Of a DNA stretch of 64,000 nt, positions 1 to 64,000 are shown one piece after another. The notes below the pieces were generated by a model. That model was not told where the DNA came from, made no database searches, and saw only the letters and a list, made by a program, of their open reading frames with translations. Within the stretch, counting starts at the first letter, position 1, and each line of letters opens with the position of its first letter. The position numbers and the translations under genes were made by a program. Source of the stretch: Epithemia pelagica (lineage: Eukaryota; Protista; Bacillariophyta); the NCBI GenBank assembly GCA_946965045.2, contig OX337229.1, forward strand, positions 682,001-746,000. Direction: 5' to 3'.

Positions 1-768
1 TGATCGGACCATCGAAAGGTTCTCCTTCTACTGATGGTTGGTCGAATACTTGATCATCGTTTTCCACATCCTCCACTCCTTGATCCCCCACTCCTTGATT
101 TCCTCCATCTCCTCAATTGGATCACCTATTCCTTCCTCTTCCTCACCGATGACCTCCATACCCAATCCATGGTTTTCATCTTCCTCGTCTACCTCTTCAT
201 CCACTTCTTCTAGCTCGCCGTCAATATACTCTTCATCATACCGAAGATCAATATCTTGCTCTTCTTCGTCAACAATGAATTCCTCATCGTTTGATTCATC
301 ATCATCATCAAATTCGAGGGCTACAATTCGGTTGTCACGGTTGCCAAATGCCAAATTTGGGTACCGATCTTGCGCATTGGTTAAGTCATACACGCGTTTT
401 TCGATGCCTTCAGGCATTGGCACAATTGTTGCATGATTCCTGTTGATGATTCGGCCAGTAACTAGGCTCATGAAGTAGTATCCTCCCTGGCGGTTCCCTG
501 TAGGGCGAAGGGCAATTGCTCCCACTGTTCTTGGTCCCATGTTGTTTGAATGCTGCTCGTGGGTTTGGACGTACTGACCAAATTCAAATTTGCAGTGACG
601 ATTAAAGTCAATCATTTCCCCAGTTACGAGAGTTCTAGGACTGAGCGTGTTGGAAAGTCCTTGGGATGCTGGAAAAGCGTTCAGCCAATAACAAGCATAC
701 TTTGCCAGTTCAATCACCATAATTCTTGGGACATAGCGAAATGGGAGTGTGTTATATACACAATGCAT
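1..768 (-). pseudogene. Continuation of Copia A integrase and acidic linker, disrupted; the element runs off the left edge of the window
   Basis: Same frame as the 769-2877 ORF after one stop. Integrase C-terminal motifs (YACYWLNAFP, LSPRTLVTG, FEFGQYVQ, GAIALRPTGNRQGGYYFMSL). Apparent frameshift near 115, where the GNQGVGDQGV linker continues in another frame. Confidence 0.85.
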
Positions 769-2877
769 TCATTCCTTGAGCGTTCGTATGTATCGTTCCA
801 CCTCACCAACATGTTCTTCTCTTGAAGTTGGGTTGAGCTTGATCCCAATGTTGTTGAGGGCTGCATTGATCTCTGTCGTATCAAAGGCTCCATCAGCTAA
901 GAGAACACGTGGTCTCAGATCTCCTCGTCGATATATTGACGCTACCTGTTTGATTGCCGTAATGACAGACTGATCTGTAACTGACGGTAGGGTATGGACT
1001 GTCCCGAACTTGATATTCCGAGAGATGGTGACAAGGAAACCCACGCCATTAACATGCATTACATCCATGCTGAGAACAACATCTTTGTGTTTGTCCGGGA
1101 TGGGGACGTCAACGAGTTCTTGGAATTCCACTTTGTGTGGGCGTCTTCGCGTTGTTTTTCCTTTTAGGATCCCTATGTCGGGTCCAAAGATTTTCATTGC
1201 TAACTTGACATCATGACTCGTGAATGGGCAATTCGGAAGTAAATTTGAGTCCAGAATCTTACACAGTTCACGGTCACTTGGTCGCCCTACTTTTGCTTGA
1301 AGCGACCGGACTCCCTTAGCACGAGCAACTTCATTCTCCGTATATCCTTGCTTATTCTTAGACACAGTGGTGACTAGGCATGATTTATTATCTGAATTAC
1401 GCTCAGTATAATACAAGCCATCTCCATTTGATTTGAAGCAGTCCACCTGGTCTCCATTTTTGTCATATACTGTGAATGTATCGTTGTCGTCGTTGTACTT
1501 GATCTTGTGGGTTTTGGTAATGATATAGAATGAGAGGATGTTGACCCAGCCCCCTTGGTCAAACCAGACCGTTCCATAAGGGTCAAATTTGCCTTGAAGT
1601 GCTGTTGTCCTGAATCCCCCATGTCCCCGTATTGTTATCTGATGTGGGGCCTTGGATGGTTGATTTCGTAGAAGTTGTGGATTTGAAAAGACATGGACTG
1701 TTGCCTGGTTGTCGAGTAGGATCCAGGTCTTGGGTATGTTAGTCTGGGAAGTTGAAAGAGAAAGAACAGGTGAGATTGGAATAACAGTTGATATATGGTC
1801 AGTATGATTCGAACCTTGTTGATTGGCACCACCTTGGGTGTCGCCTTGATTTGTAGTTGTTGTAGTGGTTGTTGAATCGGTGATGAATGCAACACCAGTA
1901 CCTCCATTTGCATTTGTCGTATCATGTTGACTCTGTTGTTCTTGTTTTCTTGACATTCTTGCATCCATGATTGCTCTAGCGTCGGCCAAGGTAGCTGGAT
2001 AAATATTCTGTCCATCTAGGAAGTTGTTATGAAGATGAGCTTCATACTCCTTCTGCTGGCATGCTCGAATGAAGCGATTGGCGATCATTCTTTCTTGAGC
2101 TTCTATTTTATCCTCATCGATGGCGTTGCCAGCACGTCCATTTTTCTTGGCAATCTCTTCAACATAGGCAGCATCATAGAGGATAATTTCAAGTTCCTCT
2201 ATCACTTTCACCTTCGCCTTAAACACTTCATAGAACTGGTGGACACTCTGACCGGGATGCCGTTTCAAGTGATAAAAGTCAAACCGGATTCGGTCCATTG
2301 CCATTCCAGTGTTAACTCTCCCAGGCTGGTAGGTGAAGGTGGTTGTTTTTATGAGCTGCAATAACTCAATCCCGTCTCTCTTGGTTTGAATTGATCCAAA
2401 GTCTTTGTGAGCACGAAGTTTATCCTTGAGGAGTTCTGTTGACTGTCCCAATATAATACTATATAGAGCAGATCGAAAATCTGCCACTGCATCTCGTTTA
2501 TCCATCATTCGCTTGTACTCCATCTTCCAGGCTTCGACTTGGATGTTGGTTGCAGTAGGTTCTGGCTCCGTTGGTGCAACTGGGTCTTGTAGGTTGAGGT
2601 TCTCCACAGCGACTTGAAAATCTTGGTTGTATTTCGAGAACTTGGTTCCGATGTAACCGATTAATAGTTCTATGTTTTTTAAGTATCTCTTCGCTTGGGA
2701 GTCTTCAGCGTAATCGAAAATGCACCCTTTGAGCAAGGGCTCTTGTCCTTCAAATTTACTAGTTGTACCTCCTCGGTTGCGTCCGCCACGACCACGACCT
2801 TGGTTTCCTCTACCTCGTCCTTGTTGTCCTCGTCCTCGACCACCTGAGTCCACTTGGTCAGGTCTTGCTTCTGACAT
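769..2877 (-). mobile_element. Ty1/Copia retrotransposon A: gag-protease-integrase N-terminal part of the polyprotein
   Basis: RG-rich N-terminus, protease motif WILLDNQATVHVF, pre-integrase motif GRPS..C.FTSHDV..A.KIFGPD, integrase core (MDVMHVNG...LADGAF...EHVGEVERYIRTLKE). Ends at an in-frame TGA (769-771). Confidence 0.9.
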
Positions 2878-2879
2878 GC

Positions 2880-3482
2880 TTATGATTCTCGGATGAGTTT
2901 CACGTTGTTGAGTTGTCTTTGATGTTCTTCAAACTTGTTCGTGATCTTGTTCCAAATGCGGACCCAAACTTGCTCGCCTGACTTTGTGTATCTTACGACA
3001 GTCCCTTGAAGATTTGATATCCCCCTAGCGTGTTGCGCCAACTTGACAGGAGTGAGGACTGAGACTTTCGAGTGAACTTGAATCACGTCTTCTACTTCTT
3101 GTTCTTCTGTGTCTTCAACTTCAACTGCTGCTGCTTCAGGTAGTAATTCACCTCGTTCTGCTTGTCCCAAAATATGTTCTTCTTCTTCAAGTGCTGTTCT
3201 GTATACTGCTCCTGAGTCGGCTTCAAACTGATTTCTTGCTTCACGAAGCGCTTGTCTATACCGCGTATTCTCAGTAGCACGTTCCTCTTGATAGCGCTGT
3301 TCTAACTGGGCTTTATCAGCCCAGTACCGGTGGTCCACCGCACGAAGACGGTCTTCGTGGGCTTGTTCCAGCTGGCCAGTCTTGCGCTTTTCTGTTCGTT
3401 GGAGGCGTATAAAGGCAGTTATCAATCTTGAGATTGGACCATCCGCGGGACCTTCAGAACACGGGCCTTCACTATTTGACAT
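2880..3482 (-). CDS. 200-aa ORF of unknown function inside Copia A, between the 5' LTR and gag
   Basis: ATG at 3482. Its TAA is 2 nt before the gag ATG (TAA-GC-ATG). Charged helical N-half and beta-rich C-half. Confidence 0.6.
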   Translation of the reverse strand: MSNSEGPCSEGPADGPISRLITAFIRLQRTEKRKTGQLEQAHEDRLRAVDHRYWADKAQLEQRYQEERATENTRYRQALREARNQFEADSGAVYRTALEEEEHILGQAERGELLPEAAAVEVEDTEEQEVEDVIQVHSKVSVLTPVKLAQHARGISNLQGTVVRYTKSGEQVWVRIWNKITNKFEEHQRQLNNVKLIRES

Positions 3483-3519
3483 TCAGTGTAAGCTGAATGA
3501 TCGTTTTCTTTTTAAAATA

Positions 3520-3733
3520 TGTTGAAACACAACTCCGGTCGTACCGTACAAGTAACCACTAGAGATGATCTCGTGTTATTTTAAAAAGAATGAGCCTCCT
3601 CTTGGCTCATTTGTTTGTTTCGCCTCGATCTTGTGCCTATGACTCTGACGTGTCACCAAAGTCCATTGGGCCTTTTCCTCTTCAGTCGCACTTTTCGTTT
3701 CCTTTGCCTTACTCGCATCCACTTGTCCTAACA
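3520..3733 (-). repeat. Probable 5' LTR of Copia A (inner boundary at 3520 or 3574)
   Basis: Minus strand begins TGTTAGG at 3733 and ends either AATAACA (3574) or TTTCAACA (3520). The partner LTR is outside the window, so this cannot be confirmed. Confidence 0.55.
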
Positions 3734-3995
3734 GTTATCTCTGGTTTTGAGAGAGATTTTGTGTCCTGTTGTTTCGATTGTGTGAGGCGGAAGGCGCGAG
3801 GGCTTATAGATTGAGTCAAGTAGACTCCGGAGTTTGTTCTTTTTTTGGCAAAGTGCGACAATCCGACTACCAGCTTGGTCATGTTTGGTCGTCTGGATAC
3901 TTGCACTTAAACAGACTAGGTTTTTTGGTCGGCGGCAATGGAGTCTCGTGAGATGTTCTGGCTATCTCTGGTTTTGAGAGAGATTTTGTGTCCTG

Positions 3996-4618
3996 CAACT
4001 TCCGGTAATGGACTCAAAACGTACGAAATCTTCCTACTTCTCAGAGTATCGTCACGATAAAACAACCGTTTTCATATTGCGTTATGACACACCAATAGCT
4101 CTGATATGATCATATTAGATACAGATTCTTTCGATATGAGGCAAGCATCCCGAGTCACGGATGTCGGGGGACATTGTAGATGTCGTTTGATGTCGTTTGA
4201 TGTCGTTTGATGTCGTTTGATGTCGTTTGATGTTTTTATCGCCAAAGAATCTCTACTCTCCAGCTGTTGGTATTCTTCAACAGAAAACACACGACTTGTT
4301 GACGATAGGCCCATCGCTGAATCAACTGAATGATCACCGCTGGATTTTGACTCAAACCATGTTTCCGTGCGAGCCCGAAACGACATCAAACGACGTCAAA
4401 CAACATCAAACAACATCAAACGACATCCCTCACGACATCAAACGACATCCCTCACGACATTCCCGTTTGTTCCATACTAGAGAGATTGGGAAACCATACT
4501 CTATGGCTTCATTATACGTATTTTGTATTAATATCGATCCTTTGTCGAAGAAGTTCTTGGTCTTGTACTCTGGGTATTGCTTGCGGATATGGGACTCACG
4601 GGTAGTTACCGGAAGTTG
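3996..4618. mobile_element. Non-autonomous TIR element (MITE), PIF/Harbinger-like by target site
   Basis: Perfect 13-bp TIRs CAACTTCCGGTAA (3996-4008) and TTACCGGAAGTTG (4606-4618). 3-bp TSD CTG (3993-3995, 4619-4621). Removing the element restores the uninterrupted repeat GTCCTGTTGTTTCG seen at 3763. Confidence 0.85.
4179..4460. repeat. Opposed 10-bp minisatellite arrays inside the MITE
   Basis: (GATGTCGTTT)x5 at 4179-4228 and degenerate reverse-complement (AAACGACATC)n at about 4378-4460. Confidence 0.9.
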
Positions 4619-5273
4619 CTGTTGTTTCGATTGTGTGATTCGGTAGGCGCGAGGGCTTATAGATTGAGTCAAATAGACGCTGGAGCTGGTTCTTCTTTGG
4701 CAAAGTGCGACAGTCCGAATAAAAGCTTGGGGTCATGTTTTTTAAACACATCACCAAGAAAGTTTCCCTTTTTTGGTAGAATGTTCTGAAATTTTGTTTT
4801 TTGTACACGACTCAAGTGATTTTATCCAGTTTGAGTTTTTTAAAATCAGATTCGTTTTTGTTTTATGGTATGTGGAAAATTCCGTCCAAAAACACAGTCT
4901 ATTCAAATTCTAAAGGGGGTGCCAACTTGCGCACGCGGAGCAAGTCGACCGACGCGCCGGGCCCGGACGGCAGACGGGCGAGGACCGAGGACGGCGAATA
5001 GCTACCACGGACCACGGTAGCGAATAAGGCAATAACTGGAACAAGACTACTGTGCCTTGTTGGGCCACCGACGATTCAGGAATGGTTTGAGTGCCATTGC
5101 ACGCCTCTACCATCCTCTCAAATCTGCCACAAGTGAAGACAAGTTCTCGCGGGCGTCACTCCGATCACAGAAACAAGAGGAACTCTACAGACTTTTCTTG
5201 ACAAGCAAACGTATGGACGATAATAGGGTAAACTAAGATGCTAAGTATTAATTTTCAAAATATAAGGCTTGTG

Positions 5274-6666
5274 TTAGACTGAATTGTCACGATCCAACCG
5301 AAAGGTATGATTGCATCCGATTTGAAAGGCTCCATTGTCATCGTAATACGCATAGCATCCTCTTTCTCGTTTACACGTGTCTACATCAGCCTTGAGCTGT
5401 CCATCCAGTTGGTCCTTTTTGTGAAAGGCAAAGGCATTCGGCATATCTCTATCATGGTAGGTACCATACGTTTTTTGAATACCAAGACCACCCTTGTTTT
5501 GGGGATCCACATTGGACCACAAAATGGGTTGGTCTGGTTGATAGACGGGGCAACAACGTGGAAAATGAATGTGAGACCAGAGTGACTGGAAAACACATGA
5601 AAGTCAAATCGTTGGAAGCGACAAAGACAAACTCTAGTAGACACATACCTTTGGGGATCCGGTATAAATCCTTGCCTTGATTTCCACCATATAGAACCCG
5701 GTGTTTCGTAAAGTAGGCTCGCATCTCCGGTCCTAGAAATCGACCTGTGGCGATTTTGCCCTGGACACATTGGACGTCAAATTGGTTTCCGGCAAATTCG
5801 GCATGTGTCTTGGCCAGGGCATACCAAATGCCCGGTTGGTCCGAATCGCCCCACGAGTATTTTCCGGGTGTGGTGTTAAAGTTTCCTTGCGAACAGAGTC
5901 CCTGCGCAAACCGCATCCAATGATGCAACACACGTCGACCAAAAGCATTGTTTCGAATCATGACAACATAGGCCGAAAAAACATGAAAGCCGGGAACATC
6001 GACCGGCACGAACACTGACACATTGCGAAAGCCATGCAGTTCCCAGTCCTTGATGAAACTTTCCAACGGAATGGTGAGATCGCGAATGTACCAGTCCACA
6101 TCGGCATAGACGAGCCAATCGTAGTGTGGCAAAGCGGCCACCATGTGTGGCACGCGATGCCAGGTGCCATATTTCAACCAATATCGAGACTGCACGTTGC
6201 GATCAAATCCCCACGTGGTGTTGAAAATAAAATCATAGCCCCAAATGTTGGCGTAACAGGCCTTGTTGATCATATGATCAATATTGGTAGCCTTGATGCG
6301 AGGTGCCCGTGGACCATGTTTTTTGGTCACAAAACCCGACAAGATGGCAATTTTGGGCCTCGGTGTGTCTGAGCTGTTGCTCGCACTGTCACCTGTTGTG
6401 TTTATTGTGTTTGTCGTTATGGTGGTCTTGGTCGTTATGGTTGTGTTGCTTGTTGTCGTCTGTAGTACGGGTTCAATGATCGGCAGCGTTGCATTCAAAT
6501 CGGGACCTTCCAACGAGGATGTGGCCCGATGCACCACCTCTTCAAAGGAAGGTGGCATCAACTTCATGGAAGACTGTAACATCCATAGACTCAGACCAAG
6601 CAGTACGATCGTAACCGTGGTAAACCGCTTTTTGCCCTTTGGAAAAAGAAAAGTCGCAAACGTCAT
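5274..6666 (-). CDS. Type II membrane glycosyltransferase, GT34 (GMA12/MNN10)-like, with introns in the 3' part
   Basis: N-terminal TM, S/T-rich stem, NKACYANIWGYDF, W.RVP, WLVYADVD (DxD) and DQ motifs. GTATGT donor after RIPK. Confidence 0.75.
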
Positions 6667-6744
6667 TTTTTCGAGAGAGGATGAATGTGGATAGCAAGAA
6701 TCGGATAGACTTGATGTTACGAGTCCAATGGAAGTTACGAGAGA

Positions 6745-7000
6745 CGTGTGGTCGTCTGGATGCTTTCACTTGTACACATTAGGTTCCCTCGGAGGCAATC
6801 GAGTCTTGTGAAATGTTGGTATCTCTGGTTTTGTGAGCGATTGTGTCCTGTTGCTTTGATTGTGTGAGTCGGTAGGCGCGAGGGCTTATGACGGATGGAT
6901 AGATTGAGTCAGACCAGCGCATGGCACGCGGCCCAACGGTCCTCTTTTGTGGTGCGACAGACAGACGCGCCATGGTTTTTGTCAGACGCGTTTGGAGTTT
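6745..7000. repeat. Diverged copy of the ~227-bp repeat
   Basis: GGTCGTCTGGAT...TATCTCTGGTTTTGTGAGCGATTGTGTCCTGTTGCTTTGATTGTGTGAGTCGGTAGGCGCGAGGGCTTAT matches 3886-3995 and 3769-3810. Confidence 0.8.
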
Positions 7001-7117
7001 GGACACGTGGATGAGAACCCAAAGAACAGGATAGACAGACACAACAGACGGCGTAGTTTTTGCCTCCAACTCCAACTTCGCCATTTTCTGGATCTTTTGA
7101 ATTATTATCTTTTCACC

Positions 7118-8272
7118 ATGACGCGTTGTCACCGCTTTTCGAAGAACAACCAAAGGAACTGGATCCTTCTGTCCCTCCTACCCTGGATTCATCTGGTGTT
7201 GTCCTTCAATTGTTTCTCATCTTCATCCCAGTGGCTTGCGGAGGCGGCAAACTGGAGATATTCTGCACCGGCAGTCCAATCTCGTTACCATCCTCACAGA
7301 ATAAGCGCCCTCTCCAGTGCCTCCCATGGAAATGACAATCATGATGAATTAACTCAACGACAAAGAAGAATTCTCGACCCCCAAACAAGTGTTCGTGGAG
7401 GAGATCAAGCATCCTCCTCGTCGTCATCTGGTCCGTACCATCAGGGCTATCCTCCCTATCCAGAAAATCCCATCGGCGAAGGACAACAACAACAACAACA
7501 AGCTCTAGAGAATGGCTACAATCAGCAAGATGCCTATTTGTACCAAGATCCATCGACTCAACTCGGTGCACCACCCGAGATGTTGGATGAGAATCCTTTT
7601 CCAGAAACGGTTCAAGAACGTGTCGAACGATGGAAGACCCAACAACGGGAGCAAGCCATGTTAACCTCCCAAGAAATTCCCAACACGAGTGGTCAACAAG
7701 CCATGTCACTTCTCGGCACTGTCTCCAAGGGCGCTCGAACGGTGATTTTCTTTTTGCTCATGTGGCGCGACATTTCCCTCTTTGAAACAGCCGATCAAGT
7801 CTTTGCCTCCAAACCCCTGATGCGTGCCATGATTGTCACACCCTTGATTGGACTGTTCCTGGCCAACATGGCCGGGGCCATTTACTCCTTGACCATGACA
7901 TCCTCGTCCCATAGTACCACCAAACGACGACTCAAGGCCATTCTCAATGTCGACAAACTCCTCGAAATGGCCTTGGCCGTCTTTTATGCCATTCGACTCT
8001 GTCTCGTACCCTCTCGCTATACCACACGAGAAGTGTACATGTCCAACTTGTTTCATTCCATTTTATTCATCATTCAATGCAATGCCTTTACACGTGTCAC
8101 ATGGAACGATCAACAACCACCTGAATTCATCAAGTCAGGCAAGGACGGGGACGAACCGACAGTGACTGACGCGGACCGACCCTACCCCGAACAGACACAA
8201 TACTATCCACAATCCTCCTCCCAATACGGCAATGACAATCCTTTACAGTCGCAAAACTATTATTACAGATAG
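7118..8272 (+). CDS. Unknown membrane protein with signal peptide and 3-4 C-terminal TM segments
   Basis: ATG at 7118, hydrophobic leader ending LVLS-F, Q/P/Y-rich middle, hydrophobic helices near the C-terminus. Confidence 0.7.
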   Translation: MTRCHRFSKNNQRNWILLSLLPWIHLVLSFNCFSSSSQWLAEAANWRYSAPAVQSRYHPHRISALSSASHGNDNHDELTQRQRRILDPQTSVRGGDQASSSSSSGPYHQGYPPYPENPIGEGQQQQQQALENGYNQQDAYLYQDPSTQLGAPPEMLDENPFPETVQERVERWKTQQREQAMLTSQEIPNTSGQQAMSLLGTVSKGARTVIFFLLMWRDISLFETADQVFASKPLMRAMIVTPLIGLFLANMAGAIYSLTMTSSSHSTTKRRLKAILNVDKLLEMALAVFYAIRLCLVPSRYTTREVYMSNLFHSILFIIQCNAFTRVTWNDQQPPEFIKSGKDGDEPTVTDADRPYPEQTQYYPQSSSQYGNDNPLQSQNYYYR

Positions 8273-8334
8273 AATTCACACATGTTCGCCTTCCTCTATT
8301 CCTACTCCGCATAATGTTGTGGTATCGTTTCCTC

Positions 8335-10233
8335 CTAGGATGCTAGGCTGCTGGTGGTACTGGTTACACCACTTTGCGCTTCGACATGGTCGCGAATGGC
8401 ATTCAAGTTGGTGCACAAATCTTGAACAATCCGACCTTCAATAAACTGTACTGGCAAATAGGCTCGAGGCGACACTGGTTCAACACAAAAAAGCTGTTGA
8501 GAGAGGGAAAAAACCCGATTTCATCCACACACACATTTCCCACCACCCGATGGACTGGACGTACCTTCTACGGCATAGGTTAATCGACTGGATTGTTGGC
8601 CGGGCGGTGCACAGCCGGGTAAGGGTTGCATTCTCCACACACCTTGATACATGCGAAATTCTCCCTCTTCCCCCGGAATCGATTGCATGGTAATATCTCG
8701 AGTGGGCAATTGCGAAATGCCAAAGGGCCGAGGAAAGCGATACCGTTCCAAGGGGACTGTCGTCATGTCCTGCGCTCGTTCCTTGCGCGATTTGCCCTGC
8801 CACAGGGGCTCTTGAAAATGGGCAAAGTCGGGCAAGCCCTGCGGCCATTCCCGGACTTCTAAAGTGGTGCGGGCCGAAAAATTAATGCCCACCACCTTGG
8901 CACCGCCCACTTGCCGCAATTTGGCGCCCCGCATTTGCTCACACAAGGCTTGACACTGATCCGTTTCCAACATGTTGTCAGTGGTAGCCAAGAGTGCGGT
9001 AGTGTTGGCGTCGTCGTCCGTTCCGGGATACCGTTCCAGGACTTGATTGACCAAGAGATTGGGAACGACCTGATCGAGCTTGTCGTAATCGGTCAAGAGA
9101 TTCCACACCACATCCACACTGGACAAAATGTCAATGCCGGCAAAGATGCGACGAGAATTTTCCGGCGCCCGTTCGACGCGCACCACTGGTTCGCCGGGGA
9201 CCAAACACGAGTCTTCGTCCAAAAAGGGCGGCGCCATTTCACTCGTGGTAAAGTCGACATCTTCCAAGGTCAATGCAGCTGCATCGGCATTGGCACTGTC
9301 GATCGTACCATTCGTGCCGTGTCGCAGCGTGGAAGAATAAAAGTCGACCAAGGCCTTGCGTTCGGCCAAATCCTCGGCCCGTGCCATGGCGTGAGCGGCG
9401 GCTTCGGCTTGGGCAATGGCCGCCGCTTGAATGACCCCCATGGTATCATAGGCATGGGATTTGGCAAATTGCAACGAGGTCTTGGTATCCTCCAAGGACT
9501 GTTCCATATCCCGCAAGGCTTGCTCCATCGGTGCAAAGGCTTCGTCCACAATACTCGCCAGGTCCATGTTGTCACTCGTAGCCGTGGATGTCATTGGCGT
9601 TGTCAACGGATCGCTGCCGAGATTCAACGACCTTCCTCCACTGCTGGCACTGCTCGTACTACTTGTACTACTCCCGTGTCGTTTCTTTTTAAAGACTTCA
9701 TCCACGGCCAAATCGACGGCATTCACCGTGGCATCCCTTAAGACTTCGGCAATGGTATGCGGCATATTGTAGGCCGTCGACAAGGGTCGTACCACCATGT
9801 TGCGAGCCAATTGGGTCACGCGTCGTCGCAACTTGGTTCGTCGCGACAAGTCTTCTTCTTCGTCGTCGTCATTGTCGTCGTCATTGTCGTCCAACGACTC
9901 GCCATTGGGAGCTGTACTACTACCATTGAGTACCAAATCGTCGTTTGTCGGTCGTTCCTCCTCTAGACCACTTTTTTCTGGGGGTTGCTGCTCGGGTGGT
10001 GATGGTTCTTGCTGTGAATTGGCATTGGAGAGAAACTGGCACGACGAGGGACGTCCTGGGCGATGGCATGGGTGTTGTCGTCGTAGTGTTGGTGGGCATG
10101 GGTCGACTGGATCGTTGGTCCATACAGAGACGGATGATTGGATCCGTCGAGGCGTGGAAAAGGACCACGTCTCGTGAAACAACCAGCAGCAGGATAACGA
10201 TATTACTAGCAACAGCCGCATGATCCGGATCAT
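8335..10233 (-). CDS. Polyketide cyclase/dehydrase (START-like, SRPBCC) domain protein, probably plastid-targeted
   Basis: Bipartite-type leader (TWS-F). RRIFAGIDI...VWNLLTDYDKLDQVVPNL, LRQVGG, F..YQGVWRMQPL and LTYAVE motifs. One intron near 8479-8547; last exon VSPRAYLPVQFIEGRI. Confidence 0.8.
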
Positions 10234-10781
10234 TGTTTGAGAGACTTGCACAGTGCTGTTGTCTATCTCTCGCTCTATTTGTTCTTTGGCTTTCTTCTTC
10301 TTCTTCTTCTTCTTGATTGGAACAACACGTACCCATCTGCCGCTCTGACACCCCCCTTCATTTTTTGCGCCTTCTCCGATTGAGGGGGGGTTGAAGAGGA
10401 AGGGGCATAAAGACGGGGGCCTCTCTTTCTCTCCCCCCGTCTGGCCGCCGTACCGGCTGCACAGCGGACGACCATGGCCAACTCTTCTCATTTTTCAGTG
10501 ATCAAGATCTCTCGAGATCTTGGCGTCGTGCTGTTGGTTGCAGCTTGTTTGGTTTGTCGCCATCTATCGAGATTGACACGCAATACGCACAACACTCTAG
10601 TAAAAGAGAAACGAGTGCCTCTCCACACAAAAAAGCATCTACACGTTTACACACAACCACAGTTGGAGCAACCACACCGAACATGAAGCAGTGCCGTGGT
10701 GGCGAATGGTTGGTCCAATCGTCGTCCTAAACCCAAAGCAGCAATTGCCACCCCAACAACAACCACCAAAACAAGAACACC

Positions 10782-13529
10782 ATGGACGGACGACCCCGCA
10801 AACGATCGCGAAAGAGTAGTAGTAGTGATGCCACCGACCAGGAGGAACCACAAGAGGATCCAACCGACCATCCAGTGCCAGCCTCCACCAAACCGGGCAA
10901 TGATACTAATGACGAGGAGGAGGAGGAGGAAGAAGAAGAAAGCAGCAGCAGTGACGACGACGAACAAGTGGAAGCGGCCGTCTTGTCTCGATCGAAACGG
11001 GCCACGGCCGGTCGTCGATTAACATCCTTGGTGGGCAAGGCGGCCGAAGATGATTTGGCCTTTTGGGGACACGACACCTGGAATGAAGAAGGATCGGACA
11101 ATGATTCCTTTCACGATTCCGATGAAGATTCCGAACACAAGGTCGATACCTTTGACTCGGATTTTGACGATTCGGAAAACGATGAACAAGACAATGAAGA
11201 GGAACAGGCCGCCCGGCAAGATGCCGAATTGGCCAAACAAGAACGCAAGACCAAACGCAACAACAACAAGCAACAGCAGGGCTACCACTTGGCCAAGGCG
11301 GCACGTGATTTACTACGAGGAGGTGCGAGTGGAACGACGGGTCCCGGAGGCCCCAAACGTCGGTCCGGTGCCAATAACAACACTACGAGTAGTAATTTTG
11401 GAGGTGGGGCGGGACGCGTCATGGGAGATGGACTCAATGCCGGAATTGTCCTCAATCTACCGCCTCGACCACCACCACCACCACCACCACCATCGACTCA
11501 AGACAAGACGGACGACCAAGCCTCCCGTATGCAACTCTTCCCCACCCCTGGGGTCGCCCTTGTCTATCAAACTGTAGTACCATCATCCCCCCTGCCTCCT
11601 CCTCCTTCTCCCGCAACCAAAACGACCAAGGCGACAGCTGCTCCAACCGTCCCATCGTCTCCCCAACCGGTACCAACGGAACCTTTGGCCGCCACGGCTT
11701 CTCCGTCGACTTCTTCTTCTGTTCCAGCCACGCTCCCATCTTCTCCACGAGCCGCTCATCATAAAACCACAACAACGGCCGCGAAGTTGCTGCCCGCTTC
11801 GGCTGCGGCCCGACGTCCTCCTCGACGCGCCACGCAACATTCCAAATATTCCTCACGGTTTCGGGCCGCACGAAATCATTCCATGACTGGTACGACGAGT
11901 ACGCCTACGACTACGTCATCCTCCTCCACCAGTCATCATCACCATCACCATTCCAACGACCACAAATCGAAAGACTCTGGGTACACGGCCGACGCAGTGC
12001 ACAGTGCCTCGCAGCATGACACCACCGCCACCACCACGGCCAGCAGCAGTCACGTTGCCTCCCATACGACTACTACCAAGCGCAAATTGACGGCGGCCGA
12101 ACGCGCCGGAGACAAACCACACCAACGCCGCAAACCAGTGAGTCAAGAAGAATTGTTGTTGGAAGCGGTCCATACCACGGCACCCGAAAATCATCGCTGG
12201 TTGTTGGGACGGAAACGAGCTGCCGAAGAATTGGAAACCAATGAACAATACCTCAAATCCATGACCAATGGCAGAGGAGGAGGAGGAGGAGGGAAATTGG
12301 TCCAACGGGACTATAGTAAACGGGGAACCTTGAATGTTGTGTCCTTTTTGGAAATGGATCATATTCCCGACATTTTTTGTGCCTCGTCTTCTTCCGGCCG
12401 TGTCGCGCCCCGTCCCGAACCTGTCACGTGCGTCATTACTGGTCAACCAGCACGATACCGAGATCCGCAATCGAATTGGCCCTATGCCACGGCCGCCGCC
12501 TTTCACGAATTGCGACAGCGACTCCAGGATGGACGATTGGCACCACGACCGCCATCACCCACGGCAACAACAGCAACCAACCGTAACGACCCAACCACCC
12601 GGCGGCCAAATGGTGCGGCGGCTGTGCCATCGACGGATCCCCCCGCGTCCTCCTCCTCCACGACAACCACAACCACAACAACAACAAGTCGAGGAAAGCC
12701 TGTTCGAAAATCCAAACAACCACCATCCAGTAGTCGTGCTCGAGGACCGGAGGATACGGCTGCGGTCGAGGAGGAGAAACCTCGCAAACGACCACGCAAA
12801 ACAACAACAACAACCACAACAGTCCCCAACAAGGTCACGGATGCAGCAGACGCGAAACCAGCACCCACAACGAGCAATGGATCGAACGTGACAGTGGAGC
12901 AACCCGAAACGCAACAACAACAAGAACAACCTAGTAATAGCAAAAGACCACCAGACCAGATATCGTCCTTCACAGCTGCCACAACTCCCATCAAGGACTC
13001 GGCACAGACAACAACAAGACAAGCTGTCACGCCGACTCAGACCCAAGCAATAAGGGAGGATTCCGTGACAATTTCTGCCAATACCGACAAGTTACCGCCA
13101 CCCAAACCATCCGTGGCAGCTCCCACCACACTGTTGTCTCCGTCGACTCCCATTACTCCACCACCAACGACAACAACGACAACAATGACAGCCACTTTAC
13201 AAGGAGGAGGATCCACAACCTCGTTGCCAACAACCCAACCAACAATGACTACAACTTCCTCCGCTACTCGGCCACAAGTGGAATCGGACAGACCCATGGC
13301 TGGCACGAACAACAACAACAACAACAACAACAACAACTCGGTCCAACCACTGGTAGCCAACCAACTCGACTCCAATAACGGCGACACGAAGGATCGTGAG
13401 ACTTGTGTACAAACATCCCATACAAACAGTTCTCTTCAACAAAAATCGGCATCCCAATCTGTACCATCCAACCCAGCAGCAAAAAAGTGTATTGTTTTAC
13501 CGGACGCCGCACCAGGCGGCAAGAAATGA
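10782..13529 (+). CDS. VPS72: YL1/Vps72 (SWR1 complex subunit) with long low-complexity extensions
   Basis: N-terminal RSKRATAGRRL...FW acidic YL1 region and YL1_C motif CVITGQPARYRDPQSNWPYATAAAFHELR. Confidence 0.85.
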   Translation: MDGRPRKRSRKSSSSDATDQEEPQEDPTDHPVPASTKPGNDTNDEEEEEEEEESSSSDDDEQVEAAVLSRSKRATAGRRLTSLVGKAAEDDLAFWGHDTWNEEGSDNDSFHDSDEDSEHKVDTFDSDFDDSENDEQDNEEEQAARQDAELAKQERKTKRNNNKQQQGYHLAKAARDLLRGGASGTTGPGGPKRRSGANNNTTSSNFGGGAGRVMGDGLNAGIVLNLPPRPPPPPPPPSTQDKTDDQASRMQLFPTPGVALVYQTVVPSSPLPPPPSPATKTTKATAAPTVPSSPQPVPTEPLAATASPSTSSSVPATLPSSPRAAHHKTTTTAAKLLPASAAARRPPRRATQHSKYSSRFRAARNHSMTGTTSTPTTTSSSSTSHHHHHHSNDHKSKDSGYTADAVHSASQHDTTATTTASSSHVASHTTTTKRKLTAAERAGDKPHQRRKPVSQEELLLEAVHTTAPENHRWLLGRKRAAEELETNEQYLKSMTNGRGGGGGGKLVQRDYSKRGTLNVVSFLEMDHIPDIFCASSSSGRVAPRPEPVTCVITGQPARYRDPQSNWPYATAAAFHELRQRLQDGRLAPRPPSPTATTATNRNDPTTRRPNGAAAVPSTDPPASSSSTTTTTTTTTSRGKPVRKSKQPPSSSRARGPEDTAAVEEEKPRKRPRKTTTTTTTVPNKVTDAADAKPAPTTSNGSNVTVEQPETQQQQEQPSNSKRPPDQISSFTAATTPIKDSAQTTTRQAVTPTQTQAIREDSVTISANTDKLPPPKPSVAAPTTLLSPSTPITPPPTTTTTTMTATLQGGGSTTSLPTTQPTMTTTSSATRPQVESDRPMAGTNNNNNNNNNNSVQPLVANQLDSNNGDTKDRETCVQTSHTNSSLQQKSASQSVPSNPAAKKCIVLPDAAPGGKK

Positions 13530-14425
13530 CCGAGAGCGGGGTCTTTTGCAACAATGAGTAGGAAGACACTGTCAAACAAACGATGACAAGTTCCATGCCA
13601 ATCAACTCCACCGCAACTATCTACTTTGTACTCTTGAGGAAGCCTCCCAAGCGATTGCAACACCCTTGGGTTTGGAACTGTCATGGATGAACAAAAGCTA
13701 TCAAATTTTTGGGAGAGCCTAGGAGTTGATAAAGTAAAACAACGATGCTAACTCTTTGGTGACCGTAGATATGGCTATGAATATAAAAGCACGTGTTGGC
13801 CAAGGCCATGGGGTTCCGGTGTGTAGACCTGGTGGAAGGAAGGCTGAATACATGGATTCATGGCACGGGAAACGAGTTCACTGGCCAGCCGCCACGGGAA
13901 GGATCAATCGGTTGGACCAAAATGATTCCCACAAAGGCGCTCCTTTGATGGCACTTTCGCTTCATTTCTGTGATTTTCGAATAATTGGAGCCTTCCATAG
14001 ATCCATCACAGCAGGCGCATGTATGCGCATATTATGGTCGATAGAATAAAAGATCGTGGACATGAAGTATTTTTCTACTAGGGGGACGATCTGCCTTGTT
14101 AGAGGCATAGCTACCCAGATCTCGATGGGTAGCCACCAGTCCGGCATACCCAACTGTCTGTCTGTGACTGTCACAGATAACGAGTATGATAATTGATTGT
14201 TAAAACGGTTATAGGTACCAGAGGCCGGCATCCTCGTAAAGTCCCAAAGAAGTGGAGTGGTCATTTAGTTTTTTGTATTGGTGTACAGGGTAGATTGTAT
14301 ATCCGCTTTTGGGGAGCTGTAAACTTGGTTGGGTTTCCCCAATAAATTTTTTCAGTGTGTCAACGTTCATGGTCCCCCCCATTTAACAACAGATCTCATT
14401 TCACCATCTCCTTCATCACATCACC

Positions 14426-16177
14426 ATGAGGTGGACTTTGTATTTCATGTTGGTTGTTGGCATGACCCTGGTGGTCTTTTTCACCAGCATGCAACTTCGT
14501 GCTTCCATCCAACTGGCGGGCGCCATGTCCGAACAAGAGTTGCGAGTCCAAATGGAGCAACAAGAACTGTCCTATCTCGTGAGCACCATTGTTGCAACGA
14601 ATCGTTCCGATCCAGACAAGAACGACAACAACAACAACAACAGCACCCACAGGACTGTTGCTCCCATCTCCAACGCCAACGCCGAGATAGAGGAGAGCCT
14701 TGACAATAGCAGAATAGAACCCAAAGACGAGGAGGAAATTATCGACTCCAATGAATCAAACGAGGCGGTACCACAGCCAGACCTTGCAGCGTCGTCCATT
14801 TCATCATCATCATCATCGCCACCATCGTTATTATCGGATTCGGAACCTGTAGAACCAGAACTGCCCATTCCTGAAATCAAGAAGGATTTCCCGGTCATTG
14901 ACATTTTAAGTACGGGTAGTCAAAAGCTGGCACAGTTGCAAGACGCGCAACGACAAACCGTGGGATCCCATCGCGCGGTGCGATACTTTTATGGAGCCAG
15001 TGAAGCCGATGATACCGAACCAAACTGTGACAAACGTCTCAAACCCAGCCGGGCACATCGTGTCTCGTACACGTGTCGACGACGCAACTACGACCAGTAC
15101 CCCGTCTTGGCCAAATTGGCCCAACGCTTTATTCTCGGGCCCAAATTAATGAGAAAGAGCAATCCCAGTGGATGGTTGTGTGCCCAAAAACGACCCATTG
15201 ATAGCTTTATGAACATGGTGCAAAAGTACAACTACACCACCAACGCCAATGGCATCAATACGACGAGCAATCTTCCCGACTATTTGCTGGTCATGGACGA
15301 TGATTCATGGCTCAATTTGGACAATGTCCTTCAAGTTCTTCCTGTACAATATCCCAGTTCCGAACCACGCATCATTGCGGGGTGTATGATTGTCATGGAT
15401 GATATGATTGATTTTACACTTCCCCATGGTGGTTTTGGTATGCTCTTTACGAAAGCGGCTCTAGAACGTTTCCTTCAACCCATTACCTGTGAGACACTGC
15501 CAGAATCATTGTCTGACGAGAAGAAACAAAATGACACGGCATCCTCCAACACTACGCTGCAACCACCACCAATCTCTGGGAACACAACAGAACATCATCA
15601 ACAACAACAAGTTCCCACAGACTTTGAATCCATGGCCTGTTGGCGATTGCAACAAAATGGCATTGGCGAACGTCGCGTCTTTCGCAATGGCATGAGCATT
15701 GCTCAACTCATGCATGCTTACGCGACCCATCAACCCTTTAACGATGTCTTTGAATGGGATTCGGTGGGCTATTGTTTGCACAGTGACACGGCATGGGCCT
15801 ACTTTCTCAATTATTATCACATTGCCGCACGGCCTTCCCACGGAGGACACTTTTCCAGCCAAAAAATTACCGCCTCGGGTGCCGCTCATGACGAGGGATA
15901 TCTCTTGTCGGATCGGTTGGTCGGATACAATCATTCGCAAATGAAATTTTGGGGCAAAAACAAGGGCAATCCCGATTTGTGGCGACAATGTCGCAATGGC
16001 AATGATTTTGATCCCCAAATTCCCACGGGCAATGGCAATTGTGGTGTCGACGCCCATTTTTGCCATCGCATTACAGCGCCACACATGAAAAAGCTCCATG
16101 GCTGGAATCAACAACGACATGCCCACAACTATAGGACAGTCGATGCAAACTCCTCGTTCACGACGGCGACAAGGTGA
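14426..16177 (+). CDS. Type II membrane protein, Fringe/GT31-like putative glycosyltransferase, paralog 1 (intronless)
   Basis: N-terminal TM, DILSTGS, WLCAQKRP, YLLVMDDDSWLN, GGFGMLFTKAALERF, CLHSD. Confidence 0.65.
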   Translation: MRWTLYFMLVVGMTLVVFFTSMQLRASIQLAGAMSEQELRVQMEQQELSYLVSTIVATNRSDPDKNDNNNNNSTHRTVAPISNANAEIEESLDNSRIEPKDEEEIIDSNESNEAVPQPDLAASSISSSSSSPPSLLSDSEPVEPELPIPEIKKDFPVIDILSTGSQKLAQLQDAQRQTVGSHRAVRYFYGASEADDTEPNCDKRLKPSRAHRVSYTCRRRNYDQYPVLAKLAQRFILGPKLMRKSNPSGWLCAQKRPIDSFMNMVQKYNYTTNANGINTTSNLPDYLLVMDDDSWLNLDNVLQVLPVQYPSSEPRIIAGCMIVMDDMIDFTLPHGGFGMLFTKAALERFLQPITCETLPESLSDEKKQNDTASSNTTLQPPPISGNTTEHHQQQQVPTDFESMACWRLQQNGIGERRVFRNGMSIAQLMHAYATHQPFNDVFEWDSVGYCLHSDTAWAYFLNYYHIAARPSHGGHFSSQKITASGAAHDEGYLLSDRLVGYNHSQMKFWGKNKGNPDLWRQCRNGNDFDPQIPTGNGNCGVDAHFCHRITAPHMKKLHGWNQQRHAHNYRTVDANSSFTTATR

Positions 16178-16667
16178 GATTGACTTGTTGCACCATGAGA
16201 TTGATTTCCAATTTCATCCAGGACACTGTAACAACAACGGACTTGACTTCTGTTGGTTATCTTCTTCTATAAGGACACGTGACTGCCATTGTTCTTCAAA
16301 TATAGAGACCTCGAGTACATACACTACGAGGAAAAGCGTAAACTAAATAGACATTACTACCTTCCACTGTAACGGACACCAACCACTGAAAACTCAGTGC
16401 TCTACAGTCACATGGCATTTTTGTGTCAACCAACAAACAAGCTTCGATGTCGTTCAAGCCCACATTGTCGTGGCGAACCGCCGAATCAAGAGTTTTCTCT
16501 CGTGAAACTCGTTTCCTCTCAGAGCTTGTTTCCCGGAGTCTCGCACAGTTGATGCAACTCCTTTGAAACAATGTTTCTCTCGGAATGGGAATGGGCGCTT
16601 CCGTTAGTGTCGCACTGGATTGACGCAACGTGTGAAGGTTCCCTACCATGTGTCCTCGTTCCGTTCG

Positions 16668-18343
16668 TTAAAACGCATGGTTGTAGTTCCAGGGAAAGTG
16701 ATTTCGGTTCCAGTCATGAAGGCTATGCATGTGCTTGGGAGTAATGCGATGACAAATATGCGCATCCACTGTACATTGGAGGTTGCCCGATTGATTGCCC
16801 GTTTCACTCCCTGGATCATTGCTGTGCAGGCATTGACCTCGTTCACTTCCCGTGGCGTACTGACGAGCAATGGAGGTTTCATTGTATCCCACCAAGCGAT
16901 TGGGAATGGATGACCAATCGGTGGATGCCACTAGTTTTTCCTTTTTCTTGACCACGTCGGCGTCGTCGCCCGCCGTGGCCAACACCAAGGACTGGACAGG
17001 AGGTTCTCCCGGTTGCTGCGCAATATGATAATAATTGAGAAAGTATCCCCAGGCCATGTCACTGTGCATACTATCAAAAGACACGCGAGAGAAAGTGAGA
17101 ATGGTGGGCCAATAGACACTGGTTGAAATCCAAAACAAGAGAGAAGCCCTTACCAAAAGCCTGCTCGTTCCTTCCATAGTTTCACTTCTCTGTATTTTCG
17201 AATCGTGACATAGGTATGCATGAGATCCGCAATGGTCATTCCGTCGCGATAAACATCTCGTTCTCCCACACCATTTTGTGCCAGTCGCCAACAGGCAAAC
17301 GTTTCATAGTTGGCATCGCTTAACCAGGTATTGGGAATGTCATTGAGGGAAGTCGTCGTACCGTTTCCCACTTGCGAAAAGTCGCCGCAGTGCAGCGGTT
17401 GCAGCATTCGTTCCAAGGCTTTGCGATTCAAAATAATGCCAAATCCACCATAGGGAAAGGAGAAATATTCAATGAAAAAGGTTGTAAACATGAGACAACC
17501 TGCCACAACATGCGGCGTTGAGCCGTTGGACGGGTAGTGATGAGGGACAAACTGCAAGAGTTGATCCATATTCAGCCATGTATCATCATCTGCTATCACA
17601 AGGTAATCAGGAAGGCTTTTATCCTTCGTGTCTGAAAGAGAAGACAAGCGCCGTTGTTCTTGTGGTTCTTGATGCTGTTCATCTTGTTCATCCTCATAAA
17701 GTTTTGGAGGTGGTTGATGACCATAGTATTGCTTGATCATGTTGTAAAAGCCATCAAACGGTCTTTTCTGCGCGCAGATCCATGCCTCGGGATTGTGTTT
17801 CCGTTCAAGTTTGGCAACTGTGAAATAGTTTTTGGAGATTTTGGCCAAGACAGGATATTGATCCTTGTTCCGATTTCGACATCGTACGGCAATCCGAGTT
17901 AGCGTGTTATACTGTAGTTTTCTGTGACAATCAACTTCACTATCGTCCTTTTCCGTGGCAGCATAAAAGTACCGCACAGCCCGGTGAGAACCAAAGGTTT
18001 CCTGTTGCGCTTTGTGCAAATGCTGCTGTGAAAGACTCCCGACGCTCAAAATATCAAATGATGGGACAGGTGTTGATGATTTCTTGTTGTTTTCGTCGTG
18101 ACTGTTCCTGCTTATTGTAGAGGCTGTCGATTTTATAGTCTTCTTGCCCATGCTCGAACTGGTAACATACGATTTCAGCAAGGCTTGTTTCGCACTGGAT
18201 GGATCACCGCCATGTGCCGTGTTGTTGTTGGACTGGCTGCCCCCAGCATGGTAGTACAATGCACGCAAACTAGTGAAAACATGGATCATGCAACAACCAG
18301 TGACTGCCAGCCACAACGATGGAAAAGACAGCTTCCATCTCAT
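16668..18343 (-). CDS. Fringe/GT31-like paralog 2, one intron (17071-17153)
   Basis: Same motif series (DILSVGS, WICAQKRP, ADDDTWLN, YGGFGIILNRKALERM). A GT-AG intron restores CMHSD. Confidence 0.7.
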
Positions 18344-18786
18344 CGTAGTGCGTTGGTTCGTTCTCTTTTGTGTCGAGACAACTACCTATACAAAGGACAG
18401 GGGCATTCCATGAGAATCATCAGACGGCGAGAGATGATTTTTACAAATTTTCGTTTTGTGTGTCGGAAAAAGTGGCAATATCGGTCGCATAAAAGGGCCA
18501 TATTGCTCTGAGTCTTTTTCTGGTCATTATGTCTTCACTTGGGGTAACAATTGTGTAGCGCGTGTCCCAGACCTCACAACTACCCACTACGAGTACATAC
18601 AACGTTTTAAACAGGATAGTCCCTAGCGCGCTCAGTATTCGTCTTATTCGCTACTGAGTCGGAATTATCTCGTTGATTTACATACAGAAAAGTCGACTCA
18701 CGTGCGATTGTTATATGTTTTCCATATTCTTGGGAGTACCTTTCGAGGACCCATCTCCATTTGACAAAATCGGAAGCGATGCGACG

Positions 18787-20539
18787 ATGAAGTCGCATCT
18801 CCTGCGATCTGTCTGCACCGCTTTGCTTTGCGCATGCTTTCTCCATCTCCTTGTAAGCTTCAACATATTACGTAAGGCTTTCCGAGATGAGAAGAATGAT
18901 GGTGCCGTTCCTAGTCCCCAACAGTTGTTGACAAGGACGAAAAACTCCTACATTGACGCGTCCACTCCTCTGATTCAAGCATCCCGACAAGCGCATGTGA
19001 AATCCAAACTGGTTTCCACAAACGTCAGTCTTCCTGACCGCGATAAAAATCATGCTGCTGCCGTTCTGATTTCCCAACCATTAAAGGCGAAAACGAAGGT
19101 GCCCGAAATCAATGTGTCCAATCATTCCGCTCCAGTGTCATTAGAACAAGCATATGTCAAGTCCAAACTGTCTAGGTTGGACGTAGGTCTTCCTATTGTC
19201 GACATTCTCAGTATGGGAAGTATTCACCAAACCGAACTGAATATGGCGCAGCAAACAACCATGGGATCACACGAATCAGTCCGTCACTTTTACACTGCGA
19301 CGGAACTCGACGACACTGAGGATACATGCAATCAGTACGTCAACACCTCTCATTTAAAAGTGTTGTCAGATCGTTGCCGTGAAGAAGAAAGAGGGCAATA
19401 TCCAGTTTTGAACAAAATATCCAAACTTTTCTTCTCCTACGAACAATTGATGAAGAAAGCCAATCCGGTGGGTTGGCTGTGTGCTCAGAAAAGACCATTT
19501 GATGGTTTTTACAATATGATCAAGAAACTTTACCATTACCAACCGCTTTACCTCCAGCAGAGGCCCTCATCAAATGAACAAGGAGCACCCAAGGTAAACG
19601 CTCATCTGCCCGACTACCTTATCGTGGTGGATAACGATTCATGGCTGAATCTCGACCAAATATTGGGATTCTTTCCTCACCATTATCCACCCAAAAGTCG
19701 CCAAGTTGTGGCTGGTTGCCGCATTATGAGCACTCGCCATATGTTTGGATTTCTGTTTCCATATGGTGGATACGGAATCATGTTTAACCGAAAAGCCCTC
19801 GAACGAATGCTGCAACCTCTTAATTGTGGCAATTTGTCGACAACGACAACAGAATTGGATAATTTTGAAAAGGCTCCCGATTCTTGGGCCGAGGATGAAG
19901 ATGCCCATTTCGAAGAAATGGCATGTTGGAGACTTTCTCTGAATGGAATTGGCGAACGTGCCTTGTTTCGCAATGGAATGAGTGTTGCTGATCTCATGCA
20001 TGCTTACGTGGTTGACCAAGAATATCGCAACGTTAGGGAATGGAACGACAAACCTGGGTTTTGTATGCATAGGTAAGTCGGTCCATTTGCATTCTCCACC
20101 ATGCAAACTGCTTATTCAGATTGAAGGTTCGAGCCTTTTGTTCCACATGCCACTCATTCTTGATCGACTTTTCCCGGTATACAGTGATATGGGATGGGGT
20201 TACTTCATCTCTTATTATCACCTGGCGACTCGCCCCGTCTTCAAAAAGACGATGGTATACGGCAGCCGAGCACGACCAAGGTCATCGTCCAAGGCGGAGG
20301 ACTCAATACTTTTGCGATCTCTTCACAATCGAATGGTTGCCTACAATAAAACGTCCAATACAAAACTTTTCTTGGTGGGATCGGAGGCTGGACAGTGCCT
20401 CCACGGGAGCGACTACGAAAACGTCGCAGGAGATGGAAATTGCACAGTGGATGCCCATGTGTGCCATCGCATTACACCCAAACACATGCAAGTTCTTCAT
20501 GCGTCGAATCGGAAACTGTTTCCAAACCACTATGATTGA
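18787..20539 (+). CDS. Fringe/GT31-like paralog 3, one intron (20073-20184)
   Basis: Same motifs (DILSMGS, WLCAQKRP, VDNDSWLN, YGGYGIMFNRKALERM). A GT-AG intron restores CMHSD. Confidence 0.7.
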
Positions 20540-21110
20540 GGGATAGCCTTTCCTTCTTTGTGTATTAGTCCGAATCAGAGGAAGTGGTACATCCTAACTT
20601 TGGTATGATGATAGTATTCTCATACGATCCACGAATGGGGATGAAGCGATCTTCCTTCAAAATTATGGATGACACCGCGGGTTGTGTCAACTTGTCTCGC
20701 TCAATAGGAAAGAGGAAAGGAAGAAATATCAAGAGACCAATGGCGCAAAGAAAGAATTGACAACGGATTTTGACTCAGCTGTCAAGAAGAAGCAGTAACT
20801 GTGGCGCGTTTTCATTCGGGTTACAGACAATTCCATATCCCGATGATGGCGAGATATCCGCACCCTCCGGCACTTGAACGTCGTCGATGGGAGTATGATC
20901 ACTCTAATGAACCTTCCTTCGTCTACGGCTCTCTTTTTCTAGATGCTTCTACGGGTGGATCTAATGCCCACGTAGTCCCGTTCAGACTGAACTCAGACGA
21001 ACAGGCGAAAGGGATCAGGTTACTTATGACTCATGACAGCACACAAGACTGAGTAGGGTACCTAGATATAATCTAACGATCATGTCAGAAAAGAGAATGG
21101 GTCTTAGTTC

Positions 21111-23967
21111 TTAGTGGTGTGCCAATTTCCCCTCAAGACCACCCATAGTCTTGGACTTGCCGTCGGGGATGGTAATGAGATGCAATGGCTTTCCTTTGCC
21201 CAGATACGGTCGGTCAACACGATAGAATCCACGTCGTTCGAGTTGGATAATGTCATGCTCTTTGAGTGTTACCAGTCCAGCATCACCAATCACCTCGGTC
21301 GTAGCCATCGTGGTGGGATTGATGTGATCTTGAAAGTTATCTTCTTCCTCTATCTTCGCTTTGGTAACCAAATGGTCGTATTCGTAGAGAACCGCAGGGC
21401 AGTTGTTCGTGACACTTGCAATCCAACTCAACTTTCGCTTGGCTTTCTTGAAGTCGCCATCAGGAATATATTCACCTTCCATTAATCCGTCCGTCACTTT
21501 GGAAATCTTCACCACACCCCAACGAAGGAGGACGATTTCTTCACCTTCGACAATGCCTTCCACGTCCACATTTTCCAACAGTACAGTGTCGCAGAGACGA
21601 ATGACACGAGTTCCCATTTCAGAGTCTTTGGGATGAAATGACGTTTCTTTAAAGGCAAAGTCTGCTTCTTTGGGGCCGTTCGTTACCATCAACTTGACGT
21701 GTTTCTCCTTGTCAATAGCCATGTATCGCTTGGCCTTGCCGTCGATTTCTTTCTTGTTGCTTGCAAAAAATGTGTGCCATACCATGTTTACCACATTCTT
21801 GGATGCTCCTTGCGCGTACATGAAACCACGAAGTGCGGCAATGTTGATACCTCGTCGAACCACACCTCGCACAGTTGGGAAACGGGGGTCGTCCCATCCA
21901 GACACATAGCCCTTTTCCACAAACCAAGTCAACTGATACAAGGAAAAAAAGAGTCGAACGAAAAGAGTCAGGAAAGATAGAGCCATTGGGCCAACATGTC
22001 CCTGTACGAGACTAACTTTCGTAGTGGACTCACCTTTCGTTTGGACATGACGGTATACTCAAAGTTGACACGGGAAAAGTTTTGATTTCGAGGACGTCGC
22101 AGTCCAAGAGCTTTCAGGATCCATTGATATTGTGCATTACGGGCATCATATTCCGTGGTACGAAGAGCATGGGTCACTCCTTCAATCGAATCCACAATGG
22201 GACATGCAAGGTCATAGGTAGGATAGGCCTTGTACTTGGAACCACTGCGGTGGTGAGGGGTTAAATTCTGTCGGTACAAGACTGGATCTCGCAATGTTCC
22301 ATTGTCCGATGTCATGTCGATTTTGGCACGTAAGCAAAACTTGGCCCCCTCAGCGTCTCCACTACACATGAGATCAAACAGTTGCAGGGCTTCTTCCGGT
22401 GTTTGGTTTCGCCGTTGGGAATCTTGGCGATTTTCGCGCTCCACTTTCATTTGTTCCTGTGGAGTGTCATCCATATAGGCCAAGCCTTGTCGCATCAACT
22501 GTTTCGCATACTCCATCATGACATCAAAATAATCCGATGTGTACGTGACCATATCCGGCTTGACTTCCAATTTGGCCAGGTCTACCACAATCGACTCCTG
22601 GAATTCCTCCTTTTCCTTGGAGGGATTGGTATCGTCGAATCGAAGGATCAAACGCCCTTGATAGCGTCGAGCGTAGTAGTCATTTAACAGCACGGCCTTG
22701 GCGTGTCCAATGTGCAAGTATCCTGAGGGTTCAGGAGGGAAACGAGTCACAACACGGCCCGCGACAGCTCCTTCCAAGGCATTCATACCCGTCACGAGAG
22801 GTTCCATGGCGGGTCGAGTAGTATCAAAGACAGCTTCGGCATTCTTCTTGGCACCAATGCAGAGCTGCGTGGCTTCTTGCAAGGCCGGATGAGCTGCCAT
22901 CATGGGAATCCAACGACGTGCGGCCGAGGCGTGCTCGGGAAGACACTCCACGAGGACTCGCAAGTCTTGTGCCTGCGTGGGAAATCCCAAAATACCAAAC
23001 AAGGCAATATCGGCAAGTGTCATGGAATGACCAACCAGATAGACGTGATTCGTCAATGCACGTTGCAGTGTCATGGCCACAGCCTTGATCACTTGTCCAT
23101 GATCCAACAGACTGAGAGAGGCGGCATAGTCCATCCAAGAGTCCAAGGCAGATGCACCTTCGGCAGTCTTGGGCATGAGGCACGAGTCTTTGGCCAAATG
23201 ACGCGCCATGGCACGATCTCCGGTAACAACTACCCCTGAAGCATCACATAGCATGGCATGAGGAGTCCGATGGTCGGACACCAGTTCCCAGTCGTTAATG
23301 GTGTTGGTCAAGACGGCTACCGACACGGCCACAATCGGACGTTCGGTCAAGGGAACATTCGGATTGATCAACAGCTGACGAGGATCGATTCGCACCGACG
23401 AAGACGGAGGACCAGCTTTGGGTGCAGCCGCCTTTGCTTTGGCCGCCGGAGCTGGACTGGGAGCTGGTTTGGCGGCTGGAGCAGCAGTCGGAGCCTTGGC
23501 TGCCGGCGAAGGGGTAGTTTCTGCGGCAGGGGCACCACCATCACCACCGTCTTTCATGGCATCCTTTTGAGCCTTTTTGGCGGCCTTTTTCGCAGCCTTC
23601 TTTTGAGCATTCTTCGAGTCCTGGTCTTTTTCCTGGATCCACAATACAACACGGTTAGAGACTCGACACTTGTCACGTACTAACGTCCACAAACAAACGA
23701 TACAGATCTCACCTGTTTTTCGGGCCCTGCTTGTTCTCCTTTTTCTGCTCGGGCTTTTGCCTTCTTTTGAGCCTTCGTCAGTTGCTCCTGGTAGGGTTTC
23801 CCATCGACCCCGATGCCATTGTTGTTGTCGGCATACAACTTCTTGGCTGCCAACAACTCTTTGACGGCGGCATCAACAGCCTCCTTCTCTCCACCAGATG
23901 TCTTGAGCGTCTTGACTTTTTCACCCAAGGCCGTGATATCGTCCTTGAGCTTCGGCAGATCTACCAT
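21111..23967 (-). CDS. EARS (GluRS): Cytosolic glutamyl-tRNA synthetase with N-terminal WHEP-like and GST-like domains; 2 introns
   Basis: RFPPEPSGYLHIGHAK, LRFDDTNP, YPTYDLACP, MSKRK, anticodon-binding domain with QLERRGFYRVD. N-terminal ITALGEKVKTLK...VKELLAAK helix-turn-helix. Confidence 0.93.
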
Positions 23968-24270
23968 TTTATATCTCGTTTGTTGGTTGTTGACGTCCGT
24001 ATATCGCTCAATGGCGGACGAGACACAAAGATCCGGGGCAGGGACAGGGAGAGAGACGTGGGCAAAACAGAGGGGGCCCACCTTACCCTCGGTGGGAGGA
24101 CAGACGTCGCGCAAGCGAGCGGTGGGCAGGCTTGACTTTGGTCTTGCCCAACTTAGAGCACATAATGTTTGGTAGATTTTGTACTCCTCTAGACTACAAA
24201 AATCTAAAGACGACCTCTAGGACAATGGCGTTCACCACTGATAAAGAGTACCAAAACGTCGCCGCAGAAT

Positions 24271-24720
24271 TTGTTTTCAACCTCAGGCAACGTACCCTCG
24301 TTCGAGGCAATACGCTTTGGTCCCTTTGTGGTGCAATGGACTGGTGTCGGTGATAAAGTACTGAACAGAGCCAAACCTCTGTCCTCCGTCCACATCAACG
24401 GGTTCCGGGGAGCAGGGACAACAACTGAATTGAATCTAGTCGGATTGGCTTTAACAGAAAAACATAAAACTGTGTACTTCTTCGAGAATGCAGGATCGCT
24501 GAACCGAGAAGTTGTTATCAAGTTCGTCAAGACCCCGGCGAAGGACCAAACGGAGGCATGGCTTCTCATTGATGAGACCTGGGAGGAGAGATTTTCACCC
24601 TCCTTCTCAAGAACACGAGGACTTCTTAGAAGCACTCCATACAGGTATTTTGGCCAAGGAACCACAGTCTTTGCTTGGCGTCCAACAAACCAGGTCGAAC
24701 ACATCGTTGACTGCATATAG
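24271..24720 (+). CDS. Small unknown ORF; start unclear (the ATG at 24225 is in another frame)
   Basis: Open frame of about 170 codons from 24208 with protein-like composition, ending 19 bp from the convergent Kelch stop. Confidence 0.35.
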   Translation: MFSTSGNVPSFEAIRFGPFVVQWTGVGDKVLNRAKPLSSVHINGFRGAGTTTELNLVGLALTEKHKTVYFFENAGSLNREVVIKFVKTPAKDQTEAWLLIDETWEERFSPSFSRTRGLLRSTPYRYFGQGTTVFAWRPTNQVEHIVDCI

Positions 24721-24739
24721 CGCTTCCTTTGCACCGGAT

Positions 24740-25975
24740 TCAGTGCTTCTTGCGTCTGGTCCAGTGTTTTCGCTTGGGTTTTCGTTTGGGAATTCGTTTG
24801 GGTTTTCGTATGGGAATTTTGTGTAAAGACTTCAACCCTGTAATTCTTGGCAAAGACATCAACCCTGCAAACACTGCAGTGTTTCTGTCCATTAAGGACA
24901 GTGCTTCAAAAACCGTTTCTTCTTTGTAACCAGTCCTAACAGAAACAACTCCCGTGGACAAGGTCAACAAATGACATTCTGATCGAGGACAAGGGAATGA
25001 TGGCAGACTCCACATTTTATGTCTCTTGGTGTCAATGACTTTGACGGGACAGTCGCCTCCTCCCGCAACAACCAAACATGATCCTACTGTTGTAACGGCG
25101 TGGAAATGAGGGTGGCGATAAAAGTGGTTAGGGAAAATGTTGTGGTGTACCTTCCACAAAGGCTCCCTATGGAAATCAGCGACACCTGACTGGTCTTCAT
25201 CAAATTCCCAAGATTGCATAGTGTCACGATGTCGCCCTGCCTTAAGACAATAGCCACTACCAACGGCATAGACCCGGCGACCAATGACTGCCATTCCAAA
25301 ATTGTCTATCGTGTCAGCCAAGCGTGGACCGCAAGTGACAACGTGCTGATCGTGCACTACCGTGTCAATGATATTGACCGTTGAACTTACGCGGATGAAA
25401 TTGGTCCCACCAGCGACCACAATAAAGCGATTCCTCACAACAGCAGCCGCACATCCGCTTGTTGTGTCGGACAATCTACATTTCAAGGTCGTCCAACACT
25501 TTTTTTCTTCATTTGTATTCATTGTTGTTTCAAGCAAATCTGTTATGGTAATCTTCTCAATCCCACTAGATTTGATAAGACCGTCATATGTCCCTCCGAT
25601 GACATAAATGCTTCCATTGCAGACAGCACTAGCATGTTCCGCTCTTCCTCTATTCATTCTTGGTGCTTCCTTCCACTGTGGGTTGCTTTCTCCAACGTTT
25701 AAATAACGCACAGAATCAAGCATCTTAAAAATACCGTCGGAGCATTTGCCCCCCAAAACAACTACAATTTCGTTGCTTTTATCATCAGGATGATGCGCGA
25801 CCACACAAGCAAACCCATGGAAACCAAGCTCGGGCCATTGCAATTTATGCCATAGTGGGTTTTCATGGAAACCAAGCTCGGGCCATTGCAATTTATGCCA
25901 TTGTGGGTTTTGAGTTTTGCTGTTATTGCCGACAAAAGCAAGTCCGGACAAGCTTGCTTGCTTTTGAATCGACAT
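24740..25975 (-). CDS. Kelch-repeat beta-propeller protein, copy 1
   Basis: GG-containing Kelch blades (VVLGG...W..APRMNRGRAEHASAVCNGSIYVIGG; FIVVAGG; VYAVGSG; LVVAGG). 48-bp internal duplication. Basic tail. Confidence 0.85.
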   Translation of the reverse strand: MSIQKQASLSGLAFVGNNSKTQNPQWHKLQWPELGFHENPLWHKLQWPELGFHGFACVVAHHPDDKSNEIVVVLGGKCSDGIFKMLDSVRYLNVGESNPQWKEAPRMNRGRAEHASAVCNGSIYVIGGTYDGLIKSSGIEKITITDLLETTMNTNEEKKCWTTLKCRLSDTTSGCAAAVVRNRFIVVAGGTNFIRVSSTVNIIDTVVHDQHVVTCGPRLADTIDNFGMAVIGRRVYAVGSGYCLKAGRHRDTMQSWEFDEDQSGVADFHREPLWKVHHNIFPNHFYRHPHFHAVTTVGSCLVVAGGGDCPVKVIDTKRHKMWSLPSFPCPRSECHLLTLSTGVVSVRTGYKEETVFEALSLMDRNTAVFAGLMSLPRITGLKSLHKIPIRKPKRIPKRKPKRKHWTRRKKH

Positions 25976-26578
25976 GATAAAGATCTGGGATCAGCAAATC
26001 GGATTTTTAGAACCAACGGTTCGTGCTTGGGAGCACAAAGGCAGAAAGTCCAAGCCGGAAACGAATAAAAGATCTCGTTTGGGCACACCTTTGTTGCAAA
26101 CCAGCGCTCTGGATGTTTCCGACGTCTTGCACAGCGATTGCAATGATCGCTTGATGATGAAGAATGAGAAGGAGGTGTCGAGGTTTAAAATTTCAAATGA
26201 TGTACTCCACTCACATCCATGTAGCTACCCCATTAATGCTACTCCTATCTCAAAGTAGCCGCAAAAGTTTTTCGTCTAATAATGGTCTATCTGCTGTGAC
26301 AAAAAGTTGCGATCGGATTTCAATTCTATAATTCGTCGTCGTGGACTCGATGTTCGCCATGTTCTTGCTTTCTGGATTTACTGCTTAGAACGAGCTATTA
26401 GTAAGTAGCCTGGATTTGGATCTCGTTCAGAAACCGGACAATCGTGGCCATTCGGGCTTCTTAAACTTTTTTCGCAGCTCCAACAAAGTTTCCCTCGGAC
26501 AACGTACATCGAAGCCCATAGCGTAAGGAGAACAGCGACTGAGTCAACCCGTAATGCCTAAGAGTCCATCTGTGAATA

Positions 26579-29500
26579 TCAGGCATGACTGCGCGATTGT
26601 GGGTTTGCTAGCCTTCGTCGAGGACGTCGGGGACGAGCCGTTCGAGCTGATTCTGAACCTCCACCTTTTCCTGATCGCCTGTAACTGGATTGAGCCCCTC
26701 CTGACTTTGATTCACCATGAGTGGAAGATGATCTAGTAGGATCGATTCCTTGACGGTGACCTCCACGCTTCGGCCGTTTTGCTGGTAATACGCGCTTCAA
26801 AACCGCATCCAAACTTTCGTCTAGTTTCCGCCCCTTCTTCACTCCACCACTGCGGACAACATCTTTCAAAAACAGGGTAAACCTCACAATATCGGCAACA
26901 TCGGTTTTCGATAGGGTGTGACATGGCATACTGTCCAGCATTTCCAAAATTTTCCATGGAAAAGAGGAATGGCTTTCGTTCGGAGATGGAGTGTTGCTCA
27001 GTAGAGACGAGAAATGGTAATCATATCTATCCGCAAAGACAAGCTTGGAGGATCGTTCGTTTTCGATGCCAGCAACTCCAATTTCACGGAATTCTTCAAG
27101 TCGTCGACACATTTGTTCTAAACGAACAAGATGTGGTTGCAGAATATCTGCATTCTCCTTGGAAACTGTCTCTGGATTGCACTGACGATATAATACCGCA
27201 ATATCATGCATTTGTTCAACCATGCAATAAAACACTTCATGCGCACCGGCAACTACGCTCCGCAACTCCTCCGACAATCGTCCACCACTAATCTCCATGT
27301 TCTCCGCTTCCTTGACGGCCACGTTGCGAAGCACATTTTCGTACACATCCAGGACATCGACCATTGCGTTCAACACTGTTTGACAGGAAGCTGCTCCTGA
27401 ACTCACATGCATGCCGCTTCGACCCCATGCTGTCAACGTAAGCATTGCTGGGCTTGCCAGAAGGGGAAGAAGTGTACTGTGCTCTTCCACAGGGGCCTCG
27501 TCAATCTGATCGGCAAGTTTCTTGAACAAGATGGAGCATCGTTGGGGCAATTCCAATGGGTCGGTGTCATCCACGGTACTAGCATCCTCAGATATGGTAT
27601 GGCTTGCTGTAGAGTCAGTCGTTAACTCCGCTTCGACAGGTGGTTCAACAGAATCTTTTGGGGAAGAAGCAGAAGCAAGTAATTCGAGAAGTGCCATTGC
27701 ATTATCCTCTCTTTTCTCTTCATTATCAATAGCATGGGAATCCTTGTCTGATTCAGTTGTTTCGCCGTTTACATCCGACTCCTCTTTGACAACAACGTCA
27801 TCTGAATTTTCATCATCAAGTTTCTCGGTATCGGAAGAGGACCATGGAGGAGTTTCCAAGTCCATTCGTTTTCGGTCATTGACACCCATTTGCAACAAGA
27901 TGGTGGCAAGCTCCAAACACAGGAATCGGAGATCTCTCTGCAACGCATCTCTTGTTGCTTCGTCTTGGGAACGCAAACACTCGATCCACTTTAATAGTTT
28001 GGACGGACTTTGCTCGTCTCGAACATGCAGCCATGCAGCAAGAATAGGATGTAATGTTTGTATCCTCAAAGGAACCGAAGATGGTAAGATGCGTTCCTCA
28101 ATGACGGCTTCGGCCTTTTCTAGGCCTTGACGAGTCCCCGTACGGACCCATGCTTGAATCAAGGCTTCAAATGTTTCAATATTTGGTTTCGCCTCGTATT
28201 CGTCCATGTACTGGATCCATTCTTCCAATCGTTCCGCGTTACGAACCAAGGCATCCGGTGACTCTGGTTTCGTTTCATCATCAGCGTCACTCGTACTAGT
28301 AGTTTCCTCTTGTGTTTCACTGTCACTTGTTTCCGTTGGAGGTTGTCGGAATCCATTTTTGTAAAGGGCACGGTGATCATCCCAGGGAATCCGTCGAGTA
28401 TTGGGTCGTGTCTCATTCCAAATGAGACCTCCGCTCCAGGGCATGGGCGCATTGAATATTTGAGTGTCGGGCTGAAAGGATTCATTCCCCGTTTCCTGGT
28501 ACAGGGTCTTCATGCGTTCCAGCACTTGTTTGGCAAACTCCAGGTCAAATACATTGCTGCTGCTGCTGCTGCTGCCACTATTACTACTACTATTCGTTTC
28601 GGTATCACCGCTGGTCGTTGTTGTGATTTGTTTTCTTTGGCGCTTGGTCGATTTGGCTTGTGGTTGTTGTTGTTGTTTCGTCGCTTGTTCATTCTCGGCG
28701 TAGGAGGAGGAGGACAAAATGGCCAAAAAGCTATCCCGATTGGGTTCAAAGGATTCATCCAATTTGCTATAGCGGCCACTGGCTCCACCCACTTGGGCCC
28801 AAATGTGCAGCAAGGCATTGTAGGTGGCCACATTGGGTGGGGGTGGTACATGGCCCCGGAGACGGGCTTGATTCTTCATGCGTTGCACAATGCTTTCGGC
28901 TTTCATGGCCTTGGTGACGGGATCAAAGCCTTCCAGACAAAACAAGTACAAATTGTAGACATGAGTATCCGGTGCTACCTTGTCATCCTTGGCGTCCCAC
29001 AGGACATTTAAAATTTTGGAGGCCGTCCCTTCAATGGCCGTGGGTGAACCAGAAACAAATGTGTTGGGTCCAGTGGAACTGAGATTGGCGTCGGCGAGGG
29101 ATGCCAAGTAGGATTTGGCAATATAGACGGCACTGGAGGATATGGATTGAGGGAGTTCAATGCCATGCAGTGTGGACTCGGCCTTTTTGTGGCCCACAGA
29201 GTGCACCCACGACAAGGCTTCTTGTTCTACCATGCGAATACGATCCTCTTCGGATTGTACCAAGACAGAACCGGCACCCACAGATGGGGTCACTGGTTCC
29301 ATCGTTGTCGCATCAACCCCCATGGACTTGCTGCTGCCGCCGCCCGGATAAAACCGTTCGGCCAGCGACGAAAGGACTCGCATGGCGGGTGATTCTTGTT
29401 CCTTTTGAACATCCGTCTTGGGTGAGGCATTGTAATGGACAATCCAGGACTCGTCGTCGTCATTGTCATTCTCATTGGTACCGTCAATGTCCGGATTCCA

Positions 29501-31585
29501 GGCGGTCAACCACGCTTCTTCCTCGGATGTATTCACTACGGCCGCTGGGAGGGAAATGGGTGTTACCAAAGGTTCATCGGAGATATTATCGGGGACACCC
29601 AATATTTTTTCATCGGGATCCATGAGACCATCCTCCTCTGCCAAGACGACGGTCGAAGCACCCACCAACCCAAATTCCTCATTGGTACTATGATCATCAT
29701 TGCCATTGTCCATACGGTCGGTTTCTAATATGGTCGTAGTACCCATGGCCCCCATGGAATCGGCAAAGGCAGTTTGGTTCTCCGGTCGTGTGTCCGTCCC
29801 CGCATCGGAAGGGTCCGTCTCGGTCCGTGTCGTAGCAGTACTAGTACCAGTAGTAGTATCCATCAGGGTGGTTTGGGACAGGTCTCCTCCCTCGTCTTCC
29901 ATCAAGGGATCTTCCTCACACAATCGTGGTTCCAACACTCCCTCCCGTTCCAGTCGCAAGACATCCAAGGCTCGTGCCGCTGCCGCTCGAATGGCCAATT
30001 TTTTGACCTTGTAAAAGACCTTGGGTTGATGATCCTGGACCAAGGAAATGGAGTCAAAGACTTCTTGGTCGACGACGCCGAGTTCTTGTTCGGCATGGGT
30101 GGGACGCAAGGTTCCACTCATAAAGGTTCGATCGCCGCCTGTGTCGGCCGAAAGGGGACAGACAAATTGCGCCGTCCATAGATTGCCCATGCCCGCATGT
30201 CGGACCATTTCCACTTGCATCAAGTCATTGAGACTGGACGGTGCCTTTTCGATCCCCAAGAGGGATCGATACAAATTGGTCAATTCCACGACGGGATGTT
30301 GTTGTTGTGGTTGTTGTTGTTGTTGTGGACTGCTGGCTGCCGCCATGGAGGATCCTTCTCCGTCTGCTGCCTTGTTGTCGTCCACTACCGCAGCGGTCTT
30401 GGTTGGTTCCCGTTTGTCATGTTGGATATCTGGTTGTTTTGTCGACTCTTTGGTAGTAATAGTAGTGGTGGGGGATGCCGTTGGGATCGTTGCAACTGTG
30501 CCGTTTACGGCTTGAGCTGTGAGCGCCTTCCAATCCAATGGCTCTTCTTCGCACAAGCGCGGTTCCGTGGCAGCAGCATCTCCTTCTTGGTGTTCTTGTT
30601 CTCGTTGGGGATGCGCATAGTAGAGGGCATCCACGACGCGGGCCGCCACGGCATGGGCCGCGGCCGTTTTGCGGGGATAACACACCACGGCAGCCGGACT
30701 ACCCTTTTCGGTGGACGACAATGACACTCGTTGGACGGCCCGATCGGCCCCCACGACACCGGGCAAGGATCGCAAAAATCCGGCTCGGACCACCACACCC
30801 GTCACGGGACAGGTAAACCGGGCCGTCCAGACCGAAGTCGATTCCGTCGGGGTGGTGCTGGTGGTGTCAGTCGTTGGGGTGCTGGTGGTCGGGGTGGTGG
30901 CCACGGTCGTGGTTTCGGGAAGGTACTCAAAATGAAAAAACTTGGAATGGGGACTCGTGACATTGAGAATGCCATGCACGTGTTGATAATAATGGTTGAG
31001 GTGCCACAAGGGCAATGTGGGTTGGTCCTCCCCCTCCGTTGTGAAAGAAGAGTGCAAGCCAGGAAACTTGTAGTCCTTCCAGGCACGCTGGGAGTTCTTT
31101 TTCGGTTTCCGAGTCGTTGACTTTGTCGTTGTCGTGGGTTTGTTCTTCTTGTCGTTGTGATTGTCCGGTTTGTGGTGGTTGTCCGCACTCTGGCTGTTTT
31201 CGTTCGTGGCGCTGGTGTTCGTCGTCGACAATGACTCCTCGGCACGACTGTGGTAGAATCGAGGATGGTTGCTCGTGCGGGTGCTGGTGTAGCTCGGGAG
31301 TGGTGGGTCGTTCCAACCACCACTGGGCAACACCACCACGCATCTGCGGCTATTGTTGCGGCGTATTCTCCCCACCGAGGTTCTACTGTTACTGCTGCTG
31401 CTGCTCGCATGGAACTGAAACTGCTGCCGTTTTATCCGTGCGAATGATACTACGGACGGAGCATGAGGAGGAGGATTGACTCGTCCAGCGTGTCTTGGTA
31501 AGCACCACAACAACAACCCGTTGGAACGTCGTCGTCGTGGTAGAGTGGCCTCTGGTCCAACACGTATTAGTGTCGATCGAATCAT
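26579..31585 (-). CDS. Large pentatricopeptide-repeat (PPR) protein with two dsRBD-like domains and an organelle transit-like N-terminus
   Basis: PPR motifs PDTHVYNLYL, PPNVATYNALLHIWA, PNRDSFLAIL, PDTQIFNA, PNIETFEALIQAW. Two WTA(R/Q)F.CP...AA.A..AL repeats. R/S-rich leader. Confidence 0.75.
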   Translation of the reverse strand: MIRSTLIRVGPEATLPRRRRSNGLLLWCLPRHAGRVNPPPHAPSVVSFARIKRQQFQFHASSSSSNSRTSVGRIRRNNSRRCVVVLPSGGWNDPPLPSYTSTRTSNHPRFYHSRAEESLSTTNTSATNENSQSADNHHKPDNHNDKKNKPTTTTKSTTRKPKKNSQRAWKDYKFPGLHSSFTTEGEDQPTLPLWHLNHYYQHVHGILNVTSPHSKFFHFEYLPETTTVATTPTTSTPTTDTTSTTPTESTSVWTARFTCPVTGVVVRAGFLRSLPGVVGADRAVQRVSLSSTEKGSPAAVVCYPRKTAAAHAVAARVVDALYYAHPQREQEHQEGDAAATEPRLCEEEPLDWKALTAQAVNGTVATIPTASPTTTITTKESTKQPDIQHDKREPTKTAAVVDDNKAADGEGSSMAAASSPQQQQQPQQQHPVVELTNLYRSLLGIEKAPSSLNDLMQVEMVRHAGMGNLWTAQFVCPLSADTGGDRTFMSGTLRPTHAEQELGVVDQEVFDSISLVQDHQPKVFYKVKKLAIRAAAARALDVLRLEREGVLEPRLCEEDPLMEDEGGDLSQTTLMDTTTGTSTATTRTETDPSDAGTDTRPENQTAFADSMGAMGTTTILETDRMDNGNDDHSTNEEFGLVGASTVVLAEEDGLMDPDEKILGVPDNISDEPLVTPISLPAAVVNTSEEEAWLTAWNPDIDGTNENDNDDDESWIVHYNASPKTDVQKEQESPAMRVLSSLAERFYPGGGSSKSMGVDATTMEPVTPSVGAGSVLVQSEEDRIRMVEQEALSWVHSVGHKKAESTLHGIELPQSISSSAVYIAKSYLASLADANLSSTGPNTFVSGSPTAIEGTASKILNVLWDAKDDKVAPDTHVYNLYLFCLEGFDPVTKAMKAESIVQRMKNQARLRGHVPPPPNVATYNALLHIWAQVGGASGRYSKLDESFEPNRDSFLAILSSSSYAENEQATKQQQQPQAKSTKRQRKQITTTTSGDTETNSSSNSGSSSSSSNVFDLEFAKQVLERMKTLYQETGNESFQPDTQIFNAPMPWSGGLIWNETRPNTRRIPWDDHRALYKNGFRQPPTETSDSETQEETTSTSDADDETKPESPDALVRNAERLEEWIQYMDEYEAKPNIETFEALIQAWVRTGTRQGLEKAEAVIEERILPSSVPLRIQTLHPILAAWLHVRDEQSPSKLLKWIECLRSQDEATRDALQRDLRFLCLELATILLQMGVNDRKRMDLETPPWSSSDTEKLDDENSDDVVVKEESDVNGETTESDKDSHAIDNEEKREDNAMALLELLASASSPKDSVEPPVEAELTTDSTASHTISEDASTVDDTDPLELPQRCSILFKKLADQIDEAPVEEHSTLLPLLASPAMLTLTAWGRSGMHVSSGAASCQTVLNAMVDVLDVYENVLRNVAVKEAENMEISGGRLSEELRSVVAGAHEVFYCMVEQMHDIAVLYRQCNPETVSKENADILQPHLVRLEQMCRRLEEFREIGVAGIENERSSKLVFADRYDYHFSSLLSNTPSPNESHSSFPWKILEMLDSMPCHTLSKTDVADIVRFTLFLKDVVRSGGVKKGRKLDESLDAVLKRVLPAKRPKRGGHRQGIDPTRSSSTHGESKSGGAQSSYRRSGKGGGSESARTARPRRPRRRLANPQSRSHA

Positions 31586-32058
31586 TCTCTCTTGTAAATT
31601 ATTTCTTGGTTGGTCTTTTTCCTTGGTATCCAAGTTGGTTGGTTGGACACGCAAAACAGACACACACACAGACACACGTTTGTTATGTCACGACGGGGCC
31701 CTGGTTCATGGTGGTCGGCGCCCAAAGATTCACAGAAAAACGTGCAAGCTGCGTGTGGAAGATCTTTGCCGCCCAAAAACCGAAACGCGTTGGAATGACG
31801 GTCGACGGCCAGGTAGCTGGTCGCGTTCCGAACGCTTTTATAACGGTTAAAGGTCGTGGTCCCGTAATGGAAGGGATCTTTTTCTCGCGGTATCTATCTT
31901 TTCCTCATTTTCAGATCCTTTTTGGCTCAAATAGACTATTTGGACGCTGGTTCGCCCTTGTTCCCTCTTGTCTTTGTTGTCATCTTGTTTCTTGTGGCTC
32001 TCTCTCTTCTGTCTCGGGTTTGTACCTTGCTTGCCATTGTCCATACAATACAGAACAA

Positions 32059-32943
32059 ATGTCTTCTTCTTCGTCTTCTTCCACTACCGATGTCGTCTTG
32101 ATGACAGCTCCGTCCAAGACGGTCGTTTCCACCGTCTTGACCGATGCCATTGTCCGTCGCGCCGCCGAGGCCTTGGAGGCCCGAGGTCGCTTTACCATTG
32201 CCTTGTCCGGTGGTTCCTTACCCAGTCTCTTGACGAGTTTGCCAGCCGCCTTTCGGCGGGCCCAGATGGCACCGCACTGGTCCGCCTGGCACGTTCTCTT
32301 GGCCGATGAACGATGTGTGCCCCGGTCCAATACCGCCGAGTCCAATGGGTACAGCATTCAACACCACGTGTTAAATCCCATTCACGAGGCGGCAGCAGAG
32401 ACTGGCGACGGCGGCATTCCTCCCTCCCAAGTCTACGGCATTGTGGAACATCCCGACAGTCTCAGTACCGATGCCATTGCCACCGACTATCAAGCCAAGA
32501 TTCAATCGCTCTTGCCCTTGGATGTGGCCGTCTTGGGCTTTGGACCGGATGGTCATACTTGTTCCTTGTTTCCTCATCATGATTTACTTCAAGAAACGAC
32601 GCGCCTCGTGGCGCCCATTGACCATTCGCCCAAACCACCGCCGCGACGCATTACCTTGACCTTGCCCGTGTTGAACCAACAAACCCGCCATGTCATTTTC
32701 TGTGGTTTGGGATCCTCCAAAGCCACCGTCTTGCAAAACATTTTTCAACCCCTGGTACCAACCAACAACAAGGACAACGACGACAGCAAACAAGACGAGA
32801 TTCAACACTACAAAGCGACGCTTCAACCGTCCCCGACCTTACCCTGTGCCATGGTGCAACCGCAACACCACCAACCACACGCCACCTTGACGTGGATTGT
32901 CGATTCGGCCGCCCTCGAGGAAGTGCCGATTGCGCGACTTTGA
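32059..32943 (+). CDS. PGLS: 6-phosphogluconolactonase
   Basis: FTIALSGGSLP, LADERCVP, LGFGPDGHTCSLFP, PKPPPRRITLTLPVLN. Confidence 0.92.
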   Translation: MSSSSSSSTTDVVLMTAPSKTVVSTVLTDAIVRRAAEALEARGRFTIALSGGSLPSLLTSLPAAFRRAQMAPHWSAWHVLLADERCVPRSNTAESNGYSIQHHVLNPIHEAAAETGDGGIPPSQVYGIVEHPDSLSTDAIATDYQAKIQSLLPLDVAVLGFGPDGHTCSLFPHHDLLQETTRLVAPIDHSPKPPPRRITLTLPVLNQQTRHVIFCGLGSSKATVLQNIFQPLVPTNNKDNDDSKQDEIQHYKATLQPSPTLPCAMVQPQHHQPHATLTWIVDSAALEEVPIARL

Positions 32944-32994
32944 GACTACGAATAAAATGGTCCTTCTTCTACGAGTTACTAGTTTCTAATATCA

Positions 32995-34299
32995 TTAGGA
33001 TTGGTTGGTCGTGGCTTCGTTGGTTTCGTAATAGTAGGGTTCCAAAATGGCGATAATGGCGGTCCGATTGTTGGACCGTGCCGCATCCAAGGCGGTTTTG
33101 CCTTGCTGATCCGTGTGATGCACATTCATGGTAGAAGCAAATTCCGTCAAGAGACACTCCAAGGCCTCGACACGGCCCGATCGAGCGGCAAATTGCAAGG
33201 CGGTCATGCCTTGCCGATTCACCACATTCATGTCCCATTGCAATTCGTGACCCAAGAAGCGAATCATGGAAACCGTGTTGCGTCGAGCCGCATTGTGCAA
33301 CCATCGAGCTTGATCCAAGGTTTCCTTGGATGAGTTGGAGGCGGCTGCCAATGACGTTTCTTCTTGTTGTTGGAGTTTCCACAAGAGACGTACGGTATCC
33401 TCCAAGACGACAATGGTGGTTTTGAACAGTGGAGGAGGAACGTCTGCATCTTTTTGTTGTTCTTGGTAGGCTTCTTGGAGAAGTTCCAGAGCTTGAAACA
33501 AGGGCGGATCCTCTAAATCATCCTTTTTCTTGTTTGTTACGGACATGGGCCGGGCACCATGATCCTGGACCAACGATTGCAGAATCTTCCACCGATCCTG
33601 GACCACGGCAGTAGCCGAACCATCCTCGTCCTCTGCCTTGTCGTCATCGAGAGATTGTAAATTTTGTTGACACTCTTGCAACACACTGGTTGAGGCAATG
33701 GAAAAGGCATTTTGATCACGATACACTTGAGCACATGTCTGTACGGCAGTCTCCTGGTCCATACCTGTCAATTCGGTTTGCACGGCCGTCCAGTTCCCTT
33801 GTTGAATCAAGGTCCAAACGGATGGAGCCGACAATTGCAATTTCTCAATCAAGGAGGCGGGCGGTCGTCCAAATGCTCCTGGTGGTGTTTGTTCGAGCTG
33901 TTCCAACACGTAGTCGACGGGCAATTTGCCAAAACTATCCAATCGATTCTTATCGGCACCATACCATAAGAGCAAGTCCACCACCAATTCTTGTTGGGCA
34001 AACGAGGCCTTGTGCGGTGGTTGTACGACCATGTGCAAGGGTGTGGCACCCGTGAGAGAATTGGGAGCATTCTGGTCAGCCCCCAATTCCAACAAGGCTT
34101 GGCAGGCCTCGACATGACCCCACAAGGCTGCCACATGCAACCCCGATTGTCCCACGCCATTGGCATGCGAGGGTGGAACGCCGCGTTCCTGCACCAAGGC
34201 ACGAATCCGTTCCACATTGTTCTTTTGGGCCGCCGACAACAAGACATCCCATTCGGGACGTCGTGTGGCAGGCATGGGAGGAATAGGAGGCATGGACAT
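32995..34299 (-). CDS. Ankyrin-repeat protein
   Basis: GQSGLHVAALWGHVEACQALLELGAD, GATPLHMV, GMTALQFAARSGRVE, GKTALDAA. Confidence 0.85.
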   Translation of the reverse strand: MSMPPIPPMPATRRPEWDVLLSAAQKNNVERIRALVQERGVPPSHANGVGQSGLHVAALWGHVEACQALLELGADQNAPNSLTGATPLHMVVQPPHKASFAQQELVVDLLLWYGADKNRLDSFGKLPVDYVLEQLEQTPPGAFGRPPASLIEKLQLSAPSVWTLIQQGNWTAVQTELTGMDQETAVQTCAQVYRDQNAFSIASTSVLQECQQNLQSLDDDKAEDEDGSATAVVQDRWKILQSLVQDHGARPMSVTNKKKDDLEDPPLFQALELLQEAYQEQQKDADVPPPLFKTTIVVLEDTVRLLWKLQQQEETSLAAASNSSKETLDQARWLHNAARRNTVSMIRFLGHELQWDMNVVNRQGMTALQFAARSGRVEALECLLTEFASTMNVHHTDQQGKTALDAARSNNRTAIIAILEPYYYETNEATTNQS

Positions 34300-35245
34300 G
34301 ATGTTGGAAGGAGAGTTTGGAAATGATGTTCTTGTGGAATTGGTGAAACGAGATGCTGCAGGGGAAGGAAGGGGTCTTGTGGTGGTTGTTGTTGATGCTG
34401 CTGCAGTCGTGGAACCCTCTGTCGCAGTAGTAGGATTCCCCAACGGGTTTTCCACAGAGGCCGAGGACTGCGAACGAGCCGTCGATCCAAATGTCGACGG
34501 ACTTGGTGTCAAAACACTGAGAAAGGGAAACTGCGGAGGTGGATGCCAAGCAAGGTCTCCTGTTGCAGTCAATGTATGGTTGTTGTTGTTGCTGCTAGTA
34601 CGGCTGTTCTCCTCGTCCAGACCGCACGAGCCGCAAAAGTCTTCAAATCCAGACAAAATCTTGAAGGGTTTTCGAACACCAGAGAAGATCACACTAGAGA
34701 GAAGACTGGGAGGATATCGTTGCTCGAGTGTCTTACACTCGGATCAAGTGATGAGACAGATTCGTAACGATCAATGTAATCACAAACCTGCACCTTTTTA
34801 TGGGTCCATTGTCACATTCCACACCGCGAAAGACCCGATTCCACATCCGGGTACTATTGGTAGCGCCGGTGATGTCATCAAACGTGACTCAAGGGAGTCA
34901 GACTCAAAAAGCGCCTATTGTAACTTGCCCCAGCCCCAGCGGGGGTGATCGAGTCCCGCAGGCCTCAGTCGGAAAAAGTTGCGTGTGAGTAAGGCATTGC
35001 ACCTAATAGTGCGACTGACAGGGTCACCCCGCTTGGAAGTATCGTGTCTTCATCAAGTTGATCAAAGCAATCATTTTGTAATCGCTGTCGGAAGAACATC
35101 TCCAGAGCGCTGGTTGGCAACAACGGTGTGCCCAAACGAGATCTTTCATTCGTTCCCGGCTTGGACTTTCCGCCTTTGTCCTCCCAAGTTCCAAGCACGA
35201 ACCGTTGGTTCTAAAAATCCGATTTGCTGATCCCAGATCTTTATC

Positions 35246-36433
35246 ATGTCGATTCAAGAGCGAGCAAGCTTGTCCGGACTTGCTTTTGTCGGCAATAACA
35301 GCAAAACTCAAAATCCAGAATGGCATAAATTGCAATGGCCCGAGCTTCGTCTCCATAGGTTTGCTTGTGTGGTCGTGCATCATCCTGATGATAAAAGCAA
35401 CGAAATTGTAGTTGTTTTGGGGGGCAAATGCTCCGACGGTATTTTAAAGATGCTTGATTCTGTGCGTTATTTAAACGCTGGAGAAAGCAACCCACAGTGG
35501 AAGGAAGCACCAAGAATGAATAGAGGAAGAGCAGACCATACTTGTGCTGTATGTAATGGAAGCATTTATGCCATCGGAGGGGTTCATGACCTGTTTCGCG
35601 CATCGGATGGGATTGAGAAGATTACCTTAACAGATTTGCTTGAAACAACAATGAATGCAAATGAAAAGAAACAGTGTTGGACGACCTTGAAATGTAGATT
35701 GTCTGAACCAAGACGCGAATGTGCTTCTGCTGTTGTGAGGAATCGCTTTATTGTGGTCGTTGGTGGGTTCAATTCCATCTTCCAAGGTTCAACGGTCAAT
35801 ATCATTGACACGGCAGTGCACGATCAGCACGTTGTCTCTTGCGGTCCAAGCTTGGCTGACACAATAGACAATTTTGGAATGGCCGTTGTTGGTCGCCGAG
35901 TCTATGCCGTTGGTAGTGGCTATTGTCTTGGGGAAGGGCGACATCTTGACACTATACAATCTTGTGAATTTGATGAAGACCAGTCAGGTGTCGCTGATTT
36001 CCATAGGAAGCCTTTGTGGAAGGTACACAACAACATTTTCCCTCACCACCTTCATCGCCACCCTCATTTCCACGCCGTTACAGCAGTAGGATCATGTTTG
36101 GTTGTTGCTGGGGGAGGCGACTGTCCGGTCAAAGTCATTGACACCAAGAGACGTAAAATGTGGAGTCTGCCATCATTCCCTTGTCCTCGACACCAATGTG
36201 ATTTGTTGACCTTGTCCACGGGAGTTGTTTCTGTTAGGACTGGTTACGAACAAGGAACTGTTTTTGAAGCACTGTCCTTAATGGACAGAAACACTGCAGT
36301 GTTTGCAGGGTTGATGTCTTTGCCAAGAATTACAGGGTTGAAGTCTTTACACAAAATTCCCATACGAAAACCCAAACGAATTCCCAAACGAAAACCCAAG
36401 CGAAAACACTGGACCAGACGCAAGAAGCACTGA
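35246..36433 (+). CDS. Kelch-repeat protein, copy 2 (inverted paralog of 24740-25975)
   Basis: Nearly identical N- and C-termini to copy 1. Flanks are also homologous (about 35050-36540 vs 26160-24624). Confidence 0.85.
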   Translation: MSIQERASLSGLAFVGNNSKTQNPEWHKLQWPELRLHRFACVVVHHPDDKSNEIVVVLGGKCSDGILKMLDSVRYLNAGESNPQWKEAPRMNRGRADHTCAVCNGSIYAIGGVHDLFRASDGIEKITLTDLLETTMNANEKKQCWTTLKCRLSEPRRECASAVVRNRFIVVVGGFNSIFQGSTVNIIDTAVHDQHVVSCGPSLADTIDNFGMAVVGRRVYAVGSGYCLGEGRHLDTIQSCEFDEDQSGVADFHRKPLWKVHNNIFPHHLHRHPHFHAVTAVGSCLVVAGGGDCPVKVIDTKRRKMWSLPSFPCPRHQCDLLTLSTGVVSVRTGYEQGTVFEALSLMDRNTAVFAGLMSLPRITGLKSLHKIPIRKPKRIPKRKPKRKHWTRRKKH

Positions 36434-36540
36434 ATCCGATGCGAACGAAGCGCGATATGCAGTCAACGATGTGTTCGTTGGACGCCAAGCAAGGACTGTG
36501 GTTCCTTTGGCCAAAATACCACTATCGAGTGCTTCTAAGA

Positions 36541-38407
36541 TGTTTTAGGGACAGGCCGCAGACCATTGCCCTTCCCAACGGCAAAGAGCTCTTGTCCAAT
36601 ACAAGTATGGACATTCAAAAGGGCCATCGCTATGGATTGATTGGAAGAAATGGGGTGGGAAAGTCATGCTTGCTTCAACGACTGGCCCAAAAATCCATTC
36701 CAGGCATGCCACATGACATGCGTGTTTTGCTGGTACAACAACAACTCGCCGGCAGTAATGAGACACCACTGCAAGTTCTACAAAAGGCAGACGTCCATCG
36801 CGTACGACTGTTGCAAGAGCAACAAGAGCTGGAAACACTGCTCGAAACAATGGACGATTTGTCGCAGACGGAAATTACCAACACGGCAGAACGACTGGGA
36901 GCTATTGCCCAAGAACTCGACGCTATGGATTCCGACAAAGCCCAAGAACGGGCCTTGGCAATTCTGCGAGGCCTCCAATTTCCTCCGGACTGTTGGAGGC
37001 ACCCACGCACACTCTTTCGGGTGTGGCTGGAGGATGCGATTGAGCCTGGCACGAGCACTCTTTGTTCCAAGCGATTTGTTGCTCTTGGATGAAGTATCGA
37101 ATCACATTGACCTCGCCGGTTTGGATTGGTTGATTCGATATTTGCAGCAAGATCGCCAACGCACCATGATCCTTGTATCGCATGACCGATCGTTTCTGGA
37201 TGCGGTTTGTACAGACATTCTTCACATGAATCACCAGGTGTTACAGTATCATCCGGGAAACTTTTCCGAATTTGAACGTCAGCAGGAACAAAAGTCGGCT
37301 CGACAAGCACAAATCCTCAATGCCTCGGAACGACAACGAAACAAGTCAGAAGCATTTGTCCAGAAACAACAAGCCTTGGCTCGCAGCAAGTCTGCGGATC
37401 CCAACAAGCAGAGACAAGCCAAGATGATCAAGGACAAGAAACTAGATCGAATTGGGAATTACAGGGAAGATGGCAAAAGGTACAAACTGGATGAAAAGAA
37501 TTTGCGGCTGGCACAAAAAGTCACAATCGAAGTGGACGAGCCAATCATAAAGATGCATTTTTTAAACCCGACATGGCCCATTGGGATCGCTCCCGATGAT
37601 GTCATTGTACGAATGGAAAAGTTCAGCTTTGGCTATTCGGACAGTAGCAACAAGATCCTCCAGAGCAATACGCTTAGCCTAATTCGGGGAAGCAAGGTGG
37701 CGTTGGTTGGCAACAACGGATCTGGGAAATCAACCCTCATGCGTCCGTTTGCACAAGATATCAAACCATCGGATTACAGCTTGAGCGGCGAGTTTTGGCA
37801 TCATCCAAACATCAGGGTTGGACACATGACCCAATTCTCCGTAGAAGAGATGGAACAATATGCACATCAAACAGTTGTGGAGTACGCCGAAGAAAAGCTA
37901 CGATCCTGCAAGGCCTCGGCGAGCATTGTCGCCAAGGCATCGGGAAACATTCGACAGTACTTGGGAGCATTTGGTCTGGGAGGGAAGCACGCGTTGCAGC
38001 CCATTGGGAAACTTTCTGGAGGTGAAGGAATGCGACTTTGCTTTGCAGCAGTTTTGGCGGAGGAGCCCCATTTGCTATTGCTGGATGAGTCCACGAACCA
38101 TTGTGACTACGAAACTCTCGACTCCATGTCCAAAGCGCTAAATGAATATCAAGGATCCGTTCTGATGGTCTCTCACAACCAGGGATTCTTGAGCGGGTTC
38201 TGCCAAGAATTGTGGGTGCTCCAAGAGGGTCGTATAGCGGTCAACCACAGCGATACAAGCACGTTCGATGAACTCTTTTCCGATTACCGATCAGCAGCAA
38301 CATGTTCATCTTCTAAATTGGAAACTCGCCGTCAACAAAACGTAAACATGGCGAAGCGTGCAGAAGTCCAACGAGCCAACGCAAAGCAGAAAACGGCATT
38401 GGTGTGA
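36541..38407 (+). pseudogene. ABC-F family ATPase, 5'-truncated and frameshifted
   Basis: Walker A GRNGVGKS and GNNGSGKST, LLLLDE motifs, no TM segments. Two frameshifts (about 36990 and 37020) break the first LSGGWRMR signature. No native start. Confidence 0.8.
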
Positions 38408-38871
38408 ACAACCATGATTCCGAACCTATATCCGTTGTTCGCGATGCACGGGCAAACGTGAACTCTGTATGTTAATGCAAAATACAAAATAGAGGTAAAG
38501 ATATGTAGATCTTATTCCGATAAGTCCATAATGGCAACAGGCATTTTATTAAATGGGTTATATAGAATCATTGTGTGAAACCTTAAAGCTCAATCAAGTG
38601 TCTTGTCGCAAGCAAATACATCTCGACTGTAAAACAACAGAGTAGCAATCAAAAGTTGTCACTTGAACAAGAGCTTGTCGGAAACCGACGACCTGCCCAA
38701 CCTTTCGGACCATGCAGGTTGTAAGCAAGGCTTGCATCCTGCGATTGAATCATAGATCGCTTGGTTTGTATCATAAATTACAAAGAGTATCATAGATCAC
38801 AAGGAGTAGCGATCGAGAAAACAGGGACCAAATATCTTGTTGCATCCGGGTACGACAATCATACCGTGTTC

Positions 38872-41595
38872 TCAAATCCAATAAACGTGCGTCAGTTCAA
38901 AGGGTTTTTGACGGCCACATCCCGTCAGTCGAAGGGCCAACTCTACATCTTTGGCTGTGGTCCACGTGTCATCGTCCAACAAGGTCAAGAATTCCACCAC
39001 TCGTTGTGCCTGATTCTTGTGTTGGAATACTTGTGTCTTGTTCCAGGACGTCACTTGGCCATCAATGGCAAATTCCAAATGAAAATCATCGCAATACTCG
39101 GGAACTTTGGGTTTCAATCGTCGCTGCTGCGACAAGGACTGAGACTGATTCCCTGCGTGGTCGTCCCATGCCATGGTAAGGTTGTTCTCGAGACGCCGGT
39201 GCTCGGACGACAAGGCACGTTTCGGACAGGCTTTTTCATTGTTTTCACTGCACCACGCTCGGGTGGCGGCAGGGGCCGCAAAAGCCCACGAATGCACTTT
39301 GATCATAATAACGCCATGCTCCACTTTCGGTAAGTTGAAGATGATCCATCCCGAGTAACCATCCATAAAGAGACCTCTGGCATAAGGAAAAGAACAAGAT
39401 GAAAAGTGAATGAAGGAGAATGTATGAGTTTGCATGAGTCCATCCTTTTCTTTCCATGCTGATTGCAGTCCTTGCGAATCACTCACGTTCGGAAGTCATT
39501 GTGGCCGTACAGTAAACAGGACCCAGTGCGACGACACCACGAATCATGCTCACCGTCACAACCATCCGTTCCTGCCGAAGCGCCGCCGCCTCCAAATTGC
39601 CACCCTTTTCCTCCCTTGATGATCTCGGGTTTGTGCTTGGAGCCAGTCCCTGAACTGTCGTCTTGAAACATGCGGCCTTGAATATCCTGGGCAGAATCAT
39701 GAATGCGCGCCAAGTTTTTACCAAAGGGAACACCGTTTTCGACAATGGCCAGGACATTGATTTGACCCTTGGGTGGATCCAATGTAGGGTTGTATACGTC
39801 CGGAGGATCGTAGTCGTTACCAACCGGATTGAGATTGGGATGTTCACTCCCGGCAATGATGGCACGCAAGCTCGTGGCCCAAGGACGATTGCGAGGCGTA
39901 TTTTCCGTGCGTCCCTTGGCCTGGTAGGCACAAAACTTGACTGAAATTTTCTTGTCCTTGCACCATGGCTCCCAGATGGCTTTCTTCTCCTCTACTTTGC
40001 GTTGAATAGACTTGTAATATTCGGTGACATGCCAGGCCTGGTCCTCCAGCGCATGATTGGGGGCACTGTTCCACCTCTTCAAAACGTCTTGCAGGGCCAA
40101 CAAAATGGTAAAGGTAAACGATCGAGCCTGGATTTGATGTTCTCGGTTCCCGGGATGCCAGCCCGCACGACCTCCGGGGACAGCTTGCTGTTTCGTTTTG
40201 GGTTGGTGAGACAATTTGATTCCTTCCCATTCAAAGTTGCTTCGATCCTCCCAGCACGTTCCATTGTATCGTAGTTTTGTACAATACGCTTTTAAGGACT
40301 TTGGGCAATTCATGTATTGAATGGCCCATGGAAGTTGTTCCAATTCCGAAAGGTTTCCCACCGTATGAGACATGTACGGACCAAAGTTGGAGCCATAACG
40401 GGCAATGTCGGCCCCGGTGTTACGATTGACCTTGTCGAGAATATCGCCTGCTTTTTCCGAAAACCACAAGAGGGGCGCGCGATCTATCCCCACCAAGGCT
40501 TGAATGGCCATAATGCCTCGAGCTGATTTCTCTTTTTCCGTCATGGAGGAATCCCACAAGAGACAATCCACATCGCGGCCATAAATGTCACCGGAAGCGA
40601 CGGTATTGTGCAAGGTCCCCAATCCTCCCATGCCAAAATTCCGCCCCGACATTTTGACACCCAGTCGAGCGAAAAGGGGTTCCAAGATTCTTTGAATTTG
40701 AATGGTATAGGTCTGCTGAAAATGATTTCCATGTCCTAGAATCCAGTAGACGCAACGTAGGGTTAGCACACACATTCACGTGCTGTGTATGGTTGACAAC
40801 AATCGCTGTAAACCCTACAAACGCAAAGAATGAAACAAGTTAATCAACAAACGTACCAGCAGCGGCCGAATGTCCGGCCATGGCCACAGTGAATCGGTCT
40901 TGGGTCATGACGGCATGCAAGACGCGTCGTTGCAGTCCTTCGTACGAGGCCTTGGGCATGTAGCCACCTCCTCCACCCAATTCCCCGGTACCAAAATGGG
41001 GAGCAAACAATAGACTGCGTTCTTCAAAGGGTGTATTGGGCAGGTCTGCTTTGCCACGGCCATATTCCGACAAAATGGCCTCCATGGCTCGTTCCGTCAA
41101 CTGGATCGCCTCGGGTAGAAACTTGGCAAGATACTTGCTATCCGTCTGCCATGCCGTCGAGGGAAAGTTCTTTCGAGGAACATCACGATTGGGATATTGA
41201 TCATAGAATGCATTGTTTGGACGAGAGGCAGCTTGGTCATCGACAAGGTCCCATTTTCCCCATTGTTGGTCCAAGCTAGCTCGTTCCGAATCCGATAGTG
41301 TAGCTCGTCGAAGATATGTTTCCGAATAGTAGGATGGATGCTTCCGATAACCCTTTGGATCCTTTTTATAACGTTCTACCACCAGTGAATCGACTTGTTC
41401 TCCCAGAAACCTTTGAATGCGAGCCTGGTCTGGATCACCATCACCATCGTTCCACCAAGCGTGTCGACTATGCGCTGCTTTGGTCAAAGTGGCATTCGTT
41501 TCTGGAGCAGCCCGTAACGACGAAGCATCCGCCGTATTGCAACTGAACAAGGAGACAACAACCAAGAGGACCCGTGAGACAATCAATGCCACCAT
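38872..41595 (-). CDS. Secreted SGNH/GDSL-hydrolase-like protein, 2 introns
   Basis: Signal peptide, then F.VAMAGHSAAAG|HGN, RNFGMGG, LLWDSSMTE and WHPG motifs. GT-AG introns near 40735-40845 and 39375-39487. Confidence 0.6.
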
Positions 41596-41984
41596 TGCTG
41601 CAGAGTGAGAGGATGTTGATTTTTCTAAAATGTCGATCGGTCATTTTCCGAAAAAATCTGCACGGCATTCATCTTTTTCGCGACTGGATCTGGTGATTGC
41701 TTCCTGCGACTGAAAAGGTTATGAGACACGAAGGCAACTCTGCGCCGAACTCATTTTTAGGTTGATCACCGCAAAGATCTTGTATCAAATCAAATTGTTC
41801 GTCAGACCACAGAGAGCTTGGACAACCTAAAGGTCAACCGTAACCCACGACAAAGGCGAAGTAGAGAAAGGAGGAAAGAGAGTACAATAGAAGAATTCGT
41901 GGAAGGCTTTTGCGGCGACGACAGTACAGATTTTTGACGGTTGTGTTGTGTGTGTGATTGACCACATCAATCATGTCCATGTTC

Positions 41985-43785
41985 TCCATGATTGCCCGGA
42001 GTGCCTCGAAACGAGCTTGGTCGATTGACAGTGTCGAACGGTTGACGGCTGCATGTCGAGCCACGAACGCCATTTCTCAGTGCAGACCACTCAATGGTTC
42101 TTTCGCCACACGAATGAAGACTTTTATGACACGAGCACAGACAGTGCCGTCCTCGTTGGTAATTTCCAGAACCGTGCGACCACAACCGCACCGCTTATCA
42201 ACAACGACAACATCTGCACCCACTCGGCCACCTCGTCGGACCAACGTGAGTAAAGAAGAACGAGCCGCCTTACGTGCTGCCCGTAAAGAACGAGCCGCCT
42301 TGGTGTTGCAACAGCACCAAAAAGAATCGGCAACCACGTCCCAAGGAGGTACCGCTTCCTCCCAATCGACCTCCAAATCCTCGTCCTCCTTTTCCATGAT
42401 TGCTCATCGTATGGGGTGGTGGTTGTATGTGGGAGGCTTGGGAATTCCCACGGCCTTGGTCGTGTGGGGATGGAATGACAAGGATAGTCCACCGGCGCAG
42501 CTGGCCAAGGCGATTGGATTGAGTAAACTCGTCAACAACTTTGCCTACGAACTCTCCAAACCATCCCATGATAAATTATTACCGGATTGGTCACAGGTAC
42601 GTCTCGCAATGTTGGTTTATTTGGTATTCTCAGACAGTAATGAAGTTATGGTGTCGTGTCTATCGGCCTTTTGCTCAAGGCCGTGTCATGCGTATGAAAA
42701 TTACCATGTTCGGTGGGGAACACAACAAAACATGATATTGAGAAATTGAGTTATTGATGAGACAGATGTTTTGTTGGTACTCTCTTCTTTGCTCACACGG
42801 ATTCCCCTTTGTCCTTCATGTCCACTTGGATTGTTTGTTGCTTGCTTCTTGAAATGCTCTCTTGTCTTATTATTTCTAATTCCAGATGCCCAATGTTCCG
42901 CACGACATTCCGGTTCCACACACATTGGTTTTGGATTTGGAACAAACCTTGGTGGGGTCGACCTGGGATCGGAAATATGGTTGGCGTCATGCCAAACGAC
43001 CGGGGGTGGACAAATTCTTGCGTGATTTGGCACAGTATTATGAGATTGTCTTGTATTCACCGAGTCACGAAGGCTTGGCCGCTCCCGTGGTCGATGCCTT
43101 GGATAAAGAGGGTTGTATTATGCATCGTTTGTATCGCGAGGCCACTCATTTTCACAATGGTGTCCATGTCAAGGACTTGAAACGTTTGAATCGCGATTTG
43201 AATCGCATGATTGTCTTGGATGACGATCCCTCCGAAGTGCAATTCAATCCGGAAAACCTCATCCGTGTCAAGCCCTATACGGATCCAGCCGATCGAAACG
43301 ATACCACCTTGGCCCGGATTACTCCCTTTCTGATTGAAATTGCTCGCGAAGGATATTCCGACATTCCCAAATTGTTGCGACAGTACGAAGGAATGGATGC
43401 CGATGATATTGCTGATGAACAAGAGAGACGGTTAAACAATATCAAAGAGCAACGATTGAAAATCCGACAACGGGGATTGGGTTCCTTTGCTCCACAACCC
43501 GGTGCCGTGGGCGGTGTCATGGCCTTGACGGAAGCACCCGAATTGCCACCGGCTGCCACCAATGCGGCCGCCGCACCCTCTCAATTAACGGCCAAAGATA
43601 TTGCCGGCCAAGCTGCCGCAATCACCGGAGGAGGAGAAGATGCTGCTGGATTGTTGGGATTCATCAACCGACGGGCGAAGGAACGAGAAGAGCACCAAAT
43701 GCGAAAAATGGAAAAATGGACTCAAGTGATGATGAAAAAGCAAAAAGAAAAGGAAGAAGCAGCCAAGCAACAGCAGGCATCATAG
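41985..43785 (+). CDS. TIM50: Mitochondrial import inner-membrane translocase subunit Tim50; intron 42597-42885
   Basis: R/S/T-rich presequence, single TM, NIF domain TLVLDLEQTLV..WDRKYGWRHAKRPGVDKFL, KDLKRLNRDL. Confidence 0.9.
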
Positions 43786-44001
43786 CGCGGTAGTTGAACT
43801 CGCTGCAGAAAGATAAAGAAAATCAATGTTGTAGCACAATTCTGTACTTGAAACATGTCAAACATGTCATGACATGGTTATGGAGAGAAAGAATATGTGT
43901 GATCGTATGATTACATCGAGCTAAAACTAACATGTCAGACAATACGAAGCATAGGGATAGGCGTTTTAAAAGTTACTACGGAGCAGTGAATGGGAGAGGA
44001 A

Positions 44002-44893
44002 TCAACTATCACCAGCGGCTGCCGTTTCTTGTTCCACAGAAGTGATAATTGCTTCTGTTTTTGACTTGGAAAGAATTTGATGTTTGACTGTACCAGGTAG
44101 ATCCGCGTTCATGGTCATGGTAAAGAGTTCCATCTTTTCAGAAGCCGCTGAGGCTCCTCCTGTACCATCCATGGTCTTTTGCAACACCTTGACGGCTAGT
44201 TTCAAGGCTTGTTCGACAGTGGGAATCGATCCTGGACTGCCCCCTTCGTCTTTTTGATACTCTGATTTCAAAATGGATTTTCCTGCCTGATTGTTGGCCC
44301 CAATCACAGTGGCCTTCCAACCCGAATAGTTCCCCGACGGATCTGATTGATACAATTGAAAGCCATGTACTTTGTCGTATCCTGCAAACAAGAATGCTAC
44401 ACCAAAGGGTCGCATCCCACCAAATTGTGTGTAATATTGTTTGTAGTCACAAACGTATTCCACTAATTGTTCCACCGGAATATCTTCCTGATACTGATAC
44501 CGGTAACGGCCCGCACGTAATCGAGCCTGTTCCATGAGTAGATTGGCATCCGCAGTTAATCCAGCCACATTGGCCGCCAAATGGCCAGCCAAGGGATAGG
44601 TCTTTTCCGAACTAGATTTGTTGACTGTAGACGGAGCCAACAATCCTGAACTAATGCGCTTCTCAGAAGCCATGACGATACCGTCCGAGGCCAAAATTCC
44701 TACACAAGTACCAGCATTGTTGATCGCTTCGATCGCATACTCCACCTGGTTTGTGGTTGTGAGAGTTGAAATAATATCAATGAGGTACACAGCACACGGA
44801 AATAACCAACAAATGACAAAGACGTAACCTTACCTGATGAAGCCGACCTTCCGGTGAAAAGGTCGTTGTGGATGAATCATAACGTCGTGCCAT
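44002..44893 (-). CDS. PSMA4: 20S proteasome subunit alpha-3 (PSMA4/Pre9), one intron
   Basis: Exon 1 MARRYDSSTTTFSPEGRLHQ spliced to VEYAIEAINNAG; AGLTADAN, RPFGVAFL, SDPSGNYSGWKA. Confidence 0.95.
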
Positions 44894-45272
44894 GGTGACA
44901 AAATGGAGCAATGGATATCAATCGAAGCCCTTCTTTGAATACACTCCTCGCGGATGGAGCTCCGATGGCACAAGAAAGCAATGGAATGGGAAAGATCCAC
45001 TGAGTCCAATGATGCAGTCAATCACGAATAGCGCGTCATCCAACTCGGATGCTATGCATCTACGGTTGGAGTAGATTTTAGACGGCAGGCGAGCATTGAA
45101 TGTTTGAATGTAGTCCTTCATCTTTCATCACAACCTTCAGGGAAAAGACTCGCGACTATTTCTAACTAAATAACGATATAGATACATTCTCTGCGGAATA
45201 CACGACGAATCATAGATTTATGTATGAGCGAAATGCATAACCCCAAACAGAATGGAACGCAGTGATGAACAA

Positions 45273-45552
45273 TGTTAGAACCTATTGTGGCCTGACTGAT
45301 GGTCGCCCTTATAACAGTCGGGATTAGCGCTGTGGCCTCTATAACGGTCGGGATTAGCGCCTTGGGATTCGACTACTGGGGAAACTATGTACGGGATCAG
45401 GTCAGATGAATGGGAGTCGAAATAGGTCTTACTCCCACGGGGACACAAACAAACACAGAATACGATTAGGATAACGAAAACAAAATATTAGTAATGAGAT
45501 CATAAGTTTGGGAAAACAAAACCTAATAGGCCAGTCTTAAAGTGTTCTAGCA
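45273..45552 (+). repeat. 5' LTR of Copia B
   Basis: TGTTAGAAC...GTTCTAGCA terminal inverted repeat (1 mismatch), internal duplicated ATAAC(A/G)GTCGGGATTAGCGC, 35 bp upstream of the gag ATG. Confidence 0.65.
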
Positions 45553-45587
45553 CGCTTCGAAGCGAAAGGAGATCGCTCGAGACAACA

Positions 45588-48500
45588 ATGGCTACGGTAG
45601 ACGACTTATCACTAAAGCATCTACGTTTGCAGACGTTCGATGGAAAGCATGAAAATTTCCAAGTTTGGTTCATGAACTTTCGTTCATATGCAGTGGCGCA
45701 TGGATTCAAGTCGGCGATCAGCAAAGATGGGCCTGACACTGACTTGCCTTTGCGGGATGATTCACCTCTTGATACCGATGCAACGGTGGCTGGAAAACAA
45801 GCTTTGGCCAAGAAGAAGAATGCGGCAGCCTTTTGTGCCTTGAACCTTGCGATGACGAGCCCTCAAATGATCCGAATGTTGACTGAAGCTCAGACGGATG
45901 AATGGCCCGATGGTTTGGCCTGGAAGGTGATTGCTGCATTGCACAAGAGATTCAAGCCGACTGACACTGTATCAAAGATCGAGATGCGAAGGTTGTTGGG
46001 TAAAGTGGCCATGACCAAGAAAGAAGATCCAACTACTCTGTTCAGCCAAATTGGGCAGATTGAAAATATGTTCAACGTGACGGTTGATGATGAGGAGAAA
46101 ATTGCGATCGCGATTGAAGCAGCTCCGCGAGAATACCAGTCGATTATTGTGTCAGAACAACGCCAGCGGGGTTCAACATTGACGTCGGACCACATCGAAG
46201 ACGTTATGCGGTTGCACTGGCGCGCACTTTATGGTCAACGCACCAAGAATTTCCTGCAAGACGACGGAGACGACGACAACGAGATTGGTCTCGCAGCTGG
46301 AGACAAACAAGGTTCAACGTCAGGAAAGTCCAAGTCAAGCAAGAAAAGTGGGAAAGGTGACGGTAAGAAGACTTACAAATTCAAGGGCAAGTGCCATCAT
46401 TGCGGAAAGGTTGGTCACAAGGCCGCAGACTGCTGGATAAAACCCGAAAACAAAGACAAGAGGCCCGAATGGTACAAGGTCGAGGAGCATGGCAAAGTGG
46501 CAAAGGACAGTGGTGAGACGGATGGCGAAGGCAGCGTTGAAATCATCACTTGTGCGGTTGACTTACCTCCATTGGTTCCTCGGAACATGGTATGGTTAGA
46601 TACCGATGACGAGGACGAACACAACGAATACGAAGAACTCCCAGACTCGGTGCTCGATCACGAGATCGTGAGCGACACCGACGACGAAGAGACAAGAGAC
46701 GACGATGGAGACCTCGATTGGATCAGTTTGTTGGGTGAAGAGGACGATGAAAGCATCGACGACTCGTTGGTTGTTGTATCAGATGGCGAAGAAGATGAAG
46801 TGGACAGGGAGATTTGTTGTGCCGGTATGGCCAAGGGAATGGAATTCCCAGCCATCCAAAGTCTCCTGACAGATCCGAATGTATGGATCGCAGACACAGG
46901 AGCGACGACGCATATGACTCCGTTTCGCGTCGGAATGGTTGATGTGAAGAAACAACATGATGAGAAAGGGATCACCATGGGCAACAATAAAACAGAAAAG
47001 GTCGTGGAAGTTGGCAACTTACCTGGAGTGTTGCACGACAAGAATGGAAACGCGCTCAACCGTGTAAAGATGCAAGACGTCAGCGTGGTTCCAAGCGGTG
47101 GTTTCAACCTGTTCAGCATCACGAAAATGCAGATGAGTGGATGGAAATTGGAAGGAGACAAACAGTCGATCCGACTTACCAAGAATGGGCAGGAGATCAT
47201 CTTCGATATCAAGATCCAAACGCCCAAGGGAGTGATTTTTGCCGCGTATTTTGAAAGGACCGAGTTGGGAAACGCAGCAGCAACAAGCGAAGAACAAATC
47301 AAGATGACAATGGAACAGGCTCATGAGAAACTGGGTCACATCGGAGAGAAAGCAGTAATCGAAACAGCCAAGAAACTCGGATGGAAACTCACCAAGACAA
47401 CGATGCCAAAATGTGCAGCTTGTGCAGCTGGGAAGGCAAAACAGAAGAATTTGCCGCGAAATGAGAACGGAGAAGATGAAAGAGAACATGATGACGAGAA
47501 GCAACTTCGTGCTTACCTGGACATGGCTTCGATCAAGAAGAAGCCAGACATGCCAATTCCGTCGAAGCCGCAGTGGAGAATCTTGGTGGTCCATCCGAAA
47601 ATCCAGCTCAAGCTTTCCGAGTTCTATGATGCGAAAGATGAGATGCCAGAGGACACATGTGAGAAAATGGCATTGATGAAACAACATGGTGTGTCCATCA
47701 CTCACCTTCGGTTGGACAATGCAGGCGAGAACAAGGCCTTGCAGAAACGGTGTCAAAATGAAAAGTGGCAACTTGGAATCCATTTCGAGTTCACTGCCCG
47801 TGATACACCCCAGCAGAACTCTATCGCTGAGGTGGGATTTGCTACCGTGATGAATCGAGCACGTGCGATGATGCACCGTGCAAATATCCCCATCGAAATC
47901 CGCTTCAAGTTGTGGCACGAGGCTTGCATGACGGCAACGCTTTTGGACGGCTTGGTTGTTGTGGATCATGGGGGAAGATCTGCGACTCGATACGAACACA
48001 TTTGGGGGAAAGTGCCATCGTTCGCGGAACACTTGCGAGTATGGGGGGAAGCCGGAACGGTCAAGATCAAGACTAAAACTTCCCCCAAATTAATGGACAA
48101 AGGTGTACATTGTTTCTTCGTTGGGTATGCACGTAATCATCCGGGTGACTGTTATCGGATGTTTGATCCCAAAACGGGTCGTGTTCGGGAATCACGCGAC
48201 GTGACTTGGCTAAAGCGGCTATACTACAAGAAACCTCCTAATGCCAAGGAACTACAAACCAATCCAGTCGTGGATGCTGAGGCTGCATCGAATCACGGGG
48301 AGAGTCGCGGAAGTGGTCGCGAAAACGATGGCCAAAACGACCATGGCGGAAACGACGGCAATGTGGACGACAACAACTCCAACAACGAATATGAACCGGA
48401 TGATCCGATGCCTGAGGTGAACGTGAGCACAGGCAATGACGAATCAACTGCTCCAGTGCGGAATATTGTGATTCCGGAGCCTGATGAAACAACGACGACG

Positions 48501-50229
48501 CGAACAGGTCGTACCGTACGAGCACCACAACGGTTGATTGCTGAGATTGGACAAGTCGTGCTGTCCAAAGCAGAACAGAATTACTACCATGCCCTTCAAG
48601 CATTGGACTCTGATGCCGATAGCTTTCTGGATGAAGAATTGGCCATGGTGGGTGCCGGATTGGGGCAAGGCATCACGAATACAAAAGAGCTCAAGGTGAT
48701 GACCTTCGATGAGGCAATGGCCCAAGCCGACAAGGATGCATGGGTGAAGTCAGTTGATGAGGAACATCAACGCATGATTGATTGTGGCGTCTGGGTGCCC
48801 ATTCGGAAAGAAGATTTGCCTCCCAATTGCGACATCATCGATTCGACTTGGTCTATGAAGAAAAAGGCCAGTGGAAAGTATCGTGCTCGTTTGGCAGCTC
48901 GGGGTTTCAAGCAACGCGAAGGAGTGTCGTACGACCGTGATGATTTATTCGCACCGGTGGTCAACGAACTCACCGTGAAAATTGCCTTTGTGATGATGAT
49001 TTTGGCTGGGTGGTACGCTCATTTAATGGACGTTAAAGGGGCTTTTCTAAAATGTGGTTTTCGATCTCAACACAAAGTGGCAATGGAAGTCCCAAGAGGT
49101 TTTGAGAAATTCTATCCCTACGGTTGGTTGTTGCTTCTGTTGAAGACGCTCTATGGATGCAAGCAAGCCGCTAAGATGTTTTGGGAATTTCTGTTGAAAT
49201 TGATGCAGAGTATGGGCTTTGATCGCAGCAAAGCCGACCCTTGCTTGTATTTTGCTTGGACGCAATTTGGGCTTATCTTGTTTCTATCCTACATTGATGA
49301 TATGATTCTGATGGGCAATAAAGACGGAGTTATGCATTTCCGTGAAATCTTCAAGGGAAAGGTTGATGTTGATGATATTGGACCGTTGGATGAATATTTG
49401 GGGGCCAAGATTGAATTTTGTACTGAACAACGCACAGTCAAAATTACCCAACCAGTTCTTCTTCGCAGCTTTGGGGACGAATTTGGAGTGGGGGAGGGTA
49501 CATCGAAAACACCTGCTGTACCACACAGTACACTACAACCTGGTGATGAGAGTTCGCGTTTGGATGCTAAGGGCACATTTCGAGTTCGGTCCGGGATTGG
49601 GAAACTGTTGTACTTAATGAAATGGAGTCGCCCTGACATTTCAAATGCCGTTCGGGATTTGAGTCGGTTCATGCAGGAACCTTCTCTTGCGCATGACAAG
49701 GCAATGCGACGCTTGATGGAATATTGCGTCTCAACCAAACAGCGCGGTCTTTTGCTAAAACCAGAGGGACAGTGGGATGGAACAGCCGATTACGAGTTTG
49801 AGATCAGCGGCCGTTCAGACAGTGACTACGCGAAACAGCACGATCGCAAGAGTGTTAGTGGAATTTCGGTGTTTCTCAACGGTGCACCTATTCAAACGAA
49901 AAGCAAGACTCAGAGCATTATAACCCTGAGCGTTACGGAAGCCGAATTGGTGGCTGCTGTGGACTGTGTGCAGACGATGTTGTTCGCTCGGCAAATTATT
50001 CTCAGCATGGGGCTTAAGGTGAAACTACCCATGCTACTTGAAATGGACAACAAAGGGGGGAAAGATATCATCAATTCGTGGGCAGTTGGTGGTCGGACAC
50101 GTCACATTGATGTCCGAATGTTCTTCCTTCGAGAACTCAAGGAAGAAGGAATTCTCAAATGCAACTGGATCAGCACTGACGACAATTCTGCGGACCTCTT
50201 CACCAAGAATCTTGATGGTCCCACCTTTG
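45588..50229 (+). mobile_element. Ty1/Copia retrotransposon B: uninterrupted gag-PR-IN-RT-RNaseH ORF, truncated at the very end of RNase H
   Basis: CCHC knuckle CHHCGKVGHKAADC, WIADTGAT, HEKLGH..CAAC, LRLDNAGE, TPQQNS, MDVKGAFL, YIDD, SDSDYA, TEAEL, SADLFTK. No 3' LTR. Confidence 0.95.
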
Positions 50230-53200
50230 GACATGAACAGACACGGGTCAATGTGTTCCTGCGATTTGAGTCCGACTTGTTCCAATTTGCTTTTCAGATG
50301 AAGGAAGAAATTGCGTGGTGCCTGCTTTAGGCCATACAACGATCGTGTAAGTTTCAAGACTTTCCCTGGTTGCGCAAACCCTCTCGGCATCTCAACATAT
50401 ACGCCACTTTTCTTTTGTTCTTCTTCTGTCATCTTGTCCCAATTGGGATCCTTGTCAATCGGCGCATGTACAAATGCTGCCGTGTAATCAACTTGTACCG
50501 TGGACAGATTCAAAATGATGGAAAGAATCATCATCAGGCGCACAGTCGTCCAATTCACAACGGGTGCAAACGTGTCGAAGAAATCGACTCCTTCGACTTG
50601 TTTGTCCCCCCGTGCACAAAACCGTGCTTTCAATTTGCGTACGGATCCATCGGGATACCGTTTGCACTTGAACGCCCATGTGCCAGGTAAGACATTCATC
50701 CATGTCTCTCTTGCCACGACTTCCCATGCTTTCATCTTCTCATGAAGCGTGTTGTATTCTTTCTTGCAAGCCTCCCAGTACCCGTCTTTATCGGGACCGT
50801 TCATGGCTTGTTCCCATGAGGGATTGTCTGCAGCATCGGCCTTGGTTGCCAATGCCATAGGATGCATCTCTTCAATCCAGCGTGTGTCCGGATCTGTATG
50901 ACGATCCAGCCACAAATCCATGGCCAATAGGTCTTTGGATTTGGACGCGATTGCGCTGGTCAGAGTGTCCCAGGTAAGGGATTGGAGGAACTGTGCATTC
51001 AACAGCTCTCGTCTCACTTTTTGCTTTGGCCTTGTTGACCCACGAGGAAAGTAAGCAGTCGATGCCCACAATCGCTCATCGAACAAGTGACGATTGGGAC
51101 GACGTTCTCTTTTGCCTCTTCCATGTGATTCTGGATCGGGTTCGGCAAAATGCCTATTACGGCGTTCAATCTCTTCTTGTCGTGTCGTGCTGTCATCGTC
51201 TGAGTCGTCTTCAAAAACGATCTCATGTTCTTCCTCGTTGGCTTCTCCCTCTGGAGGCAACAATTCACTATTTGGAGCTCCCTCTGGAGGCAACAATCCA
51301 CCTGTTTGATCTTGACTTGACAGTTCACCGGGTGCTGCAGGTGGTTCTGGTCCTTGCCCTTGCTCTGTTGGCTGTTCCAGCGGAGGTTGGAATCGAACAT
51401 GGTTCCTTGTAGCGCGCCCTCTCCCCCCGTCAACAGACGTGGGAACAGGAACAATGGGCAAAGGTGGGGTGGGCAATGGACGAGGAGGACGTGACTGACG
51501 TCGGGCATGCCGTTCGGCGATTTCGGAATCGGTCATCCACTCGTCTCCAAGCTCCAAATTACCATCATCATCATCTTCGTCAGGCAGGTTAGATTCAGTG
51601 CCCGCCGCTAGCAGACGTTGCCAAAAGTCACCGTTCAAATTTGGCTCATCGAAAAGTCCGCCGGAATCGGCATTAGGAACCGTAGAGAATAAATCATCGT
51701 AGACCACATGATACTGTGAGCTGATGATTCCTGAGCAAAAATTGAGTATGCGACCAACAGTAGTAGAATGGTCGGGTGAGATCCCAAGAAACTGACCACG
51801 TCGTGCCTTGGCTTGCCATTTAGGCAACTTCTTGCCGTCTTGAAGCTTGGGGTCCAGGACATACACAGGACATCCCCAAACGTGACTCCGCTGAAGGTGG
51901 TGAAAATCGGAGAATGTGATGCCAGAGAAGATTTCGAGTGGAGCGATGTTCGTCCGGCGATTCGGAAGGTGGTTCCATAGCCAGACGGCGTGCTCAACGG
52001 CAAAAGGCCAAAGATGCAAGTGCATTTGCTCGGGCCAGTGAATGGTCGCGTGTAGTAACATAGTACGGGCCCAAGACATCGTGGTCTTTACTGCCCTTTC
52101 CGCGACTCCATTCTGGTGATGTGCCCCAACGCCTGAAAAGCTGATACGTTGACCACTTCCGTGTACATGGTTCAGAAATTCTTCTCGGCCAAACGGAGCA
52201 TTATCGGCGCGGTACTCTCGTATCTTGACACCGTATTCATCCGCGAACCGCTCAAACTTCTTCTTCGAACTGATCGTCTCACCAACTCGAAGGGACACTT
52301 GATTCGCCAAGAAGATCATGCCAGAGGCATGATCGACAAACAGAGTCCCCCCTCTATACTGTTCTTCGGTCCTCTCTTTGCCATACGTGTGAGGAAGACG
52401 GCCACGAATCGTGGATTCGTATTGATCAATCGAAACACAATCTCCTGGTTGAAGGTGCTCCCTCTTGAGCATACTGTCTTTCCCATCCACCAATCCACCG
52501 TGATTCGAATGAGGCGTCCGGCGATGTTGCTTCCCAAGCATACAAGCTGCGCACAAAGGTATGACGCAACTTGTTGTCTTCGCTTCTTTTGTCTCCAGCA
52601 CTAACCGTCGACTGTTTGCTTTTGGATCTCGACAGAGCGTCTGTATCCATTGCATGTTGGCATGGCCAAGCTTCCAGTGCCACAGCAAGAGCTCCCTTTG
52701 CGATGCCGTCAAGTTCTGGTTAGTCTCGTCGGCCACATTCATCAAGCCACTGTGATTCGCCGTAGACAAGGCCGACTTGACGGAATATCCATCACCCAGC
52801 ATCGTTGCATCTTCGAAGGTAAGTCCCATGTGATTCACATTCCCTGTGAGCATAAAGGGAAGATTACTACTGGAGTTATATGGAAATTCTAACCATGTCC
52901 CATCCGGGATTTGCAACTGCGTTTTCTTGTGGTCGAGTACCAGTTTTCCAGCTTGCTGCTCTTGAAAGAACGTTTGCGGGCTGAACAAGCGAATCGAGGC
53001 TTCTGGTACGTAGTATGCTTTCGTCTTGATCGTTCGAGCTACCCCCATAACGTCTCTAACCATCCATTGAACCATGCCAAAACCTCGGACTGCTGTCGTT
53101 CCAGACAATCCATTCAACGATGAGATTTCGGCCGGTTGAATTGGTCCGACGAAGTCTTGGAGATTTGGCGTCAATGATTTGGATGCTCCGGAATCGATCA

Positions 53201-54017
53201 CAATGGGGAGCACATCTTGTTCTCTTTGGCTCATGTACACCGTCATGCGACGTGACAATTCGCCAATGGTCTCACCATTCAAACCAGAACAATCAACCTG
53301 GTCCAACGGGACAGTGACGGCTTGAAAACTTTTCAGTTGTCCAAAATTGGCTGCTGCAACCATGCTTTGTCGCAACATCAGTTTCCAAGGGGTCTTTCGT
53401 CTTGTAAGGTCAGCTCCAAGCCACGCCCCATGACTCAACAATTTGATTGTCTGCCACTGACGAACTGGATCAACTTGTGGTATCAAGGAAACGTCCTTCA
53501 GGGCCAAACTCCAAAGCGACAATCCACCAAAGATTTGGTTTCGAAGAATCTTCGTCGTGTCGTTTGTCGCTCCCTCTGGAGACGACGTTCTCGGGTTGGT
53601 CCAGTTATCCCAGTCGTCCGTGTTGTACCAAAGACAAGGACGGTTGTTGCGCCAGATCACACGATGGACTCGACGTCTTACTTTCATTTTGAGGCCATAG
53701 GAGCGTACCGATTGTCTCAAACGAGGTTTCGGCGGTCTTGGTGGAGTGCTCACAGCATGAGCAGCTGTGGCTCCGGACTTGGAGTCTTGCTCGACCAAGC
53801 TCATGGCACAACAAAGGCTTATGAACAAGGCGAGATACAGTAGGAATAACCACGGCAGATAAAGCCAAAATAGGTCTCCCATCCCCCTCATGAGCGCACA
53901 GTCGAGTAAGGATGAGAAGATAGAGGTCACCCAGGTTTCCCTCCTGGGACCATAGCGATGATAGGGGCGGCCTACACCAGATGGACCGTCCAAAGACGCC
54001 ACCCAGCGGCCACCCCA
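50225..54017 (-). mobile_element. Copia C pol (linker-PR-IN-RT N-half), truncated in RT
   Basis: IVIDSGAS, WHWKLGH...CAAC, VSIDQY, YRADN, HHQNGVAER, FAPVVNW, VDYTAAF, SLYGLKQA, DPCLF. The YVDD motif and RNase H are absent. Confidence 0.92.
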
Positions 54018-55769
54018 TCAGGAGAAATGCTCCACGAGACTGCGGAGCGACTGATCGACGGAGCGTGCCACGTTTGCGACTGCAGCATCGAGCTCAGCGC
54101 GATTGACAGTAGAACCAGCCACAGTACCAGTCGCTCCAGTGAGCGTGCTGGTCGTGCTGGCGTTGTCGGCTCGCGCGGCATGAGCACTCGCATCTTGGTT
54201 GGAAGAGTGCGTCCGATCCGGAACCCAGCGATGCATGCGATGGTTGTAGAACATATGTTTTCCATCGATCACGCGTCGATTTCGCTCGTCCGACTTTGGA
54301 GGCGCCCACTTTCCGGATACACCACCTGTTCCAGAATTTGAGGAACTCGTCCCATTGGCTGCCTTCTTCGAACCAAACTTCTCTTTGTTCGCAGCAATCT
54401 TCTGTTCGTTGCGGGGTTCCGTGCACTTCGGTGCCGTATGTCCCGGCTTTCCACAATTCCAACAAATTGGTTGGGGCTTGCCATTGCCAGAAGAGGCAGT
54501 ATTGGCAGCTTTCTTGGCATCTTCTTGGGCATTGAACACGGAGTTCTTTCCCTTCGTTTTAGAACCGTGCCAGTCATTGCTGCTGCATAATTCATTATAC
54601 TTAGTTTCGGCTAAGCGAAGTAGAACATCAACTTCCAAACCACCAGTGTCATCAGGATCCCCTTGAAGTTTCCCAATGTCCCGTGCCATTGTGTAAGTTT
54701 GCTCGATATAGGGGAAATAAGAGTTAAATTTGCCAACGGATGAAGTTTGCATGACCTTTAGCACTTGCTGATTAAAGCGCTCTGGAACTTTCTTGACCCA
54801 TTTCAAGCGCTTGTGTGCACCACGGATCAAACTTACAACACGAAGAACATTTTCACCTTGAAACTCATTAATCTTCAAATTCTTAACCAAATCTTTCAAG
54901 TGATCAATAGCGGCTTCCGAACTTGAAACCAGGATGTTCATCATAATGACGAAGAGCAGAGGACCCCCTTGTTGAATGGTAGGGTAAGTCTCAAACTGTT
55001 CGTAGCATTTTTCAAACAGACTTTGAGTCATGTTATTTTCCAGATGCTTGTAGGTTAGTACCAAATTCTCCCGGTACCAATCCTTCTTGGTCCAGCGGCG
55101 ATACCATTCACAACTTGCTGCAACTTCATCAGGAGTAACTTCCTCATAATTTAAATATAGATCTACAGTACGAGACTCGATACTCCGGGATCCCTTCGAC
55201 TTGGGGAACACAATCGTGAACACATCATGCATATCATAAACCATATGCGTGTCCTTGGTCTTTGAAATCATGATGGAAGTGTTGTAACACTCATCCAATT
55301 TCTTTTCATCGGTCAAACTCATACTCGTGAAAGTATATTTCGTTTGCGATGTCTTCACGGCTTCCTTGAAGAGATCTTGCTTCTTCTCCGAAGACATTTT
55401 CTCCCTGTTCTCTTTCCGATATAGAGGTCCTTGATCCGCGACACCATATCCCCTTGAACCTGGTTCCACCAGTTCAACTGCCAGTCCCCCAACCATGAAT
55501 TGGGTATCTGTATCTAACGGGTAGTCATCGCTCTTTGAACTCTTATCCGAATTGTTTTCATCGCTTGTTCTTCTTTGTCTTCTCTCATTAAGACCCTGAA
55601 GCGTTTCGTCGAGTGTTCGGAATCCAAAGTCGGATTCTCGATTGTCGGTTCCAGTCTGGTCTTCCGCTGAGGCGTCTTGATAGTCCTCATTGTCTCCCGT
55701 GTTAGCCGGTGCTGCACCTGAAGCGGGTGAAACATTTGCCGAGTCTTCTGCTCGCGCCATTGTTCTCAC
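54018..55769 (-). mobile_element. Copia C gag
   Basis: 583-aa ORF with CCHC knuckle CWNCGKPGHTAPKC. Ends at a TGA that is in frame with pol. Confidence 0.9.
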
Positions 55770-55847
55770 CTTCTCTCTGTCCTATCTTGCCAGAGCACTC
55801 ACTTCCTTGACACCGTACGACCTTGGGAAACCTTCTACAGCGTAATA

Positions 55848-55862
55848 CTTGGGCTCAGAACC
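55848..55862 (-). other. Primer-binding site of Copia C (half-tRNA type)
   Basis: GGTTCTGAGCCCAAG directly after the LTR's terminal CA. Resembles the copia/Ty5 GGTTATG(G/A)GCCC tRNAi-Met anticodon-stem PBS with one substitution. Confidence 0.7.
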
Positions 55863-56099
55863 TGCGAGTAGTGGAAAAGAACTGCGGTCTCTTTCCCATT
55901 GAGCAATCCGTAAAAGGATACTTATTCTGATAATCACTATTATGTTAGTCCTAAATTCTCACTAAATTCACTTGGATCTTTTCTTCAATATCTTTTGGAT
56001 GAGTCATTCCATCCACTCGTTCACATTTACGTCGCTCATCATTCGTGACTGATGAGTCTTGTTGTCGAGTATAAGCTTGCTACCCCAGCTATACTCGCA
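55863..56099 (-). repeat. 5' LTR of Copia C (237 bp)
   Basis: Perfect 8-bp terminal inverted repeat TGCGAGTA...TACTCGCA, adjacent to the PBS. Confidence 0.85.
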
Positions 56100-56360
56100 G
56101 GAGGGAAGATCGGGACTGTTTCAAAGAAATTTTTAAAAGCGAACCTGAATCCATTCGAGCGTTTCAGGACTCAACTACCTTCTGATTCTTCGGGCTACCT
56201 ACCAAGGACTTCGCACAGTAGCAAGCCGAACTGAAAAAATAGGAGTAAGTCGATAAGCGAGGCGCAAGGTGCAAGCGCAACCCATTATTCCTTTTCCTGA
56301 GCCCATGAGGGATTCTGCTAGTTTAGATCTTCACGGGCAATGACACGGACAACCCTGTCC

Positions 56361-57960
56361 TTCAGGATTCAGGAATCAGGAATCAGGACCCCATCCCAGA
56401 CCCCCGAGTCCAGAGCAAACTCGGCCATCAACGCTAACTCCGTTCTCCGTTCAATGCAATTTTCAATGTTCTCAATGCAATTTTCGTGAAAACAAGAAAG
56501 GAGTGGCATGTAGAGGAATACTCTCTAGGGAAATCAGGATGGACAAGGCACAAGGGAGGTACTCCTAGCTCCTAATGCGTTCTTGGCCGAGAATCCCGAT
56601 TTCGTGGAACCCAAAGCCATGAAACTCTTCGAACTATCTTGTTCTCCAGTCTCCAGTCCCATATCTCTCTATAGACTATGGATATCGAGTCTAGAACATC
56701 GCATTCTGGTTCCTCCCTCTTTGTTAAAGATCTGTGCGAAATGCGAAGTGCGAACTGGAGAAAGCTGAGTGCTGCCGGCACTTTTCGGCATTATTATTTG
56801 TTGACCCTGTACAATACAAATAATAGAGTCTATTCCATGCGGAATGCGGACTTCGACCATGTGTTGGATGTTGGATGTTGGATGTTGGATTTGGATGTAC
56901 AGCGGCCACGGCGGATACGGATACTGAATACTGCACACTGCACTGGATCTGGATCCTATTCCCTATCCTATCTCTATACTCTATATCATATCCTACAATC
57001 TACAATAGATCGCATTACGCAATGGCCTACGCCCTACGCCTAACGCCTAACCTCTTACAAAAAAAGCCTAATCCTAGGAGTAACTCGTGTATCGCCTATC
57101 GCCTATTGTGGTCTATGATCTACGAGCTACGAGTATGATGACGTGGCCAACCCCTAACCCTACCTGTCTCTTCTTGCCTTCCGACATCCGACATTTTTTT
57201 CTTTTTGGAGTAGACTTTCAAGTACTCCTAGAGTAGCGAGTAGCGAGCAGTGAGTCTTCATTCAACAATGCGAACTTCAACTCTTCTATCAAGTAGTACT
57301 CGTTCCTCGTTCGAGTATTCCGTACTACGGAAATGATAGAAACCTCAGACATAGGACACATTAGACTCTTTTTGACGTTTGACCGTAAGGGCTAAAAGAC
57401 ACCTTCGACCTTCGACCTTCGACTTCGACAGCTACAGCCTACAACTATCATTCGTCATTCTACGAGCATTGGTTATTGGTTATTGTGTATTGTCTATGTA
57501 GGGATAACAGCGTTAAACATTTTAAACAACAATCGACATTGGGAATTGGGATTTGGGATTGGGGGTTGGGGGCTTGGCTTTGCTTGGCTCGTGGGAAACA
57601 GAAGAAACGGGACACCCTCTAGTTTGTCCTTGGATTCTACTGACTGGGTCACTTCTTATTCCTCATTCCATTGATCAAGTAGCAACTTACAACAGAAAAC
57701 AGAAGGCAATGCAACCTGATCACTGGTAACTCTCCATCTTTGCTGATCTCTCTACTAGCTAAGGTTACGGATCATCATCATCTCGTACTCCTAACTCCTA
57801 GGAGTAGACCGAATGATGGGGACGAAAGGAGTATTAGTATGTCCTTTTCCGATTTGCGATACACATGTAGGAGTACGAGTTACGAATAGGATAATAGTTA
57901 GCTCTTCAAATCCGACGGAACATCTCAAAAGGCGATCGTGACTCGTAACTCGTAACGTAC
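56361..57960. repeat. Non-coding tract rich in heterogeneous 7-bp (some 6-bp) tandem duplications
   Basis: At least 17 different heptamers repeated 2-5 times, e.g. TTCAGGA 56361, TGTTGGA 56862, CTTCGAC 57403, ATTGGTT 57468. Confidence 0.85.
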
Positions 57961-58728
57961 AAGCTACGCTACGAGCTCCTCGTGCAGGTCGGGATTCGGG
58001 ATGGGGGCACCCAATGTGTGAACACCTCATCACGATGGTCTTGTTGCCTCGATGAGTGAAGCATACTAGGTATATCGATATGGTTTTCGAAGTTTGATGG
58101 TCGAGGTATTTGGGGATTCCCCCAGTTCATAGTGGCCGCGTGAATCCATGCGCCATTCCATTGAAACAGCTTTTGAAGAAGGTGCCTTCGGTCGGCATCC
58201 GGCACCCAATCAACTGCAATGACAGGAGCAGAAAATGTCGTGTGTCCGAGTAGAATTCTACGTACAACGACTAGCAGAATCTTAGGCCAATCCTTTAGCT
58301 CGCAAGACCAAATCAAAATTTCGTCATTTTGCGTCACGTTGACGTCATATATCCGGGTAAAAGAGCATTTCCGGATTTGTTCCAACCAATCCAGAACTCT
58401 GGATTTGTTCGAACAAATCCAGGAAATTCATTAGGGATAGTGTTTAACTGATGCTAGTGTAGAGGCTGCCTACAGTTTCGAATATGTCAGGCGGGCGTTC
58501 GACATGGTGGGCGGGCGTGACACATGATGGACGGGCGTTCGACTTCAACGGTATCCTTGCGCTTCCTTAGTACCCAAAAGTTTTAGTATTCAATTTTTCT
58601 AAGTGAAGGGTGGGGGAGGATGGGGGACAGGATTCGAAAAGGCGCGGTCTTTTGGATTTGTTTTGCGCATGCGTAAGGACGGCGTTAGGCACAATTTCCA
58701 AAACCAAATCCGGCCCGGCCCCGCACGG

Positions 58729-58858
58729 ATTGGTTTTGTTGAGCTAAAGGATTGGCCTTATCCACAATGCGCGTGAGCATGGCCAGATCTTTGCGAAAAA
58801 GTTTGAAGATACCACTTATGTCTCACGCCTGTCACAAAGATTTTTTCCGGGCGCGAAA
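58729..58858 (+). promoter_or_regulatory. Candidate cell-cycle promoter motifs upstream of the cyclin gene
   Basis: ATTGG at 58729 and 58751, TTTGAA at 58802, GCGCGAAA (reverse complement TTTCGCGC, E2F consensus) at 58851. Confidence 0.4.
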
Positions 58859-59135
58859 ACCATGGACTGTCCTCTCTTCAGTAATAGCGCCGGCATTGGA
58901 AGCAAGGACCGCGCACCACATCCCGAACGTATCTTTCGCCCCGGATCTGCGCCACAAAACCCGAATTTCGATCGAGAAGAAGTGAGAAAGACCACACCAA
59001 AATTGCATTTGCTGTAATATCTTGCGCTAAAAAATTAGAGGCGGCTCACCACGGCAAGCAACTCGTTAACGAACCATCTGTCCTTTCTACAACCACAAAG
59101 AGAGGGGAGACAATTTCACCAAGCAGCAAGGCGAG

Positions 59136-60347
59136 ATGGCGTATCTTTTGGATCAACTCGAGACCATGCTGGAGCAGGAGGTGTCGGCCTATGCAACGGT
59201 GGATTACTTGGCTCCAAGCTACCAGCAACGGCTTTTGGAAGAGGAAGCGCCTCCACAGCCGGTCGATCGGAATCCGTCCGAGCCGATCGATTCCTCGAAT
59301 TCCAGCTCCACTTCTCCCACCGAGGTGTCAACTGCCCGCGACAGAACATGTGGTGAATCATCATCGTCATCTTCCTCTACTTCTTCCGGGGGAACAAGCT
59401 CCTCAGGAATCAACGAACTGTGGAGAGAGAAGATCTGTGAATGGTGTTATCAGGTTGTTGATCATTTTGACTTGTCAAGAGAACTAGTAAGCATCACAAT
59501 GCACTATTTGGATCGTTTTCTTGCCAAGCGAAGTGTCAACAAAAGATTCTTCCAACTGGCGGCCATGTCTTGCCTTTCCTTAGCGGTCAAACTTCATTCG
59601 GGTCCTTCCACAAGCGCTTCCATTCCTCACTACAAGATCAGTATGACGTCCATGCTCGCATTGAGTCGAGGATACTTTACCGTGAAACAGATGGAGGCCA
59701 TGGAGATGTCAATCATGTGGTAAGTTGTCATTCGGATTGAATCGATAACTTGTAATGAGGCGGGATCCAACATAAAATGACCAGCGGTATCACTTTCTAA
59801 CATGGTTTTGCGTTATTCCTTCTGTTTTTGCAGTACCTTGGGATGGCACCTTCATCCTCCTACGTCTCTCACCATGACCAAGCACCTTTTGTACCTGCTT
59901 CCGCTTCCGTCGGTGTCCTTCCAGCACCGCCACAATGTCCTGGAACTGGCCCGATTCCTCAACGAGTTGAGTGTCATTGACTACTTCTTTGTTCCCCATC
60001 GTCCTTCGCATGTCGCGCTGGCGGCTGTGGCCAATGCCATGGAGGAACTCTCCTCGGTTGTCTCTAGTGATGAGGATTCTCAAGAAGAAAGAGATTCGGT
60101 GGAGCTTCTCTCAGCTCTGAATCTCAACCTCGAGGATCCCGCCGTCCTGGAATGTCGCCATCGATTGCGACTCTTGTACGCTCAAGGAGGATATGCGGCT
60201 CCTCGACAGTCTGCGTCAGTACGAACAAGTGCCAACGGACAGAGACAACGTCCATCCTCCACTCCATCTCCCGTCTGTGTGTCCTATGGGACCACAAACT
60301 ACCGACCAGAATATGCCGAAAACAAGGACGAAATCGAATCCTCATGA
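59136..60347 (+). CDS. Cyclin (diatom-type cyclin, N-terminal cyclin box); intron 59720-59833
   Basis: WREKICEWCYQVVDHFDLSRELV..MHYLDRFL, FQLAAMSCLSLAVKL, ME..I...LGWHLHPPT, ARFLNELSVIDYFF. Confidence 0.9.
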
Positions 60348-61004
60348 GCCAAGTTGATGATCCCTGCCGCCTTTTTGTGTATCGATGGGTGACGGTTGAC
60401 CTTCTACACACACGCATGGCAGGTAAGATCTTGTGCATGTTCCCCCCCACGCTATACACGGAGAGCCTGAAACGGGCTCTTGTCACCGTCTCCATCCAGT
60501 TTCACAGACACGGATTTACCGTTCTACCAATAACGAGTGCTTGTCATGTATACGAATACATTTCCAATCAAACTCCAACCAAGCTACGAAGACGCTGTTT
60601 CTTCGGTTCTGTATTATCCAGTTCTTTCCCCGTACTCTTCTTTTCATTTTTTTCTCGAGAACTTCTTGTAAACTAAATCCCCAATTGAACTATCAACTTC
60701 ACCTCGTATCTCGTATCTCCGCAGTTCAGAATCTGTGAGAAAGACCCAGTCTATACAGGAGCTTTCACACAGCCTTTCGCAGATTCTTGTCTTACGTTCC
60801 TTCTAAGGCTTCTAATTCATCGTTCAACGATGTGCAAGGGGCATATCCTATTCGTATCTCAACCTCTGGAGGCATGTCTGATAACATGGAAACTCTACTA
60901 GTACTATATCTTGCACTGGTGGTCCAACGCTGAACATTCTTTCACCCAATCTCTTCCTCCACACTTTGATTCCACAAATGACATGAAACACAGAGCTTTC
61001 TACT

Positions 61005-63017
61005 TTACTCGTCGTGGGGTTTCGGCTCCACGTCACCACTATCATCATCCTCGTTCTTCGTAGGCCCCTCGGTCAACTCAGCAGCTTGCTCCGGAACAAC
61101 CTCAGACTTGTTTACCTCGACCGCAGATTCCAAAGTGACTTCTTCGTTCTCAGGGTACGTTTCCAATACATGCTCTGCCTTTTCGGGATCGTAACGCCAT
61201 CGGCGAATAATAACATTGGGAGGAGGAGGTCCTAGAACGTGCAAGAGAACCGTCGAGGCATCGCAATCATCGTCGAGATCATACACTTCCGGGGGAGGAG
61301 CTGGTTCGCCAGCTTTTCGATCGCAATGGTTGCAACCCTCGGTACAGAAGAAAAAGCCCTTTCGACCAAAGAATCGACGGCATCCCATGGCGCGACAACA
61401 GGTGCCCTGTCGAAGCGCTGCAGATTTCTTGTAATCTTTGATTTGCTGAGTCCGCTCCATTTCGTAGCGCTCGTAGATCTAGATCATTGCGGTTTGAGGA
61501 CGAAAAAGAAACAGTTGAGAAACGAATAACAAGGCAACGCCCGCCAACTAGGCAAAGAGCCACTGACCTCGCGTGTTTGATCCGAGCAATGTTCGTCGGC
61601 ATAGGGAATGGTGCGCTTGGGATGCGTAAAGCTTTGACAGGGCGCAGCGTCACAGCAGGGGACACAAAAGGGTTCACAGCAGACATCACGTTTCAGTTTC
61701 TCTGGATCCGCAAGCTCATCAATATTCTCTCTCCAGTATTGCACGCATTTATCCATGTCCTCGCGCGAGATTGTCCGTCCTTCAAAGTATGCCTGCAACG
61801 CAATGGAACAAGCAAAGGCCACTTCATCAGGATAGGCCAATCCACCATAAAGATAAGAACAAAAGCAAATAGAACAGAGCCTGTTTTGGAGCCATAACAC
61901 GGAATGTTAGACAAATCTTTCAAAGATTTCAAGCGACGAGATTCCGGACCATAAACATACCACTCATCACACCACCATCCACCTGCGAAAGAAGACATTT
62001 GGTATCAGAAGTGAGCAACTATTCGGTGTCGACAAAGCGGCGCTCAAGACATGTAGCTTCTCAAAGCACACCAAGCTTACCGCAATCCGAAAAGCATCGA
62101 TTCCACAATGGGCCGTTGCATTGGCATCGGTGTCGCGCAACAGTTCCGCCATACACAGGCCAAAGACAGCACAGATATTTCAAAACACAGCATTTGACGC
62201 GTTGAAAGCCAAAGGCACCACGATCAAACGGGTGGGTCAGAACAGCATCCGCACTCCAGGATCCACATCTGTTGGCCAACGGAGAGGAAAGCAGACAAAA
62301 TGTTTGAGCTTCGACGATCTGATGGAGCAACATCATGAGACCTTAAGTCTCAGAAGGTTATGTCAGGATCACGTACCCACAGTATCCAAAAGGCCAGCGG
62401 GCAGTGGGGTTGTTAACTGTTTGTGTCGACCAGGAAAGTTAGAAGAGGAAGGTTCCATTCAAATAAAACTCAAACGGTGTTCAACTTACTAACAATTCGA
62501 TTCGGGTAAACACGGAAAAATGTTCTCGTCGAGTATTCTTTGCGAAGCCAGCAACACATTTGATCACAGCTGAAATACACACAAACATTTCCAATTCCAT
62601 TGGTAGCGATGAGTGTCAATACAGTCAGAAAGAATCCAGGCAAGAGAAGAATCCAGTACATGGGTCGGCAACATCGAAAGCCATATCCATGATCAATCAC
62701 TGCTTCGTAGAGCAAAAGATCCGAGTTCTGTGCGAGGTGTTTTTCCATGTGAGTAGAGGGGAGGCCATCCACATGATCAGGAACAAGATTTGAGCCTGCT
62801 CGGTTGGTACCAAAGTAGCTGTAATATGATCCCGTAGTTGTGGATGGAGCACCGTCCAAACAAATGGACAGATTGTAAGTTCAGATCTCTGGACGTCCTT
62901 CAACAAAACACGAAGGCACAAATCGACGTACCGGAGAGGTCCAATCACCTCTTCATCGAGATCTCCAGGATCTCGATAGATACGGCTGTTGTGCGGTGAA
63001 CTGCAACAACAACCCAT
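61005..63017 (-). CDS. Cys-rich membrane protein of unknown function, 7 exons
   Basis: Six canonical GT-AG introns join the fragmentary ORFs in frame: MGCCC...GPLR|YFGTNR...RIV|INNPTARWPFGYCG|CGSW...SDCG|GWWCDEW|LCSICF...TRE|IYERYEMERT. Intron spans about 62819-62931, 62419-62489, 62271-62378, 61983-62080, 61881-61960, 61479-61567. Confidence 0.75.
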
Positions 63018-64000
63018 TGTCTCCTTTTGCTTTTGCGAATTCTTGGTGTTTGACAGCTGATGTTGCTGCAACTGCTGGACTTATGCTTGTACCGGTCATG
63101 ATTTTTCGACCTCGGACAGATGGATCTTCTGCTTGTCCTTTTTTGGGGCTTGGGGTCGACAATCCCAATAAGAAAAAATGAGAGCCTGCCATGGCACGAC
63201 AAATCGATTTAAGAATCACGCCGGTCCTTCAACTGTCAGGCGCAGGAAGCATTGAATTATTTAAGATCATGACTCCCAAAATTTTCGCCTCGGGGGAAGC
63301 TTGGGGACCAACGGCAGAAAAGTTCTGTTAAGTAGTGTACTCTTATTCGTACTCGTACTTTATGGCGCGGATCGCATCCGGACTCGGAACCTGAAAGTCT
63401 TTCATTGCGGATGCAGACCACATTCCGGGTTCACTTTTGGCAGTGGGAACTGGAAGCTGTCAGGGATGAGAATTCATACCAAGCACGGAAGATTCACTAC
63501 GATATAGTAGGAGTTCCACCAACGCAGATACTTTCTCTGATTTCTGTTTGAGTTTCCTTGTAACAGAGAGAACTATGCGAAAATCTTTCACGTACTCTAA
63601 GTGCAACGTGGACGACCAATGACCGAGTTAAATGCAATGAATGGTACGTCTAATGCCATATAGTACGCACTACAAGTAGGAAGAAAAGAGACCTGATCGG
63701 ACGAAACGGGACAACCATTGATACCATTCATTCGTCACTACATCAAAATTATAGTTGAAGTGTGATTTGGAAACTCCGACGAAGAGCTTGTCACTCCTAT
63801 CACGAAACGCTTTCCGCGACGGACTCTAAATAGAGAGAGAGCAACGACTTGAAAAAAAGAATTCCTTCGTCAAAGTATGAATTGTAACAATAGTCGTTAA
63901 GAAGAAAAGAGAGTATATTTGGTGATATCATATTCGACAATCATTTTTCTCATCGATGCTTGCAGCTGTCAAGCGAGACGGAACTCAGCCCAGAACAGGT

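Follow-up and report, generated by a model that had tools for sequence, protein, structure and literature searches.

Between a copia-type retrotransposon and a cyclin gene of Epithemia pelagica we found a short non-coding tract crowded with tandem duplications of exactly 7 bp, and, judging from the sequence, this tract is probably an accumulation of excision footprints left by hAT-superfamily transposons in unconstrained spacer DNA. Scars of the hAT type are a known kind, but the local density (some 25 perfect scars within 1.7 kb) and the excess across the genome go beyond the published descriptions that we found. A literature search for 7-bp duplications or heptanucleotide repeats in diatoms returned nothing.

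The window, by which we mean the whole 64-kb stretch of DNA analysed, corresponds to positions 682001–746000 of contig 2 of the assembly. The tract covers 1742 bases, occurs once in the genome (60.5-Mb assembly, 23 contigs), has a GC content of 0.456, similar to its flanks, and gave no match in Rfam. The sequence-only reading had placed it between an LTR and a cyclin promoter, and this holds, as the copia element ends at 56099 and the cyclin gene starts at 59136; a MITE lies additionally in between, 280 bp beyond the right end of the tract. The end of the copia element at 56099 leaves the tract outside that element, and since the tract is also single-copy, its interpretation as a repeated element was ruled out. 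The inverted repeat at 58284/58758, considered as a possible hAT element, turned out to be the Tourist-like MITE flanked by TTA. A telomere-like origin of the heptamers was also ruled out, because the telomere repeat of this genome is the 6-bp CCCTAA, which opens all three contig starts that were inspected. The spacer already hosts two copia elements and one Tourist-like MITE, i.e. at least three other transposon insertions. The coordinates of all features are summarized in Table 1.

Table 1. Features in and around the 7-bp duplication tract (positions of the window)
Feature	Position	Strand	Remarks
Copia-type LTR retrotransposon (RVT_2)	50229..56099	-	left boundary of tract; matches 12 or more copies, 96-97% identical; terminal ...CA at 56099
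Octamer TACTCCTA/TAGGAGTA, seven copies	56240..57875	.	starts 56240, 56560, 57075, 57223, 57786, 57799, 57868; about 0.05 expected
Whole tract, 7-bp tandem duplications	56261..58002	.	25 perfect and about 15 one-mismatch
TTCAGGA x2 (56361-56374) overlapping TCAGGAA x2.9 (56369-56388)	56361..56388	.	two duplications
CTCCGTT x2	56438..56452	.	
TCTCCAG x2	56643..56658	.	
TGCGAA[A/G/C] x3	56735..56754	.	copies vary at junction base alone (edge-mismatch class)
ATGCGGA x2	56837..56850	.	unit matches nT....A
TGTTGGA x4.1, then degenerate 6-bp copy	56862..56898	.	longest array
Nearly unbroken ladder of 5-, 6- and 7-bp duplications	56912..57051	.	CGGATA x2, ACTGCAC x2, CTGGAT x2, CTCTATA x2, CTACAAT x2, CCTACGC x2 overlapping ACGCCTA x2
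TATCGCC x2.4 (57090-57106) and CTACGAG x2 (57120-57133)	57090..57133	.	
TCCGACA x2 (57180), GAGTAGC x2.4 (57231), CTCGTTC x2 (57299)	57180..57312	.	
ACCTTCG x3.3 (57401-57423, then 6-bp copy) and ATTGGTT x2.6 (57468-57485)	57401..57485	.	
ATTGGGA x2, TTGGGAT x2, TTGGGGG x2	57538..57572	.	three overlapping duplications in series
AACAGAA x2	57691..57704	.	
ACTCCTA x2	57787..57800	.	duplicates TA-CTCC-TA motif
ACTCGTA x2.3 (57941-57956), GCTAC x2 (57963), TCGGGAT x2 (57989-58002)	57941..58002	.	right end of tract
Tourist/Harbinger-like MITE, 479 bp	58282..58760	.	TIR GGCCAATCC..., TTA both sides; at least 25 genome copies
Cyclin gene	59136..60347	+	Cyclin_N and Cyclin_C; ORF in two pieces that share a frame; adjoins tract on its downstream side

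By mechanical scan, the stretch from 56361 to 58002 contains 25 perfect, primitive tandem doublets or arrays of 7-mers, out of 34 in the whole window, and the perfect doublets occupy 22% of the tract. All 18 heptamer sites that the sequence-only reading had listed are real, each placed exactly or within 1–2 bases, and five further ones had been missed (ACTGCAC at 56930, CTCTATA at 56972, ACGCCTA at 57036, CTCGTTC at 57299 and TCGGGAT at 57989). Two of its repeats needed rewording, as the supposed fourfold TTCAGGA at 56361 consists of two copies of TTCAGGA followed by two of ATCAGGA, and the supposed fivefold TTGGGAN-type repeat at 57539 is made of three overlapping doublets. It had estimated about 0.1 doublets by chance; in first-order Markov simulations of the tract they averaged 0.08 and never exceeded 1, against the 25 observed. 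Other unit lengths are rare in the same span, with no perfect 8-mer doublet, four of six bases and six of five bases.

The period is equally sharp when measured by distance. Repeated 7-mers in the tract lie 25 times at distance 7, three times at 6, once at 9 and never at 8, and since they sit at distance 7 exactly, the junctions between the copies contain no filler. Base identity within the tract is 0.423 at lag 7, 0.297 at lag 14 and 0.268 at lag 21, compared with 0.25 in the rest of the window; this decay shows that the tract is composed mostly of two-copy duplications and not of long arrays. Some doublets overlap (57026/57036 and 57538/57546/57559), and these are separate events at almost one spot.

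As a comparison sample we used twenty 10-kb stretches spaced on contigs 1 and 2. They contained 91 perfect 7-mer doublets as against 8 doublets of 8 bp, where chance predicts 12 and 3, respectively. In 67 kb of non-ORF DNA, remaining after open frames of at least 150 codons had been masked and the tract left out, there were 71 doublets of 7 bp versus 4.1 expected (4^-7), while doublets of 5, 6 and 8 bp reached only 1.2, 2.7 and 2.9 times the expectation. Repeated 7-mers in non-ORF DNA outside the tract occurred 75 times at lag 7 and 5–16 times at lags 8–17, which makes them roughly seven times commoner at lag 7 than at neighbouring lags in the 67 kb. The sequence-only reading had proposed comparing lag-7 enrichment in the tract with ordinary intergenic DNA, and the outcome is twofold. 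The tract does stand out, being the densest in 264 kb of the genome and carrying about 15 doublets per kb, i.e. about 14 times the mean of about 1 per kb in the sampled non-coding DNA, but this ordinary non-coding DNA is itself strongly enriched at lag 7. The tract is thus not a special locus but the dense extreme of a genome-wide feature of non-coding DNA.

The doublets are clumped, with 55 spacers containing none where 34.5 would be expected, and clusters of doublets appeared in five of the twenty random 10-kb samples. Spacers between divergent genes carry 0.66 doublets per kb, not more than tandem or convergent spacers, and without a higher density there a hotspot at promoters or nucleosome-free regions was ruled out. 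Outside the tract, perfect doublets are accompanied by almost no surplus of one-mismatch relatives. As the two classes should be about equal at mutational equilibrium, the scars seem to be mostly young or quickly lost; a young age is what elements still active today would produce. Among 44 diatom-like metagenome contigs fetched via the cyclin, doublet-rich lineages had 8 doublets in 14–18 kb and poor ones 1 in 12–17 kb, a variation among lineages that would be expected if doublet density were set by the transposons of each lineage. Comparison of paralogous segments in the 264 kb, which include few non-coding pairs, revealed one near-tandem 7-bp indel. Near-identical metagenome contigs displayed no peak of 7-bp indels, and the informative groups were either doublet-poor or had no 7-bp tandem indel.

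The run lengths tell how the copies were joined. Of 125 doublets or arrays in the 264 kb, 77 have a run of 14 bp, 23 of 15 bp, 13 of 16 bp and three of 17 bp, and nine are longer, so that 116 have the 14–17-bp runs of two copies; three full copies are reached in six. Runs above 14 bp are not in excess, and this spread is the one expected if exactly 7 bp are duplicated at random positions and the runs are lengthened by chance matches, which means that microhomology was not used. Blunt joining of ends that had been filled or trimmed is thereby favoured over slippage and over microhomology-mediated joining. About 15 doublets of the tract contain one mismatch, which falls on the junction in eight of the 15 (4.3 expected), and in four of these eight the junction base is the complement of the flanking base, i.e. 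at chance level.

Unit sequences are nearly all distinct between doublets in the 264 kb, which bears out the earlier observation that the period is constant while the motif changes and that the tract is not one satellite. The analogy then drawn with the heptameric STRR repeats of cyanobacteria does not carry over. STRR resemble the tract in their period of 7 and in their location in non-coding DNA. However, the STRR of heterocystous cyanobacteria repeat a small number of fixed heptamers many times over in long arrays, whereas in the tract the unit changes from site to site and is mostly present twice, and STRR are bacterial while the tract belongs to a eukaryotic nuclear genome with telomeres of the TTAGGG type.

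The base composition of the units is biased by position, with T favoured at position 2 (0.39) and A at both 6 (0.47) and 7 (0.40), scarce G at positions 1–2 and scarce C at positions 6–7. In a set of 77 units with unambiguous phase, the combination of T at position 2 and A at position 7 was found 16 times and its strand mirror, T at 1 and A at 6, 11 times (4.9 expected each), the former being the most frequent of all 336 two-base combinations. Combinations symmetric about the 7-mer were depleted, T1A7 occurring five times and T2A6 nine times. The contrast between off-centre and centred combinations, which was devised after the single-position biases had been noticed, gave p = 0.0007 in a permutation that kept column composition. 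When the palindromic 8-bp sequence nTnnnnAn loses one terminal base, its T and A keep their distance of five bases and come to lie off-centre in the remaining 7-mer, as seen in these units. In either trimmed register, 26 of the 77 units match nTnnnnAn, compared with 9.4 expected (binomial p = 7e-7). Independent units from the metagenome (n = 32) pointed in the same direction, not significantly (p = 0.16). The register signal is partial and statistical only, and two thirds of the units are left unexplained by nTnnnnAn.

The target of hAT insertion is 8 bp long, follows the weak consensus nTnnnnAn and is duplicated by the insertion. When the element is excised, its transposase produces hairpins on both flanks that are offset by one base. 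In this genome the hairpins may have been cut open at the tip or close to it, and the two ends may have overlapped by one base when they were joined. The joint would then retain the two target copies less one base, as ABCDEFG+ABCDEFGH or ABCDEFGH+BCDEFGH, and either product would read as a perfect 7-bp tandem duplication. Successive landings and departures in one spacer would produce the many different and at times overlapping doublets, while arrays of three to four copies might be doublets later lengthened by slippage; the array at 56862–56898 probably owes its size to such secondary growth. The tract itself would have no function of its own. The sequence-only reading had suggested serial insertion and excision footprints with a 7-bp target site duplication (TSD), and of this suggestion we retain the excision footprints as the favoured reading, while, by the register, the step fits an 8-bp TSD less one base better than a 7-bp one.

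The published features of hAT elements are consistent with this scheme. The target nTnnnnAn with an 8-bp TSD is described for Hermes and hobo (PMC10368747, PMC11226609), published hAT footprints mostly keep both duplications minus one base, and they have been explained by a break whose one-base overhang is closed into a hairpin on the flank (PMC2921059). For BTA, a hAT element of maize, the footprint is given as 7 bp (PMC9881132). On the features compared, the tract groups with the footprints of Ac/Ds, Tam3, hobo, Hermes and BTA, sharing with them an 8-bp duplication kept less one base (net +7 bp) and, in part of the units, the target nTnnnnAn, and its proposed origin shares with them the hairpins on the flanks joined by end-joining and the clustering of scars at repeated landing sites.

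Suitable elements are abundant in this genome. The Dimer_Tnp_hAT domain has at least 134 matches above the Pfam cut-off, many of them in open frames of 1200–1400 aa, and several groups of matches share identical scores, so that the families look numerous and young. A 15-bp terminal inverted repeat (TIR), CAGGGTNTGGAAGTC, lies 3.2–3.9 kb from many of the transposase-domain matches. The same TIR bounds a 999-bp derivative (locus L018, 3556–4554), whose 8-bp TSD, TTACTCAC, conforms to nTnnnnAn and which is present in four copies inside 113 kb of contig 1. A pattern search for paralogous empty sites of this derivative recovered one, differing by 2 bp.

Several observations sit less comfortably with hAT excision. 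Unlike described footprints, the scars of the tract are read from sequence, with no element remaining at the site. Within the 64-kb window we found no hAT end and no hAT-type element with an 8-bp TSD in or adjoining the tract, and the transposase match nearest to it, among the matches listed, is about 98 kb off. The spectrum is also narrower than those published for Ac/Ds, as nearly all scars are clean +7, clean +8 doublets are nearly absent, and exchanges to the complementary base, a typical product of Ac/Ds, are few and not detectably enriched. Finally, about 15 scars per kb would demand a strong local hotspot.

The tract and the rest of the sampled sequence contain a second type of scar-like motif. 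Octamers of the form TA-NNNN-TA with a CTAG, CTCC, CTCG or CTAC core are 7–12 times over-represented in the 264 kb, and in locus L014 (4830–5000) TA-flanked octamers chain at period 6. This is the form that would be expected, by analogy, from repeated insertion and excision of TA-targeted transposons of the Tc1/mariner type, whose footprints (TA, a few terminal bases and TA) resemble the TA-CTNN-TA octamers over-represented in the tract. Such footprints fit the octamers and not the 7-bp doublets, which mostly lack TA. For 52 of 79 such TA-flanked motifs the nearest 7-bp doublet is no more than 300 bp away, compared with 15% of the sequence that is so near, an association partly due to the confinement of both to non-coding DNA.

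The main alternative to hAT excision is a break with a 7-nt 5' overhang, made by a nuclease or a topoisomerase- or recombinase-like enzyme, filled in and blunt-joined without any relation to transposons. We regard it as rather unlikely. It would give an exact step with neither microhomology nor filler, would suit a signal spread across the non-coding DNA of the genome, and would accommodate the two thirds of the units that do not match the hAT consensus. Enzymes of the tyrosine-recombinase type cut 6–8 bp apart, and we know of no enzyme with a 7-nt stagger. Topoisomerase II, to which duplications of 2–4 bp are ascribed, provides a partial parallel, i.e. a fixed-length tandem duplication from a staggered protein-made break that is filled in; the duplications of the tract differ from these in size (7 bp vs 2–4) and in a register that points to 8 minus 1. 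It is the off-centre register that disfavours a 7-nt-stagger process, as a symmetric enzyme should favour palindromes centred on the 7-mer, whereas the T..A pairs are off-centre and the centred ones depleted. That the 7-bp duplications represent a lineage-specific break and repair signature, caused for instance by off-target activity of a tyrosine recombinase or by some nuclease, instead of transposon scars, appears distinctly unlikely. If true, such lineage-specific 7-nt-stagger repair would be a new fixed-length mutational signature that adds sequence to diatom intergenic DNA.

The simplest account of the 7-bp step would be a family of transposons, similar to P/Galileo or Dada, whose TSD is itself 7 bp long and which excises exactly and leaves both copies behind, and Galileo-type elements do produce 7-bp duplications (PMC2775673). 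We nevertheless consider such a family very unlikely. The TIR scan of the 264 kb resulted in a single candidate flanked by 7 bp, with inverted ends of at most 11 bp, while elements with 8-bp and 10-bp TSDs turned up in the same scan. The T/A register suits 8 bp, T1A7 and T2A6 being below expectation when centred on the 7-mer, and known cut-and-paste elements rarely leave both duplications intact.

Replication slippage, in the form of a lineage-specific preference for the birth of heptanucleotide micro- or minisatellites, could be seen in the arrays of three to four copies (56862, 57401 and locus L017, 7533), the growth of which requires slippage or repeated hits. As the origin of the doublets it is most improbable, and the earlier proposal of repair slippage is disfavoured. 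With 116 of 125 in two copies and no excess of runs above 14 bp, the doublets speak against priming by microhomology; the peak at 7 is sharp, with no surplus at 8 bp and a modest one at 6 bp; the units differ from site to site; and slippage gives no cause for a T..A preference in a fixed register.

A structural locus, be it an origin, centromere-like or enhancer region, had also been suggested, and a functional or structural role of this kind, including that of an enhancer with heptamer sites for the cyclin gene, now seems hardly credible. The tract is the densest in the 264 kb and lies upstream of a cell-cycle gene. However, its units are mutually unrelated, hence offering no common binding motif, doublets run throughout the non-coding DNA, with comparable clusters in a quarter of the random samples (5/20) and no greater density in divergent spacers, its GC content of 46% is not low, Rfam gave no match, and a MITE separates it from the gene. 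An assembly or sequencing artefact can practically be discounted, since we found nothing to support it, the same type of doublet is present in metagenome contigs that come from other diatom-like organisms and were assembled independently, the inspected contigs of the assembly begin with telomere repeats, and long-read errors are not known to take the form of 7-bp duplications.

The interpretation as hAT scars would account for a class of period-7 oddities in the annotation of this genome and implies neither a new cellular system nor a function for the cyclin gene. If it is true, perfect 7-bp doublets would provide a simple tally of past hAT excisions, obtainable from sequence alone, and about 1 scar per kb, with few of them decayed, would speak for a very frequent and recent turnover by insertion and excision. 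In that case a major share of the small insertions in the spacers would stem from transposon scars, which would also be the seeds of heptamer arrays, and some spacers would serve as recurrent landing pads for several classes of transposons.

Outside the tract, perfect 7-bp tandem doublets were found as 47 exact runs in the 264-kb sample (the window plus twenty 10-kb stretches of contigs 1 and 2), against 5-10 at control lags, and their one-mismatch relatives show almost no excess. This scarcity points either to a recent burst or to rapid loss of the doublets again. Among the diatom-like metagenome contigs retrieved via the cyclin gene (L025-L068), L028, L039, L040/L041 and L047 are rich in doublets and L029/L030 and L054 are poor in them. 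Indels of at least 4 bp between alignable metagenome contigs, mostly from the doublet-poor L026-L036 group, included no 7-bp tandem duplication.

Other short duplications are present as well. In the non-ORF DNA of the 264-kb sample we counted four perfect 9-bp doublets (0.3 expected) and two perfect 10-bp doublets (0.06 expected), and these may have been left behind as scars by the AcademH-type elements of this genome, which have a 10-bp TSD. The TA-CTNN-TA octamers TACTCCTA, TACTCGTA, TACTAGTA and TACTACTA, together with their complements, are over-represented 7-12x in the full 264-kb sample and build period-6 chains in L014, one of its loci. They look like excision scars of the Tc1/mariner type.

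To the left of the tract is a pair of copia-type elements in tail-to-tail orientation (window 45588-56099). The minus-strand element is without approximately 1.3 kb that other copies carry beyond its left end, and is therefore truncated or interrupted there. The MITE to the right has at least 25 copies with identity up to 97 %, and contains a near-perfect 28-nt palindrome (window 58368-58425); the mechanical ORF 57969-58385 (-), which overlaps it, is probably a spurious call. Elsewhere in the window, two inverted repeats enclose about 9 kb with long ORFs, and they may be the long inverted ends of a single large element or the two arms of a segmental duplication in inverted orientation.

Coordinates of octamers, elements and repeats
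Feature	Location	Strand	Details
TA-CTNN-TA octamers	window 56240-57875; L014:4830-5000; L008:5040-5140		
Copia-type element 1	window 45588-50330 (ORF)	+	
Copia-type element 2	window 50229-56099	-	
Inverted repeats	window 24621-26123 and 35087-36543		1.2-1.5 kb, 92% identical
Tourist/Harbinger-like MITE	window 58282-58760		inverted ends GGCCAATCC..., TTA on both sides
hAT derivative, four copies	G000:C1:432491-545599 (E. pelagica contig 1)		~1 kb, ends CAGGGTTTGGAAGTC; one copy = L018:3556-4554

All four copies of the hAT derivative are situated within 113 kb of one chromosome, and the copy at the sampled locus L018 is nested in a larger element with a 10-bp TSD. Their clustering reflects either local hopping or copying of the larger element that encloses the L018 copy.
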